From Malacoraja senta (taxonomy: Eukaryota), in contig CM075989.1 of assembly GCA_038087875.1 (NCBI GenBank), positions 13,580,001 to 13,644,000 of the forward strand: a DNA stretch of 64,000 nt. Direction: 5' to 3'. The translations under genes were made by a program, and so were the position numbers. Of this stretch, positions 1 through 64,000 are shown piece after piece. Position 1 is the first letter of the stretch; each line of letters begins with the position of its first letter. The notes under the pieces were generated by a model that did no database searches, was not told where the DNA came from, and saw only the letters and a list, made by a program, of their open reading frames with translations.

Positions 1-481
1 CTTGCCCATTTAAGTGTCTGTTTAAATTATTTTTAAACACAGTACAGGCTCTCTCTGGGTTACTAACACCTGGCTTTGGGATGCCTGTATATTCAAATGA
101 GCTCCCATAAATATTAAATTCGAACAAGAACTGGTCTTGGAAAATAAAACCTGTGTGTGTGTAAACTCCTGCAATAATCAGACACCATTGTCTCAAGAAC
201 ACAACTGGCTGCCAGTTTCAGTGCTCACTTAAATGATTTGCTCGGGGAATTGACCAGCAATTGCTTCTATTGAATCTTGTGCAAAAATATCCTATTGAAC
301 AATGCACATGCACTGATTCTTTAAGCCTATTGAAACCCACCATTGGGTGTGGTACATCCTGATTCTGTACAATTGTAATTAGACAGGGGAAGACAATCAA
401 TAAATGTTTATTTTGCTTGGACATCATCAACACCATTACAATACTGTCAAAACATGGTCATGGTAGAAGTGATTTTAGTGC

Positions 482-1930
482 ATTTTATTTTTATTTTTTT
501 ATTTTATTTATTAGAAGTACATTACATTACAACAAATTACATAAGTACTCATCACGTATATCTTATTACAATTAATGTACATCATTTTAAAAAACTAATA
601 AAGAGAGAAGGTTGAAATTAAGAAAGAAGAGAAAGTGAGGGAAAATAGTGAAAGTGTAAAAACGTGTCAACAGGAAAGGACAGAGACCCTGTAGAAAAGA
701 GATTGGAAAGAAAAGATTAAGAGATAGACCCTAAAGAAGAAAAAAAAGAGAAAGAAGAGAAAAGAGAAGCATAAGTACTTTATTATGAGCATCTCGCAAA
801 TGGGGTATACCAACTCACCACCTTTCATCCCCCTTTACCTGACATCGGTACTTTTTAAAGTACTTTTGCACCTTATGTTTGTAATAGTTCTATAAATGCA
901 GATGGAAGTGATCTGATTTGCCTGCCAGGAGGAGTCTTATCTCTTCTAAGTGTAATGTTTCAAACATATTTGAAATCCACATGTTTATAGTTGGTATTGG
1001 GGCGTTTTTCCAGAATTTTAGGATAAGCTTTTTTCCAGTTATTAACCCGTAATCAACTAATTTCTTTTGAAACATATTTAGTTCAGGGCTATCTTCCGTT
1101 GTTCCGAAGATAATCCATTCTGCTTTTGGTGTCAGTTTTATTTTAAATAATATTGTAAAGATTTCAAAAATTTCAATCCAAAATTTTTGAATTTTTGTAC
1201 AAAAAACAAATGTGTGCGCTATCGCAAATAGATGATACATTGGGGAACATTTTATTAATTTTAGTTTTTGAATAATATCTGTGTAAAATTTTGAATTGTA
1301 TTAAAGTGTGTCTTACATTAATCGAGCATTTATGCACATTTAATAAATGTTCATTCCACTTTTCTTTTGAAATTTTAATAGCTAATTCTTGTTCCCAGTC
1401 TCTTCTAATACCTTCCGTAGATGGTATTCTACATTTAAGATAATACTATACAAATACGATATTAAGTTTGCTGATTCAGCTTTTATCTGCATTGCTTCGT
1501 CCAGTACATCTGCTGGGATATTATAATGATCTTTTGTATATTTTTTCAAATAGTCACATATTTGAAAATATTTAAAATATTGATTATTTCCCAGTTTATA
1601 TTTTATTTGTAATTGTTGGAATGATAGTAATTTTCCAGTTTCATACAAGTCTCCGAACATTTTAATTCCTAGTCTATCCCATTGTATAAATGATTTGTCT
1701 GTAATAGAGGGATTAAACGAAGGGTTATTAACTATTGGAGATAAAAGCGATAGATTTCTTAATTTTAAATTTTGTTTTATTTGTTTCCAAGTTCTGATTG
1801 TACTATGTATAATTGGGTTTTTGTTATAATTTATGTTATTCAGTTTCATTGGTGAGAGGAGGATCGCTCCAATATTACAAGAGGAGCAGTCCTCTCTCTC
1901 CATTTTAGTGCATTTTCTGATGTGGACAAA
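482..1930 (-). mobile_element. 5'-truncated, degenerate L1/Tx1-type LINE (ORF2 C-terminal region and A-rich tail)
   Basis: ORFs 1382..1936 and 890..1240 resemble L1-clade ORF2 C-termini (W..LGI....DL, FFxYxQ-like, CxKIxxFW, KKLILKFWK); A-rich tail at about 482-512 on the - strand. Confidence 0.7.
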
Positions 1931-4900
1931 TGTCACTTATGGACGTCTGTAAAATGGAATCAATTCATAACACAAGGACGACATTTAACTGTACCTGATT
2001 TCCAACTCCTCTGGCAGAGCATTTCAGATTTTAAACACTGTTTAAAATAACTTGCCCCTAAGTTGCATAGTCTTTTAAACGGAGTTGGGGAATCAAGAAC
2101 CAGAGAACATAGGTTTAAGATGATGGGGGGAAGATTTAATAAGAACCTGAATGGCAATTTTTTCACCCAGTGTTGGGTATATGGAATGAGCTGCCAGAGG
2201 GTGTTGTTGAGGCAGGTACTATACCAATATTTAAAAGACATTTGGACATGTACTTGTATAGAAAAGGTTTGGAAGGATAAGGACCCAACAGGGGCAGGTA
2301 GGACTTGTGCAGATGGGGCATCTTAGTTGCCATGGGCAAGTTAGGCCGAAGGGCCTGTTATGGCTCTATGATTAACTATGAAATGCACTGCAGTTACTTG
2401 CCTCTGCTGCTCTAACAGCACCTCCAAAATCCATGTCCATTATCCCTGAAAAGGACAAGGGCAGCAGGTGCATGGGAATCTAGCACATGCGATTTCTGCA
2501 CCAAGTTTGTCACCATCCTAATTTGGAAATGTATTGCCAGCTCTTCTTCATCATGGAGTACGACTTCGAATTTCCTACTAAACAGCATTGTGGGAGTAGC
2601 CATATTCACAATTTGATGTGGTTGGTCTACAGCACTCTAATCTGATCCCTCGCTTAGCTCTGTCTATTATGGTGTTTTGCATGGAGTTTGGTTTGCGGGT
2701 ACCCTATGCGGCTTCTAGGCTAGCACCTCTTTTTTTTAGGTAGACACAAAATGCTGGAGTAACAGTGGGACAGGCAGCATCTCTGGAGAGGAGGAATGGG
2801 TGACATTTCGGGTCGAGACCCTTCTCCAGAGATGTTGCCTGTACCCCAGCATATTGTGTGTACCTTTGATTTAAACCAGCATCTGCAGTTCTTTCCTACA
2901 TCTTTTGTTAGGTGTATCTGGTGCTTCTCCCAGCATGTTCATCTGCACTCATTGAACTATGATTTATCCTCTTGTTTGAGTAACAGTAGAATGAAGGATA
3001 TGCTAGGCAAAGGGGTGATAATTTGTGTTTGTATATATTTCTGCTGTGGCTTATAGACAATAGACAATAGGTGCAGGAGTAGGCCATTTGGCCCTTCGAG
3101 CCAGCACCGCCATTCAATGTGATCATGGCTGATCATCCCCAATCAGTACCCCGTTCCTGCCTTCTCCCCATATCCCCTGACTCAGCTATTTTTAAGAGCC
3201 CTATCTATCTCTCTCTTGAAAGCATCCAGAGAACCCGCCTCCACCGCCCTCTGAGGCAGAGAATTCCACTTATGGTCTATAGCATCTTGCACATGCCAAA
3301 TTTTAGTCATTGAGTAATGCAACATGGAATCAGGCCATTTGGCCCACCATGTCCATGCTGACTAGTGGGTGCCCATTCCTATTAATTAAATCATCCAGTG
3401 CTTGGACCATACCCTTCTATGACTAGGTGTTTTAACTGATAGTTTAGACACAATACTGTCAGCGACTCTGCTTTCACTACTCTCTCTACTCTCTCAGTGT
3501 ATTCCAGGTTCCCACCACTCTGAGTGAAAAAGATCCCTGTAACATCCCCTCTAAATCTCTTCCGCATTACTATAAATCTGTCCTCTAGTTTAATTTGCCT
3601 CTGAGGTGGCAAGTTTCCAAGAGTCTTTCCTATCTATAAACCTTTGCAAATTTGATATACTTCAATCATATCCTCTCTTAACCTTCATTTCTCCAATCTT
3701 GCATATCGGAAATGCTCTATCCCGGGCAACATCCTGATAGATCTCCATGGCACCCTTTCCAGGGCTATCACATCTTTGGAGCTGCTCAATCTGAGTCTAT
3801 CCCATCTAGCAAGTTTGTGCTGATGCCCAACATGATGGATGGCTCATTTTGTGAGAAGCTAGAACCATGTCTCAGTGAGGGTAGTGTGATAGGATTGGCA
3901 AAAATGACCATTGTAGACAGATGTATCTGCCACAAGAGGATTAGCGAGTCAGATGTCCAGTAGGGTTATCCTTCTTATTGTTTCTGCCACTATCCACTGC
4001 AAATTGGCAGCTGATGCCTTCAGGAATAAAAATAGAAACTGTGGGAAATGCTCAGCAAGTTGGGCAGGATGTGTAGGAAATGAAATGATTGACATTTCAG
4101 GTTAAATACCTTTTGTCAGAACTGGGAAAAGGGGATTATAAATTTGGAAATACCTAGCAGGTCAGGCAGTGCCAATGGGGAGGGGGGAAAGCTAAGCCAA
4201 TAGCACAGTTGGATGGCTGTTAATAGAAAAAGCCAATTCCGATATAGATAGAAAGCAAGGAACCTGAATTTGTAGAATTCTATGTGAAATATGAGTGGTT
4301 GTGTTGTGCCCAGTAGGAGGATGAAGTTCTGTTCCTCTGCCTTGCATTGGGCTTGCCTTTACAGTGCAGGACTCCAGAACCAACACCAGGTCAGAGTAGG
4401 AGTTAGATGGAGAATTTGGAGACTGCAGGAATGGACTTGCTTTCTATGTCAGATCAGGCGAGGTTGTCCATCTGTGATGTTGGCTCAGTTATCTTTCTCC
4501 ATTAGCACAGCTTGGCCTACTGGGCATTTCCTAAAGGTCTTTTTTTCGCAGCTTGTATGTTCCTTGGTTCTAATCCTCCAACTGCTTTTCTTTTGTGCTT
4601 TTATGTGTCTGCTTCTGCTGTCTCCGTCTACAATGTTTCCCAAGGCAATCCATCCCTCTGCCACCAGTATTTATTTTCTCCCTTTCAGTTTCAACCTGAA
4701 ATGTTACCTCTGTTTCTCTTTCTACAGATGCTGCCTGTACTACTGAGTGTTCCTGGCATTTTCTATTTTGTATCAAAATTGCTGCAGCTTTTCAATGTTC
4801 ATATTCTTTTTGCCTTGTTGTACTGTTCATTTTGGCAGTAATTCAGACCATTGTCTTGCAGTGTATTCCTCCCTTAACTAATCCCTCCTTCCTACCTTGT

Positions 4901-5131
4901 CTCAAATTAGCTTGTGTGCAAGTTGATAACTTGCTGAACTGCTTTGAAATATCCTTGGAGCATGTGAAACTGTTGATTCAGGTTGAAGTGCTAGTAGACT
5001 GAGAAGCCATGTTGTTTTTAAGTAGACTTTGAACTAAAAAATTGAGTTTGACATAATTGCTTTGTCTTTAAATCTGATTTATTATATGATTGCATTTCAA
5101 GCCTTTAATGCTATAAATTTGCTTATTTCAG

Positions 5132-5186
5132 TCAAAGGTGTCAAGAGATCTCAGTGATGCCATTGATTGAAGCAGGATTCACACGG
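5132..5186 (+). CDS. PDE8: PDE8 exon ([18 protein letters not shown])
   Basis: tttcag acceptor, GTAGGT donor; resembles PDE8A SVMPFISAGFTR. Confidence 0.85.
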
Positions 5187-8100
5187 GTAGGTTATAGTCT
5201 TTGTTTCTATCCTTTGGCCGTTTCTATCCTTTGTGCACGGGGTATAATGCTGTGGAATACTGGTGATAGCCCAGCTGCAGCAGTTGCGACTACTTAAAAC
5301 CAGGATCTACACTCTGCAATACGACAGGTCACCCAAAATTCCAGCAGGGTATAGGCTGTAAGATTGCTTATAATGTGGTAGTAGATGCACGGTTACCATT
5401 CTTCACTCACTTTTCATGGTTCCTATGCTATTGTGCAGTAATTGCAGGGATGGGGTTAGTTAATTTGGGTAACAGATTTTAATTGTTGAGTTCCTATGTA
5501 TCAAGACTTAATGGTCCAGTTAAATAACTTGGAATTTAATATATACATTTGCAATATTTTTGTGGTCCCCTCTTCATTTAGGTGCTGTAGTGATACGAGT
5601 GAGCCAAGTGTTGCTGGTTGGGACTCTTATTTACTTCTTGTCAAACGTTTTATTAATGTTTAAAAATGAATTACAATTCCCTTGTGTATCAAATATAATG
5701 GATTTTCATTCTAAATTTTTGATATTCCAATTTTTAGATCATGTATATTTAAGATCTTTAGCTAAAAATATTTTAAATTTAAAAATTGTGTTTTATTTTT
5801 GTTTCTCCTTGGTTTACTGCCTGTAAATGTGATTGGCTGCTCAATCAGTTTGATATCATTTGAGCTGGCAGCAACTGATGTGAAATATGCATGCCAAAGA
5901 TCGTGATATTTTTATGGGAAACATATCTTGGGTCAGCAGGTAGTGGCATTGCTTTCCTGCTGACAACAAAATCTAGTCCATTAACTTAGTTCTTTTGAAC
6001 ATTTATCTGTCTGCAAAATCTGTCTACAGATCCTGTTTTCCTCATAATATCAGGCAGCATTTCATCTCGTATCCACCCACTAGTAATAATAACACTGAAT
6101 TGCTGCCTTTATGATCATGATTTTTACATTTATAACCTGTAATCACTATTAACTATTAGAAATATTTCTTCCCCATTTTCACTAATAATATTCTAACTTT
6201 GTGGGGCTGCCTGAGCTCTGGCAAAGTGTGTTCTCACTTTTCTAATCTTTCCTCAGCTGAACTATCTCCAGGGTGATTATTTCAAGGGCGATTGATTGTG
6301 CTCATGATGTTCAGGACCATTGTAAACTTAAGTCGATAACTTCAATATTTATCAGGCAGAATTTTTGTTGAGTAGTTTCACTGATGTGTGCAATAAAAAC
6401 AGCTTTTTATTCCCCACGAGCGGCAGCTCTACTCAACAGCCAACAGTCTGTGGTCTCCTTTTGCTCTGGTATTTTATTTTATTCTTCACATGTTTAAGTT
6501 ATAATGTTTTATTTTTAATTGTCTACTGTATATCGTGTTGTTATCCTTGCGAGCAAAGCACCAAGGCAAATTCCTTGTATGTATACATACTTGGCTAATA
6601 AAATTAATTCAATTCAATACATTTTTCTTCCCAGTGGTATGCTGAAAATTCCAGTCCCATTGCTTGTTATAATGAACTCATCCAGTTGGAGTTTGGAGAA
6701 GTCCGTGCACAATTTAAACTGAGGTACTTCATTGCTTCATTGAGTTATGGTGTTGATGATTGAATAGCATATGAACCATACTAATAATTCAGCTCAATGT
6801 GTAAAGCTTCAGTTGTTCTCTCTGTGAATTCTCCACAATTCTTCGTCTCACATTCAAACTTTCTGCTCTACTATTGATCATCAATGCTAAAGATGATGCC
6901 TGGGTAGATCACATATACAACTATCCCAGGGGTGGCTCATGCGTGTTCATCCCAAGTACATATTTTCCATTTCTTGTAAAACACTGTTGTCTGACCCTGC
7001 CAGTGGGATTGAGTGGAAAAGGAGTGATGTCAGTGCAAGATTTCCTGTGGTAGCTACAGAAATTTCTGGCTGCACTCAGCAGGTCTGGCCACATCAGTAG
7101 GAAGAGAATCCAACGCTTCAGATTGATGACCATTTCTCAGATTAGATTGACAGCATCTGCAATTTAAGGATAAGGGGGAAATCTTTTAGGACCGAGATGA
7201 GGAAAACATTTTTCACACAGAGAGTGGTGAATCTCTGGAATTCTCTGCCACAGAAGGTAATTGAGGTCAGTTCATTGGCTATATTTAAGAGGGAGTTAGA
7301 TGTGGCCCTTGTGGCTAAAGGGATCAGGGGGTATGGAGAGAAAGCAGGTACAGGATACTGAGTTGGATGATGAGCCATGATCATATTGAATGGCGGTGCA
7401 GGCTCGAAGGGCCGAATGGCCTACTCCTGCACCTATTTTCTATGTTTCTATGCAATGTTTTAGTGTTTTTTTCTGACATAGTCACCAGTTCTAAATGGAA
7501 TATAGAATAAAAATAGGCCTCTCAAGCATGTTCTACCCTGTGAATCATGTTAACTTGACTGTACCTTGATTTGGCTACCTGGATTGGTCCCACATATTTT
7601 AACAATCTAACAAAAGTCTATCATTATCAGTGCTGGAACTTTCAATTGGGGAAACAACCAAAGTGCAACAATTAGTTCATCAAAGACCATTCATGATTCA
7701 GTTTATGCTATGAAAATTCATTTAACTTAAAATGAAATTATGTAGTGGATATGATCAGGCCACTGGTCATTCCCTCCCCTTCCCCCAATACACCAACTGT
7801 TTTCCAGAACTTCTGGCAGAGGCTGATGAACATTACCAGAACAGGGGCTTGGCACTCTGCAGGTTCATTCCTGGAAGCAGGGTCTATTCCAGGCTAGGCA
7901 GATCAAATTAATAAATGCTATACGTCGTCCAGTTAGTAGCAGCTCGATTATAGCAATAACGCAATGTTCTGTGGCTCAGCCTGAGAAGACCTACTTGTCG
8001 AAGTGATCAATCGAAATTAACGGGTAACGGGGCAATTCTTGCTCTTGAAAGTTGTGTCTTCTTATCCCCCCATCTTAGCAAGATCAAGAAAATATTCTGT

Positions 8101-11100
8101 TTTAGAAATACATCATATACAAGTAAAAATATTGAAAAATCTATTCACTGGTCCCCATTAGTTTCTTGCAGAGGTTCCACAAAACATGGATAATCTGCTT
8201 GATACTGTCTGAGCTTATTAAAGATAATACATTTGCTCCCCCCATCTTTTTTTCTCTCTCTCAGGGCATCCTGTGCAATCTTCACAGCTTTGGACCAATG
8301 CCAAGAGTCAATAGAAATTACAAGCAACGATAATATTATTCAGGTCAGTTGCTAATTTAGAGCCTTTGGCGTCTTCTTGCCCTTCTTTTTGGTAGCAACA
8401 ACATATATTCGCAAATTCCAATGATCAGTTTGCTTAGCTTTTGGACTTTAAATTCAAAATCGTACATAATTATTTGAAGATAATAGTAATTAATAACCAA
8501 TATGTTAAATAGTGCAATTTAAACTAAATGCAGCCAGGCAGCAGTTAACACTTCAGGTTCATGACTGAAAGGTAATCGGCCAAAATATCAACATTTGTTC
8601 TCATAATTGGAGTCTTCTGTTCGCTGACCATTCTCATCCTTCTGTCTGGGGTGTAATTCAAAAGTGTGACAATTTTGGTTTAAACATTTCAGAAATTTGG
8701 CAGCATTCTTATCTGAATTGAAATTTGTAGTTTTAACCTTAAGTGGAAAATCTTTGAAATTCAGTGAAATAATCCATTGCAGCTGTAAAGGAGAGTTGCC
8801 TTATGGGTTGCATCCTTTAGATCAGATATTGACACCATATTGTGTTGGACTATCCCACTGAATTCCTCTGATCTTAAAGCACAGTAAAGGATTCCTTATT
8901 TGTGCTTTGGAGTGTTCCTTGTCAACAACAAAATAATGTTGGATTGGACATTCATCTCTACTTCTTGAGATTTCACAGTAAACTTGTTTTAGACTTTGCT
9001 AGTGTAATGGTAATTACTTCATAGCAATTGTGTGTAAAATGCCTCCAGTAGTGTGCAGGTCATTTAATTAATTAAGTGCTTGTTAAACAATCTTGGCTTT
9101 AGCCTTGATTTTGTTTGTGGGGGAATGCCCGGACTGATTGCGTGACAAGACCATGTTGTTGGGTGGGGTTTTGAAGATAATCTAGCTGTATGATTGACTT
9201 ATTCCAAGCACCTAGCCAGGTGATGCTCTGCATACATTTCTTTCTTGTTTTAATCATGTTGCTATTTTCATGTATTAGAATGCAATTTCTCCCTGCAGTA
9301 AGACGCCAGTGGCAGCATTCGAATGACATGACAATCAACTTTGTAGGTGTTGCTGAGGCCAATGGCAGTCATGCTTCTCAACTAATCTTAGTTTATCCAG
9401 TGATTCAGAAGTAGGCACGGCCCCCATGCTGCTGAATACAGACTGGATGTATCACATTACCTGATATTTGTTCTGGAAAGAAGCCAGAAACATTCTTCAG
9501 TTTATTCCCTCATTTCTTGGCAAAAACTGGAAATGTTGGAAGATCTTTTATGGCCGAATGTGGGCATACAGATCCAAGGCGGGTAAAATGCGTAGAAAGG
9601 AACTGCAGATGCTGGTTTATACCGAAGATAGACACAAAGTGCTGGAGTAAATCAGTGGGTCAGGCAACATCTCTGGGGGGAAAAAAGGATGGGTGTCCTT
9701 TTGGGTCAGGACCCTTCTTCAGACTTGCTCAATGCGGGTAAATTGAATTAGAGTAGATTGGCAGAAAGGTTGGCAATGAACATGGTAGGCCAAAGAACCT
9801 ATACTATGCGAACCGGATTAATCTAGCCAGAATTGAAACTTTAAAGCTAGAGTCATGTTACTGAAGAAACTTCCGTCCTTTAAAAATGGAGACCTGACCC
9901 CTATGTGTTGAATGTAACTAACTATTATAGTCTACCTGTCTGATCTAAAGGTCCAATGAGCCAACTTTGCTTGTGTTCTGCAGTACGTGAACCCCACATT
10001 TGAAGGACTGATGGGTTACCAGAGAGAGGAATTGATAGGAAAGGAGTTAACGCAAGAGCCCACTAGCGATAAAAATAAAGCTGTTATGCCAATTAAGATC
10101 GACTGTTATAGTGAAGAAGGAAAGGTAAGTGTGATGATGTGACCAACTTGTGACCGTGGAAAATTGTTAGCATGGAAAGCCAATTATTGTTACTCCAGAG
10201 ATGGAGTAATGCTTGAGTAACTCAGCGGGTCGAGAAGCATCTCTGGAGAAAAGAAATAGGTGATGTTTTTTTGGGTCGAGACCTTTCATCTGCCTGGGTG
10301 TCAGGGAGGGACTCCGGATATCTCTAGCACATTCGGATCCTTGAGACTGGTTTTACTGAAGCTATCTGTCAGGGTGTCTGTGGTTACTGGTGATTGTATG
10401 ACAAATGAAATATAACTCGACCGAGGTTATGAGTAATTTATTGAGAGCCAGTCTAATTGAGAGTTCAGAGGAAGTTTAAAAAAAGGAAATAAAAGGGGTA
10501 TTGCGGAAATGCTCAGTAAAATGAAATTCAAAAATCTTCTCAATAAACAAATAGCGAAAAGATTGGAGATAATGTTGGGGGAAAAAGCTGCATTAAATGC
10601 AGTGTGTGCTATTTACAAAATGCGCTGCAGTTACTTGCCGAGATCACTCTGACAGCACCTCCTAAACTTGAGACTTCCACCACCAAGAAGAACAAGAGCA
10701 TATACATGGGGATGCCTGCTGTTTTCCTTTAATGCACACCATCTTGATTGAGAAATATCTTGTGTTTCTTCATTATTTGCTGGCTCTCGATCCTAGAACC
10801 CCCCCAAATCCACAGCACTGTGGGTGGGCCAGGACTGAGGTAGTTCATGAACATATGACCAGGCCCTGCTTGACCATGCCTCTGCTGGTATAGTGTACGT
10901 TGTTCTGATCATCACACCAGTAGGAAAGTTGCAACTGCGCAGAAAATTTACCAGGAAGTTGTCTGTGATGGACTTCTAGGAGGGCAGTGAGAATTTTTTT
11001 CCCCCCTTTGCAGAGATGTAAATATCCAGAGGTAAGGGGTGGCGAGATGGAAAGATTTGAGGATTTTTGTTTTCATCCACAGATTGATTGAAATATAGCA

Positions 11101-14100
11101 CATACTGCCAGAGGGTGGGGTGGAGGCAGGTACTCTTGCAGCATTTAAGTGGTTTTTAGTTGAGCACTTGAAACACTATGGTGTAGAATGTCATGGGCGA
11201 AGTGGGGAGAAAATTGGGTTAATCTAGTTAGTCTAGATGGCAAAGGGGCATTTCTTGCTGTGTGATGATGTCTCTGTATGTAAGGCAGTACCATTTCCTT
11301 GAGGGAAGTGGTGATAGGCAATAAATCCTGCAATTGCCAACAATGCCCTGAGCCAGAAGAATAAATATAGTTACTCTGTGCGGAGGTGGGTAAATTACTA
11401 GACTAGAATAGGACTGGTTTAACAATCCAGGGAGACAAGTTCAGATCCCACTATGTCACCTCAGGAATTTAATTAATTTAGTCAATCATAATGCTGGTAA
11501 ACGCAGAGCTCATAGATTGCAGTAAATAATCATCCTTCATGACCTTTATGGGAGGAGGTCTGCCATTTTATTTTTATCCAGCGTGGTCTGTGTATGGTTC
11601 CAAACCACGTCAATGTGGTTGGCTCTTAAAAGTCCTCCTGAAATATCCTAGTAAGCCATCCATTAGAGGCAAGTAGGGTGGTGCAGTGACATCCACAAAA
11701 TGAAAAATGAAAAATAAATTCCAGCAGTAGATCTTTTAGTTAAGTTTGCTCCTGGTGTGTGGAGGAGTTTCAGGTTGGCAGGAGGGAAGGTTTTCTGAGG
11801 GCATTTTTCATAAATATATGACATCACGATGGGTCGATGGGTCCGGTAAATGGATAGTAACTGTTCCCATCAACAGAATGATCAAGAACTAGAGGACTAG
11901 GATTAAAAGTGAACAACCTTTGGTGATAGTGAAGGCAGAGTCAATTTTCATGCTTTCTAAAAGAAGCTGGATACATTTTTGAAAGGAAAAGTTGCAGCTT
12001 TATGGGGCAAGGCAGAATTGCTGAAGTCATTTAGCTGTTGTACTTCAGCATTGACAGCAGAATTTTGCACTTGTGTGAGGAATTCCCCTTGCATCAATGG
12101 CAGGAAAATGCACTTCACTGTTGTAACTGAATTCATAAATTCCTGGTTGACACTATCTCTGCTTGTGACTTTACAGCAATGGCAAGGATTGTACTATGGG
12201 AGAAAGAAAAATGGAGAAAGCATTTGCCAAAATATGAAGACAACGCCTGTCATAGGACAGGGAGGGTGAGTGCAATGTGTTTGCTAATAGACATTTTATA
12301 TTTTTTTAATTTAAGTTTCCATGGTGTATTGGAGACACGGGCGAGGTATCATTAACAGACCCGGGGTGTATTGACGTTTCATTATCACGTGACCTCTGTT
12401 GGCCCAGGAAAACAGATAATCCTTGAAAGGTTCTGGCACCGAACGTGCTGGAAAATTGGTATTCAACCTGTACTCTGAGTTAAACCCGGGCAAACTGAAG
12501 GTTTGGGATATGATCCAGTGTAGCTGGTTAGAACTGATTGTAAACAGGGCACCTGCAAAGTATAGAAAAACTGAGTTGGTGCTTGACCCTGTGGGACTAA
12601 CCCGAGTTAAAACCTGATCTGGAACAGATGGAATTAGTAGTTTTTAATGGTTTCTGAAGCTATCTCCTGATTCAGGTTTAGTCGTACAGCATTGGAAACG
12701 GGCCCTTTGGGCCAAGTCGTCCATGCCCACCGAGATGCCTATCTAAGCTAATCCCATTTCCCTGCATTTCTAAAAAATAGGAACCTGAGGTTTATTGTTG
12801 CTTAACCACAGAGCACAATCTCCCAGAGGCCAGTTGCTATGTGCTGAGCTGTGCTTATCATTTGAGATGTCTGCTGCAGGAACTTGCAAATCTTCTAATT
12901 AGAACTTCTTTTCTTATTAGGAAAATTAGACACTATGTGTCTATTAAGACCCCATGTGAAAATAAGGTAGGTGTGTGAGATCTATGTATGCTTCCTTTTT
13001 CTTAGTTTTTTTTTTGCAACAATTTCCTTCATGTGATCATTGTCTTCTTTTACATTCTGAGGAATCGGAATCTTCTGATCGATTTCAGCTTGGGCTTCCA
13101 CCAGGTACTATGTTATTTAATTTCTTTCCCTCTGTGCTGTTACTTAGAATGATGTACCTGGTACAAAGGTCTTCATTAGAATAAAGAAGCACGTTAATTG
13201 ATGAATGAGGATTGTTCTCTACTTTGGCTCAGTACGAACTGTTGTACTTATCACAAATGATTTGTTTCTTGCTATCTGGAAATGTCTTTAGCTATTGCAA
13301 GATGGAAAGTGTGCTATTTGGTGGAGAGATGAGAGGATGTGATGCTGAAGTGGTTGAATGTAGCTGTATTTATCATTCCTCCCAGCTGTTATCAGATTAT
13401 TGATAAAAGATGGATGAATTGTGATCTCCCAATCTACCTCCTTGTAGCCCTTGCACTTTCTTATTCCACCTTCCCTGTAGTTATAACACTATTCTGTTTC
13501 CTTTCTCTTTTTGCACCACTTAAATACTTGTGCTTGGTTTGACTGTAGTCATGTATGGTATGATTTATCTCGTTCGCAAGCAAAACAGTTTTCAGTATCT
13601 CAGTACACATGACTATAATATACCATTACCATTCAGATAAAGACAGAGCACTGTTTTGTACAGATCTCCAGCCAAGGTCTGAAATTGATCTAAACTGGAG
13701 TTTATACAGTTTAATAGAAGAAATAAAACTTTTATGGTGAATGTCCTGATTTGTGTATTGAAGGTGGTATACCTATGATTTTTTTTTTAACATTGTCCAA
13801 CTTATGCATTGTTCTTAAAATTAAATGTATACTAATTTCCTCTTTGCCAATTGTTCTTGAATCTGATTCCCTGTCTTTTCTGGCACTACTTTTTAAGAGA
13901 AAACATTGCCTTTCATTTGGATCTTTGGCCAATTCCTTTCAGTCCTCTGGTTACTGACCCTCCTGCCACTGGAACCATGTCTTCATTTCCTGTAACAAAG
14001 TTCCATTGTTGGTCACAAATGTTAATGAGAAGCAGCACATTGGCGGTGATCAAGGAGCACTAGAGAGTTAACATTTGAGCTTTCCAATGCAGTGCCCAGT

Positions 14101-17100
14101 CTGAACTTAGTATCTGTTCTGACCAATTTCCTTTTTAATCTTTTATCAAGTACACATGGCCAGAAGAATAATGGCTGACATTGATTAATGATTTGTTGAT
14201 GGTATTTGGGGACTGTGGACAGCATCTTGGTGATGGGGCATACAAAGGGATGTGAGAGAATATTTAGTGTGGTGTGTGGAAGATGGAGGCCAGCAGAAGA
14301 ACTCCTTCCCACCCACACTCCCATAAATAGCAGACACGTACGGATGTGCGACTATGTGTATGAAATGCATTTATTTAATATGCCATTCTGAAACGTTCAT
14401 GTACTTGTCCCTGACAGGTTTAATAGTTCATTGCTTCTTTTATAGACTTGTTTACTTCCAAGTACAAAAGCAGGAAGAAAAGTTTTGATGTCAGATCCAG
14501 CACATCACGAGGGAGTGATGGTATGTCACTTGCAACAAGGTTACAATAACCTCTGCTGTCTATTTATTGTGTCTGTGTGCTTGCCAGGGGGGTGGATTAT
14601 AAAAGTAGGGAAGTTTAGGTGCAATTTTGCAGAACACTGGTGAGACTGCACCTATAATACTGCATGGTATTGGTTTCTGTATTCAAGGAAGAATATATTT
14701 ACATTGGAGACAATGCACAGACTGATTCTTGGGACGAAGGTGTTGATATTTGAAGAAAGGTTGAAAAGTGTGAGCTTAAATTCATTGGAATGAGAGGTGA
14801 TCTGAAGAAATGTCCCAACCCAAATGTCATCTTTTCATTTCCCTCCACAGATGCTGCCTGTCCTACAGCGTGTTCCTCTAGCACTGTTTTTTGGTGTGGA
14901 TTCTGAGGATATATGGGTATCTTTGGAACCAAGAAGCATAGTTTCATCATAATGGGTTGTCCACTTAAGATAGTGAGGAGGAAATTCTTCTTGGGATTCT
15001 CTCCCTAGAGAGTCATGGAGGCAGTCATTGAATGTCTTCACAGTGAAGGATTGCAGACATATGGGTTGTAATGTGTCAAGAGGTATGGAGGGAGTGTGAG
15101 AAAGTGGTGTTTAAATTAACCATAGAAACATAGAAATTAGGTGCAGGAGTAGGCCATTCGGCCCTTCGAGCCTGCACCGCCATTCAATATGATCATGGCT
15201 GATCATCCAACTCAGTATCCCGTACCTGCCTTCTCTCCATACCCTCTGATCCCTTTAGCCACAAGGGCCACATCTAGCTCCCTCTTAAATATAGCCAATG
15301 AACTGGCCTCGACTACCCTCTGTGGCAGAGAGTTCCAGAGATTCACCACTCTCTGTGTGAAAAAAGTTCTTCTCATCTCGGTTTTAAAGGATTTCCCCCT
15401 TATCCTTAAGCTGTGACCCCTTGTCCTGGACTTCCCCAACATCGGGAGCAATCTTCCTGCATCTAGCCTGTCCAACCCCTTAAGAATTTTGTAAGTTTCT
15501 ATAAGATCCCCTCTCAATCTCCTAAATTCTAGAGAGTATAAACCAAGTCTATCCAGTCTTTCTTCATAAGACAGTCCTGACATCCCAGGAATCAGTCTGG
15601 TGAACCTTCTCTGCACTCCCTCTATGGCAATAATGTCCTTCCTCAGATTTGGAGACCAAAACTGTACGCAATACTCCAGGTGTGGTCTCACCAAGACCCT
15701 GTACAACTGCAGTAGAACCTCCCTGCTCCTATACTCAAATCCTTTTGCTATGAAAGCTAACATACCATTCGCTTTCTTCACTGCCTGCTGCACCTGCATG
15801 CCTACTTTCAATGACTGGTGTACCATGACACCCAGGTCTCGCTGCATCTCCCGTTTTACTAGTCGGCCACCATTTAGAAAATAGTCTGCTTTCCTGTTTT
15901 TGCCACCAAAATGGATAACCTCACATTTATCCACATTATACTGCATCTGCCAAACATTTGCCCACTCACCCAGCCTATCCAAGTCACCTTGCAGTCTCCT
16001 AGCATCCTCCTCACAGCTAACACTGCCCCCCAGCTTAGTGTCATCCGCAAACTTGGAGATATTGCCTTCAATTCCCTCATCCAGGTCATTAATATATATT
16101 GTAAATAGCTGGGGTCCCAGCACTGAGCCTTGCGGTACCCCACTAGTCACTGCCTGCCATTGTGAAAAGGACCCGTTTACTCCTACTCTTTGCTTCCTGT
16201 TTGCCAGCCAGTTCTCTATCCACATCAATACTGAACCCCCAATGCCATGTGCTTTAAGTTTGTATACTAATCTCTTATGTGGGACCTTGTCGAAAGCCTT
16301 CTGGAAGTCCAGATACACCACATCCACTGGTTCTCCCCTATCCACGCTACTAGTTACATCCTCGAAAAATTCTATAAGATTCGTCAGACATGATTTACCT
16401 TTCGTAAATCCATGCTGACTTTGTCCAATGATTTCACCACTTTCCAAATGTGCTGCTATCCCATCTTTAATAACTGACTCTAGCAGTTTCCCCACTACCG
16501 ATGTTAGACTAACTGGTCTGTAATTCCCCGTTTTCTCTCTCCCTCCCTTCTTAAAAAGTGGGGTTACGTTTGCTACCCGCCAATCCTCAGGAACTACTCC
16601 AGAATCTAAAGAATTTTGAAAGATTATTACTAATGCATCCACTATTTCTGGAGCTACTTCCTTAAGTACTCTGGGATGCAGCCTATCTGGCCCTGGGGAT
16701 TTATCGGCCTTTAATCCATTCAATTTACCCAAAACCACTTCCCGACTAACCTGGATTTCACTCAATTCCTCCAACTCCTTTGACCCGCGGTCCCCTGCTA
16801 TTTCCGGCAGATTATTTATGTCTTCCTTAGTGAAGACGGAACCAAAGTAGTTATTCAATTGGTCCGCCATATCCTTGTTCCCCATGATCAACTCACCTGT
16901 TTCTGACTGCAAGGGACCTACATTTGTTTTAACTAATCTCTTTCTGTTTACATATTTATAAAAACTTTTGCAGTCAGTTTTTATGTTCCCTGCCAGTTTT
17001 CTTTCATAATCTATTTTTCCTTTCCTAATTAAGCCCTTTGTCCTCCTCTGCTGGTCTCTGAATTTCTCCCAGTCCTCTGGTATGCTGCTTTTTCTGGCTA

Positions 17101-20100
17101 ATTTGTACGCATCATCTTTCGCTTTGATACCATCCCTGATTTCCCTTGTTATCCACGGATGCACTACCTTCCCTGATTTATTCTTTTGCCAAACTGGGAT
17201 GAACAATTTTTGTAGTTCATCCATGCAGTCTTTAAATGTCTTCCATTGCATGTCCACCGTCAACCCTTTTAAAATTAATTGCCAGTCAATCATGGCCAAT
17301 TCATGTCTCATACCCTCAAAGTTACCTTTCTTTAAGTTCAGAACCATTGTTTCTGAATTAACAATGTCACTCTCCATCCTAATGAAGAACTCAACCATAT
17401 TATGGTCACTCTTGCCCAAGGGGGCACATACAACAAGACTGCTAACTAACCCTTCCTCATTACTCAATACCCAGTCTAAAATAGCCTGCTCTCTCGTTGG
17501 TTCCTCTACATGTTGATTTAGATAACTATCCCGCATACATTCCAAGAAATCCTCTTCCTCAGCACCCCTGCCAATTTGATTCACCCAATCTATATGTAGA
17601 TTGAAGTCACCCATTATAACTGTTTTGCCTTTGTCGCACGCATTTCTAATTTCCTGTTTGATACCATCTCCAACTTCACTACTACTGTTAGGTGGCCTGT
17701 ACACAACACCCACCAGCGTTTTCTGCCCCTTAGTGTTTCGCAGCTCTACCCATACCGATTCCACATCCTCAAACCTAATGTCCTTCCTTTCCATTGCGTT
17801 AATCTCCTCTCTAATCATCAATGCTACCCCACCTCCTTTTCCTTTCTCTCTATCCCTCCTGAATATTGAATATCCCTGGATGTTCAGCTCCCAGCCTTGG
17901 TCACCCTGGAGCCATGTCTCCGTGATCCCAACTATATCATAGTCATTAATAGCTATCTGCACATTCAACTCATCCACCTTATTACGAATGCTCCTTGCAT
18001 TGAGACACAAAGCCTTCAGGCTTGTTTTTACAACACTCTTACCCCTTATACAATTATGTTGAAAAGTGGCCCTTTTTGATTTTTGCCCTGGTTTTGTCTG
18101 TCTTCCACTTTTACTTTTCACCTTGCTACCTATTGCTTCTACCCTCATTTTACACTCCTCTGTCTCTACGCTCACACATTTAAGAAACCCTTTCCCTTTA
18201 ACTCCATCCTCCACTATCCCATTCGACACCCCACCCCCCTTATTCAGTTTAAAACCACCCGTGTAGCAGTGGAAAACCTGCCTGCCAGAATGCTGGTCCC
18301 ACACCTGTTAAGATGCAATCCGTCCCTTTTGTACAGTTCCCCCTTACCCCAAAACAGATCCCAGTGATCTAAGAATCTAAATCCCTGCCCCGTGCACCAG
18401 TTCCTGAGCCACACGTTCAGGTCCCGTATCTCCCTGTTCCTGCTCTCGCCAGCACGAGGAACTGGAAGCAAACCGGAGATAACAACCCTGGAGGTCCTGC
18501 TTTTCAGCATTTCTCCGAGCTCTCTAAAGTCACGCTGCAGAATATTCATCCCCTTCTTTCCGACATCGTTTGTGCCGACATGCACTACCACTTCCGGATG
18601 TTCACCTTCGCCCTCGAGGATTTTCTGCACTCTGTCCGTGACATCCTGGATCCTGGCACCAGGAAGGCAGCACACCATCCTCGCATCCCGTCTGTTGCCA
18701 CAGAAACCCCTGTCCGTACCTCTCACAATCGAGTCTCCCACTACAATGGCGTTGCCTGCCTTAGGCCTTTTTGGTTTTGGCTCAACAGCCCTATTCGCAT
18801 CGCAAGCCAGTCCGCCGCTCAGTGTAAACACGTCTTCTGTCCCAACAGCTTCTAAGTGGGTGAACCTGTTCACAAGAGGTACAACACCCGGGGACGTTGG
18901 CATTCCATGCTTCCCTCCCTTTCTCACCGTCTCCCACCTTCTCTCTTCCAGTACCTTAGGTGTAACAATCGTACTGTAGGACTTGTCGAGGAATGACTCC
19001 GTTTCTCGGACGAACCGGAGGTCATCCACTCGCTTCTCCAATTCCCCAACACGGCCCTTCAGGAGCTCTACCTGGATGCACTTCTCGCATTTGTGGCAGC
19101 CAGAGGCACCAGCGGTGTCCTTGACCTCCCACATACTGCAAGCATCGCACTGAATCAGCTTGCCTGACATCTCCTTCTTTCGTCTCTACCTCTCAAGCGT
19201 ATTGCGTGGCGTCCTCTGCTCGCCGAAGACTCTCGAGCCAAAGACTCACACTTTTCTCACAGGGCCGCTCACTCACTGCCGCTCGCTAAGAGCCGTCTTG
19301 CTTAGTAAATGGTAGCGCAGGTGTGAGAGATTAATTAACTTATTTCTGCTCTTGATTCTTATGAAAGTGTCAGCTAAATGACTAGTTTTGGGCCTTGATG
19401 TATGAAACAGGTTTTAGAAGAAATTGTTTTCTGGTCTTGCTGAAATTACAATCCAAACACTCTGGATTCATTTGCATGTGACATCGCCTGTGATTCCAGT
19501 TAGATTTTTGTTACTAAAGTCATACATTTTGGAGCACTTTTACCAGGCTGTATTCTCTGATTGGAGATTTTAGAAGTAAGTTTGTATTCTTGGGACAAAG
19601 GGTTAGCTATTTAGGATCAGTGAGAAATTGCTTCAGAGAAAGTGTATCCTGGATGCTGTATTCACCACCTTGCTACCTATCCTGCTACCTTCATTTATCA
19701 TATTTCCTTTATTTGCCCTCCCTATTTGGCATTACCTGATCTACATTCCATTTATGTTTCTGCACATTTGGCCAGTTCATTGGTATCTTCCTGCAGTTTA
19801 CCTTTCGTCTTCAATGTCAACTGTACTACCAATATTGGTATCAGAAGCAAACTTCCTAATCATAGATCCTATATTTAGATCTAAATCATTGATGTAATGG
19901 AAAAACAACAGACCCATTGCAGAACTTCAATGCAAAAAGCTATGTTTACAAAAACGTCCCTTGACTTTTACCCTTTGCTTTCTCTCAGATACCCATTATT
20001 AAACTATTTTCCTCTGGATTCTGTGGGTTTCTACTTTTCTATCATGTGAGCTTCTGTAAAAACCCTTACAAACTCTGCGAAGGCCATGACATATTCTACC

Positions 20101-23100
20101 CTTTCTGAATCTCATTGCCTCTCTTAGTCTGAGACTTATTTTTCAAATTCTACCATCAGAGGAACATTCAGATACTCTATGTTGAGCCCCATAAGCATTG
20201 TCTAAGTTTCAGTTATATGCTCTCTTTCTTCTAAACTCCGCAAGACTAGTCGATCTCTCTTCGAATGGCAAACCAGCCATCCCAGAGTCCATTCTCAACA
20301 TGCTCAATCAATCTCCCTATATATCTTGCAGGCTGCAGATGGTCTCTCTAAAGTCCCATATAACTGCAGTGTGGCATTGTAAGCCATAGGAGCAGAATTA
20401 GGCCATTCGGCCCATCGAATCTATACTTATGCTTTTAAATTATGCCATTTGCCTTCCTAATTGCTTGATGATTTTAAACTGCCTCAGAATCTTTACCAAT
20501 AGTTTCACTGCTGCCAATTCCTCATTGAAATCATTAGTTAAAGCGATTTATTTTAGGTGCATACCCGTAGTATACAGAGCTCTCCATAATGTTTGGGACA
20601 AAGACCCATCGTTTATTTATTTGCCTCTGTACTTCACAATTTGAGATTTATAATAGAAAAAAATCACATGTGGTTAAAGTGCACATTGTCAGATTTTAAT
20701 AAAGGCCATTTTTATACATTTTGGTTTCACCATGTAGAAATTACAGCAGTGTTTATACATAGTCCCTCCATTTCAGGGCACCATAATGTTTGGGACATGG
20801 CAATGTCATGTAAATGAAAGTAGTCATGTTTAGTATTTTGTTGCATATCCTTTGCATGCAATGAGTGCTTGAAGTCTGCGATTCATGGACATCACCAGTT
20901 GCTGGGTGTCTTCTCTGGTGATGTTCTACCGGGCCTGTATTGCAGCCATTGAAAAAGTTACTTTTATAACTACTAAACCAGGTTCGCTTCTTAATAAACA
21001 GACACCACACAAACTGTTTGGTAGACCAGTTCAAAACTTTACTTAACATCGGCCGATGGAAGGGAGCGAGAATTCCAGCTAAGTGACCAATGTAGACACT
21101 CGACTGTCCTCGGTCCCCTTCTCTGAACAACAGAATTACATCGCATTATATAGTGTTTCTTTGTCACATTAGCACATTCCACAGACATTAGTCATGGTCA
21201 GAGGTACAGGAAAAGGCATCACATCAAAGGCCTTTTGTTTACATGGTACAAGATATACTGAAAACATTGGCCATTTGTCTTAGGTCATTTTATCTTAAAA
21301 GAGATCACCCTAGCTCTTTCGCTACTTCCTCTCTGTCACTTGGTCCCTCATAAACATAGGCCATTTGGTTTATGGCATCTTATCTTTCCACTTCCCTGGT
21401 TCCTCTCTCATCACCTCCTCCCCCATAAACATTGGCCATTTGTCTTATGGCATCTTACTTCAAAGATGTGACTAGCTGTTTCTTTCTCTGTCACTTCCTC
21501 ACTTGGGAGACAATGTTATGGTATTTATTATCTCAATACCCCAAAACCTGAGGCAACTTAACTTGCCTTTCTGTATTATTCTACTGGAGAAAAGCCTGAT
21601 TTGAGACTAAATATAAGCTGTAAGCTTTTCTTATATTTTTAACATAATTCAGCTTTATCATTCCATCCTTTTATCAAAATCTTGATAATAACTACAGTCC
21701 TTGCCGAGTACATACAAAAGACCATAAGCATCTCATCAGGCAAATTATCTCACTGTCTGTAGTCAGGGTATCTTTGCTGCATTTGTCATGTTTGACTCCA
21801 ATCTTGTTTAAAAGGATGTGTGTACCATCCTTTAAATGTGGGTTAGTCCGCAAGTTTGCCATTCTGAAGAAAGTCCAGTCCATGTGGGCCACCCCAGAAT
21901 AAAAGAGGGTCAATAGCTCCACAAACCGTTCAGTCAATCAAATGTATCCAACGACGATGATCTTCAATCTTCACAGCAGTTTATGTTGTTGATAATGGTT
22001 TTTCCTTTCAACACAATCTCAATTTCTTCTTGTCCCAGCACATGGTCATTTTGTAGCCTTTATGGACTCGTCCCTGTGCTCACAGCTCCTCTAACCTGGG
22101 AATGCAGATCTGGCAAGACCTGGGTTAATTGCTGTCCATACATAATTAGTTAATTGCCCAGGGCCTGTAGTTGGCTTCCCCCCACTCTCCAGGGGGTGGG
22201 CACAGCAGCCTTTCCTGTATCAATAAAAAAGTTGTAAATTCTGTTTCTCTAGCTGCAGTTGAATGACCCCTATCTACTCTGAAGAAGGGCTTCGGCCCAA
22301 AATGATGCCTATTTCCTTCGCTCCTTTGATGCTGCTTCATCCCCTGAGTTTCTCCAGCACTTTTGTCTACCTTTGATTTTCCAGCATCTGCAGTTCCTTC
22401 TTAAACACTTCTCTGTGAACTTATTCTTTAATCCGATTATATCTGAAGAGGCTCTCCCCACCTAAATATTAAATTCTCCAAATATGTTCTCTTCCCCAAT
22501 TTACTTATCTTCTCACCTTTTATCCCTCATTATGAGATCCCTCAAACCCCCTTTTGTAAGCCATAAGACAATTTTACATGTACATTCATTTCCCTTACAC
22601 AGCACATGCTTCAACACCTTTGTTCGTCTGCAGACCGTAATCTTGCTTCATTTGCATTTTAAAGGACAACCTCTGTTATCACATCAAAACAATCTTTCCC
22701 AAAAGAACTCACTCAGAATCGGTAATCAATAATACATTTTCTTTTTCTCTGTAATTTTGACATTTCCAATCTCATTTAACACTTTAATTGGGATGAGTCT
22801 CTTTTTGAACTCGGCTCAAAAGATTTATAACAACCAACACATTTTATCATTTGAGTATAGCTCCACCCCCCATTCATGGCAGTGTCTTAAAGGAACACAC
22901 CATAACCTGCCTGTTCATTTGCATTTTAAAGGACAAACTGTTCTTAAAGGGACTCACACCTTTGCTCATTGCTTCAAATTTCACACATTCCACATAGAAA
23001 AAACATTGTTTTACAAGCAGTACATACACACAAAAAAATTGTTTTACCAGCAGTATATAATATTTCATCTTCAAAGACGTCTCTTTGTAATTTACTTTCC

Positions 23101-26100
23101 CTTTTTCTGACAAGACTTCTGTTTACCAGAATCCTGGTTACCTAACCCTAATTGGACTTTGATCCAGATCATGATTAGTCAGACTCCCCGTGACTTTTCA
23201 GTCTCCCTATCCTATCCTCATTTCTCCACCGAATTTGTCTTCATCCCCAATTTTTCTATAACATAGTTGCTTGTCAGAAAAAGGATTCCCCCGGGGTAAT
23301 TTTGTTTTGCAATGCCCCATAGGCTCTTTCCACCATCCCAGATGCCTGTGGGTGATGTACACAGTGAAATTGCTGTCGGATATAAAAATGTGTACATATT
23401 TCCTTATTAATAGTGGCAATAAAATGGGGACCATTGTCCAAGCTTATGACAGTAGGTAGGCCAAACCTGGGAATAACTTCCCTTAACACCAATGTTACTG
23501 TAGTCTTAGCAGTATCATTAGTGGTTGGTAGAGCTTCAATCCACCTGCTAAATAAATCTAAAATAACTAAGCAATATTTATAACACTGGGCCCTTGGCAT
23601 TTCAATAAAATCAATCTGTATGCATTCAAACGGTCGTGATGGCATTGGTGTCACCCCTGAGGGTATCCTAATTGGTTTGCCTGGATTATTTCGTTGGCAA
23701 ATTTTACATTCAGAGGCCTGCTTCAGTGCCTCTTGCCGGATTTTTAGGTGCCACCACGTTTCCTTTGTCATCCTTATCATTCCCTCCTTACCAGCATGGG
23801 TAAGTGAGTGAATATATGTTAGTAAAACAGGTAAAAATGCATCAGATACACCAACTTGTCCAAGCGGGGTGAGCCGAATCAATGGCACAGCCCTCTTGTT
23901 TCCATAGTTGTTTTGGGTTATCAGAGGCGTCCCTCTGTAATGTACATACTTCCCTCATGTTTGGCAGGACCGTTCTATTTGCTAGCATCTGTTTACCTGC
24001 TGTCACTAAGCATTTGTATGCATAGGCTGCTTGTTTGGCTACACTATCGGCAAATGCATTGCCTTTTGTTATAGGGTCCCCAGCACCAGTGTGTGCAGCA
24101 CATTTAATAATGGTCAGCTGTTCTGGTATCATCAATGCCTTAAGCAAATAATGCACAGAAAGGCATTCCCGTGCTCCCAATCCTGGGGAGCTTTGTAAGG
24201 TCAGAACTTCAAGGTATAGGGATATTACTGACGGAGCTGTCAGAGGTAAGTATGCCATCGCTACTGGTAGGACGTAGGGAGGTGGACATCTCCCAGGATT
24301 ATCTAACTCCTCATCTTCACTACCAAACAGGGTCGTCGTGCCAGACATGAAGTCTCCTCCAGAGGATTTACCAGTACTGAGGTTATTTTTACTAACCATC
24401 ACCTGTTGCTCACCTCCTGCCTGTCTCTTAATTATTTTCTCTTGTTCCTCCGCCCACTGGCATTCTAGTTGCAATACTTTCCATCCTTTCATAGTGCCAT
24501 CCTTATTTCGTAACTCTATCCCTTGTTTACATGCAGTATCCATCCAACTTCGATCTCTACTCTCCTCATGCTTCGTCTCTGCTTCTGCTTTCCACGTTTT
24601 AATTCCCTTCTTCCATTTCTTTCCTGCCTTCCTTTCCCATATCAACATTTCTGCTTTTTTAATTGTCTCGACATTCCATGTGCCCCCTACTGGCCAGGCT
24701 TCATCCCCCAACCGTTTGGTCAACTTGTAACTTAACATTCTAAATTTCTTATTATACTTAGGATTCAAATAACACATATGTTGGACGGGGGTTCCCCCCT
24801 CACTGTTATCCAAAGCATTCCCCATAGCTAGATAGAGAAAAAGAGAGAGAGAGAAAAAAAAAATAAAAGAAAAAGAAAAAGAAAAAGAAAGCAGACCGCT
24901 TGATTCCGAAACGTGCAAAATATATCAACCAGGCCGACTCGCGACTCGAGACCCCAGTTTCTCAATTTGGCTGACTGTTTAACTTTGTAATATACAACGC
25001 CACTTATTTCTCAATCCGACAACTCCCCGGATGTTTCAATAAGCCAGACGCACACCTCACCTCCCGTATCTCAACCCGACAAAACACGGATGTCTCAACG
25101 AGGCCGATAAGCCCTTAGTAGAGAGAAAAGAAAAAAACAAAGAGAGATAGACAGAGAGAGAGAAAGAGAAACCACTCACGTCCTTCTTAACAAGATACAC
25201 AAGCCCTTCTTAAAAATACAAGCACAAGTCTGTCTTAAAAATACATACACAATCCCCACTAAAAAAACCCTATAAAGCCCAACTGGTCTTACCTTAGTCT
25301 GTTGCTAAGAACCTCGGCAGGGAACCTGGATCAACCTCTGATGAAGGATCACAGACGTTCCCGGGAGTTTCTAGGGAGTCGGTCTTACAAGGGGGCCGAT
25401 AGAGCTCAGTTATCTCCCTTCCAATCCCGGCAACCTCTGCAACCTCTTGCACAGTCAGCCGTTGATGTGGTCCCAGCGAGGCCTGCATAACTACGCCAAT
25501 GAAAAAGTTACTTTTATAACTACTAAACCAGGTTCGCTTCTCAATAAACAGACACCACACAAACTGTTTGGTAGACCAGTTCAAAACTTTACTTAACATC
25601 GGCCGATGGAAGGGAGCGAGAATTCCAGCTAAGTGACCAATGTAGACACTCGACTGTCCTCGGTCCCCTTCTCTGAACAACAGAATTACATCGCATTATA
25701 TAGTGTTTCTTTGTCACATTAGCACATTCCACAGACATTAGTCATGGTCAGAGGTACAGGAAAAGGCATCACATCAAAGGCCTTTTGTTTACATGGTACA
25801 AGATATACTGAAAACATTGGCCATTTGTCTTAGGTCATTTTATCTTAAAAGAGATCACCCTAGCTCTTTCGCTACTTCCTCTCTGTCACTTGGTCCCTCA
25901 TAAACATAGGCCATTTGGTTTATGGCATCTTATCTTTCCACTTCCCTGGTTCCTCTCTCATCACCTCCTCCCCCATAAACATTGGCCATTTGTCTTATGG
26001 CATCTTACTTCAAAGATGTGACTAGCTGTTTCTTTCTCTGTCACTTCCTCACTTGGGAGACAATGTTATGGTATTTATTATCTCAATACCCCAAAACCTG

Positions 26101-29100
26101 AGGCAACTTAACTTGCCTTTCTGTATTATTCTACTGGAGAAAAGCATGATTTGAGACTAAATATAAGCTGTAAGCTTTTCTTATATTTTTAACATAATTC
26201 AGCTTTATCACCATCTTTAGCTTATGCTTGTTTTGGGGGCTAGTCCCCTTCAGTTTTCTCTTCAGCATATAAAAGGCATGTTCAATTGGGTTCAGATCGG
26301 GTGATTGACTTGGCCACTCAAGAATTGACCATTTTTTAGCTTTGAAAAACTCCTTTAGCAGTATGTTTGGGATCACTGTCTTGCTGTAGACTTAACTGTC
26401 GGCCAATGAGTTTTGAGGCATTTGTTTGAACTTGAGCAGATAGGATGTGTCTATACACTTCAGAATACATTATGCTATTACTATCAGTAGTTGTATCATC
26501 AATGAAGATAAGTGAGCCAGTTCCTTCAGCAGCCATACATGCCCAGGGCATAACACCCCCACCACCGTGTTTCACAGATGAGGCGGTATGCTTTGGATCT
26601 TGGGCAGTTCCTTCTCTCCTCCATACTTTGCTCTTGCCATCACTCTGATATGTTAATCTTCGTCTCATCTGTCCACAAGACCTTTTTCCAGAACTGTGGT
26701 TGCTCTTTTAAGTACTTCTTGGCAAACTGTAACCTGGCCATCCTATTTTTGCGGCTAACCAGTGGTTTGCATCTTGCAGTGTAACCTCTGCAACTCTGTT
26801 CATGAAACCTTCTGCGGATAGTAGTCATTGACAAATCCACTCCTGAAGAGTGTTTCTGATCTGTCGGACATGTGTTTGGGGATTTTTCTTCATTATAGAG
26901 AGAATTCTTCTGTCATCAGCCGTGGAGGTCTTCCTTGTCCTGCCAGTCCCTTTGCGATTAGTAAGCTCACCGGTGCTCTCTTTCTTCTTAATGATGTTCC
27001 AAACAGTTGATTTTGGTAAGCCTAAGGTTTGGCTGATGTCTCTAACAGTTTTATTCTTGTTTCTCAGTCTCATAATGGCTTCTTTGACTTTAATTAGCAC
27101 AACTTTGTGTGTCCTCATGTTGATAAACAGCAATAAAATTTTCCAAAGGTGTTGGAAAGACTGGAGGAAATACTAGGTGCTGAGAGCTCCCTTATTTATA
27201 CCTGTATTAAGGAGTGATTTTAACACACCTGAGCCATTACAAACACCTGAAATGGGGGGACTATGTATAAACACTGCTGTAATTTCTACATTGTGAAACC
27301 AAAATGTATAAAAAATACCCTTTAATTAAATCTGATAATGTGCACTTTAACCACATGTGATTTTTTTTCTATTACAAATCCCAAATTGTGGAGTACAGAG
27401 GCAAATAAATAAATGATTGGTCTTTGTCCCAAACATTATGGAGGGCACTGTAGGTACTTTGGACTAATGCAAGCTGCAGTAAGATCTTGGAAGATGCATT
27501 CTGCATAAATTTAACATATTTGGGTTTTATTTATATCTCTTTGTTCATTACACAGGTAACATCCAGGGTAGGAGTTCCTCTATTGCTAGGATACATTCCA
27601 TGTCCATTGAAGCGCCAATTACCAAGGTAGAAATAACTAGAAGTCAGTACTGATGTAATTCATGCATTATCCAAGTTATTTTAAAGTGATTATATTGTAT
27701 TTAACTTTTCATAAAATGGTATGAAACTGATAATGAGTAGAATGGAATACATGCCGTGTATGCCGATTGCAGCTTTGCAATATTGGTGGTAATCTGCTTG
27801 CCTATAACTCGGGGACGTGAGTTGCCAATAGCGTCTTGGGTGCTGAATGTAAATAGCATATTAATTGGTTGAAATGCTTCCAAGGGGCTAATCAGTTTAT
27901 TACACTTCATTTTAAGGTAATGAATATAATAAATGTGGCGCAAGAGAACAGCTCTGAAGCAGTAGCTGCATCTTTGGAACGTGTGATGGATATTCTCCAA
28001 ACTCCAGAATTATACTCTCCACGGCTTGGACGCAATGAAGATGATCCACACACTAGTGATCTGGTTGATGGCCTGATGTCAGTAAGTTGAACTTGAACAA
28101 TATTCTTTAGAAATATTTTACAAAATTCTATCGAATATAATTAACTTTTAAGTGCTTTTGCTGGACTGGAAAAGACTGCAGATGCTGGAATCTTGAAGAA
28201 ACAACACGAACTCTGGGTCAGGCAGCATTTGTGGAGGCAATGGGTGTAAATTGACATTTTGGGTCAAGATCCTTCATCATGACTGAGAGGGAAGAGGAAA
28301 GTTTGCTAGGATATAACAGTATGGGAAAGGAAGGGGCAGGTAATGACGGGTGGAACCAGATGGGTTGCAAGTAGATATGCAGCCAGGTGAGGGAGGGGAT
28401 GGTAGAGGTACAAACGGAAAAGAAAACTGGGTACTTGGGTGAGTGTTTGTTGGAGGAGAACACCAGAGAACAACTCCAATTGTATATCATTTGAACTCTC
28501 TCTCCACACTGATCTATCTATCCTCTGACTTCTCCATTGCTACAGAGGCCAGAGTCTCTCGTATTCTACCTGGGTAATTTACAGTCCAATGGAATGACGA
28601 TTGAATAGTCAAATTCAATTAATCCGCTGCCCTGTTCTCCCACATACACTCACCTGAGCACTTAGCTTTTTTTTCCCTTTGTTCACTCCTTCCCATCTCA
28701 AAGAGATTCATAGAGTCTTACAGTATGGAAATGGACCCTTCAGCCCAACTTGCGAACACTCACCAACATGTCCCATCTACACTAATCCTACCTGCCTGCA
28801 TTTGGCACATCTGTATTACTAAAAGTAAGATCATGACCGCTTTTGACTCACTGCGATGTGATTTCCGAGAGAACGCCGCCACTTATGGCCGCCATTTTTG
28901 GCCACCTCGCTCAGAGCCCCCCTCCGCCGGACTGGACCGGAGGATTGTTCCCATCGATGAAAAATCTGGGAGATATTAATGTTTTAAAACAATTTGCCAT
29001 TCTCTCTGCTGCCCCCGCTGGCGGCAGGGGGGAGGGACTATATAACCCGGAAGTGTCGTGGCTCACTCAGTCTCTGCCAGATGGAGAAAGCGAGAGGTTC

Positions 29101-32100
29101 ACGGCACGGGCGAATAACACTGAACGCACGTCTACTCCACGGTGAGTCCCCGGGATGTGTTTTTCAGGAAATGTGTTTGTTGTTTGCAAAATGTTTGCCC
29201 AATTGGGTTGGCTTTTTAAAGGGCTTTCAGCAAATGTGTTTTGTTGGCTTGCAAAGTGTTTTTGTCCAATTGGCTTGGCTTTTAAAGGGCTTGCTTGCAA
29301 CAGTTTTCGGATGGATAAAGCGTGAATAAACATTTTATTAGATCAGGACTGTGTTTAATTTCAAAATTGGCGCTCATTCTGTGATTTTCGCTTAGTTGCA
29401 AGATGGCGCCGATGACGTCAATTCCGGTTAGCGGCATGCTGGCGCTGAGTGCGTCATTTCCGGTTCGTGGCAAGAAGCGAGAGGGTGACGTCAAGATGGC
29501 GCCGAGTGCAGGCACCGTTGAATAATTCAAGAGAGCTGACTGCTCTGTGTGTGTGTGTGAATGAGTCTGTGTGTGTGAATGAGTCTGTGTGTGTGAATGA
29601 GTCTGTGTGTGTGTGTGAATGTGTGTGTGTGCGTGAGAGTCTGAATATTGCGTTGGGTGACCAGCCCCTCCCGTGTGATGCTGGGACCCAACGGGTACCA
29701 CTTAGTCTAGTATCCCTCTAAACCTGTCCTAGCCATGTACCTGTCTAATTGTTTCTTAACGCCCTTGTCCATCTAAATGCATGTATATCCTATCCCTCAG
29801 AATACACTCTAGCAACTTTCTGACCACAGATGTTAAGCTCACTGGCCTGTAGTTCCCAGCCTTTTCCCTGCAGCCCTTCTTGAATAGAGGCACAACAATT
29901 GCCCCCCCCCCCAGTCTTCCAGCACCTCGCCTGTATTTAATGACTACTCATAAATCTCAGCCAGGAAATCTGGTTCCACTTACAATACTAGCTCTGTTCA
30001 CTCCATCCAGTTCCATCTGCTTATCAAGCTCTCCTGATGTGATTCCATGGATCACTTGCGATTCTCTGTCCCACCTTCACTCATACAGCTATATACAGGC
30101 AATCCATCCTCTTTCCTCTGTCCTAGTGTAGGGTTTTGACCTGAAACATCAACTTGCATCTTTTTCCTTCCCAGATGCTGCTTGATCTGCTGAGTTCTTC
30201 TAGCGTTCCATTTTTGAAACTCAAGGAAACATTCAAGCTTTTATTACCTGCCTCACTTCTATCCCGACCTGTTTATTTTAGCACTAAATCAACAATCAAT
30301 TTAAATTTGATTTAACCCACCCTGCGTTTAGTAATCACTAATGACATTTTTAAAGCTCTTGAGTTCTAAAAAATCTCTGAGTGTCATAGTCACACAGTGT
30401 GTTGTGCAACATGGAAGCAGACCCTTTAGCCCAACGTGTCCAGGTCAATCAATTTGCCTAACCATGCTAGTGCCACTATATCTGCCCCGTATCTGTCTAA
30501 ACCCTTCCTACCCATGCAATTGTCTTTTAAATGTTATAATTGTACCTTCGCCTACCACTTCCTCACCCAGCCTGTTCTGTATATGGATTGCCCTCAAGAG
30601 GAGAAAGTTGCCCCGTGGGACCCTTTTAAATTTGTTTCCCTCTCAACTTTAAATCTATGCACTCTAGCTTTAGACCACCCTAGCATGAGGAAAAGGCTGT
30701 GGCTATTCACCTTTCCTCTGCCCCTCCTGTTTTTATAAACATCTAGAAGGTCCCCCCCACACCCCCCCCCCATCCTCAAGCCTCCTAAGCTTTTAAAAAG
30801 ATGATGTCCAATTCCTGTACTCTAAACACCGACCAATTAAAACAAGCGTCCCAAATATTGTCTTCACCAGCCTTCTACTTGTGTCCCCACTTCCATGGAA
30901 TATGTACTTGCACCCCTAGACCTCTATTCTACACTACTCCCCAAGGACTTGTGTGTGAACTAGAGTTTCATTTTTCCAGAAGAAGAATCAAATGCAGCAT
31001 AAGGTCATACTCATGAAATTAGAGGCAACCAAATAAATCATGCAATAATCATAGAAAAAATTAATACACGTAGACCATGCAAATTAAATTAGAAATAACT
31101 GTATAAAGATCAATAATAGTGTAAAGAATAATAGAATACAAATTTAAGCAATATCCTTGACGAGTAGGATTAAGGCAAATCAAAGTCATTCTGTGGGCAT
31201 GTTAAGAGCAAGAAGATAGCCAGGATAGTCTGCTTGATGATTAAAACTGTTAATCTGTTTGCGGAGCCAGCGAATGGATGCCGATTAGGTCCAAAATGAA
31301 AACTACCTATCTAGGCATAGATTACAGAAGACAATGTTTAGAAATGAGTGAAAGGATAGTCTTGAGCTTATCAGTATTAAGAAGGCAGTTATTGGCTGTT
31401 TTGCCACATTGAAAGGTGGACAAATTCCCAAAGCTGGATGAGATTTATCCCAGAATGCTATCGGAAACAAACAAGATTTTTGCATATTTCCTAGCTACAG
31501 ACGAGGTACCAGAAGACTAGAGGATGGTCAATAATATTTCTCTATTTAAGAAGGGCAGAAGGGAGAGACTGCTTCTAATACAGTTACAAAAGATTTTAAG
31601 ATACTGCTTAATCCAATTTACCAAGATCATTTCATGGCCCCTTTTTGCCTTCCTTTCTCTCCTATAATGCTCTGTTCCTTAATGTTGCTGGATGTGAAAG
31701 TTAGATTAGAGAGTAATAAATGAGAGAATGATTGCTTTTGGAATTGGCATAGACTCTGGGCCTAATGATCTCTTGTGGTCAGGAAATATGGGAAGGACCT
31801 GGAGTGGTTTAAGATGGCTGCTCACGACCACGCCTACTCCACGACGTTTATGGGTTCAGCGACAATTGCTCACCTTACAGTCACAGCTAGATTCTGTAAA
31901 ATGAATAAGTAAATAAACAAAATATTGCAATTGGATTTGAAAACAAAAGTCTGGCTTGCTGTATCTAGAACCCAAGAGTCTCAACCTCTAAAAGGTGTCA
32001 GTCATTCAGGGCAGAGATGGGAATATATTTTTTCCCCTCTGAGGGTGATGAATTTTCTACACAAGAAGGCTGTGGAGGCAGAATTGCAGAATATCAAGCC

Positions 32101-35100
32101 AGATATCAGTTCTTAGTTACCAAAGAATATGGGATTACTGCAGGAAAGTGGTACTGAAGTAAATGGTTAGCTGTGATCGGGTACAAGTCAATAATGGCCT
32201 ACTTCTATTTCATATAAGAATCTTGGGAGCCTCTGGTGAGCAGTGGGAGTACATCCAAAGGAGCTATCCCTTAGTGTGTGGTCATCACTGCTGAGCTGTG
32301 CTGGCACTCTATTGACTTTTGTGAGCTCTCTGCTCTCATCTAGGACCATAAAGTTCTGTGTACAATTTTGAAAGCAGGAGCCTGCTTGTGTGAGAGAGTA
32401 ACTTAATTAGTCAGGCTTCCTGATTTTCACTGCTGTGTGATGGTTTTTGTTGTCCACCCAATAATCGGGATAGTAAACTCTGCACGATAGAATAATGTGT
32501 AATCATTCAACCTTCAGTAAGTATCAGAAGGCTTGAGGCTCTGCACCATCTTTACCAGTGATGCTGCCGATATAGGTGTAGGAAAGGGGTGGGGGGGGGG
32601 GGAATAAATGAAACAACATAGATGCTGCCTCAGTATAGGTTTAGTCTCTGACCAAATGTTGGTATACTTCTGAAACAAAATGGCCGACTCTTCAGTTGCT
32701 CTTTCATAATGGTGAGAGCAGTGCATCACATCCCAGATCTGACACAACAAAATTTCCTTCTGAGTGCTGAGGAATTGATCCATCTTACTTGAAATGGGGC
32801 TCCAGCCAAGCCTTCTGTGGTCTTGAGTTCTCAGATGTTGCAGTCTTCTCTGAGCTGCTTAATATTTTACCAAATGGGCGGAGAGATGTCGACTATTTAG
32901 TGTTTCCATAATCTCTAGCAAACAAAGATGTGACAACTATGCTCGGGAATGACCGCTGAACCTGTTGGTCTGGGTACCCATACTGACTGTTGACTGATAC
33001 TTGTCAAATGCTGAAAGCACATTCAACAGGAATGCAACATTTTTGAGGTCTCATGTACAAAATTATTGAGTGATGTCATGACCATTGTAACTTTCCTCTC
33101 TTGATGCCTGTAGGGTAGCTTGCGGACACTAGGTGGACGCGTGAATGCCTTCAAAAGTAAGTTGGTCTAGTTTCATCTTTGTGAATTCCCTATTTGGTTT
33201 TTGCAAGAGCTTTTCATTGCATTTATTACCAAGGGTCTATAGATATTAATTTGGACGGGTTTGTTGTGATCAGGCATGTGCCGTCAGAGTAGGCAAGGTA
33301 GGCACTGCCTATCCTGACTAAAATAATAAAATGGTAATTATTAAATATAAATAGTAAAGGCATGGGAGAATAATGCCTACCTAAGAGATCGATCTCTTAG
33401 GTGGGCATAATTCTCCGTGCCTTTCATTCGCAGTACATGTAACACACAAAGGTCTGTGCAGTTGACGTGCCGTCGACGCTGCTTCAAGCCGTCAATTTCC
33501 AGGGTACTGAAGGCAACTGAAATTCTGCCTCTGCAGTACTGCGCATGCGCATCAGCATACTGCGCATGCGCAGTGCAAGTTTCTTGGTGGGTTTTTCAAA
33601 CATGGATTGCCATTATCTTAAGAGTATCTTAAGAAACAAAGAGAGAAGAATGGAGTTTGTGTACAAATGATGTGGTAAGTAAATTTCTTGGTGCTATATG
33701 TTTTTAAATACCATATTTCCCGGCAATGAAGACGCTATTCTTTACCCAAAAATAAGGCACGAAAATTTACATGTGTCTTGGAAGCTGAAGTTGGAAGGTT
33801 GTTAGCCAAGAAAGATAGATTTGGCTATCCATCAGTACAGCAACATCAAGAATGATGTTGTTGTACTGAGGGATAGCGAAGTCTATCCCTCATTGCTGGC
33901 AGCTGATGGGAAGCGGCTGTAAAAGGACAGCGCCGCTGAGGAGGGGAGAGTTCCTTTCACAGCGTGTGGGCAGTCTGCCCCGGGGTAAAGTTGCGGGGAG
34001 GGCAGGAGCATTGAGAAGGAGGGGGTCGGGGATCATGCCAGCAACTCACTTGCCGTGACGCTCCCCGCATTGTGGCCGGGGGGAGAAGTAGCTCGGGTGG
34101 CTGCGAGCGGCCACCGGGACCGGACAGCGGAACCGGCCGCCACCTCAGCTCCTTCTGCCGGCCCCCGCTCACCTCTGGCAGTGCTCTAGTCTGAAAACCT
34201 CTCTCCTGCTGTTCGCCGGCCTCACTCATGTCAGCCGCTTCCCGCAAATCCTTAAATTCCGACAGCGCGATCAAGGGACCAATTGAGGTTACTCGGCTGT
34301 CGGAATTTAAGGATTTGCGGGAAGCGGCAGACAAGAGCGAAGCCGGCGAGCGGCAGGTGAGAGATGTTCAGACGGAGAGCACTGCCAGAGGTGAGCGGGC
34401 CGGCAGAAGGCGCTGAGGTGGCATCCAGTTTCGCTGTCCGGTCCCGAGACCACTCGCAGCCACCCGAGCTGCTTTCCTCCCCGGCCACAATGCGGTGGCT
34501 CTGCGCCCGGAGCGCCGCGGCAGTGGTGAGTGAGTGAGTTACTGGCATGATCCCCGACCCCCTCCTTCTCAACGCTCCTGCCCTCCCCGCAACTTCACCC
34601 CTGGCCAGACTCCCCACACGCTGTGAAAGGAACTCTCCCCCCAATTGGTCCCTTGAACAAGTATTGTCATTCAATACGATCACAACTGATTCAACTTGTC
34701 CCGGTGTGCTCCCGTTTTTCCCACCATCTCTCCACTGCCGTCACCTTCCACCCCCCACCCATTCAGTAATTCAGAATGAAGGAGATTTGGAAGCCTTGGG
34801 CAAATTGCTTTCTTTCTTTTTATTTTTTTGAGCGTGAGAAATTCTATTTCCCGCCAGCCTTCTTTCAAAATTTAGCAACTCAAAATGAGGGTGCGTTTTC
34901 ATTGCTGGGAAATACGGTACTTTATTAAGAGATTTGGCTTTTGAAGACTTTATAAAAGTCGACTGACAGCTTACGGAGAGAACAATCTGCGCATGGGCGG
35001 ATTAAGATTTTTTAAAAGCTGACTGACTGCCCACCCTGAGTAATTATTCACGGCATGTGCCTGGTTGTGATAAAGGGACAATGGGACAAGGAGTGTCCCT

Positions 35101-38100
35101 TCTAGTCTGTTCCACTCTTGTTAGATTATGACTGATATATAATTTAACTCCATTTACCCACACTTACTCAGTGTCGCTGGATGTTTTGGCCTAACTTATA
35201 AATCGTGGTCATTAGAATTTTAATTGACCCAGTGTCTGCAGGCTTTATGAGGGCATAAACCATAATTTTCCACTACCTTGTGTATGGTAAATGTCTTTGC
35301 ATCTAAATGATGTAGCTAATTTTAAAAATGGGATTAGAGCAATGCTTCTTAATTTATCTTAATACTCAGTGAGATAAAGACCATCATGCCATTAATCTTT
35401 GATTATTTTTTAACAGAATAGCTTTTAATTGTTTGTCTATCTGGTAACCTAAGTCCCTGTGCATTTCTGGAGCTCTTCTCTCAGAACAGCTGGAAGCCAT
35501 TTTGCTTCCCGAACTTATTGGTTAGATCATGATTGAGCTGCATATTTAACTCTATCTAATTCCTTCCATAACAAAGAATAGGGTTTTGGTAAAGTTCTTA
35601 ACTTGCCTGACTAGTCACTGTAGCGTGGAATATAATGTAAAGAAGTATGTTCAAATTACACCTCAGCAATTGGGGAAATTTAAATTTAACTTTGATCATC
35701 TTAAATATCCCAACCTACGCCCTGTACATTTTGTTAACGGTTGTAGGACAGCATTTGGTAACTGTTTGTGAGCTTTTATCAAGTGCCTTCTGGAAGCCCA
35801 TGCGTATAACATGCATTGATACTCTTTTACTTACCGGATGTGTTTCTGAAACAAATCTTGTAGAATTTCTTAACTTTAAATCCATTTTGTACTAGTAACC
35901 TCAGGGTTACTAGTACAAAAAATAAGCTGTTGTCTCTACTAGCAGTCGACTAATAAGCATTTGATTTCTGAAGAAGGGTCTCGACCTGAAACGTCACCCA
36001 TTCCTTCTTTCCAGAGATGCTGTCTGTCCCGCTGAGTTACTCCAGCATTTTGTCCATCTTTGGTTTAAACCAGCAACTGCAGTTCCTTCATACACATATG
36101 ATTTTGGTGTCTTTATTCCTAATTTGAATAACGTTGTTCACCATCAATAAAATATATTCATTTATCTTCCCTGAATCCAAATTGAAGTCCTTGCAGATTC
36201 AATATCAATTACAATTACAATTACAATTTAGTTTATTGTCATTTGAACCTCAAATGAAGTTCAAACGAAATTTGGTTTCTGCAGTCATACAACAAAAATA
36301 AACAATTAACAACCAACACAGTTCATACAAACATCCATCACAGTGAATCTCCTCCTCACTGTGATGGAAGGCAAAGTCTTGTCTCTCCTCTGCTCTCCAT
36401 TCTTCTCCCGATGTCAAAGCCCCCGGCAGGCGATGGTAAGTCCCGCGGCCGTTAAGGCCGCGCCGGGCGATGTAAGGCCCCACTCCGAGTATTGATGTTG
36501 GAGCTCCCGGCGGGCGCTGGCAAGTCCCGCGGCCGTTAAAGCCGCGCCGGGCGATGTAAGGCCCCGCTCCGGGTCGTTTTCAATCCCGCAATTCGGGCGG
36601 GAGAAGTTGCCGTTGCGGGAGCTCCGAAAAGCGGTCTCCCACCAGGGACCCGCGAGCTCCCGATGTTACCGTCCACTGGGCCTGTGGCTGGAGCCCCCGA
36701 AGCTCCGGAGCCGGGCCGCAGCCACGCGCCACCACGGCTCTCCACGCTCCGAAGCCGGCCAGCTCCATGATGGTAAGTCCGCAGGCTCCGCGACTGGAGC
36801 CCCCAGGTCGTTCCGGTTGGAGGCCGCTCCACGGTGCTAGGCCCCAACGACAACGGAGACCTGACAGAAAAGGTCGGATCCCCCGTACAGGGAAGAGATT
36901 TAAAAGTTTCCCCCACCCATCCCCCGCCCCCCACACATACACAGTTAAAAACAATTTATAAACCACTACAAACTATACACTCAACGGGACAAAATTTAAA
37001 AAAGACAGATGGACTGCAGAGGCCGCTGCAAACGTTGGTCTCGCCGCCTCCAAAAAGCTATGTTTATCAAACTCCCATCTCTCAACTCCTTTGCACTGTC
37101 AATGTGCCTTGTAGCTTTTCTGCTTGATCTAAGCAACTTTCTACACTACCGAACCTGGCATGAGTCGTGTGAATGAAAAAACTGCAGATGCTTGAAATCC
37201 GAAATAAAACAGAATGCTGGAAATACTCAGCAGGTCAGCAGCATCTCTGGAAAAGGACAAAGGACAAAGGACATTTATTGTCACATACACCAAATGATGT
37301 AGTGAAATTTGTTCTTGCCATGCAGCACAAATAGACACAACATTAAAGAAATTTAACATAAAACATAAAAACATCCCCCCACAATGGATCCCACTGTGGG
37401 GGAAGGCACAAAGTCCAGTCCATAATCCCCTTGTCCACCCATAGTCTGGCCTATATAGGCCTCCACAGTCGCCGCTATGGGGGCCGATGTTACAGGCCCT
37501 TCTTCGCCGGGTGATGGTGCTCCGGCGTCGGGAGAACCCTCTCAGCAGCTTGGGACACCTGGAACGGCCGTCTCACTGCTGGAGTCCGCGGCTTCCGAAG
37601 CCGACAGGCCGCGCTCGATGGAGCTCCACCACTGGCCATCTCGTCGCGAGATCCCAGGCTCCCGATGTAAAGTTCAGCGCCGCCGCCCGCAGCTGAACGC
37701 TCCACAGACCTGCAGCTCCGCTATGTTCACCGGCGGTCCCAGCTCACCGGAGTTCCAGCGCGGCGACCCGGGCAAGGCATCGCCCGCTCCGCTCCGCGAT
37801 AGCGCTCCAGCGCTGTGCCGCCGCCGAAGCCGAGGTTCTGGGCGGTCCCCTCGGGAAACGCCGCTCCAGGCCCGCTGGTAGGCCGCGAGGACAGGTCGAA
37901 AGTGCAGCCCGGAGAAAAGCTGCCTCTCTGACCAGGTAGGGACCCTAGAAAGTAGTTTCCCCCTTCCCCCCCCACATAAAAAAGAATAGAACTCCTAAAA
38001 AACAAAACAACTAACTAACTAAAAATAAAAAATAAAAAGATGAAAACGGACAGCTGCAGGCTGGGCAGCCATACCACACAGGACGGCGCCCCCTACACAA

Positions 38101-41100
38101 GAGGTGGAGTCAACATTTTATGTCAAAAACCCTTTGCCAGTTCTGATGAGAGGTCTTTAACTTGAAGTGTCAACTGTTTTTACTTGGAGTCTATAACCTT
38201 GGTGCATGTAGAGTTACCTGTGATGTTCTTTAGTTTATCAATTATTTTGTGGTTTCTTTTCTTCCAGGTGCAAGCAACACTCAGTTGCAAATTTCTACCT
38301 TGACCATTGGTACCCCTGCAACGATAAGTAAATTGCTGGAACATGAGGAGAATTGGGATTTTGATATATTTGAATTGGAGACTGTGACCCAAAAAAGGTA
38401 AAATTAAAACATTGAGAATGATAAGCAGATCATGAGGCAGTGAGGGAGTTTTGATGTCAAACATTCACATCAAAACAATCTAAGATCTACATCTGCTTGG
38501 CATAAGTTCTGAAATGAAACAGTTCAATGATTTGTACAAATATTTCGGAAAGGTGTTCCACTATGATTGGAAAATTGATACCATGTAGAAGGCCAATTGG
38601 GGCATGAAGATGTTTGTAGGAAAGGTAAAACTGTTGAAAACTGTGTTCAGCATTAGTCCTCCCCGAGTAAAACAAGCCTGTAGACAAAGTGCTTGCTCGT
38701 AGTTGAGAAAAATGGATCATTGCTTGACATACGTTTGTATTCTAACGACTTATATGTGATTGTCTTTTGTGGGGTTCCTGCTACATGCTTTTTACATATA
38801 GTGTGGGGGGTGGTTAGTGTGTGTGTGATGCTGCAGGCCCCACCACAACCGCGCGTTGAGGTGATGGGACAGGTCAGTAGTCATGTTTAGTATTTTGTTG
38901 CATATCCTTTGCATGCCATGACTGCTTGAAATCTGCGATTCATGGACATCACCAGTTGCTGGGTGTCATCTCTGGTAATGCTCTGCCAGGCCTGTATTGC
39001 AGCCATCTTTAGCTTATGCTTGTTTTTGGAGGCTAGTCCCCTTCAGTTTTCTCTTCAGCATATAAAAGGCATGCTCAATTGGGTTCAGATCAGGTGATTA
39101 ACTTGGCCACTCAAGAATTTACCATTTTTTAGCTTTGAAAAACTCCTTTGTTGCTTTAGCAGTATGTTTGGGATCATTGTCTTGCTGCAGAATGAACCGC
39201 CGGCCATTGAGTTTTGAGACATTTGTTTGAATTTGAGCAGATAGAATGTGTCTATACATTTCAGAATTCATTATGCTACTACCATCAGCAGTTGTATCAT
39301 CAATGAAGATAAGTGAGCCATTACCTTCAGCAGCCGTACATGCCCAGGCCATAACACCCACACCACCGTGTTTCACAGATGAGGTGGTATGCTTTGGATC
39401 TTGGGCAGTTCCTTCTCTCCTCCATACTTTGCTCTTGCCATCACTCTGATATAAGTTAATCTTCGTCTCATCTGTCTACAAGACCTTTTTTTCAGAACTG
39501 TGGTTGCTCTTTAAAGTACTTCTTAGCAAACTGTAACCTGGCCAACCTATTTTTGCGGCTAACCAGTGGTTTGCATCTTGCAGTGTAGCCTCTGTAGTTC
39601 TGTTCATGAAACCTTCTGCGGACAGTGGTCATTGTCAAATCCACAGCTGACTCCTGAAGAGTGTTTCTGATCTGTCGGACAGGTGTTTGGGGATTCTTCT
39701 TTGTTATAGAGAGAATTCTTCTGTCATCAGCTGTGGAGGTCATCCTGGCCTGCAAGTCCCTTTGCGATTAGTAAGCTCACCAGTGCTCTCTATCTTCTTA
39801 ATGATGTTCAAAACAGTTGATTTGGGTAAGCCTAAGGTTTGGCTGATGTCTCTAACAGTTTATTCTTGTTTCTCAGTCTCATAATGGCTTATTTGACTTT
39901 CATTTGGTCCTCATGTCGATAAACAGCAATAAAAGTTTCCAAAGGTTATGGAAAGACTGGAGGAAAGACTAGGTGCTGAGAGCTCTCTGCATTAAGGAGG
40001 CAATTAAACACACCTGAGCAATTACAAACAACCGTGTAGCCATGTGTCCCAAACATTATGGTGCCCTGAAAAAGGAGGACTATGTATAAACACTGCTGTA
40101 ATTTCTACATGGTGAAACCAAAATGTATAAAAATGGCCTTTATTTAAATCTTACAATGTGCACTTTAACCACATGTGATTTTTTTCTATTACAAATCTCA
40201 AATAGTGGAGTACAGAGGCAAATAAATAAATGATGGGTCTTTGTCCCAAACATTATGGAGGGCACTGTCGATGAGGTCTCAAATAAATGGCTATCATCTG
40301 TGTTCACCAAGGTGAAGGATATAGAATATAGATTTTGGGGAGATGTACATGGAAAATCTGGAGCAGGTTAGTATTTAAGGGGGAGGTATTAGATGTAATG
40401 GCATGCATAAATATTAATAAATCCCATGGGCATGATGGGAGGCAAATGAGATGATAGCGGGGTCCAGAGAGATTTTTGCATCTTCCTTGGCCACAGATGA
40501 GATGCCAGAAGGCTGAAGAATAAATAATGCTATTCCTGCATTGAAGAGGGCTGCTGGGCTAAATCAGAGAGTTTCAGACCTTGCATCAAATTATTGGAGA
40601 AAATCTTCAGTTCTGCAAGAGTTTTTCATTGGTTTAATTAGGATGGGGGCAGGAAAGGCAGAGACTGATCAGAGATGGTCAGCATGGAATTTTTGTAAAG
40701 GAATCCTGTATGACTAAGTTGATTTGAGTTTTTTGCCTAGGTAACTAAGAAGGTTGATGATGCCAGAATGATAGACATTGTCAAGATGGAATTTAAGACA
40801 TTTGATAAGATCCTGCATGGTAGGATAGTCCAGAAGATTAATATGTGCGAGCCAAGACAAGCTGGCTGACTGGATCCAAAATTGGTTTGACGATGGGAGG
40901 CAGAGGGTAGTGGAGAGGATGGTTTTCGATGGACATTTGTAACCATTGGATTACCCCCAGGGGGCTTGCCGGAACTCTTCTTTGTGATGTATTAATAACT
41001 TGCAATAAAAATGTAGGAGATGTGATTTGCAAGTTTACAGATGACACAAGAAATAGTGCTGTTGCGGATAGTGGGGAAGGTTATCCAAGACTACGGCACA

Positions 41101-44100
41101 ATATAGATTGGTTGGTAAATAGGATAGAGCATGGCAGTTGGAATTTAATCCTGACAAGTGCAATTTGATGAATTTTGGTTATCAAATAAGGATAAGATTA
41201 CAGTAAATGGCAGGTGTAGAATGGAGAGCACATAGTTTCCTAGAAGTGCTGACACAGGTAGAATGGCAGTGAAGAAGCAAATGGCACGTTTGACCTAATT
41301 GGACAGGGCACTAAGTACCTGACTTGGGATGTCATGTTACAGCTGTATGCAACATTGGTGGGATCGCACTGGAATATTGTGTGTAGTTCTGGTTGTCATA
41401 TTAGAGGTGTGATGCAATTATGTTGGAGAGAGTGCAGAGAAGATTCACAAAGATGTGACCAGGACTGGAGTGCTTGAGTTATAAATAGAAACTGGATAGG
41501 CGGTATAAAGAGGTGGGTGTGTGGGGGGGGGGGGGGGAGGGGGGTGGGAGGAGGAAGGAAGAGGAAGGAACTGGCAAGTGATAAGTGGATCCAAGTGAAG
41601 TGGAGAGTGGGGTTAATGGGCAGATGGAGCCAGATGGGGGAGAAGAGGGGTGGAGATAGCAGTGGTGGGAGCTGATAAGTGAAGGCAATAGAAGTCTGAA
41701 GGTTATTGAATCTGAGAAAAGAAGGTGGTGCGTGGAATCAGATAAGGTGGACTAAAGATAAATAGTGAGTAGATAGGCAGATAGAACCAGGTGGATGAAT
41801 GGAAAGAAACTAGGAAAACAGGGATGTGGAAGAGGACTGGGTGCATCAGGAGAAGAGAGAAAGGAATAAATGGGATGAATAAATACAGAGTGAATAAAAA
41901 GTGGATATATAGGAAATGTATAAAGACCCCCAGGGACTTTCATTCATTAACCTTTTCAATTTGCTCACTATTTAAGGAAAACTAATAATTTCTGGAATTT
42001 CTCTTATTTTTCCCGTTGTATATTCTATCTGACAATGTTGCCCACTTACCTAGCTTCTCTGTATCTCTTTGTGGTCCCTTTGAAACCTAATCACTATCTA
42101 TATTCACACTTAGTTTGTTTTAAGACATTAAACTTGAAAATGTTACACTTGATCCCCTGGATTAAATCATGTTAGGGTTTGTGAGCTGCTTGAGCCCATT
42201 ATCTAGCATCTGGGAAAACTGGTTTATTCCTAATATTTGTTTTCTCTCTCTTAACCCTGGGAGGACAAGGAGTGTGTCAGGGAACTTCATGGACAAATCC
42301 AAGGATCCCTGAATCTGGCAGCACAGATAAGGTGCTTGAGAAATCATGCAACTAACTTTATGACATTGAATGTGAGAGTTGGGAGGTTATGGTACAACTT
42401 CATAAAGCATTTGGTTAGACCACAGCTGAGTATTGTGTGTAGCTCTGGCCACCCTCCCAACCTATCCAAGTCCTTCTGCAGAGGCCCTGATTTCTCTACA
42501 CTACCTATCCCTCCACCTATTTTCGTATCATCCACAAACTTGGCCACAAAGCCTTCAATTACCTCATCCAAATCATTAATATACAACTTAATGGTTGTAT
42601 CCAGCGTCCTCCCACATTCGGCTTGACATGCGTACTCCGCCATTCAATCATGGCTGATCTATCTCTCTGCATTCCCCTGCCTTCTCCCCATAACCTCTGA
42701 CACCTGTTCATCTTTAAGATTTGCAGGTTCGTAGATTAATTGATAACATGTATTGCCCCTAGTGTGAGAATGCTGGCACCTGGAGGGATTTGATAGAAAA
42801 TATGGGTAGCACTAAAATAGGATTTGTTTACTTAATAAGCCAAAAGGCCTTTTCCATGTTGCACAACTCTGACTGTACTTATCTAATTCCTTATTTATAA
42901 CAATACCTCGTCTCCTTTAATTTTGTTTTCTATCTTTACTAAATGTTGAATGATAAAGTTCTGTGTTAAGTTGCCCCACAAATTGCTAACAAATCTTACC
43001 CCTGACCTTAAACCAATGCCTTCTCGTTCTTGATTCCTAAACCATGGGAAAAAGATTTGTATCATGATTATGTATGTTCACTCTCCTTTAAATTCTAGCA
43101 GATAAATCTAGCTTGCCCTATCTTTCATCATATGACAATCACCTGTACCATATATTGGTGTAATGCATGGAGGCACAAGAATACTGGGATCTGAAGCCAA
43201 AAAAAAACACTGCTGGAGAAATTCAATGGATCAGGCAATATCTGTGGAGAACTATTGACAGTTGGATCCACTAGGGGCACCGCATTGAAGGCAGCCTCTG
43301 CCTACAGTCTGTCCGTTTTTTTCTATCTTTTTTTAATTTTAGTTTGTCTTAAAAGTGTGTGTTGGAGTTTCTTTACTTTTTTAATGTGGGGGAGGGGGTA
43401 GGGTAAAGGGGAAATCGCTTCTCAGTCGCTTCCTGGCGAGGACGCGATTATTCTCCGAGTCGCGTCCTCGCCCCCCTCTTTGCCGCCTGCCAACTGGATC
43501 GGAGCGGCCTTTTCTGCCGGGGACCCGGACCAGAGCTTCAGCAGCGGAGTCGCAGCGCTGGATACACCACGGAGCGGTGCGATACCTACCTGGATCTCCG
43601 TTTCAAGCTCCGGAGTGCTGGGCTCGCTGTTCCAATATCGTGGAGCTGAGATTTGAAGAGCTCCCAACGCGGGCGGCGCTGACCTCAACATCGCGGAGTC
43701 GCTGGGACCCTTTGCCGTGGGCCGTCAGCTTGAATCTCCGCCCAGCGCGGCCTGTGGTCTCCGGGAGCCGCAGACTCTGGTAGGAGGCGGCCGATTCGGA
43801 GGTCCAAGCTGCGGAGGTTGTTCTCCCAGTCCGACGTTGGAGTTCCATCATCCCGGCGAGCGGGCCTGAATATCGGGCCACCCGTAGCGGCGACTGCGGA
43901 GGGCTTGGGAGGCCCCGACCACGGGTGAACATTAAGAACAACAGAGGAAGAGAACTGACTTTAGTGCCTTCCCTCACAGTGGGAAACTTTGACTCTGCTG
44001 TGTGGGGATGTTTTATGTTGGACTCTATCGTGTGTTGTGTACTTTATTTTAATTGTATGGCTGTATGGTGAACACACATTTCACTGTGCCAACTGGCACA

Positions 44101-47100
44101 TGTGACAAATACATGTATCTTGTATCTTGTAAATGTATCTTGTATCTTGATCAGGAGCAAATTGTTAGTGATAGTGTTAGCGATATTTATACGCAAGAAC
44201 TTGAAGCGCTCAACCATCTCTACTTCAGCAGCATTGATACAGATTGGGGCATGTATGCCACCCTTATTCCTGATAGAAACATAGAAAATAGGTGCAGGAG
44301 GAGGCCATTTGGCCCTTCGAGCCAGTACCGCCATTCATTGTGATCATGGCTGATCGTCCCCAATCAATAACCCGTGCCTGCCTTCTCCCCATATCCCTTG
44401 ATTCCACTAGCCCCTAGAGCTCTATCTAACTCTCTCTTAAATCCATCCAGTGATTTGGCCTCCACTGCACTCTGTGGCAGGGAATTCCACAAATTCACAA
44501 CTCTCTGGGTGAAAACGTTTTTTCTCACCTCAGTCTTAAATGGCCTCCCCTTTATTCTAAGACTATGGCCCCTGGTTCTGGACTCGCCCAACATTGGGAA
44601 CATTTTTCCTGCATCTAGCTTGTCCAGTCCTTTTATAATTTTATATGTTTCTATAAGATCCCCCTCATCCTTCTAAACTCCAGTGAATAAAAGCCTAGTC
44701 TTTTCAATCTTTCCTCATATGACAGTCCCGCCATACCAGGGATCAATCTTGTGAACCTACTCTGCACTGCCTCAATCACAAGGATGTCCTTCCTCAAATT
44801 AGGAGACCAAAACTGTATGCAATACTCCAGATGTGGTCTTACCAGAGCCCTATACAACTGCAGAAGAACCTCTCTGCTCCTATACTGAAATCCTCTTGTT
44901 ATGAAGGCCAACATTCCATTAGCTTTCTTCACTGCCTGCTGTACCTGCACGCCAACTTTCAGTGACCGGTGTACAAGGACACCCAGGTCTCGCTGTACCT
45001 CCCCCTTACCTAACCTAACCCCATTGAGATAATAATCTGCCCCCTTGTTTTTGCCACCAAAGTGGATAACCTCACATTTATCTATATTATACTGTATCTG
45101 CCACGCATCTGCCCACTCACTCAACCTGTCCAGGTCACCCTGCAACCTCCTAACATCCTCTTCACAGTTCACACTGCCACCCAGCTCTGTGTCATCCACA
45201 AACTTGCTAGTGTTGCTCCTAATTCCCTCTTCCAAATCATTAATATATATGGTAAACAGTTGCAGCCCCAACACCGAGCCTTGATGTCAATGAGCAGCTC
45301 CTTTGTTTTGCTGAGAGGTTTTTATCTTGACACCAAGGGCGGCACGGTGGCACAGCGGTAGAGTTGCTGCCTTACAGCGCTTGCCGTGCCCGAGACCCGG
45401 GTTCAATCCCGATTACGGGTGCTGTCTGTAAGGAGTTTGTACGTTCTCCACATGACCGCATGGGTTTTCTCTGAGAACTTCGGTTTCCTCCCACACTCCA
45501 AAGATGTCCAGGTACGTAGGTTAATTGGCTTGGTGTATGTAAAGTGTCCCTAATGTGTATAGGATAGTGTTAATGTGCGGGGATTGCTGGTCGGCGCGAA
45601 CCCGGTGGCCAAAGGGCCTGTTTCCGCGCTGTATCTCTAAACTAAACTAAACCAAGCTGCTCATCATTGTTTGAGATCTATGCCCACTATGGTTATGTCA
45701 TCTGCAAACTTCTAAATAGAGTGAGAGCAGAATTTGACCACGCAATTGTCAGTGTAAAAGGAGTATAGTAAGGAGCTGAGAATGCAGCTTTGCAAGGCAC
45801 CAGAATTATTGTGGAGAATTTTGTTGAGAATTATTGTTGAGATATTGTTGTTTATTATTGTGGAGGATATTGTTGAGAATTATTGTGGAGGATGTTTTGT
45901 CACCTGTCCTCCTTGATTTGCAGTCTCTGGGTCAAGAAGCCAAGAATCCAGTTGGACAATGGGTGCTGAGTCCTAGGTTCAACAGTCTGTAGATGAGGTT
46001 AGTTGCAATTATAGTGTTGAAGGCGGAGATTTGATCAATAAATAGGATTCTGATTTAGGTATCATAGTCAAGCAGCATGCAAACAAGCCCTTCTGCCCAA
46101 CTCATCCAGGGCAACTATGATGCTTATCTAACTCCGTTCCAATTGCATACATTTAACCCATATCCCTCTAAACCATTCCTATCCATGTTATATTACGTTT
46201 GCCGGTCTTAGCCCATTCACTTAACCAATCGCTGTCTTGTAACCTTTTGGGTTTCCTACCTTGTTGGACCACCTGCCTGTTCCTCCTGGTCAGTGTGATG
46301 GACACCCATTAGCACTCTGCACACTCTCAAGGTATGAACCCCCTTCACCTCCCACAAGTGTGCTATTCAAGAAGTCTTCTTCCTCAAATGCACCACAATG
46401 ACTTCAGGTGCCACTGCAGCTCAGAAACTCAGCATACCAGCTGCTGTCACTGGAGACCTCACTGCACACAGTGTGGTCACTGGAATTGACCCGGATTATC
46501 CAAGTGACATAGAATACACAGGGCGCGAAGTTCCTAACCAGCAACCAGAAACACAAAGAGCATGGAAGTCTTCAATGTTTGGACAAAGTTGTTCCAAATG
46601 TTCACTCTTTCTTGGCGCTGAATATTTTCCATAATAATTCAGGGTAATATGGCTTAAAAGTTGGAACCTGTGGCATGAGGTAGGTAGAATGGAAGGTATG
46701 AAATTATCTGGATGGATATTGGGGTACATTCTCCTCCCCCATGGGGTAAGTATGGTGTGAACCTCTGCTGCCTACTGTGGATATCAGGCACTCAGTTAAA
46801 TCATTGGTCAAATTAATGTTTAGTGGTATTCCTCTTTCTGAAGGGTATTTAAAAGATTATGGTCAAAGAGGCATTGGACATTCTGTCTAATTTTCTATCA
46901 TCTTTTGACCTAGGCCTCTCGTCTTTCTTGGGCTGAAAATATGCTCACGTTTTAGAGTCTGTGAATATTTGCACTGTTCTGACACGACTTTTCGCACTTG
47001 GATAAACCTTATTGAATCAAATTACATCTCGACAAATACGTATCACAACTCAACACATGCTGCAGATGTGTTGCATGCAACAGCTTATTTCCTTAGTAGG

Positions 47101-50100
47101 GAAAGAGTGAAGGTGAGTTAATGTGCTTCCTAAAACTGGCATTCCTTTTTCGTGAAAGGCCTTTCACCAGGAAACCAGCTCAGCCTATGGCCATGATAGT
47201 TATTTTTAACATTTATCTTTGTATTGTGGGTGTTGCTTGAAAGGCCAGCTTTTTCTCAATTCCTCTCGAACCTAGAACTGGGTGTCAACTGGGTGTCAAC
47301 CTCTCCCCAGCTGCTCCTTTACCTGGAGATGATCCTACAATGTTTTGGGGGAATCCACTTTAGAAACTGGCTACAGGCAACCCTTGTGTTACAGCCATTT
47401 GTGTAACAGAAATTTGTCCTTTTGGAATTGCCAAATCTTTACCCAAAAATTTGAGGAATAAAATTGATTCTTGTAGGGTTTATGTGAAGAAAAGTAGGAT
47501 AACACCAAATGTACTTTTTTCCAAGTTTGTTTTTGACACATGCACAGAGGACACGGCTTCATGTTACAGAAAATCGCCGTATAGGCAATTTTCTAAAAAT
47601 GTACCCCAATTTTCCCTTCTTCCCCCCCCCCCATAATGCAAAGGTTGTCTGTATAAAGAGATTCTGTATATATGAAGCATACACTAAAAAATATTCTATT
47701 TAAAGTATTGCCCATTCTCTGCCCATTAATTGCAGCTGAATTGCAGAATTACTGCTGCAAAGGTTGTTTATTAACTGCTTGCACTATTGTGTAGTGGATG
47801 TCTTCAGGTTTTTACTACTCTTTCTATCTATTGCTGTGCAGCAAAGATTGGACCATACTGCTGAAGTAGCAGCTATTATTGCTGCCATTGTCCATGATAT
47901 TGATCATCCTGGCCGGACAAATGCTTTCCTGTGCAATGCAGGCACTGATCTGGCTGTCCTTTACAATGACTTGGCTGTGCTGGAGAGTCACCATGCAGCA
48001 CTGACGTTCCAGCTGACAATTCGGAATGACAAATGTAATATCTTCAAGAACATGGAGAGGTGAGTGGATTGCACCCATGCAGGAAGGGGCTGGTTGCTTG
48101 CTACATCCAACGAATCGCTCTGCAGTTCTCTCAAAAAAAGGTGTAAGATGGAACCGTGTTGCTGCACCTGCACATGAGGACCGGGGAACTGGCAGTCAAT
48201 GGAAGTGTTTTGAGGGCAGTTAGTATTGCGGTCGAGAAGGTGCTGAAGTTTCTAATGCGTATGAAGGTAGACAATTCTCCCAGGCTTGATCAGATATATC
48301 CAATTACACCGTGGGAAGCTAGAAAAGAAATTGCAGATGCTCAGCTGAGATTTTAGTCCTCTTTAAATACAGTTGACGTGTCAGAAGACTGGAGGTTGAC
48401 AAATGTGCCTCCAAGGGTTGCAAGGAAAAGCCTGGGAACTGTGGGCCAGTGAAGCTGATATCTGTGGTGGGAAACTTACCATAGAGAGTATTCTGAGGGT
48501 AAGATATACATGCATTTAGATGGGCAAGGGCTGATTTGGAGAGTTTTGTATGTGGGAGACTGTGTCTCAAGAATCTGCGTTTTTTTGTAGATATATCCAA
48601 AAAGATTGAGGGAAGAGCTCTAGACGTGTATATGGATTTTAGCACGGCGTTTGACGGGGTTCTGCATGATAGGTTGCTCTGGAAGGTTAGATCGCTTGGG
48701 ATGCAAGGAGAACTAGCCGACTGGATAGAAAATTGGCTTCATAGAAGGAAGCAGAGGGTGATGGTGGAAGGTTGTTTTTCGGACTGGAGGCCAGTGACTA
48801 GTGGTGTACCTCAAGGTTCAGTGCTAGGACTAGTGTAGTATATCATCTATATCAATGATTTGGACAAAAACCTACAAGGCAAGATCAGTAAATTTGCAGA
48901 TGACACTAGATGGTGTTGTAGATAGCGTAGATGGTTGTCCAAAATTGCAGCAGGATCTTGATCGGTTGGGCAGGTGGACTGAGGAATGGTTGATGGAGTT
49001 TAATACAGATATGTGTGAGGTGTTACATTTTGGGAAGTCTAGCCAGGGCAGGACTTGCATAGTGAATGGCTGGGCTCTGGAGAGTGCTGTCGTGCAGAAG
49101 GACCTAGGAATGCGGGTACATAGTTTCTTGAAAGTGGCGTCACAGGGTGGTCAGGAAGGCATTCGGCACAGTGGCCTTCATCAGTTAGAGTACTGAGTAT
49201 AGAAGTTGGGAGGTAATGTTACAGTTGTACAGGACATTGATGAGGCCACATTTATGTTCAGTTTTGGTCATCCTTTTACAGGAAGGAAGTTGTTAAGCTG
49301 GAAACCATGTAGAGAAGATTTAAAAGGATATTGCAAGGACTCAACCCCTGAGTTATGGGGGGATGGTTGAGCAGGCTAGGACTCTGGAGCACAGGAGGAT
49401 GTGGAGCGTTCTTAGACGTGTATAAGATCATGAGAGGGTTAGATAAGGTAAATGCACAGTCTTTTACCCAGAGTAAGGGAATCAAGGACCAAAGGGCATA
49501 GGTTTAAGGTGAGGGGGAAATATTTAACAAGAACCGAGGGGCAATCTTTTACAGAGGGTGGTAGATATTTGGAACAAGCTGCCAGAGGAGGTAGTTGAAG
49601 CAGATACTATCACAATGTTTACAAAACATTTGCTCGTGTACATGGATAGGATAGATTTGTTGGTATATGGGCCAAACACAGGAAGGTGGGACTGGTGTTG
49701 ATGGGGCAAGTCGGTTGGTGCGGGTAAGTTGGGCCGAGGTTCCCTGTTTCCACGCTGAATGACTCTGACTCTATGAAATTTTCCCTCAACATTTACACTG
49801 CCGATTAAATAGAAGCTGAGGAAAGTAGTGTGGAGCCAGACCCCCCCTCCCATGAGAGAGAGAATAGAATGAAATGTGTGAGCTATCATTGTGTCTACTT
49901 GTATTGCAGACCTGAGCATGTGCCAAAAGCATTACAAATTATTTGCAAATTATCCTCCTTTAAATTATTTTGATATTATAAAAACTAATTTTTAAAGATA
50001 ATCAAAGAACAAACTAAATGGAGATGGGAGGTTTTGGATGAACAATATGTTATTGGGTAAGAGGGAAGGGTTACAGCCACAGAGCAGTGGCGGTGTAGGC

Positions 50101-53100
50101 AATAGGCACAGTGTAAGAAGAGTGTAATCTAACCGTAATAGTGACAAAATAGTGATAAGGCATTGTATTAAAATTCCAACAGCACAGATAATGGCATTGA
50201 ATGCGATTGTAAATGACAGGGTTAGTTAGTTTGTGGATGAACTAAAATTGATGACATAGTGGACTGGAGAAGAGGTCTAAGATTACAATGGGATCATAAT
50301 CAACTGCGCCAAGGAATGGCAGATGGAGTTTAATTCTGAGGATTGCAAGGTGTTGCATTTAGGTAAGAGAAGCAGGGCAGGAGTTGCACAGTAAAGTGTT
50401 GGGCTCTGAGGAGTGTTGTAGAATGGAAACCTAGGGGTACAGATGCATAGTTCTATGAAAGTAACAACACAGGTAAACAAAGTGGTGAAGAAGGCATTTG
50501 GATCACAAACATTTATCAATCAGTATATTGAGTACAAGGTTGGAGAGTGGTGTTGCTACTGTACAAGATTTTGGTAATGCCAAGTTTGGAATACTGTGTA
50601 CTATTCTGGTTGCCCTGCTATTGGAAGGGTGATCTTAAACTGGAAGGGTGCAAATAGACTTGCAAACACTTAAATATTACGGGCTTTGAAAGGTTTAAAT
50701 TATAAGAAGTTGGATAGGCTGGAGCGCAGGAGGCCAGTGCTCATCTTTAAGGACCTTTATAAAATATTGAAGGGCATGGATATGATGAATGGTCAGTCTT
50801 TTCCCTAAGGAAAACTAGTCTAAAACTAGATGATATTAGTTTAAGGTGAAAGAAGAAAGATTTAAAAGGTAGGCAGGGCAAAGTTTTCTCACAGAGGATA
50901 GTATGTATATGGAATGAGCTGCACAAGAAGTGATAGAGGCATGAATAATAACAGCACTTAGGATACGTGGACTGGTACTTGCTAGGAAAGGTTTGGAGGG
51001 ATCTGGACCAGGTGCTGGCAAGTAGAATTAACTCGTGCATCTTGGTTGACATGGAGGAGTTGGGCCGAAGGGCCAATTTCCATGTGTAGGAAGGAGCTGC
51101 AGGTGCCAGTTTATAACCGAAGATAGATACGAAATGCTGTAGTAAATCAGCGGGTCAGGCAGTATCTTCTGAGAAAAGGAATAGATTTTTGGTCGGAACC
51201 CTTCTTCAGAACCCTTCTTCAAATGAGTCTGAAGAAGGGTCTAACTTGAAGCATCATCTATTCCTTTTCTCCAGAGATGCTGCCCGACCCGCTGAGTTAC
51301 TCCAACATTTTTGGCCTATTCCCTGCTGTACAGCACTATGACTCTATGATAAATAGGTTTCACATTGTACATTATGGAGAAATGTTTGTTAGGTGATCAA
51401 AGTTGGGGGCCAAATATTCCAGAGTATTTAACATTTAAAAAACCCACAAAATGAAGTAATGAAGTGTAGTGGGATTGGTGGGAACCCTAATATCAGCATA
51501 GCGTGAGGAATGTTCTTGGAGCCATTGAGACATACAGGCCCTTTGGCCCAACTCGTCCAAGGTATGAAATTGGAAGAAAAAGGTTTCACTCGACCCCTCC
51601 CCCAATTAAAACAAACCGGAGAGCATTTACGCAAACTTTTAACACACACTAAAAATAAAAATAAAAAGATGCTGCTAATCGTGCGGCACCCCTGGTACAA
51701 TGATACAATGATACAATTTATTTGTTGTCATTTGAACCTAAGTTCAAACGAAAAATGCAGCAACACATCCTCTACCCGCAACGTCTTGCTTCCATTACTG
51801 GTGCACTTGTGGTAATGTTTTCTTTCCCCACCTGGAGATTTAGGATGGGCAATAAAAGCAGGGGCACCCTTTTCCTATAAACTCATAAAACGTAAAAGCC
51901 AATCTTCTTATCATGGGCATATTCTCTGTCGAGCTCTGTCTGCATCAGTGCTGAAAAGTTACCTGTTGTCACCTTTGGTATCAGTGTGTTTTTATTACAC
52001 GTCTGTGAGGCAACTTGGAATGTTGTGCCAAGCCCAGTTTATACTAAATTGGGAACAATGTTTTGGCAGGAACGACTACAGAGTCCTCCGAAAATGTATC
52101 ATTGACATGGTCCTTGCCACTGAGATGACCAAACACTTTGAACATGTCAACAAATTTATGAACTGCATCGTTAAGCCTTTGTCTGGATTTGATGAAAATG
52201 CCATTGGGGTAAGCATGGTGTGAACCTCCGCTGCCTGCTGTGGATATCGGGCACTCCGTTACATCATTGGTCAAATTAACGTTTAGCAGATGTATGGTGG
52301 TATTCCACTTTATAAAGGGTATTTAAATTATTAGAATCTAAAGAGTCACTGTAATATAATGGCAAAATAAAAGTTGAAAACTAAATGCATTATTGATTTC
52401 AGACAAATTTAGTGATGAATTCTGGATAAGTAATTTTTAATTTATTGCAGTGAATGCAAACATTAAAAAGACATTTGGACAGGTACATGGATAAGAAAGG
52501 TTTAGAGGGATATAGGTCATCGCCTTGACATTGACTTTCTCCTACTTGTTTTTATCAAAGCTAGATTTTGTCAGTTCCTCTTTCAGTGCAGACCTGTTGT
52601 TGCCATTGTTTCCTGGAGCTTTCTGAGATGCCTTTTCTGAAGTAGAGACTGGACTCGGTGTGCCCTTTGAGATAAATAATCGAGGTCAAACAGATATGAT
52701 CTCCTTTCTTGAGCAGTGTGATGAGCTGGATTCTGTGTGGCTAATCCTGTCAGTGGAGCAGGCTTATGTTATGGTTTTAAACAGCAGCCCTACAATTGGA
52801 TTCAAGGTCAGGCCAGTTTTGTTGAGAGCTAATGACAAATTGCCAGTGATTTGGCTGTAGATTTCTTAATTGTAAAATGCTTTTTGGTTTGAAGCTGTGA
52901 GATGGGGCGTCTGCAGTGGGGCTGGGGCCCGAGCATGAGCTGGAAGATCTGGATCTGGGAGTGCTTCCCAGACCCATGCAGATCCTAAAAGGAGCTTGCA
53001 ATTCCACTGTGTGGCATCTGCTGCTTGGAGACTATCTCCGTGATATTCAATATTTATGTAAGGGCTACATTTTTCAATATCTAAATGTTGTGATTGGCAT

Positions 53101-56100
53101 TTTAACCACGCACCTAGTCCATAGGTTATTGGATTCTCATAGTCTAAGAAGGAAACTTGCCATGCTTGCATTGTTTTTTCTATGTTCTTTGTCTCTAGCT
53201 GCGCTCATTCACCCATTGACCAGTTTACCTTGCTTGCAACTTACACTTTAATTTAGATTAGAGATACAGTGCAGAAACAGGCCCTTCAGCCCAGGTCCAC
53301 ATCGACCAGCGATCCCCACACATTAACACTAACCTGGGGTCAAGGAAAGAGCGTTCACAACGCGGCCCTGATTCCACCAATCTTTCCACCATGAAGCACG
53401 AGAAGCACAAGAAGTGCAAGACGCCATTGCATGCAGATGCCGAGAAGTGTGTTCAGCACTGGCTGAACAATTTCTAATCTTGTGATGTGGACTCGATAAG
53501 AAGAACACTAACCTACACACACGAGCGACAATTTACACTTGTACCAGGCCAATGAACCTACAAACCTGTAAGTCTTTGGAATGTGGGAGGAAACCGAAGA
53601 TCTCTGAGGAAACCCACGCGGTCACGGAGAGAACGTATAAACTCCGTACAAACAGCACCCGTAGTTAGGATCGAACCCGGGTCTACTGGCAATGTAAGGC
53701 AGCAACTCTAATGCTGCGCCATCATGCCAGCCTTCACAGTTAACATATTTAAAACATGGGCCCCTGGTTAGGGGGAAGGGAACAGATGAAAGGACAAGTG
53801 TTGCATCACCTATAGTTGCCAGGGAAGTGCTGTATGAAACAAGGTGGTTGGTGGGAGCAGGTGTGGATCAGGGAGTCGTAAAGGGAACCTTCTTGCCAAT
53901 TGCTGAAAGGGAAGGTGGTGGAATCTCTTTGAAGGTGGCAGTAATTGCAGATATGGTCTTGCTATCTAACTGTTCCCGTTCACTCATTGACCAAATAACC
54001 TTGTTTGCGTCCTGGTTTTACTCTATCAGAGATTCTCCTCCCCCCCACCCTTCCTGTTACTTAAACGGCTCTTTTTCTCTCCTTCCCCATTCTGACCAAA
54101 GGGTCTTGAACCTGAAACATGACTCTGTTTCTCATCCCGCTAATGCGATCTGACTCGCTGAGTATTTCCTGCATTTTATTATTTTTTAGATTTGCAGTGT
54201 CAGTTTTCTTTTGATTTTGATTCCCATTTACAAGATGGCACTGAATGATGGATTGCTCAGTGGTGCTAACATCCGAGGAATGACCTTTGTCTACATTCAG
54301 TTTCACATGAAGCATAGTGGGTAAATTGAGGAACCCCTTCCCATGCTGTAATGGTTATAGCTACTTTCCCAACCCCGGTATGAAGTACAGAGCTTAGGTT
54401 AAACATGGGAGGAGATTTTGCAATGAACATTGTGGGCCCATATTGCTGCACTCTTCAGGCACTAATCAATAGTTTGTTCTGGTAATGGAAACACTGTTCA
54501 CTGAGCCAGTTCATCCACAGAGAACAACTATGTCTAAATGCCTGGAGCAGGCCGACTCTTTGTCACCAGCAGCTCAAATGCATTCAAATAATGTGGCTGC
54601 ATGCTAGCTGGTGAAGAAAACTGCATTCAGTTTCTTTGCAGTAGAAGGTCCCATGCAACGAGAGACAGTAGTCCAGTGAACTGAATCTGCTCTTTCCCAA
54701 ACGATGTAAGTGTTTCTCTCCTCAGAGTCTTGTCTTGGTACTTGCCGTCCTGGTCAGTTCTTGCACCAACTGTACGTCTAGTGTCAAACACCATCCCATG
54801 AATTGCCAGCTAACCTGCAAGTTGGGCATATGACCGGCCAAACATCTTGGCATGTGGTGTATGCGGGTGGATGTGTGGTGTTCCTGACCTGAATTTAGTG
54901 GTTGTAGAAACTCTTCAAAATTAATTCCCCCTTCCATGCAGTGCATTTTTGTTTCCCAGCTGTGATTTTGTTATTAGATAGTAATTCTAGTCATTTCAAG
55001 CATGGTTGAAATTGGAACTGAGCTGCTAATTTTCGGAACCTGTTGGGTGTGCTGGTGGCATCTTTCTTTCCTCAAAGACCTGCCTTTGCGTTGGGTGGAG
55101 GAACTGGCAGTCTTGCAGTGGGGGGGGGGGGGGGCACCAAGGACCCCACCTGGGACAAGGCATGTGGTACAGTGATGAGGAAGGCTCCTCCAGAACCTGC
55201 TCTGACAGGAGGGTGAAGGATTTTTTATCAACATAAGCACTTGGGACCTCTGTTCACCTTCAGTCCAGCAGTGGGAGGTGTGCAGCATGTGGCTCTCACA
55301 CGAGCCCTTGTGTTTTGCTTGGCGTTTACAGTAAACCTTTGTTTTCCTTTGCAGATTAGCCCCAGCAATATTACTACATCCAGATCTGCCGTCAACTCTC
55401 TTGAGAACCGAACTCTGATCATGCGTATGATAATTAAATGTGCTGATGTCTCCAATCCCTGCAGACCACTGCAGATATATATTGAGTGGGCACAACGTAT
55501 TTCAAAGGAGTACGCTGATCAGGTGTGGGAGTGAAATTTTAATTTAATGCTTTCCCTATTTTTTGTAGTGAACTGAGAGTAGTAGGAGCAGTTTTGGCAA
55601 GTACAAATTTTTAATCATAAAATAATGTCTGGTTCCTTTTAAAACTTCTCTTCCTGAACACTCCTTCCCCTCCACAAATGGCACACCTGCATCCCACGAT
55701 TCTGCCTCCAACTTCCTATCAGAGTCCTGTAATCTGATCCTGTTTGACATCCCCTACTGTTGACCAAGTATTTTACCACTGCAAAGCAATCACATGTATT
55801 GGAGGAGAATCAGGTGCTAACCTTCAAATCCACTCCACTGCTCAGCAAGATCCTAGCGTAACCTCAATCCTGTGTTCCCTGCTCCAGTGATCTTGCATCC
55901 TGTTGTTTATGAAGAATCTATCATCTTCTACTATAATATTCAGAGACTTTGCTTTCATCATCCTTTGAGGAGAGATCCAAAGACTTCCACTTTATCTCCA
56001 TCTCAATGCTTTAAGCAGTGACGACGAGTTTTGATTCTCTCACAAGAAGAAATGTGCTTTGAACACTGCCTGTTGGTGCCCATCAGAACTTGCATGTTTC

Positions 56101-58212
56101 AACCAAGTTGCCTGTCACTCTTCTAAGCTCCATTGGATACAAGATTAGCCTTCCAATCCACTTATTCCAATCATCACTCAAGTAAACCTTCTCCAAACTA
56201 TGTCCAATGCAAGAAAATCCAGATTACAGATTTAGACTCGCCAGTGTCCTTTATAATGAGGCATAACCTTTCTACTTTGTATTTAATTGCCCTTACAATG
56301 ATCCATAACAATTGTTAGATTTCCTAATTCGTGATGTACTTCTTGATTTTTACAAGTGTTGTTCTAAGACCCCTAGATCCCTCTGCAACCCAGAATTCTG
56401 CAGACTCTGGCCCATTTAGAATACATTATTTTATTTTTCCTGCCAAAATGAACAATATCTTAAGGCACCTTGAAGTAAGTGATTTTAAAAGATTGCAGGT
56501 CAAAAGCTTTTCGTTGTTTCATTTGCTTTTTTTCTGGTCCTTTAAAAAGTGAAAATTAAGAAGGCCTATGACCAGGACAGCAAGGAGATGATTCAAAACC
56601 GATCTGACAAATTGCACAATGCATGATGCTCTGTAGAAATATGGGAATTTTGTGGACTCAACTGTTTTTATTTTCCATTCCTGTGTCTGTGGGGAACAAG
56701 TTCAGAGAAAGCCCCTCAGATCTATTTTGTTTGAAAACAAGATTCCTGTTAGGGAAGCAGCTGCCTCATCGAATGACCAGACAGATTTATTCCAACTAAT
56801 TACTGGAAATAGAAGTAAAAATCCTGTGACTAGCAAAGGATGTCTTTACAAACCAGATTGTCTGATCTCACTTGCAGGTGTTGCCTTGGCTTGCCTTGAG
56901 AGGATATATAGACTTTATACCCCAGTCCAGTGCAATCCTTTATCACATGCCACCTGAGGTGTGCTAGATAGTATATTCACATGGCCATGTTTCATTTTTG
57001 TTCCTCCAACTTCCCTGCTCCAAGTACCAAACTCCTATATAGAAAACCTGTGGTCCAGGGCACATTCCAACCAATTGGTGAACTCATTAATGCTGTGCAT
57101 ACTGCGTAGTATTCTTTCACACACTAGATATTATAGATTAGTTAATCCTTTGTTCAATGGTCTGGTCTCTCTTTCACAGACTGACGACGAGAAAGAAAAA
57201 GGCCTCCCTGTGGTAATGCCTCTGTTTGACAGAAAGAACTGCAACATCCCCAAGAGTCAGGTCTCTTTCATTGATTATTTTATAACAGATATGCTCAGTA
57301 CCTGGGATGGTAAGTATCTGCACATTTCCAGAACAGACTTTACTGTATTTCATCTAATTATGTAATCATTTGCAAGCTGTATTTGACCATTATTCAATTT
57401 GAAGCCTTTGCAAGTGTTCTTATTTCATCCCTTTGTTTCCTTTGACTTCCATCCTCTTTCAAAACACTCTTAGTTGCAGGCATTCCATTATGAGATGACC
57501 ACCTAGACAAGATGGGATAAAAACCTTGTCTTCGTGACAACTTCTCACCAACTGATGCATTTAGCCATTGAGAGTATGGTGGAGTCAAACAATGGCGTGA
57601 GAGTATACTGTGCCTTGCACTGTCCAAAGATTGGTGTTCAGTGAATCTATTTCCAGCCTGTAGGTGCATGTGTGCAGTCAAGCAGTAACTGGACTTGTGT
57701 CACAGGCTCTTCTAGCCACTACCCGCTGTTAAAGCACATGACACATCACATAGCTATCAACATGAGATGAACAACAGGCCAAGCCAGCTAATGCTGGCCT
57801 CACCACCACTCCATGTCCACAACTCATCCAATCACCAATTTCATTTCACTCTTTTCCCTCGTGCTTTGATGCTCGTTGGATGTGTTTCTGCCAGATTGGT
57901 AGGACCTTCACCCCATCCCACACTCCACTGTTTGGCTGAGGCTGTGCCTCTGTATTCAATCTTCCATTTATTAGTGATCACCGAGAACTTTTGGTGCCTA
58001 CTTTGGGATGTCTCCATGTGACAGTGTACTCTCTGCAGCCTCTTCATCTTAGGTTAACGCTGAGCTGTTTATTGTACATACCTAGCTTTGTCCTGGCCAT
58101 CACTGCCTGACCTTGTCTCTCTCTGCCTGCAGAGTTTGCTGACCTGCCTAACCTGATAAAACACCTAGAGAAGAACTTTGAATACTGGAAGAAACTGAGT
58201 GAAAATAACTGA
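5132..58212 (+). CDS. PDE8: PDE8-family cAMP phosphodiesterase (PDE8A-like), 5'-partial, 18 coding exons: 5132-5186, 6635-6723, 8265-8343, 9984-10124, 12177-12265, 12921-12966, 13062-13104, 14446-14520, 27556-27626, 27917-28081, 33114-33156, 38268-38397, 46914-47112, 47842-48059, 52070-52208, 55355-55522, 57180-57309, 58133-58212
   Basis: All exons are AG/GT-flanked with compatible phases; the joined length is 1960 nt (1 nt + 652 codons + TGA) with no internal stop. The translation carries PDE8 hallmarks: [24 protein letters not shown] ([12 protein letters not shown]...[12 protein letters not shown]), [65 protein letters not shown]. Orthology to PDE8A versus PDE8B is unresolved. Confidence 0.93.
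6635..6723 (+). CDS. PDE8: PDE8 exon ([30 protein letters not shown])
   Basis: Polypyrimidine+CAG acceptor, GTAC donor; strong PDE8 motif. Confidence 0.92.
8265..8343 (+). CDS. PDE8: PDE8 exon, PAS start ([26 protein letters not shown])
   Basis: ctctctcag acceptor, GTCAGT donor. Confidence 0.92.
9984..10124 (+). CDS. PDE8: PDE8 exon, PAS ([22 protein letters not shown]...EEGK)
   Basis: ctgcag acceptor, GTAAGT donor; PAS core motif. Confidence 0.93.
12177..12265 (+). CDS. PDE8: PDE8 exon, PAS/PAC ([30 protein letters not shown])
   Basis: ttacag acceptor, GTGAGT donor. Confidence 0.93.
12921..12966 (+). CDS. PDE8: PDE8 exon ([15 protein letters not shown])
   Basis: ttattag acceptor, GTAGGT donor; KIRHYVS motif. 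Confidence 0.9.
13062..13104 (+). CDS. PDE8: PDE8 small linker exon ([14 protein letters not shown])
   Basis: 43-nt phase 0-to-1 exon needed to join the flanking exons in frame; CAG/GTACTA donor; atypical GAG acceptor; little sequence similarity. Confidence 0.65.
14446..14520 (+). CDS. PDE8: PDE8 exon ([25 protein letters not shown])
   Basis: tttatag acceptor, GTATGT donor; S-x-DV...SRGSD motif. Confidence 0.88.
15212..18148 (-). CDS. CR1 ORF2p: APE endonuclease plus reverse transcriptase
   Basis: NARSI, ITETW, YRPP, GDFN, SDH endonuclease motifs; [29 protein letters not shown] motifs; first ATG at 18148, frame open from 18304. Confidence 0.96.
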   Translation of the reverse strand: MRVEAIGSKVKSKSGRQTKPGQKSKRATFQHNCIRGKSVVKTSLKALCLNARSIRNKVDELNVQIAINDYDIVGITETWLQGDQGWELNIQGYSIFRRDREKGKGGGVALMIREEINAMERKDIRFEDVESVWVELRNTKGQKTLVGVVYRPPNSSSEVGDGIKQEIRNACDKGKTVIMGDFNLHIDWVNQIGRGAEEEDFLECMRDSYLNQHVEEPTREQAILDWVLSNEEGLVSSLVVCAPLGKSDHNMVEFFIRMESDIVNSETMVLNLKKGNFEGMRHELAMIDWQLILKGLTVDMQWKTFKDCMDELQKLFIPVWQKNKSGKVVHPWITREIRDGIKAKDDAYKLARKSSIPEDWEKFRDQQRRTKGLIRKGKIDYERKLAGNIKTDCKSFYKYVNRKRLVKTNVGPLQSETGELIMGNKDMADQLNNYFGSVFTKEDINNLPEIAGDRGSKELEELSEIQVSREVVLGKLNGLKADKSPGPDRLHPRVLKEVAPEIVDALVIIFQNSLDSGVVPEDWRVANVTPLFKKGGREKTGNYRPVSLTSVVGKLLESVIKDGIAAHLESGEIIGQSQHGFTKGKSCLTNLIEFFEDVTSSVDRGEPVDVVYLDFQKAFDKVPHKRLVYKLKAHGIGGSVLMWIENWLANRKQRVGVNGSFSQWQAVTSGVPQGSVLGPQLFTIYINDLDEGIEGNISKFADDTKLGGSVSCEEDARRLQGDLDRLGEWANVWQMQYNVDKCEVIHFGGKNRKADYFLNGGRLVKREMQRDLGVMVHQSLKVGMQVQQAVKKANGMLAFIAKGFEYRSREVLLQLYRVLVRPHLEYCVQFWSPNLRKDIIAIEGVQRRFTRLIPGMSGLSYEERLDRLGLYSLEFRRLRGDLIETYKILKGLDRLDAGRLLPMLGKSRTRGHSLRIRGKSFKTEMRRTFFTQRVVNLWNSLPQRVVEASSLAIFKRELDVALVAKGIRGYGEKAGTGY
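18244..19170 (-). CDS. CR1 ORF1p: zinc-finger/coiled-coil plus SGNH esterase
   Basis: CxxC...CxxC N-terminus, heptad region, GDSIVRG, VHVGTND, DGLHL; 308 aa. Confidence 0.93.
   Translation of the reverse strand: MSGKLIQCDACSMWEVKDTAGASGCHKCEKCIQVELLKGRVGELEKRVDDLRFVRETESFLDKSYSTIVTPKVLEERRWETVRKGGKHGMPTSPGVVPLVNRFTHLEAVGTEDVFTLSGGLACDANRAVEPKPKRPKAGNAIVVGDSIVRGTDRGFCGNRRDARMVCCLPGARIQDVTDRVQKILEGEGEHPEVVVHVGTNDVGKKGMNILQRDFRELGEMLKSRTSRVVISGLLPVPRAGESRNREIRDLNVWLRNWCTGQGFRFLDHWDLFWGKGELYKRDGLHLNRCGTSILAGRFSTATRVVLN
20950..21660 (-). repeat. ERV 3' LTR
   Basis: Direct repeat of 25500-26210 with 2 mismatches by eye; preceded on - strand by PPT AAAAGGATGGAA (21661-21672); TATATAA near 21150 and AGTAAA near 21040 on - strand. 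Confidence 0.95.
23274..23888 (-). pseudogene. ERV integrase (HHCC plus DDE core), truncated
   Basis: HSLTH…CKIC zinc finger, [40 protein letters not shown]; decayed C-terminal remnant ([14 protein letters not shown]) separately at about 21935-22165. Confidence 0.88.
23842..24825 (-). pseudogene. ERV gag N-terminus (MG start, PPPY late domain) fused in frame to RNase H C-terminus
   Basis: [11 protein letters not shown]…CPPPY… then [20 protein letters not shown]…[17 protein letters not shown], protease and RT motifs absent. Confidence 0.8.
25482..25498 (-). promoter_or_regulatory. Primer-binding site, tRNA-Ser-like
   Basis: TGGCGTAGTTATGCAGG next to the 5' LTR; imperfect complement of the vertebrate tRNA-Ser 3' end (…CCTGCCGACTACGCCA). 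Confidence 0.7.
25500..26210 (-). repeat. ERV 5' LTR
   Basis: Followed on - strand by the PBS; U3 has three imperfect AAACAT(T/A)GGCCATTTG repeats (as read on +). Confidence 0.95.
27556..27626 (+). CDS. PDE8: PDE8 exon ([24 protein letters not shown])
   Basis: cacag acceptor, GTAGAA donor; ARIHSMxIEAPITK motif. Confidence 0.93.
27917..28081 (+). CDS. PDE8: PDE8 exon ([12 protein letters not shown]...ELYSP...[13 protein letters not shown])
   Basis: tttaag acceptor, GTAAGT donor; overlaps ORF 27869..28090. Confidence 0.94.
28810..29710 (+). mobile_element. Non-autonomous Helitron (901 bp)
   Basis: 5' TC, 3' CTAG, subterminal hairpin TGGGACCCAACGGGTACCA; inserted at A^T with no TSD into a CR1 3' relic (tttggcaca^tatccctctaaacc). 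Confidence 0.85.
29545..29642. repeat. (TG)n / TGTGTGAATGAGTC minisatellite inside the Helitron
   Basis: Direct reading of tandem units. Confidence 0.9.
33114..33156 (+). CDS. PDE8: PDE8 exon ([14 protein letters not shown])
   Basis: cctgtag acceptor, GTAAGT donor; phase 0-to-1 fits neighbours; positional equivalent of DGLRRLSGNEYV. Confidence 0.75.
33271..35063. mobile_element. Non-autonomous hAT-superfamily element
   Basis: Perfect 14-bp TIR CAGGCATGTGCCGT/ACGGCATGTGCCTG; 8-bp TSD GTTGTGAT (33263-70, 35064-71); subterminal GTAGGCA motifs. Confidence 0.88.
33711..34917. mobile_element. Tc/mariner (Tc2/pogo-like) MITE nested in the hAT element
   Basis: About 25-bp TIRs CCATATTTCCCGGCAATGAAGACGC / GCGTTTTCATTGCTGGGAAATACGG, flanked by TA; large internal inverted repeat. 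Confidence 0.8.
36203..37052 (-). mobile_element. GC-rich non-autonomous non-LTR element with Rex/Babar-like 3' end, (ATTGTA)n tail
   Basis: TGACAATAAA plus tandem tail on - strand, CpG-rich core, no credible ORF. Confidence 0.6.
37251..38096 (-). mobile_element. GC-rich non-autonomous non-LTR element, (TGTCCTT)n tail
   Basis: 5' GGGGGCGCCGT…ATGGCTGCCC head, T-rich tract, CpG core, GTGACAATAAA tail; inserted into a Penelope-type repeat. Confidence 0.6.
38268..38397 (+). CDS. PDE8: PDE8 exon, catalytic domain start (…[23 protein letters not shown])
   Basis: cttccag acceptor, GTAAAA donor; WDFDIFELE motif. Confidence 0.93.
38877..40267 (-). mobile_element. Second Tc1 copy of the same family, one TIR missing, frameshifted transposase
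   Basis: Colinear with 20820-20949 plus 26215-27450; QQDNDPKH motif; right TIR ends GGAGGGCACTG at 40267. Confidence 0.92.
40280..41490 (+). mobile_element. Old degenerate CR1 ORF2 fragment
   Basis: Decayed RT motifs (KFTDDT, SQHG, FDK). Confidence 0.75.
43270..44148 (+). mobile_element. GC-rich non-autonomous non-LTR element, (GTATCTT)n tail
   Basis: Same architecture as 37251-38096. Confidence 0.6.
44275..45282 (-). mobile_element. 5'-truncated CR1 (RT C-terminus and 3'UTR), close relative of the full-length copy
   Basis: ORFs 44651..45274 and 44364..44603 match the ORF2 C-terminus; TTTCTATG tail. Confidence 0.93.
45338..45650 (+). mobile_element. tRNA-derived V-SINE (HE1-like)
   Basis: A box TGGCACAGCGG, B box GGTTCAATCCC, V-domain core GGTTTCCTCCCACACTCCAAAGA, (CTAAA)n tail, TSD ACCAAG. 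Confidence 0.85.
46914..47112 (+). CDS. PDE8: PDE8 catalytic exon (PLVFLGLK...[24 protein letters not shown])
   Basis: gacctag acceptor, GTGAGT donor; YHN...H motif. Confidence 0.95.
47842..48059 (+). CDS. PDE8: PDE8 catalytic exon ([10 protein letters not shown]...LESHH...NIFKNMER)
   Basis: gtgcag acceptor, GTGAGT donor; PDEase signature. Confidence 0.96.
48200..49772 (+). mobile_element. Degenerate CR1 ORF2/3' fragment
   Basis: [29 protein letters not shown]; (ATGACTCT)-like tail. Confidence 0.85.
50200..51085 (+). mobile_element. Degenerate CR1 3' fragment
   Basis: Decayed RT C-terminus and CR1 3'UTR. Confidence 0.75.
51086..51312. mobile_element. Penelope-type short inverted (palindromic) repeat; related copies near 2741-2900, 9592-9725, 10205-10290, 14800-14900, 22278-22407, 28170-28290, 35967-36095, 54090-54200
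   Basis: Arms …CCCTTCTTCAGA / TCTGAAGAAGGG…CTCCAGAGATGCTGCC…GCTGAGTTACTCCA in inverted orientation; Penelope assignment inferred from the CTGAAGA…GAAAC motif. Confidence 0.65.
52070..52208 (+). CDS. PDE8: PDE8 catalytic exon ([29 protein letters not shown]...)
   Basis: ttggcag acceptor, GTAAGC donor. Confidence 0.95.
53336..53387 (+). ncRNA. Minimal HDV-like self-cleaving ribozyme (nested double pseudoknot, P4 reduced)
   Basis: P1 GGGGUC/GGCCCU, P2 GGAAAGA/UCUUUCC, P3 GCG/CGC, L3 UUCACAA, P1.1 C53356-G53370, J4/2 CAA with putative catalytic C53378. Confidence 0.8.
53336..53503 (+). mobile_element. Short non-autonomous retroelement (Ingi/Vingi-like) with 5' ribozyme
   Basis: Direct repeat AACACTAACCT at 53325-53335 and 53504-53514; ends GACTCGATAAGAAG; family assignment is inference. 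Confidence 0.75.
55355..55522 (+). CDS. PDE8: PDE8 catalytic exon (…[30 protein letters not shown])
   Basis: tttgcag acceptor, GTGTGG donor. Confidence 0.95.
57180..57309 (+). CDS. PDE8: PDE8 catalytic exon ([34 protein letters not shown]...)
   Basis: ttcacag acceptor, GTAAGT donor; invariant Gln in SQVSF. Confidence 0.95.
58133..58212 (+). CDS. PDE8: PDE8 last coding exon ([26 protein letters not shown])
   Basis: cctgcag acceptor; TGA at 58210-58212; resembles the PDE8 C-terminal helix. Confidence 0.92.
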
Positions 58213-60871
58213 CTATTTTCCATCCTCCTGTCAGCAGTGACTAGGCCATGAGTTGTCATTCTGCTCTGACTTGTCCAGAATGGTCCTCCTAGAGAGACTT
58301 GGATAGCAGGGATGCACACTCCTACTCAGCTGTGATTCTTACTGTGGATTAGCACTCATGCCAGTGTCAAGTTGTCAAGCAAGAATGAAGAAATCAAACC
58401 AACTGCTGCAGAAATATGCTGCACAATTTTCAAAGTTCAGTCTGTCTCACCTCCTTCCTGTGCTGGCTACCTCTGGTCTTGTCACAACCCATTGGGTCAA
58501 AGGTTGTCTGATCACCTGCACTAAACAAGACTGTGCCACTGAGGAATGCAAAATGTCGTCAGAGACCTAGATGTGTAGGGAACCGTATCCTGCTTGTTTT
58601 TCGGATCGTAGGAAGAAGCACTCCCTCATTTCTGAGCACTACTGATAAGTTTATAGTTTGTAAAAAGTATATATATATGAACCTCGGGATAAATGTTTTA
58701 AAGGAAACTTTTCCAATGTGATCATTAACTATTATGATTTAGATAATCTTTATTTATTTTGTTAGATGTATAATATTTTCTATGGATTTATATAACTAAA
58801 AGAGCCAAAGCATTCTATCAAATAACATAAATTGACATGATTTTGATGCGTTAACGTACAGACCTCGTATTTTCCCCAATGGATCTGCAGAATATCAAAG
58901 CAGCAGCCTTTTCATGGCACGGTGTAGGAAGATCTGTGCTTAGCTGTTTGTTTCTGGGAGTTAGTATCTGTATTGTGCTTGAAACTCAACATTTTCCAAG
59001 CATTGATAGAGTTCCTTTGGAAATAGTTGAGGCAGCGACTATCCCAACATTTAAGAAACAGTTAGGCTGGTACATGAACAGGACAGGTTTACAGGGATAT
59101 GGACCAAACACGGGCCAGTGAGACTAGTGTAGCTGGGACATGTTGGCTGGTGTGGGCAAGTTGGGCTGAAGTTAGACTGTATCACTCTATGACCCTTTTC
59201 CTCTTAACTTGTTATAAATCAGCCACAGCACCCATGCCTCAAGTCATGTCTTTCACACTGAGTTATGTGCCACCACCTTTCCCTGGCAGCAATGTCTCCC
59301 AATTCTGCCTTATTCACAATTTATTAATGCATTTTAGTCTAGATGAGAGGAGTAAACAATTTATATTGTGTCCTTTAGGTATTTTTAACTTTTTAGGTAA
59401 TGAAATATTTACCAGCATTTCCTGCCCTTGTCTTTGTTTTTTCCAATGCAATGTCCTCCTTCATAACCGCTCAAAGTGCAATAACCAAAGTTTGTCATCA
59501 AGTCATTATCAGCTTCAAACTGTGAACTTCCTAAAGATACAGCTAGCTGCCGTTGTACCAGACGCTGGCGATGTTTCGGGTCAGGACCCTTTTTCAGGGA
59601 AGTGATTTTATTGCAATGTAGGATCTGATTCCTCTGTTCAGTATTCTCACTGTAGCCAAATATGAGACTCCAGGATGGTGTGTTTCTGCTTTGTTTGCCA
59701 GGATCTAAGATTTCTCGGAGCACCTGCAAAACGTTCTCAAGAGGGAAGGTAAAGGGAAAGTTGTGTGAGGTTACATTGGAATCTAGATCAAATGGGAAAG
59801 TGGGCAAAACAATGACTGTAGGAAGGATGTGATTAAGCTAGAGACAGTGCAGAATAGATTCACAACAACTTTGCTGGGACTGCAAGGTTTGAGATATAAA
59901 GAGAGATTGGATAGTGCTGGGACTATTTTCCTTTGAGTGAAGGAGGCTGAGGGGATGACATGCTAGAGGTTTAGAAATCTTGGCAGGTAAGGTGGAGGGT
60001 CAACTTTTTCCTAGGTTTGGGAGTCTCGGACTGGAGAACTTAAATGGAAGGTGAGAGGGTAAAGATTTAAATGGGCCCACAGGGCAAGCTTATTGCATGG
60101 AGTGTGAGGGTAGGTGGAATGAGCTGCCAGAAAAAGCGGTAGAGATGGGTAGAATTACAACATTTAGAAAACATTTGGATAGGTTCATAGATAGGACATG
60201 CTAAGGCAGACATGAGCCAAGTGCAGGCAAATAGTACTAGCATAGGGTGGTATCTCGGTTGGCAATGGTGAGTTGACTGACTGACTCAAAATTGCAGAGC
60301 TGAGCCCTGGTTCCTCAGTCTGAGGTACTTTGTGCCTTGTCATCTGAAACTCTCACTGTAACGTCAGTTGTTTATTTCCAGAAAATGTTCTACTGCATGA
60401 TCAGAAACATTAAAATACTGATCTAAAAGTCCATATTTATAAAGTCTTGTCGAAAAGGAGACGGGCAGTGCCGAATTTCCAAGCAATAGATCACAATCTG
60501 GTTGTTGGTGGCTCCAGTGTGCACCCAGCTCCCTATCAGTTTCTGGACTTCTCTAGCAAAGGGCAAGACATTTGTTTAATGCCTCCACTTTTTCTTTATT
60601 GAATATAATTTTCCTGTTCTTGACTTTGAGGACTTGTATACTGTGCAGTATTTTTTTGTGTGCAGTTTCTTGCTAATATGCTCATTCTTTTTCTTTAATT
60701 TGTCTTTTACTCTCTATTTTTGCTCTGTTCGGGGCTAGTGGAATCAAGGGATATGGGGAGAAGGCAGGCACGGGTTACTGATTGTGGATGATCAGCCATG
60801 ATCACAATGAATGGTGATGCAGGCTCGTAGGGCCAAATGGCCTCCTCCTGCATCTATTTTCAATGTTTCAT

Positions 60872-61290
60872 TCAAGGCTTCCCCACAGGCCGCGGCTGTG
60901 GACTGGGAACGCGGCCGGAGGCCTTAATCCAGGGCCTTGCGGGTAGAAGCCCCGGTCGGGCGAAGTGGCTGGGACCCTGGTCGGTACCATGGAGGCGTGA
61001 AGTGGGGCGTTGACAGCGGTGAGGCCTCGTGACTAGGGGACCTCGGCGATAGTGAAGCTTCACGGTAGCAGCGATGCGAGCATGGAGGACCACGGTGAGG
61101 AGGGGGAAGAACAATGGAAGACCCGGCCTGGGGGAACCGCCGTGTGAGAGGTGGGGGTCAAAAGTGGGAGCCGGCGTGCTTTGTAACTTTGTCAGCGCCG
61201 TAGGTGGCTGCTATTTGTATACATTGTGTATGCAAGCAAAGAATCTCACTGTGCCTAGTCACGTGTGATAATAAAGTATTCCTATTCCAT
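60872..61290 (+). mobile_element. 5'-truncated GC-rich element with Rex/Babar-like tail
   Basis: CpG-rich body ending GTGATAATAAAGTATTCCTATTCC. Confidence 0.5.
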
Positions 61291-62380
61291 TTGCTAAGGA
61301 GCTGCAAATAGAAATGACCATTGTGAAGTCATCAGCCAACATCCCAACCTTCGAGCTTATGCTGACAGGAGGTCATTGAATCAGTTATACAGCACAATGG
61401 CCCTTTCTGTTCACTCCATGTTGACGTTTTTACCCATCTACACCAATCCCAGTTCATATCCCTCTCAGGCTTGCCTGTTAAAGGTCCTGTCTAAATGCCA
61501 CTTAAACGTAGTGGTCATATCTGATTTCACCACTTCCTGGCACCGTGTTCCAGATACCAACCATTAATAACACTCAGCAGGTCAGGGACCCTCTGGGGTG
61601 TGAGAAACAGTTAATGTTTCAGCTATATGACCTTTCATCAAAATGGCCTGATCTCTGAAATATCAGCAACATTCCCTTTCTAAAGGTCCCAATGTGAACA
61701 CTTGCCCCAGTTTAATAAATCAGATTTGGTTCATTGCTAAGTTGCTGATTTATTTTTAATCAGCATTTCAATATTTCTACACACCTCAAATTTCCAGCCT
61801 GCATTCCCCACATAATATTACCAGGATTCACAGATAGTGAGGAAATGATTGGAATAATCCTGTCCATTGCAATTGGATACTGCTGTGAATTACTAGGGCT
61901 GAATTTGTACATCTTTATCGTTACATGACACTCAGCAGAAGTAAACCTGCTTTTTTAGAGACTTTGCTGTAGCTCCAATAGTGAGTTGTGATTGTTGTCG
62001 TTCATAAACCGACTGGGTGGTCAGCCATACACCCAACTCATTTGCTGGAGCAGGATTTAAATTGTGACAATTCCCATTGTTGGTTACCCAATCCTCTATG
62101 TGTTAGCATTGTGATGGGACTGCTTAGCAGTTGGGCAAGCTGAGCAGCAACATTAAAGAAAATATTAGCGACGGAGAGGAGTGCAATTTATTTTCAGCAG
62201 CTGGGAAGTGCAGTTCACTGGGTTCTTGTGGTGAATGAGCACCTCTGGTGGTGACTCGGGTCTCAGCCTCTGTACAAGGAAGAGGCTCAGTTGCAAAAAT
62301 TGAAAAGACTTGCATTTTTAAAGAAGGCTTTCCTTTCAACTAAAACCCAACATTGCACCTGCGGCTGAAACGGGATTATG

Positions 62381-62633
62381 TCACAGTAGTTTTGTAAACT
62401 CGGGGAAGGGAATATTATGACTGACTTTTAAAATGCCATAACTTTCCAAAGCAAAACAGGGATTGACCAGATTCTGAAATTGCTGTGAAAAGGTGAAGAG
62501 GAGCTGACAGATGTCGACATTGAAGAAGGAAAGTTTTCCTGTGTCGTAGTCCAGGAGAATTCCAATTCTGGTTGGTGTGATAGTGATTCTCAAGTCTGGA
62601 GTCAGCCCTTTGTGAAGGAATTCAAATTTACTC
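62381..62633 (-). CDS. FSD2: Last coding exon of an FSD2-like (FN3/SPRY, CMYA5 family) gene; rest of gene lies beyond or upstream on the - strand
   Basis: - strand ctgcag acceptor, then [40 protein letters not shown]...PCFALE...*. This is a B30.2/SPRY C-terminus resembling FSD2 (EFLH...PDIRIT...IGILLDY...KLSFFNVD); ortholog versus paralog unresolved. Confidence 0.8.
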
Positions 62634-63042
62634 CTGCAGAGTTAAAAGAGTAAGAAATATCACGTACAAGACTGCAGCAGCTAACAGTTCACACTCACTT
62701 AATTCCCATCCGTGGAGCTCATACCCCACTCCCACTCACCATGTTTACACCCACACTGCTCACATCCACCCTGCTTGCACAACCCCCCCAGCTCGGACCT
62801 CACACTACTCACACTCAACTCCACACACTCAACTCAGAGACAACAGTCGTACCTCACGGTTGCTAATATTGGGCAGTTTTAGACAAGGGGACTGCAATCC
62901 CTGCACTGGCTGTTGCTGCATAGGAGGATGGATAAGCCTGAACTGAAATTGTGGAAGAAAGTTTAAGTTACTACTGTGTGGAGATCAACAGAAATAAAAT
63001 GACTTCCTATTCCTAACATGCCAGATATTTCCAAATTCCTCA

Positions 63043-63651
63043 CGAGTATAGAAGTTGGGAGGTCATGTTGCAGTTGTATAAGACGTTGGCGAGATCACAT
63101 TTAGAGTATTGTGTTCAGTTCTGGGCACCATGTTATAGGAAAGATATAGTCAAGTTTGAAAGGGTTTCAGAGAAGATTTACGAGGATGTTGCCAGGACTA
63201 GAGGGTTTGAGCAATAGGGAGAGGTTGAGTAGGCTGGGTTTCGATTCCTTGAAGCGCAGGAGGATGAGGGGTGATCTTCTAGAGGTGTAAAAAAATCATG
63301 AGACGAATAGATCGGGTAGATGCAAAGAATCTCTTGCCCAGAGTAGGGGAGTAGAGGACCAGAGGACATAGGTTCAGGTGAAGGGGAAAAGATTTAATAG
63401 GAATCTGAGTGGTAACTTTTTCACACAAAGGGTGGTGGGTGTATGGAACAAGATGCCACATGAGGTAGTTGAGGCGGGGACTATCGCAACATTTAAGAAA
63501 CAGTCAGACAGGTACATGGATTGGACAAGTTTGGAGGGATATGGACCAAGCGCAGGCAGGTGCGACTAGTGTAGCTGGGACATGTTGGCCAGTGTGGGCA
63601 AGTTGGGCTGAAGGGCCTGTTTCCACACGGTATCACTCTATGACTCTATGA
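63043..63651 (+). mobile_element. CR1 3' fragment; similar short CR1 ends at about 2064-2375, 3053-3270, 7165-7452, 14590-15120, 58985-59190, 59810-60280, 60730-60870
   Basis: NFFTQRVVGVWN motif and CR1 3'UTR with (CTATGACT)n tail. Confidence 0.85.
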
Positions 63652-64000
63652 CGAGGTAAACACATGAGTGCCTGGAGCTCGTGATACCTCCTCTGGCAGT
63701 TCCTTGCACTCAATAATTTGCCCTATGTCTGAGGGGGTGGACTGACATGGGACTTGCAGACTTCCTAAAAGGGAATGGAGGGGTGGGGAGAAGCTAGCTA
63801 GTTTCGGGGTTGCTGCAATTACTCCTGTGATAGCAGTGCCTATGGTGGGGACTAAGTTGTTGGTATCATCTGAAAACCTGAGGCCAGAGATTCCCACCAG
63901 TGACTGGAAAGGTTGGAGGGTTTTGAGTACATGTTTCTGCTGGGGAAATGTTTTGCCCTGATAGAACTGGTTGTGAATGATCATAGGCTCAAAGCTGATG

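What the first reader, a model, noticed from the sequence alone, without database searches (positions are those of the whole stretch)
53336..53387. Minimal 52-nt HDV-like (CPEB3-type) ribozyme at the exact 5' end of a tiny TSD-flanked retroelement
Seen: the insert starts GGGGTC-AA-GGAAAGA-GCG-TTCACAA-CGC-GGCCCT-G-ATTCCAC-CAA-TCTTTCC. This maps onto every element of the HDV fold in the right order. P1 is 6 bp and opens with a G·U wobble at nucleotide 1; P2 is a perfect 7 bp; P3 is 3 bp; the 7-nt L3 starts UUC; P1.1 is a single C-G pair; J4/2 is C-A-A. P4 is replaced by a 7-nt linker. The predicted cleavage site (5' of G53336) coincides exactly with the TSD boundary. Established: the core resembles the mammalian CPEB3 ribozyme (GCG-UUCACGU-CGC), HDV-like ribozymes process the 5' ends of R2, RTE and L1Tc/Ingi retrotransposons, and P4 is dispensable. 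Inference: this is a ribozyme-headed short element, released from host transcripts by self-cleavage instead of a Pol III promoter. I do not know whether this family has been described in cartilaginous fish.
Basis: partly seen in the sequence, partly recalled or inferred. Interest (0 to 1): 0.92.

Follow-up and report, generated by a model that had tools for sequence, protein, structure and literature searches.

The report
CPEB3-type ribozyme heading tiny retroelement
A 168-base fossil of jumping DNA starts with a shortened self-cutting-RNA motif of the same type as the mammalian CPEB3 ribozyme; thousands of sister copies and a full-length jumping gene with the complete motif lie in the same genome, which hints at where the mammalian ribozyme came from.

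Summary
Window 53336-53387 maps onto the HDV/CPEB3 double-pseudoknot with P4 missing. It is the exact 5' end of a 168-bp insert (53336-53503) flanked by an 11-bp target-site duplication.

It is not chance.
- The P4-less junction occurs 2842 times in this genome, against 0 for a reversed control.
- Of 30 copies picked by their 3' end alone, 26 reach the first G. Of those 26, 25 have a 9-15-nt duplication abutting it.
- Rfam's CPEB3 model is the only family that hits. The decayed window copy scores 25.1 bits, below the gathering score of 35; sister copies reach 43.7 bits.
- P4-bearing versions score 45.8-64.2 bits. One type heads a 3.15-kb endonuclease/reverse-transcriptase LINE that also ends in (AAG)n.
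- Across families, 90.2% of cells pair, against 44-55% when partners are slid, with many compensatory changes in P1, P2 and P4.
- Related LINEs on metagenome contigs carry the same ribozyme at their 5' end.

Self-cleavage was not and could not be tested here. By homology the catalytic C is more likely 53377 than 53378. The kind is known. The CPEB3 type outside mammals, and the P4-less form in a vertebrate element, appear to be new.

The parts
53325..53335 (.). Left copy of the 11-bp target-site duplication, AACACTAACCT
   Evidence: Read; identical to 53504-53514. The script finds it (locus L031).
53336..53503 (+). 168-bp non-autonomous non-LTR retroelement (family S1): ribozyme head, short body, 3' tail
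   Evidence: 47 distinct full-length sister copies have a mean pairwise identity of 88.1%, with modal lengths of 168 and 159 bp.
53336..53387 (+). P4-less CPEB3-type HDV-like ribozyme fold, 52 nt
   Evidence: Rfam CPEB3_ribozyme 25.1 bits, E 1.2e-4. Sister copies score up to 37.4 bits (S1) and 43.7 bits (S2). Covariation.
53336..53341 (+). P1 5' strand GGGGUC; predicted cleavage is 5' of G53336
   Evidence: Pairs with 53364-53369 (G.U, 3 G-C, U.G, C-G). P1 cells are 89.7% paired across 79 heads.
53344..53350 (+). P2 5' strand GGAAAGA
   Evidence: Perfect 7 bp with 53381-53387. In 4 of 7 P2 pairs both sides change between families.
53351..53363 (+). P3 (GCG/CGC) enclosing the 7-nt L3 UUCACAA (UUCACGU in most copies)
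   Evidence: The L3 columns U32 and U33 are invariant in 79 heads.
53364..53370 (+). P1 3' strand GGCCCU, plus G35, the proposed partner of the L3 C in a 1-bp P1.1
   Evidence: P1.1 does not vary, so it gives no evidence either way.
53371..53376 (+). 6-nt linker AUUCCA (UUUCCA in most copies) where the relatives have P4
   Evidence: Alignment A1. It resembles the P4 loop plus 3' strand of family D (UUUUCCACCUG).
53377..53380 (+). J4/2 CCAA; C53377 aligns with the catalytic C of CGAA in the relatives and in the Rfam consensus
   Evidence: cmscan alignment and alignment A1.
53381..53387 (+). P2 3' strand UCUUUCC
53388..53486 (+). Body: ACCA(C/T), 9-nt GCACAAGAA-type repeats of variable number, then a stretch that reads like the last codons of a LINE ORF (..[13 protein letters not shown], stop)
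   Evidence: length classes 150/159/168/177/186. hhalign places it at the extreme C-terminus of the LINE clade profile, but weakly: E 0.0046, probability 7.5%. BLASTP against LINE A found nothing.
53487..53503 (+). 3' terminal motif GTGGACTCGATAAGAAG; copies carry 0-2 further AAG
   Evidence: Compare LINE A ..AGACACGAAAAGAAGAAGAAG and metagenome LINE L109 ..GAGACACGAATCATCATC.
53504..53514 (.). Right copy of the target-site duplication, AACACTAACCT

Best explanation
Window 53336-53503 is one old, decayed copy of a roughly 2,800-copy family of 'bipartite' non-autonomous non-LTR retroelements.

Its first 52 nt are a P4-less derivative of a CPEB3-type HDV-like self-cleaving ribozyme. The same ribozyme, with P4, heads a compact endonuclease plus reverse-transcriptase LINE in this genome. 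Its last bases mimic that LINE clade's 3' end: GAC(A/T)CGA(A/T) followed by a trinucleotide repeat, here (AAG)n.

Proposed mechanism:
1. A source copy is transcribed as part of any host transcript.
2. The head folds into the nested double pseudoknot and cuts 5' of G1.
3. The released RNA starts exactly at G1.
4. The LINE protein recognises the 3' end and copies the RNA into a staggered nick by target-primed reverse transcription. This gives full-length copies that start at G1, flanked by duplications of about 11 bp.

What is shown: family membership, fixed 5' ends, target-site duplications, fold conservation with covariation, and homology to the ribozymes that head LINEs.

What is inferred: self-cleavage of the P4-less form, co-transcription, and which LINE supplies the protein.
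For: - Copy number. 1255 first-look candidates, of which the 40 scored are 88-100% identical. 2842 matches to the P4-less junction against 0 in the control.
- Fixed 5' ends. Of 30 loci chosen by the 3' 80 nt only, 26 reach G1 and 4 are 5'-truncated. Of the 26, 25 have a 9-15-nt duplication (at most 1 mismatch) ending within -1 to +3 of G1. Contigs from four other public runs cover exactly the element, and their flanks disagree with one another.
- Rfam. CPEB3_ribozyme is the only ribozyme family hit. It hits 16 of 20 copies at 20.8-34.1 bits. In the genome-wide search 39 of 60 scored matches exceed the gathering score of 35, including P4-less copies at 37.4 (L087) and 43.7 (L081) bits.
- Fold (79 heads, 25 pairs). 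90.2% of cells pair, against 44-55% when partners are slid. 110 cells have changes on both sides, against 8-18. 0 of 500 shuffles reach the observed percentage paired, double-change cell count or covariation score.
- LINE A. Ribozyme at 64.2 bits, then an ORF with Exo_endo_phos and RVT_1 domains. About 3.15 kb, (AAG)n tail, 12-bp duplication. All 6 of the 3' ends read finish in ..GACACGAAAAGAAGAAGAAG.
- Other organisms. Metagenome contigs that encode relatives of the LINE carry the ribozyme at the expected 5' end: L109/L110 at 55.6 bits in Rfam, and L104 and L105 with fully different but complementary P1 and P2. L109 has a 14-nt duplication and the 3' end ..GACACGAA(TCA)n.
- Not a Pol III head. 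No tRNA-like or other small-RNA head was found.
- P4-less forms exist elsewhere. HDV-like ribozymes lacking P4 are known, and the phage 'theta' subgroup self-cleaves in vitro (Kienbeck 2024, PMC10879173, abstract and one Introduction passage).
Against: - No cleavage assay and no RNA 5'-end data. All 24 runs found are kept as contigs, which cannot show RNA ends.
- The window copy scores 25.1 bits, below the gathering score of 35, and none of the whole window reaches gathering.
- The window copy carries two L3 substitutions, and a competing hairpin of -15.9 kcal/mol against about -9 for P1+P3. This particular copy may not cleave.
- All P4-bearing relatives have CGAA in J4/2, while the short family has CCAA with no P4. 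Activity of this exact form is untested.
- A fixed 5' end could equally come from a precise internal promoter.
- The mobilising LINE is not identified. LINE A copies are about 98% alike, whereas short-element copies are about 88% alike. BLASTP finds no similarity between the short element's body and LINE A's C-terminus.
- Only 6 of 80 metagenome loci gave a model hit at E <= 1, and 3 of those are one sequence.
- Covariation cells count copies, not events. The P3 double changes sit at CpG sites and may be decay.
Confidence: 0.7

Rival explanations
1. The head is a ribozyme-derived relic that stopped cleaving when P4 was lost. It is kept because the same bases act as an internal promoter or as a binding site for the LINE protein, and the fixed 5' end reflects a transcription start at G1. 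This would parallel the Pr77/L1TcRz dual system of L1Tc and NARTc.
For: - The L1Tc/NARTc 77-nt head is described as both promoter and ribozyme (PMC3383444, abstract as shown in the listing).
- J4/2 differs from all P4-bearing relatives (CCAA against CGAA).
- No RNA evidence for cleavage is available.
Against: - After P4 was lost the family still made at least 2,800 copies with intact P1, P2 and P3 complementarity.
- P1 is shortened on both strands relative to families A-D (GGGG/CCC against GGGGG/CCCC), which keeps the G.U-closed helix.
- P4-less HDV-like ribozymes are known, and the phage 'theta' subgroup is active in vitro (PMC10879173).
- No promoter motif was identified, although none was specifically searched for in a eukaryotic sense.
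Confidence: 0.2
2. The full-length 5' ends arise because reverse transcriptase stops at the very stable pseudoknot, or at some other RNA feature, and not because the RNA was cut there.
For: The head is highly structured. Reverse transcriptases can pause at structure (general knowledge, not tested here).
Against: - A structural stop would end cDNA at the 3' side of the fold. That would give copies lacking the head, not copies ending exactly at its first base.
- 26 of 30 copies include the whole head.
- The same exact start is seen in LINE A and in metagenome LINE L109.
Confidence: 0.05
3. The fit to the HDV fold is a chance resemblance, or the head is an ordinary Pol III SINE head.
For: - The non-pseudoknot MFE fold is unremarkable (z = -1.5).
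- GCG-UUCACGU-CGC superficially resembles a tRNA T-arm or B box (my reading).
Against: - Rfam hits only CPEB3_ribozyme, up to 64 bits in related heads.
- Covariation is far above the slid and shuffled controls.
- ARAGORN finds no tRNA, and no Rfam small-RNA family matches.
- There is no room for an A box upstream of the putative B box, since the element starts 16 nt before it.
Confidence: 0.03

Closest known systems
Mammalian CPEB3 ribozyme (Rfam RF00622)
   Same: - Same fold and largely the same sequence. The block AGCGUUCACGUCGCGGCCC of the Rfam consensus is identical in most short-element heads.
- Family C also shares P2 (AGCAGGA/UCCUGCU against aGCAGAA/UUCUGCU, one compensatory pair) and the P4 strands CAGAUUCU/GAAUCUG.
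- Metagenome LINE L109 shares P1, P2 and P3 letter for letter with the consensus.
- L3 is UUCACGU, the G-U step after P1 is the same, and J4/2 is C(G/C)AA.
   Different: - CPEB3 is a single-copy intronic element, reported only in mammals. [quoted passage not shown]
- Here the motif heads thousands of retroelement copies.
- P1 is 6 bp rather than 7, P4 is absent, and J4/2 is CCAA.
- The window copy scores 25.1 bits, below the gathering score of 35.
L1Tc/NARTc (and ingi/RIME) of trypanosomes, with the Pr77/L1TcRz head
   Same: An HDV-like ribozyme in the first ~77 nt is shared by an autonomous LINE and its internally deleted non-autonomous partner. Insertions are dispersed and have duplications. 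(PMC3185411 and PMC3383444, abstracts as shown in the listing; PMC6765202, passages.)
   Different: - That system is in protists, has poly(A)-type tails, and its head also acts as a promoter.
- No sequence similarity was tested.
- That ribozyme has a P4; here P4 is missing and the tail is (AAG)n.
R2 SIDEs (short internally deleted elements) and the R2 ribozyme
   Same: These are non-autonomous derivatives that keep the 5' HDV-like ribozyme and the 3' protein-binding end and use the LINE protein in trans. (PMC3414825, abstract as shown in the listing; PMC6765202.)
   Different: R2 and its SIDEs insert only in 28S rDNA and use a restriction-like endonuclease. The elements here are dispersed and use an APE-type LINE.
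HDV-like ribozymes of RTE, Baggins (LOA), R1 and R4 elements (Ruminski et al. 2011; known to me only through PMC5786205 section 23 and PMC6765202 passages, as the paper itself is not held)
   Same: A 5'-terminal ribozyme releases promoter-less LINEs from co-transcripts, with an ORF starting shortly downstream. In LINE A the ATG lies about 30 nt after the ribozyme.
   Different: The clade of LINE A is unresolved. [quoted passage not shown] I found no report of a CPEB3-type sequence in these elements.
Minimal (P4-less) HDV-like ribozymes: drz-Mtgn and phage theta ribozymes
   Same: The P4 domain is absent and length is about 50 nt. The theta subgroup self-cleaves in vitro. (Kienbeck 2024, PMC10879173, abstract and one Introduction passage.)
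   Different: Those come from metagenomes and gut phages and sit next to tRNAs. Their eukaryotic origin and function are stated to be undetermined. Here the P4-less form is visibly derived from P4-bearing relatives in the same vertebrate genome and has an evident job.
Bipartite non-autonomous LINEs of Vingi and RTE (for example the Vingi-1_EE derivatives, WALLSI3, Bov-A)
   Same: They consist of a 5' end plus a 3' end of a compact single-ORF LINE with no ORF between. Kojima 2018 suggests the 5' ribozyme explains why such elements keep the exact LINE 5' end (PMC5786205 section 23).
   Different: At 150-186 bp the elements here are very small. The ribozyme makes up a third of the element and has lost P4.

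Membership tests
HDV-like self-cleaving ribozymes (nested double pseudoknot) | Helices in the order P1-P2-P3-P3'-P1'-(P1.1)-P4-P2', with P1 and P2 crossing | tested here: met
   The sequence maps as listed under parts. In 79 heads, P1 is 89.7% paired, P2 94.2% and P3 89.4%; P4 is 91.4% paired in the 22 P4-bearing heads. P4 is absent in the short family.
HDV-like self-cleaving ribozymes (nested double pseudoknot) | Pairs are supported by compensatory change, not only by conservation | tested here: met
   15 of 25 pairs change on both sides, against 6-9 when partners are slid. 110 cells change on both sides, against 8-18. Covariation score 0.202 against 0.040-0.074. L105 has P1 GGGGAAG/CUUCCCU and P2 GGCAUCG/CGAUGCC. 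Caveat: cells are copies, not independent events.
HDV-like self-cleaving ribozymes (nested double pseudoknot) | Cleavage site 5' of a G that closes P1 with a G.U wobble | tested here: met
   G53336 pairs with U53369. The element's 5' end and the duplication boundary fall at this G in 25 of 26 full-length copies. Met at sequence level only.
HDV-like self-cleaving ribozymes (nested double pseudoknot) | Catalytic C at the start of J4/2, and a C in L3 available for P1.1 | tested here: met
   C42 (and C43) precede AA and P2' (53377-53380). C21 in L3 and G35 after P1 are both present.
HDV-like self-cleaving ribozymes (nested double pseudoknot) | Mg2+-dependent self-scission giving 5'-OH and 2',3'-cyclic phosphate ends | not testable with these tools
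The public runs are held as contigs and cannot show RNA ends.
Rfam CPEB3_ribozyme (RF00622) | Score at or above the gathering score of 35 bits | tested here: not met
   The window copy scores 25.1 bits and gives no hit at gathering. The family as a whole does pass: the S1 copy L087 scores 37.4, the S2 copy L081 43.7, and families A-D 45.8-64.2.
Rfam CPEB3_ribozyme (RF00622) | Single orthologous locus in an intron of the mammalian CPEB3 gene | tested here: not met
   The motif is multi-copy and dispersed at retroelement 5' ends. So this is CPEB3-type in sequence and fold, but not the CPEB3 locus.
Minimal HDV-like ribozymes (drz-Mtgn, theta) | The P4 domain is absent while the rest of the core is kept | tested here: met
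   A 6-nt linker stands where the relatives have 19-39 nt of P4.
Minimal HDV-like ribozymes (drz-Mtgn, theta) | Phage or metagenome origin, next to tRNA genes (theta subgroup) | tested here: not met
   The element lies in a 1.94-Gb eukaryotic genome at a retroelement head, and ARAGORN finds no tRNA nearby.
Bipartite non-autonomous LINE (RIME, NARTc, SIDE, Vingi-N type) | The 5' end is the same as that of an autonomous LINE | tested here: met
   The head is homologous to the ribozymes at the 5' ends of LINE A and of LINEs on metagenome contigs.
Bipartite non-autonomous LINE (RIME, NARTc, SIDE, Vingi-N type) | The 3' end is the same as that of the autonomous LINE | tested here: inconclusive
   The terminal motif is shared: GGACTCGAT(AAG)n against AGACACGAA(AAG)n in LINE A and GAGACACGAA(TCA)n in L109. 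hhalign places the body's last codons at the clade's C-terminus only weakly (E 0.0046, probability 7.5%). BLASTP against LINE A found nothing. No LINE with the same 3' 80 nt appeared among the 40 scored hits.
Bipartite non-autonomous LINE (RIME, NARTc, SIDE, Vingi-N type) | Target-site duplications, occasional 5' truncation, no protein-coding capacity | tested here: met
   25 of 26 full-length copies have duplications and 4 of 30 copies are 5'-truncated. The 28-codon ATG frame in the window copy is absent from most copies, which read ACCAC.. there.
Classical SINE (Pol III head from tRNA, 7SL or 5S) | The head derives from a small RNA gene and carries an internal Pol III promoter | tested here: not met
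   ARAGORN finds none. No Rfam family other than CPEB3_ribozyme matches.

The most novel reading that the evidence does not exclude
The mammalian CPEB3 ribozyme is not a mammalian invention. It would be the domesticated 5' head of a retroelement of this lineage: a compact endonuclease/reverse-transcriptase LINE, or one of its short derivatives, that landed in the CPEB3 intron.

This genome would then preserve the living source. It holds an autonomous LINE, several short ribozyme-headed families, and a P4-less 52-nt form that is the first minimal HDV-like ribozyme with an evident job in a eukaryote. These sequences would supply the outgroups that Bendixsen et al. said were missing.
Probability: 0.4. 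Interest if true: 0.85.

Novelty: new variant of a known kind. Interest (0 to 1): 0.72.

Why it matters
HDV-like ribozymes at LINE 5' ends are established, so the principle is not new. Three things here are.

1. **Type.** The ribozyme is of the CPEB3 sequence type. [quoted passage not shown] Finding it at up to 64 bits on an autonomous LINE and on thousands of short elements gives a concrete, testable origin for a ribozyme linked to memory. It also provides outgroups for ancestral reconstruction.

2. **Natural P4 deletion.** The short family is a natural P4-deletion series. P4-bearing relatives and the 52-nt derivative sit side by side in one genome. This shows how little RNA a retroelement needs to define its own 5' end.

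3. **Clade-wide feature.** The same head occurs on related LINEs from unrelated metagenome samples. It is therefore a feature of a widespread compact LINE group, one member of which (if it proves to be Vingi) is being developed for gene insertion (PMC13708176).

Tried and rejected
- **RNA evidence.** All 24 runs found are kept as Logan contigs, and only one is on record as RNA. Laying four runs showed only that the repeat's borders are the element's borders. One 151-nt contig from the RNA run starts at the first base of the element. At depth 2, and because contigs break at repeat borders anyway, I do not count it.
- **Minimum-free-energy folding.** It cannot model pseudoknots. The energies are rough sums and are not evidence.
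- **Body of the short element against LINE A's C-terminus.** BLASTP found no alignment. hhalign against the clade profile gave only a weak, correctly placed 11-residue match.
- **Finding the parent LINE of the short family.** The 3' 80-nt search returned only short elements among the 40 scored hits.
- **Clade of LINE A (RTE or Vingi).** The homologue names are uninformative: 'reverse transcriptase domain-containing' or 'hypothetical'. One is an Anolis protein at 57% identity. Several features lean towards Vingi/Ingi: 3.15-kb length (Vingi-2_Gav is 3128 bp), the C-terminal Cys/His motif, and the fixed duplications of about 11-12 bp. That comparison rests partly on my recall. Kojima 2011 (PMC3002237) is not held.
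- **Papers not held.** Ruminski 2011, Webb and Luptak 2011, and Webb 2009. What they say about CPEB3-like sequences in retrotransposons could bear on novelty, and I could not see it.
- **Second tail-like match at 50259-50275.** It has 3 mismatches. Reading the region shows no element.
- **Target-site duplications for families B, C and D.** They could not be resolved by eye.
- **Earlier notes of this scan on this genome or this sequence.** None exist.
- **Rfam at gathering on 20 metagenome LINE loci.** Only 2 hits. My own model over all 80 loci gave 6 hits at E <= 1, so the ribozyme was not detected on most loci. By my hand count from the table, about 33 loci have 1.5 kb or more upstream of the RT match.
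Full report
**1. The observation**

The pairings are:
- P1, GGGGUC with GGCCCU, is 6 bp.
- P2, GGAAAGA with UCUUUCC, is a perfect 7 bp.
- P3 is GCG/CGC around a 7-nt loop starting UUC.

The insert sits inside an unrelated repeat. It is bounded by AACACTAACCT at 53325-53335 and again at 53504-53514. The element is therefore 53336-53503 (168 bp), and its first base is the predicted cleavage-site G. My first two genome queries used 53496 as the end and so lacked the last 7 nt. This does not affect the results.

Ordinary folding says little. The non-pseudoknot MFE structure is a different hairpin (-15.9 kcal/mol, z = -1.5, 19 of 200 shuffles as good).

**2. Not chance: a large family with a fixed 5' end**

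- The window's own genome is 1.94 Gb. A search with the insert gave 1255 first-look candidates, and all 40 scored were 88-100% identical.
- The P4-less junction TGTTTCCACCAATCTTTCCACCA, with up to 2 mismatches, occurs 2842 times, against 0 for the reversed control.
- To avoid bias towards full-length copies I picked 30 loci by the 3' 80 nt alone. 26 reach the first G and 4 are 5'-truncated. Of the 26, 25 have a 9-15-nt direct repeat (at most 1 mismatch) that ends within -1 to +3 of G1 and begins right after the tail.
- 47 distinct full-length copies are on average 88.1% identical to one another. Lengths cluster at 168 (18 copies) and 159 (11 copies), differing by one 9-nt GCACAAGAA unit.
- The tail is GGACTCGATAAGAAG with 0-2 further AAG.
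- The window copy differs from most copies at three head positions: two in L3 and one in the linker. It is a fossil.
- In contigs from four other public runs the repeat has the same borders and discordant flanks. The runs carry several coded organism labels.

**3. What the head is**

At its gathering thresholds Rfam finds nothing in the window. With permissive filters the only match in 53250-53560 is CPEB3_ribozyme: 25.1 bits, E 1.2e-4, a full-length model match with P4 collapsed.

Over 20 sister loci, 16 hit CPEB3_ribozyme at 20.8-34.1 bits and no other ribozyme family appears.

Searching the whole genome with RF00622 gave 60 matches. 39 are over the gathering score of 35, and the best is 64.2 bits. 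The top matches are 70-89 nt long and do have a P4. They fall into families:
- **A** (64.2 bits): P1 GGGGAUC/GAUCCCU, P2 GGUAGAA/UUCUACC.
- **B** (59.7 bits).
- **C** (47.7-50.6 bits): P2 AGCAGGA/UCCUGCU, P4 CAGAUUCU/GAAUCUG.
- **D** (45.8-48.2 bits): P2 AGAAGGA/UCCUUCU, short P4 CAGGU/ACCUG.
- **An older-looking short subfamily, S2**, with GGCCCCU. One copy scores 43.7 bits without any P4.

An S1 copy (L087) reaches 37.4 bits. So the family passes Rfam's own criterion even though the window copy does not.

**4. The fold is supported by covariation**

I aligned 79 distinct heads. Rows left out were:
- the rearranged L071;
- seven duplicates (L015, L031, L032, L038, L042, L046, L048);
- three loci where no core was found (L035, L043, L085).

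I then counted a structure with P1, P2 (as a pseudoknot), P3 and P4.

| Measure | Observed | Partners slid by 1-3 columns | Shuffles reaching observed |
|---|---|---|---|
| Cells forming a standard pair | 90.2% | 44-55% | 0 of 500 |
| Pairs with change on both sides | 15 of 25 | 6-9 | 28 of 500 |
| Cells with change on both sides | 110 | 8-18 | 0 of 500 |
| Covariation score | 0.202 | 0.040-0.074 | 0 of 500 |

One further measure goes the other way: further standard pair types are 35, below the shuffle mean of 38.7 (494 of 500 shuffles reach it), though above the slid values of 20-28.

By helix, pairs that change on both sides number 4 of 7 in P2, 6 of 8 in P4 and 2 of 6 in P1.

Caveats:
- Cells are copies, not independent events.
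- The column pair 13-49 is meaningless for the short family, whose P1 is one pair shorter.
- The P3 double changes lie at CpG sites and may be decay.

The short family's P1 is shortened on both strands (GGGG...CCC against GGGGG...CCCC), which keeps a G.U-closed helix.

**5. Where P4 went, and which C is catalytic**

In alignment A1 the short head's UGUUUCCACCAAUC aligns with family D's UGUCAGGUUUUCCACCUGCGAAUC. It looks like D with the 5' strand of P4 and the bases UGCG removed.

Both that alignment and Rfam's place CCAA opposite the relatives' CGAA. The homologous catalytic C is therefore C42 (53377), not C43 (53378). Either could serve, and both should be mutated in a test.

P4-less HDV-like ribozymes are a known class, and the phage 'theta' subgroup self-cleaves in vitro (Kienbeck 2024, PMC10879173; I saw the abstract and one Introduction passage).

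Rough energies for a well-preserved head:
- P1+P3 is -9.5 kcal/mol.
- P2 adds about -7.4 kcal/mol as a duplex.
- The best non-pseudoknot fold is -10.6 kcal/mol.

**6. The autonomous relative**

Family A's ribozyme is followed about 30 nt later by ATG and a long frame. The three pieces read by reference contain Exo_endo_phos/Exo_endo_phos_2 and RVT_1 domains.

I read one copy to its end:
- It is about 3.15 kb.
- Its frame is interrupted once.
- It runs into ..CACGAAAAGAAGAAGAAGAG.
- It is followed by GACAGAACAAAA, the same 12 bases that precede its first base.

All six of the 3' ends read finish in ..CAAAGACACGAAAAGAAGAAGAAG and are then followed by unrelated flanks. Its 3' 120 nt has 225 candidates, and all 40 scored are 98-100% identical. 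This LINE family is therefore much younger than the short family.

Its RT has 722 relatives at E <= 1e-20. Many are proteins of 900-1000 residues on contigs of 3.0-3.4 kb. Named examples come from aphids and moths, sea urchin, amphioxus, an Antarctic fish and Anolis (57%).

**7. The same head on related LINEs elsewhere**

A profile of 31 of these proteins retrieved 80 metagenome loci.
- At gathering, Rfam finds CPEB3_ribozyme at 55.6 bits in 2 of the 20 loci scanned (L109, L110). It lies about 1.55 kb upstream of the RT match, where the 5' end should be.
- Its P1 (GGGGGCC/GGCCCCU), P2 (AGCAGAA/UUCUGCU) and P3 equal the Rfam consensus letter for letter. Only P4 differs.
- A model built from families A-D plus L109 hit 6 of 80 loci at E <= 1.
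  - L109, L110 and L111 are one sequence seen in three samples, and L109 was in the training set.
  - L119 is a truncated copy of the same sequence.
  - L104 (16.9 bits, E 0.025) and L105 (16.3 bits, E 0.038) are independent hits.
- In L105, P1 is GGGGAAG/CUUCCCU and P2 is GGCAUCG/CGAUGCC. Both are fully complementary and different from all the others.
- In L109 the element is about 3.18 kb, ends ..GAGACACGAATCATCATC, and is flanked by ATCATCCGAGTCTT on both sides.

Most loci gave no hit. Many lack the 5' region or are truncated, and my model is narrow.

**8. Which LINE moves the short element**

The short element, LINE A and L109 share a terminal motif: GAC(A/T)CGA(A/T) followed by a trinucleotide repeat.

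The clade's protein profile ends ..NxxAxxCVxxWxxxx. The short element's body reads ..[14 protein letters not shown] followed by a stop, in the same position before the tail. hhalign puts it at profile columns 994-1004 of 1007, but weakly (E 0.0046, probability 7.5%). BLASTP against LINE A itself finds nothing.

I conclude that the element is a 'bipartite' derivative of a LINE of this clade, consisting of a 5' ribozyme plus the last codons, the 3' UTR and the tail. I did not find its parent, and its parent is not the young LINE A.

**9. Mechanism and rivals**

The best-supported reading is as follows. Source copies are co-transcribed with host RNA. The head cleaves 5' of G1. The LINE protein recognises the 3' motif and inserts a cDNA by target-primed reverse transcription.

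- *Shown:* the anatomy, the fixed ends, the duplications, the homology and the covariation.
- *Inferred:* cleavage by the P4-less form, co-transcription, and the identity of the partner.

The main rival (about 0.2) is that the P4-less head no longer cleaves, and survives as a promoter or protein-binding site as in Pr77 of L1Tc. Chance resemblance or a Pol III head is excluded.

**10. Comparison with what is known**

The kind is known.
- HDV-like ribozymes process R2, RTE, Baggins/LOA and L1Tc RNAs, and non-autonomous partners keep them (PMC6765202 passages).

What I did not find in print:
- a CPEB3-type ribozyme outside mammals;
- a P4-less HDV-like ribozyme heading a eukaryotic retroelement.

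Searches made:
- HDV-like ribozyme, SINE, non-autonomous.
- CPEB3 ribozyme, retrotransposon, shark.
- HDV-like, RTE, ribozyme, vertebrate.
- CPEB3 ribozyme, origin, LINE, non-LTR.
- CPEB3-like, ribozyme (1 unrelated paper).
- ribozyme terms with chondrichthyan terms; none of the 15 listed holds a ribozyme term.

[quoted passage not shown] The key primary papers (Webb 2009, Webb and Luptak 2011, Ruminski 2011, Kojima 2011) are not held. Prior notice of the sequence-level link therefore cannot be excluded.

The human genome is said to keep traces of Vingi (X12_LINE; PMC5753468). That would fit an ancient insertion, if LINE A proves to be Vingi.

**11. Verdict**

The class is 'new variant of a known kind'. 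Interest is 0.72: the principle is established, but the CPEB3 link and the natural P4-less form are surprising and directly testable. I did not test the host's taxon.

Noticed in passing
window about 53255-53324 and 53515-53735 (minus strand): The short element is inserted into another interspersed repeat, whose two halves continue across the insert. It reads like a tRNA-related SINE on the minus strand, but ARAGORN finds no tRNA and Rfam finds nothing.
   Followed up: partly
L072, L074, L076, L082 (family C); L075, L078, L084, L086 (family D); L065, L069, L073 (family B): In these families the P4-bearing CPEB3-type ribozyme is followed by only about 25-45 nt of shared sequence (for example ACCACGCTACACTAACTAACCAAC in D) before the copies diverge. 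They may be retroelements of only 100-125 nt, little more than a ribozyme and a tail. I could not resolve their target-site duplications or 3' ends.
   Followed up: partly
L061-L064, L066, L067, L070, L077, L080; L091-L096: The LINE with the complete ribozyme (family A) looks recently active. All 40 scored 3' ends are 98-100% identical, out of 225 candidates. The one copy read through has a single interruption in about 1030 codons. I describe it only and single out no copy.
   Followed up: partly
L071 (locus positions about 1500-1640, minus strand): One family A head is preceded by two or three partial tandem repeats of its own first ~35 nt (..GATCAAGGTAGAAGCGTTCACGTC.. repeated). This may be a product of template jumps at the 5' end during insertion.
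   Followed up: no
window 53391-53477: The window copy has an ATG-started 28-codon frame ([28 protein letters not shown]). Most copies read ACCAC.. instead of ACCATG there, so the start codon is a private mutation and not a gene.
   Followed up: yes
L001-L060 (body of the short element): The copy number of a 9-nt unit (GCACAAGAA) varies, giving length classes of 150, 159, 168, 177 and 186 bp.
   Followed up: partly
L109, L110, L111 (metagenome contigs): The same degenerate LINE copy, with identical ribozyme and flanks, occurs on contigs from three different samples, so one eukaryote is present in all three. Its tail is (ATC)n/(TCA)n rather than (AAG)n.
   Followed up: partly
P0085: A 970-residue relative of the LINE protein is annotated in a cyanobacterial assembly, on a 3.5-kb contig. 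This is most likely eukaryotic contamination of that assembly.
   Followed up: no
L013 and L015; L003 and L009: L013 and L015 (different contigs) have identical element and flanks, so they are probably an assembly duplicate or haplotig. L003 and L009 lie 30 kb apart on one contig with different flanks.
   Followed up: no
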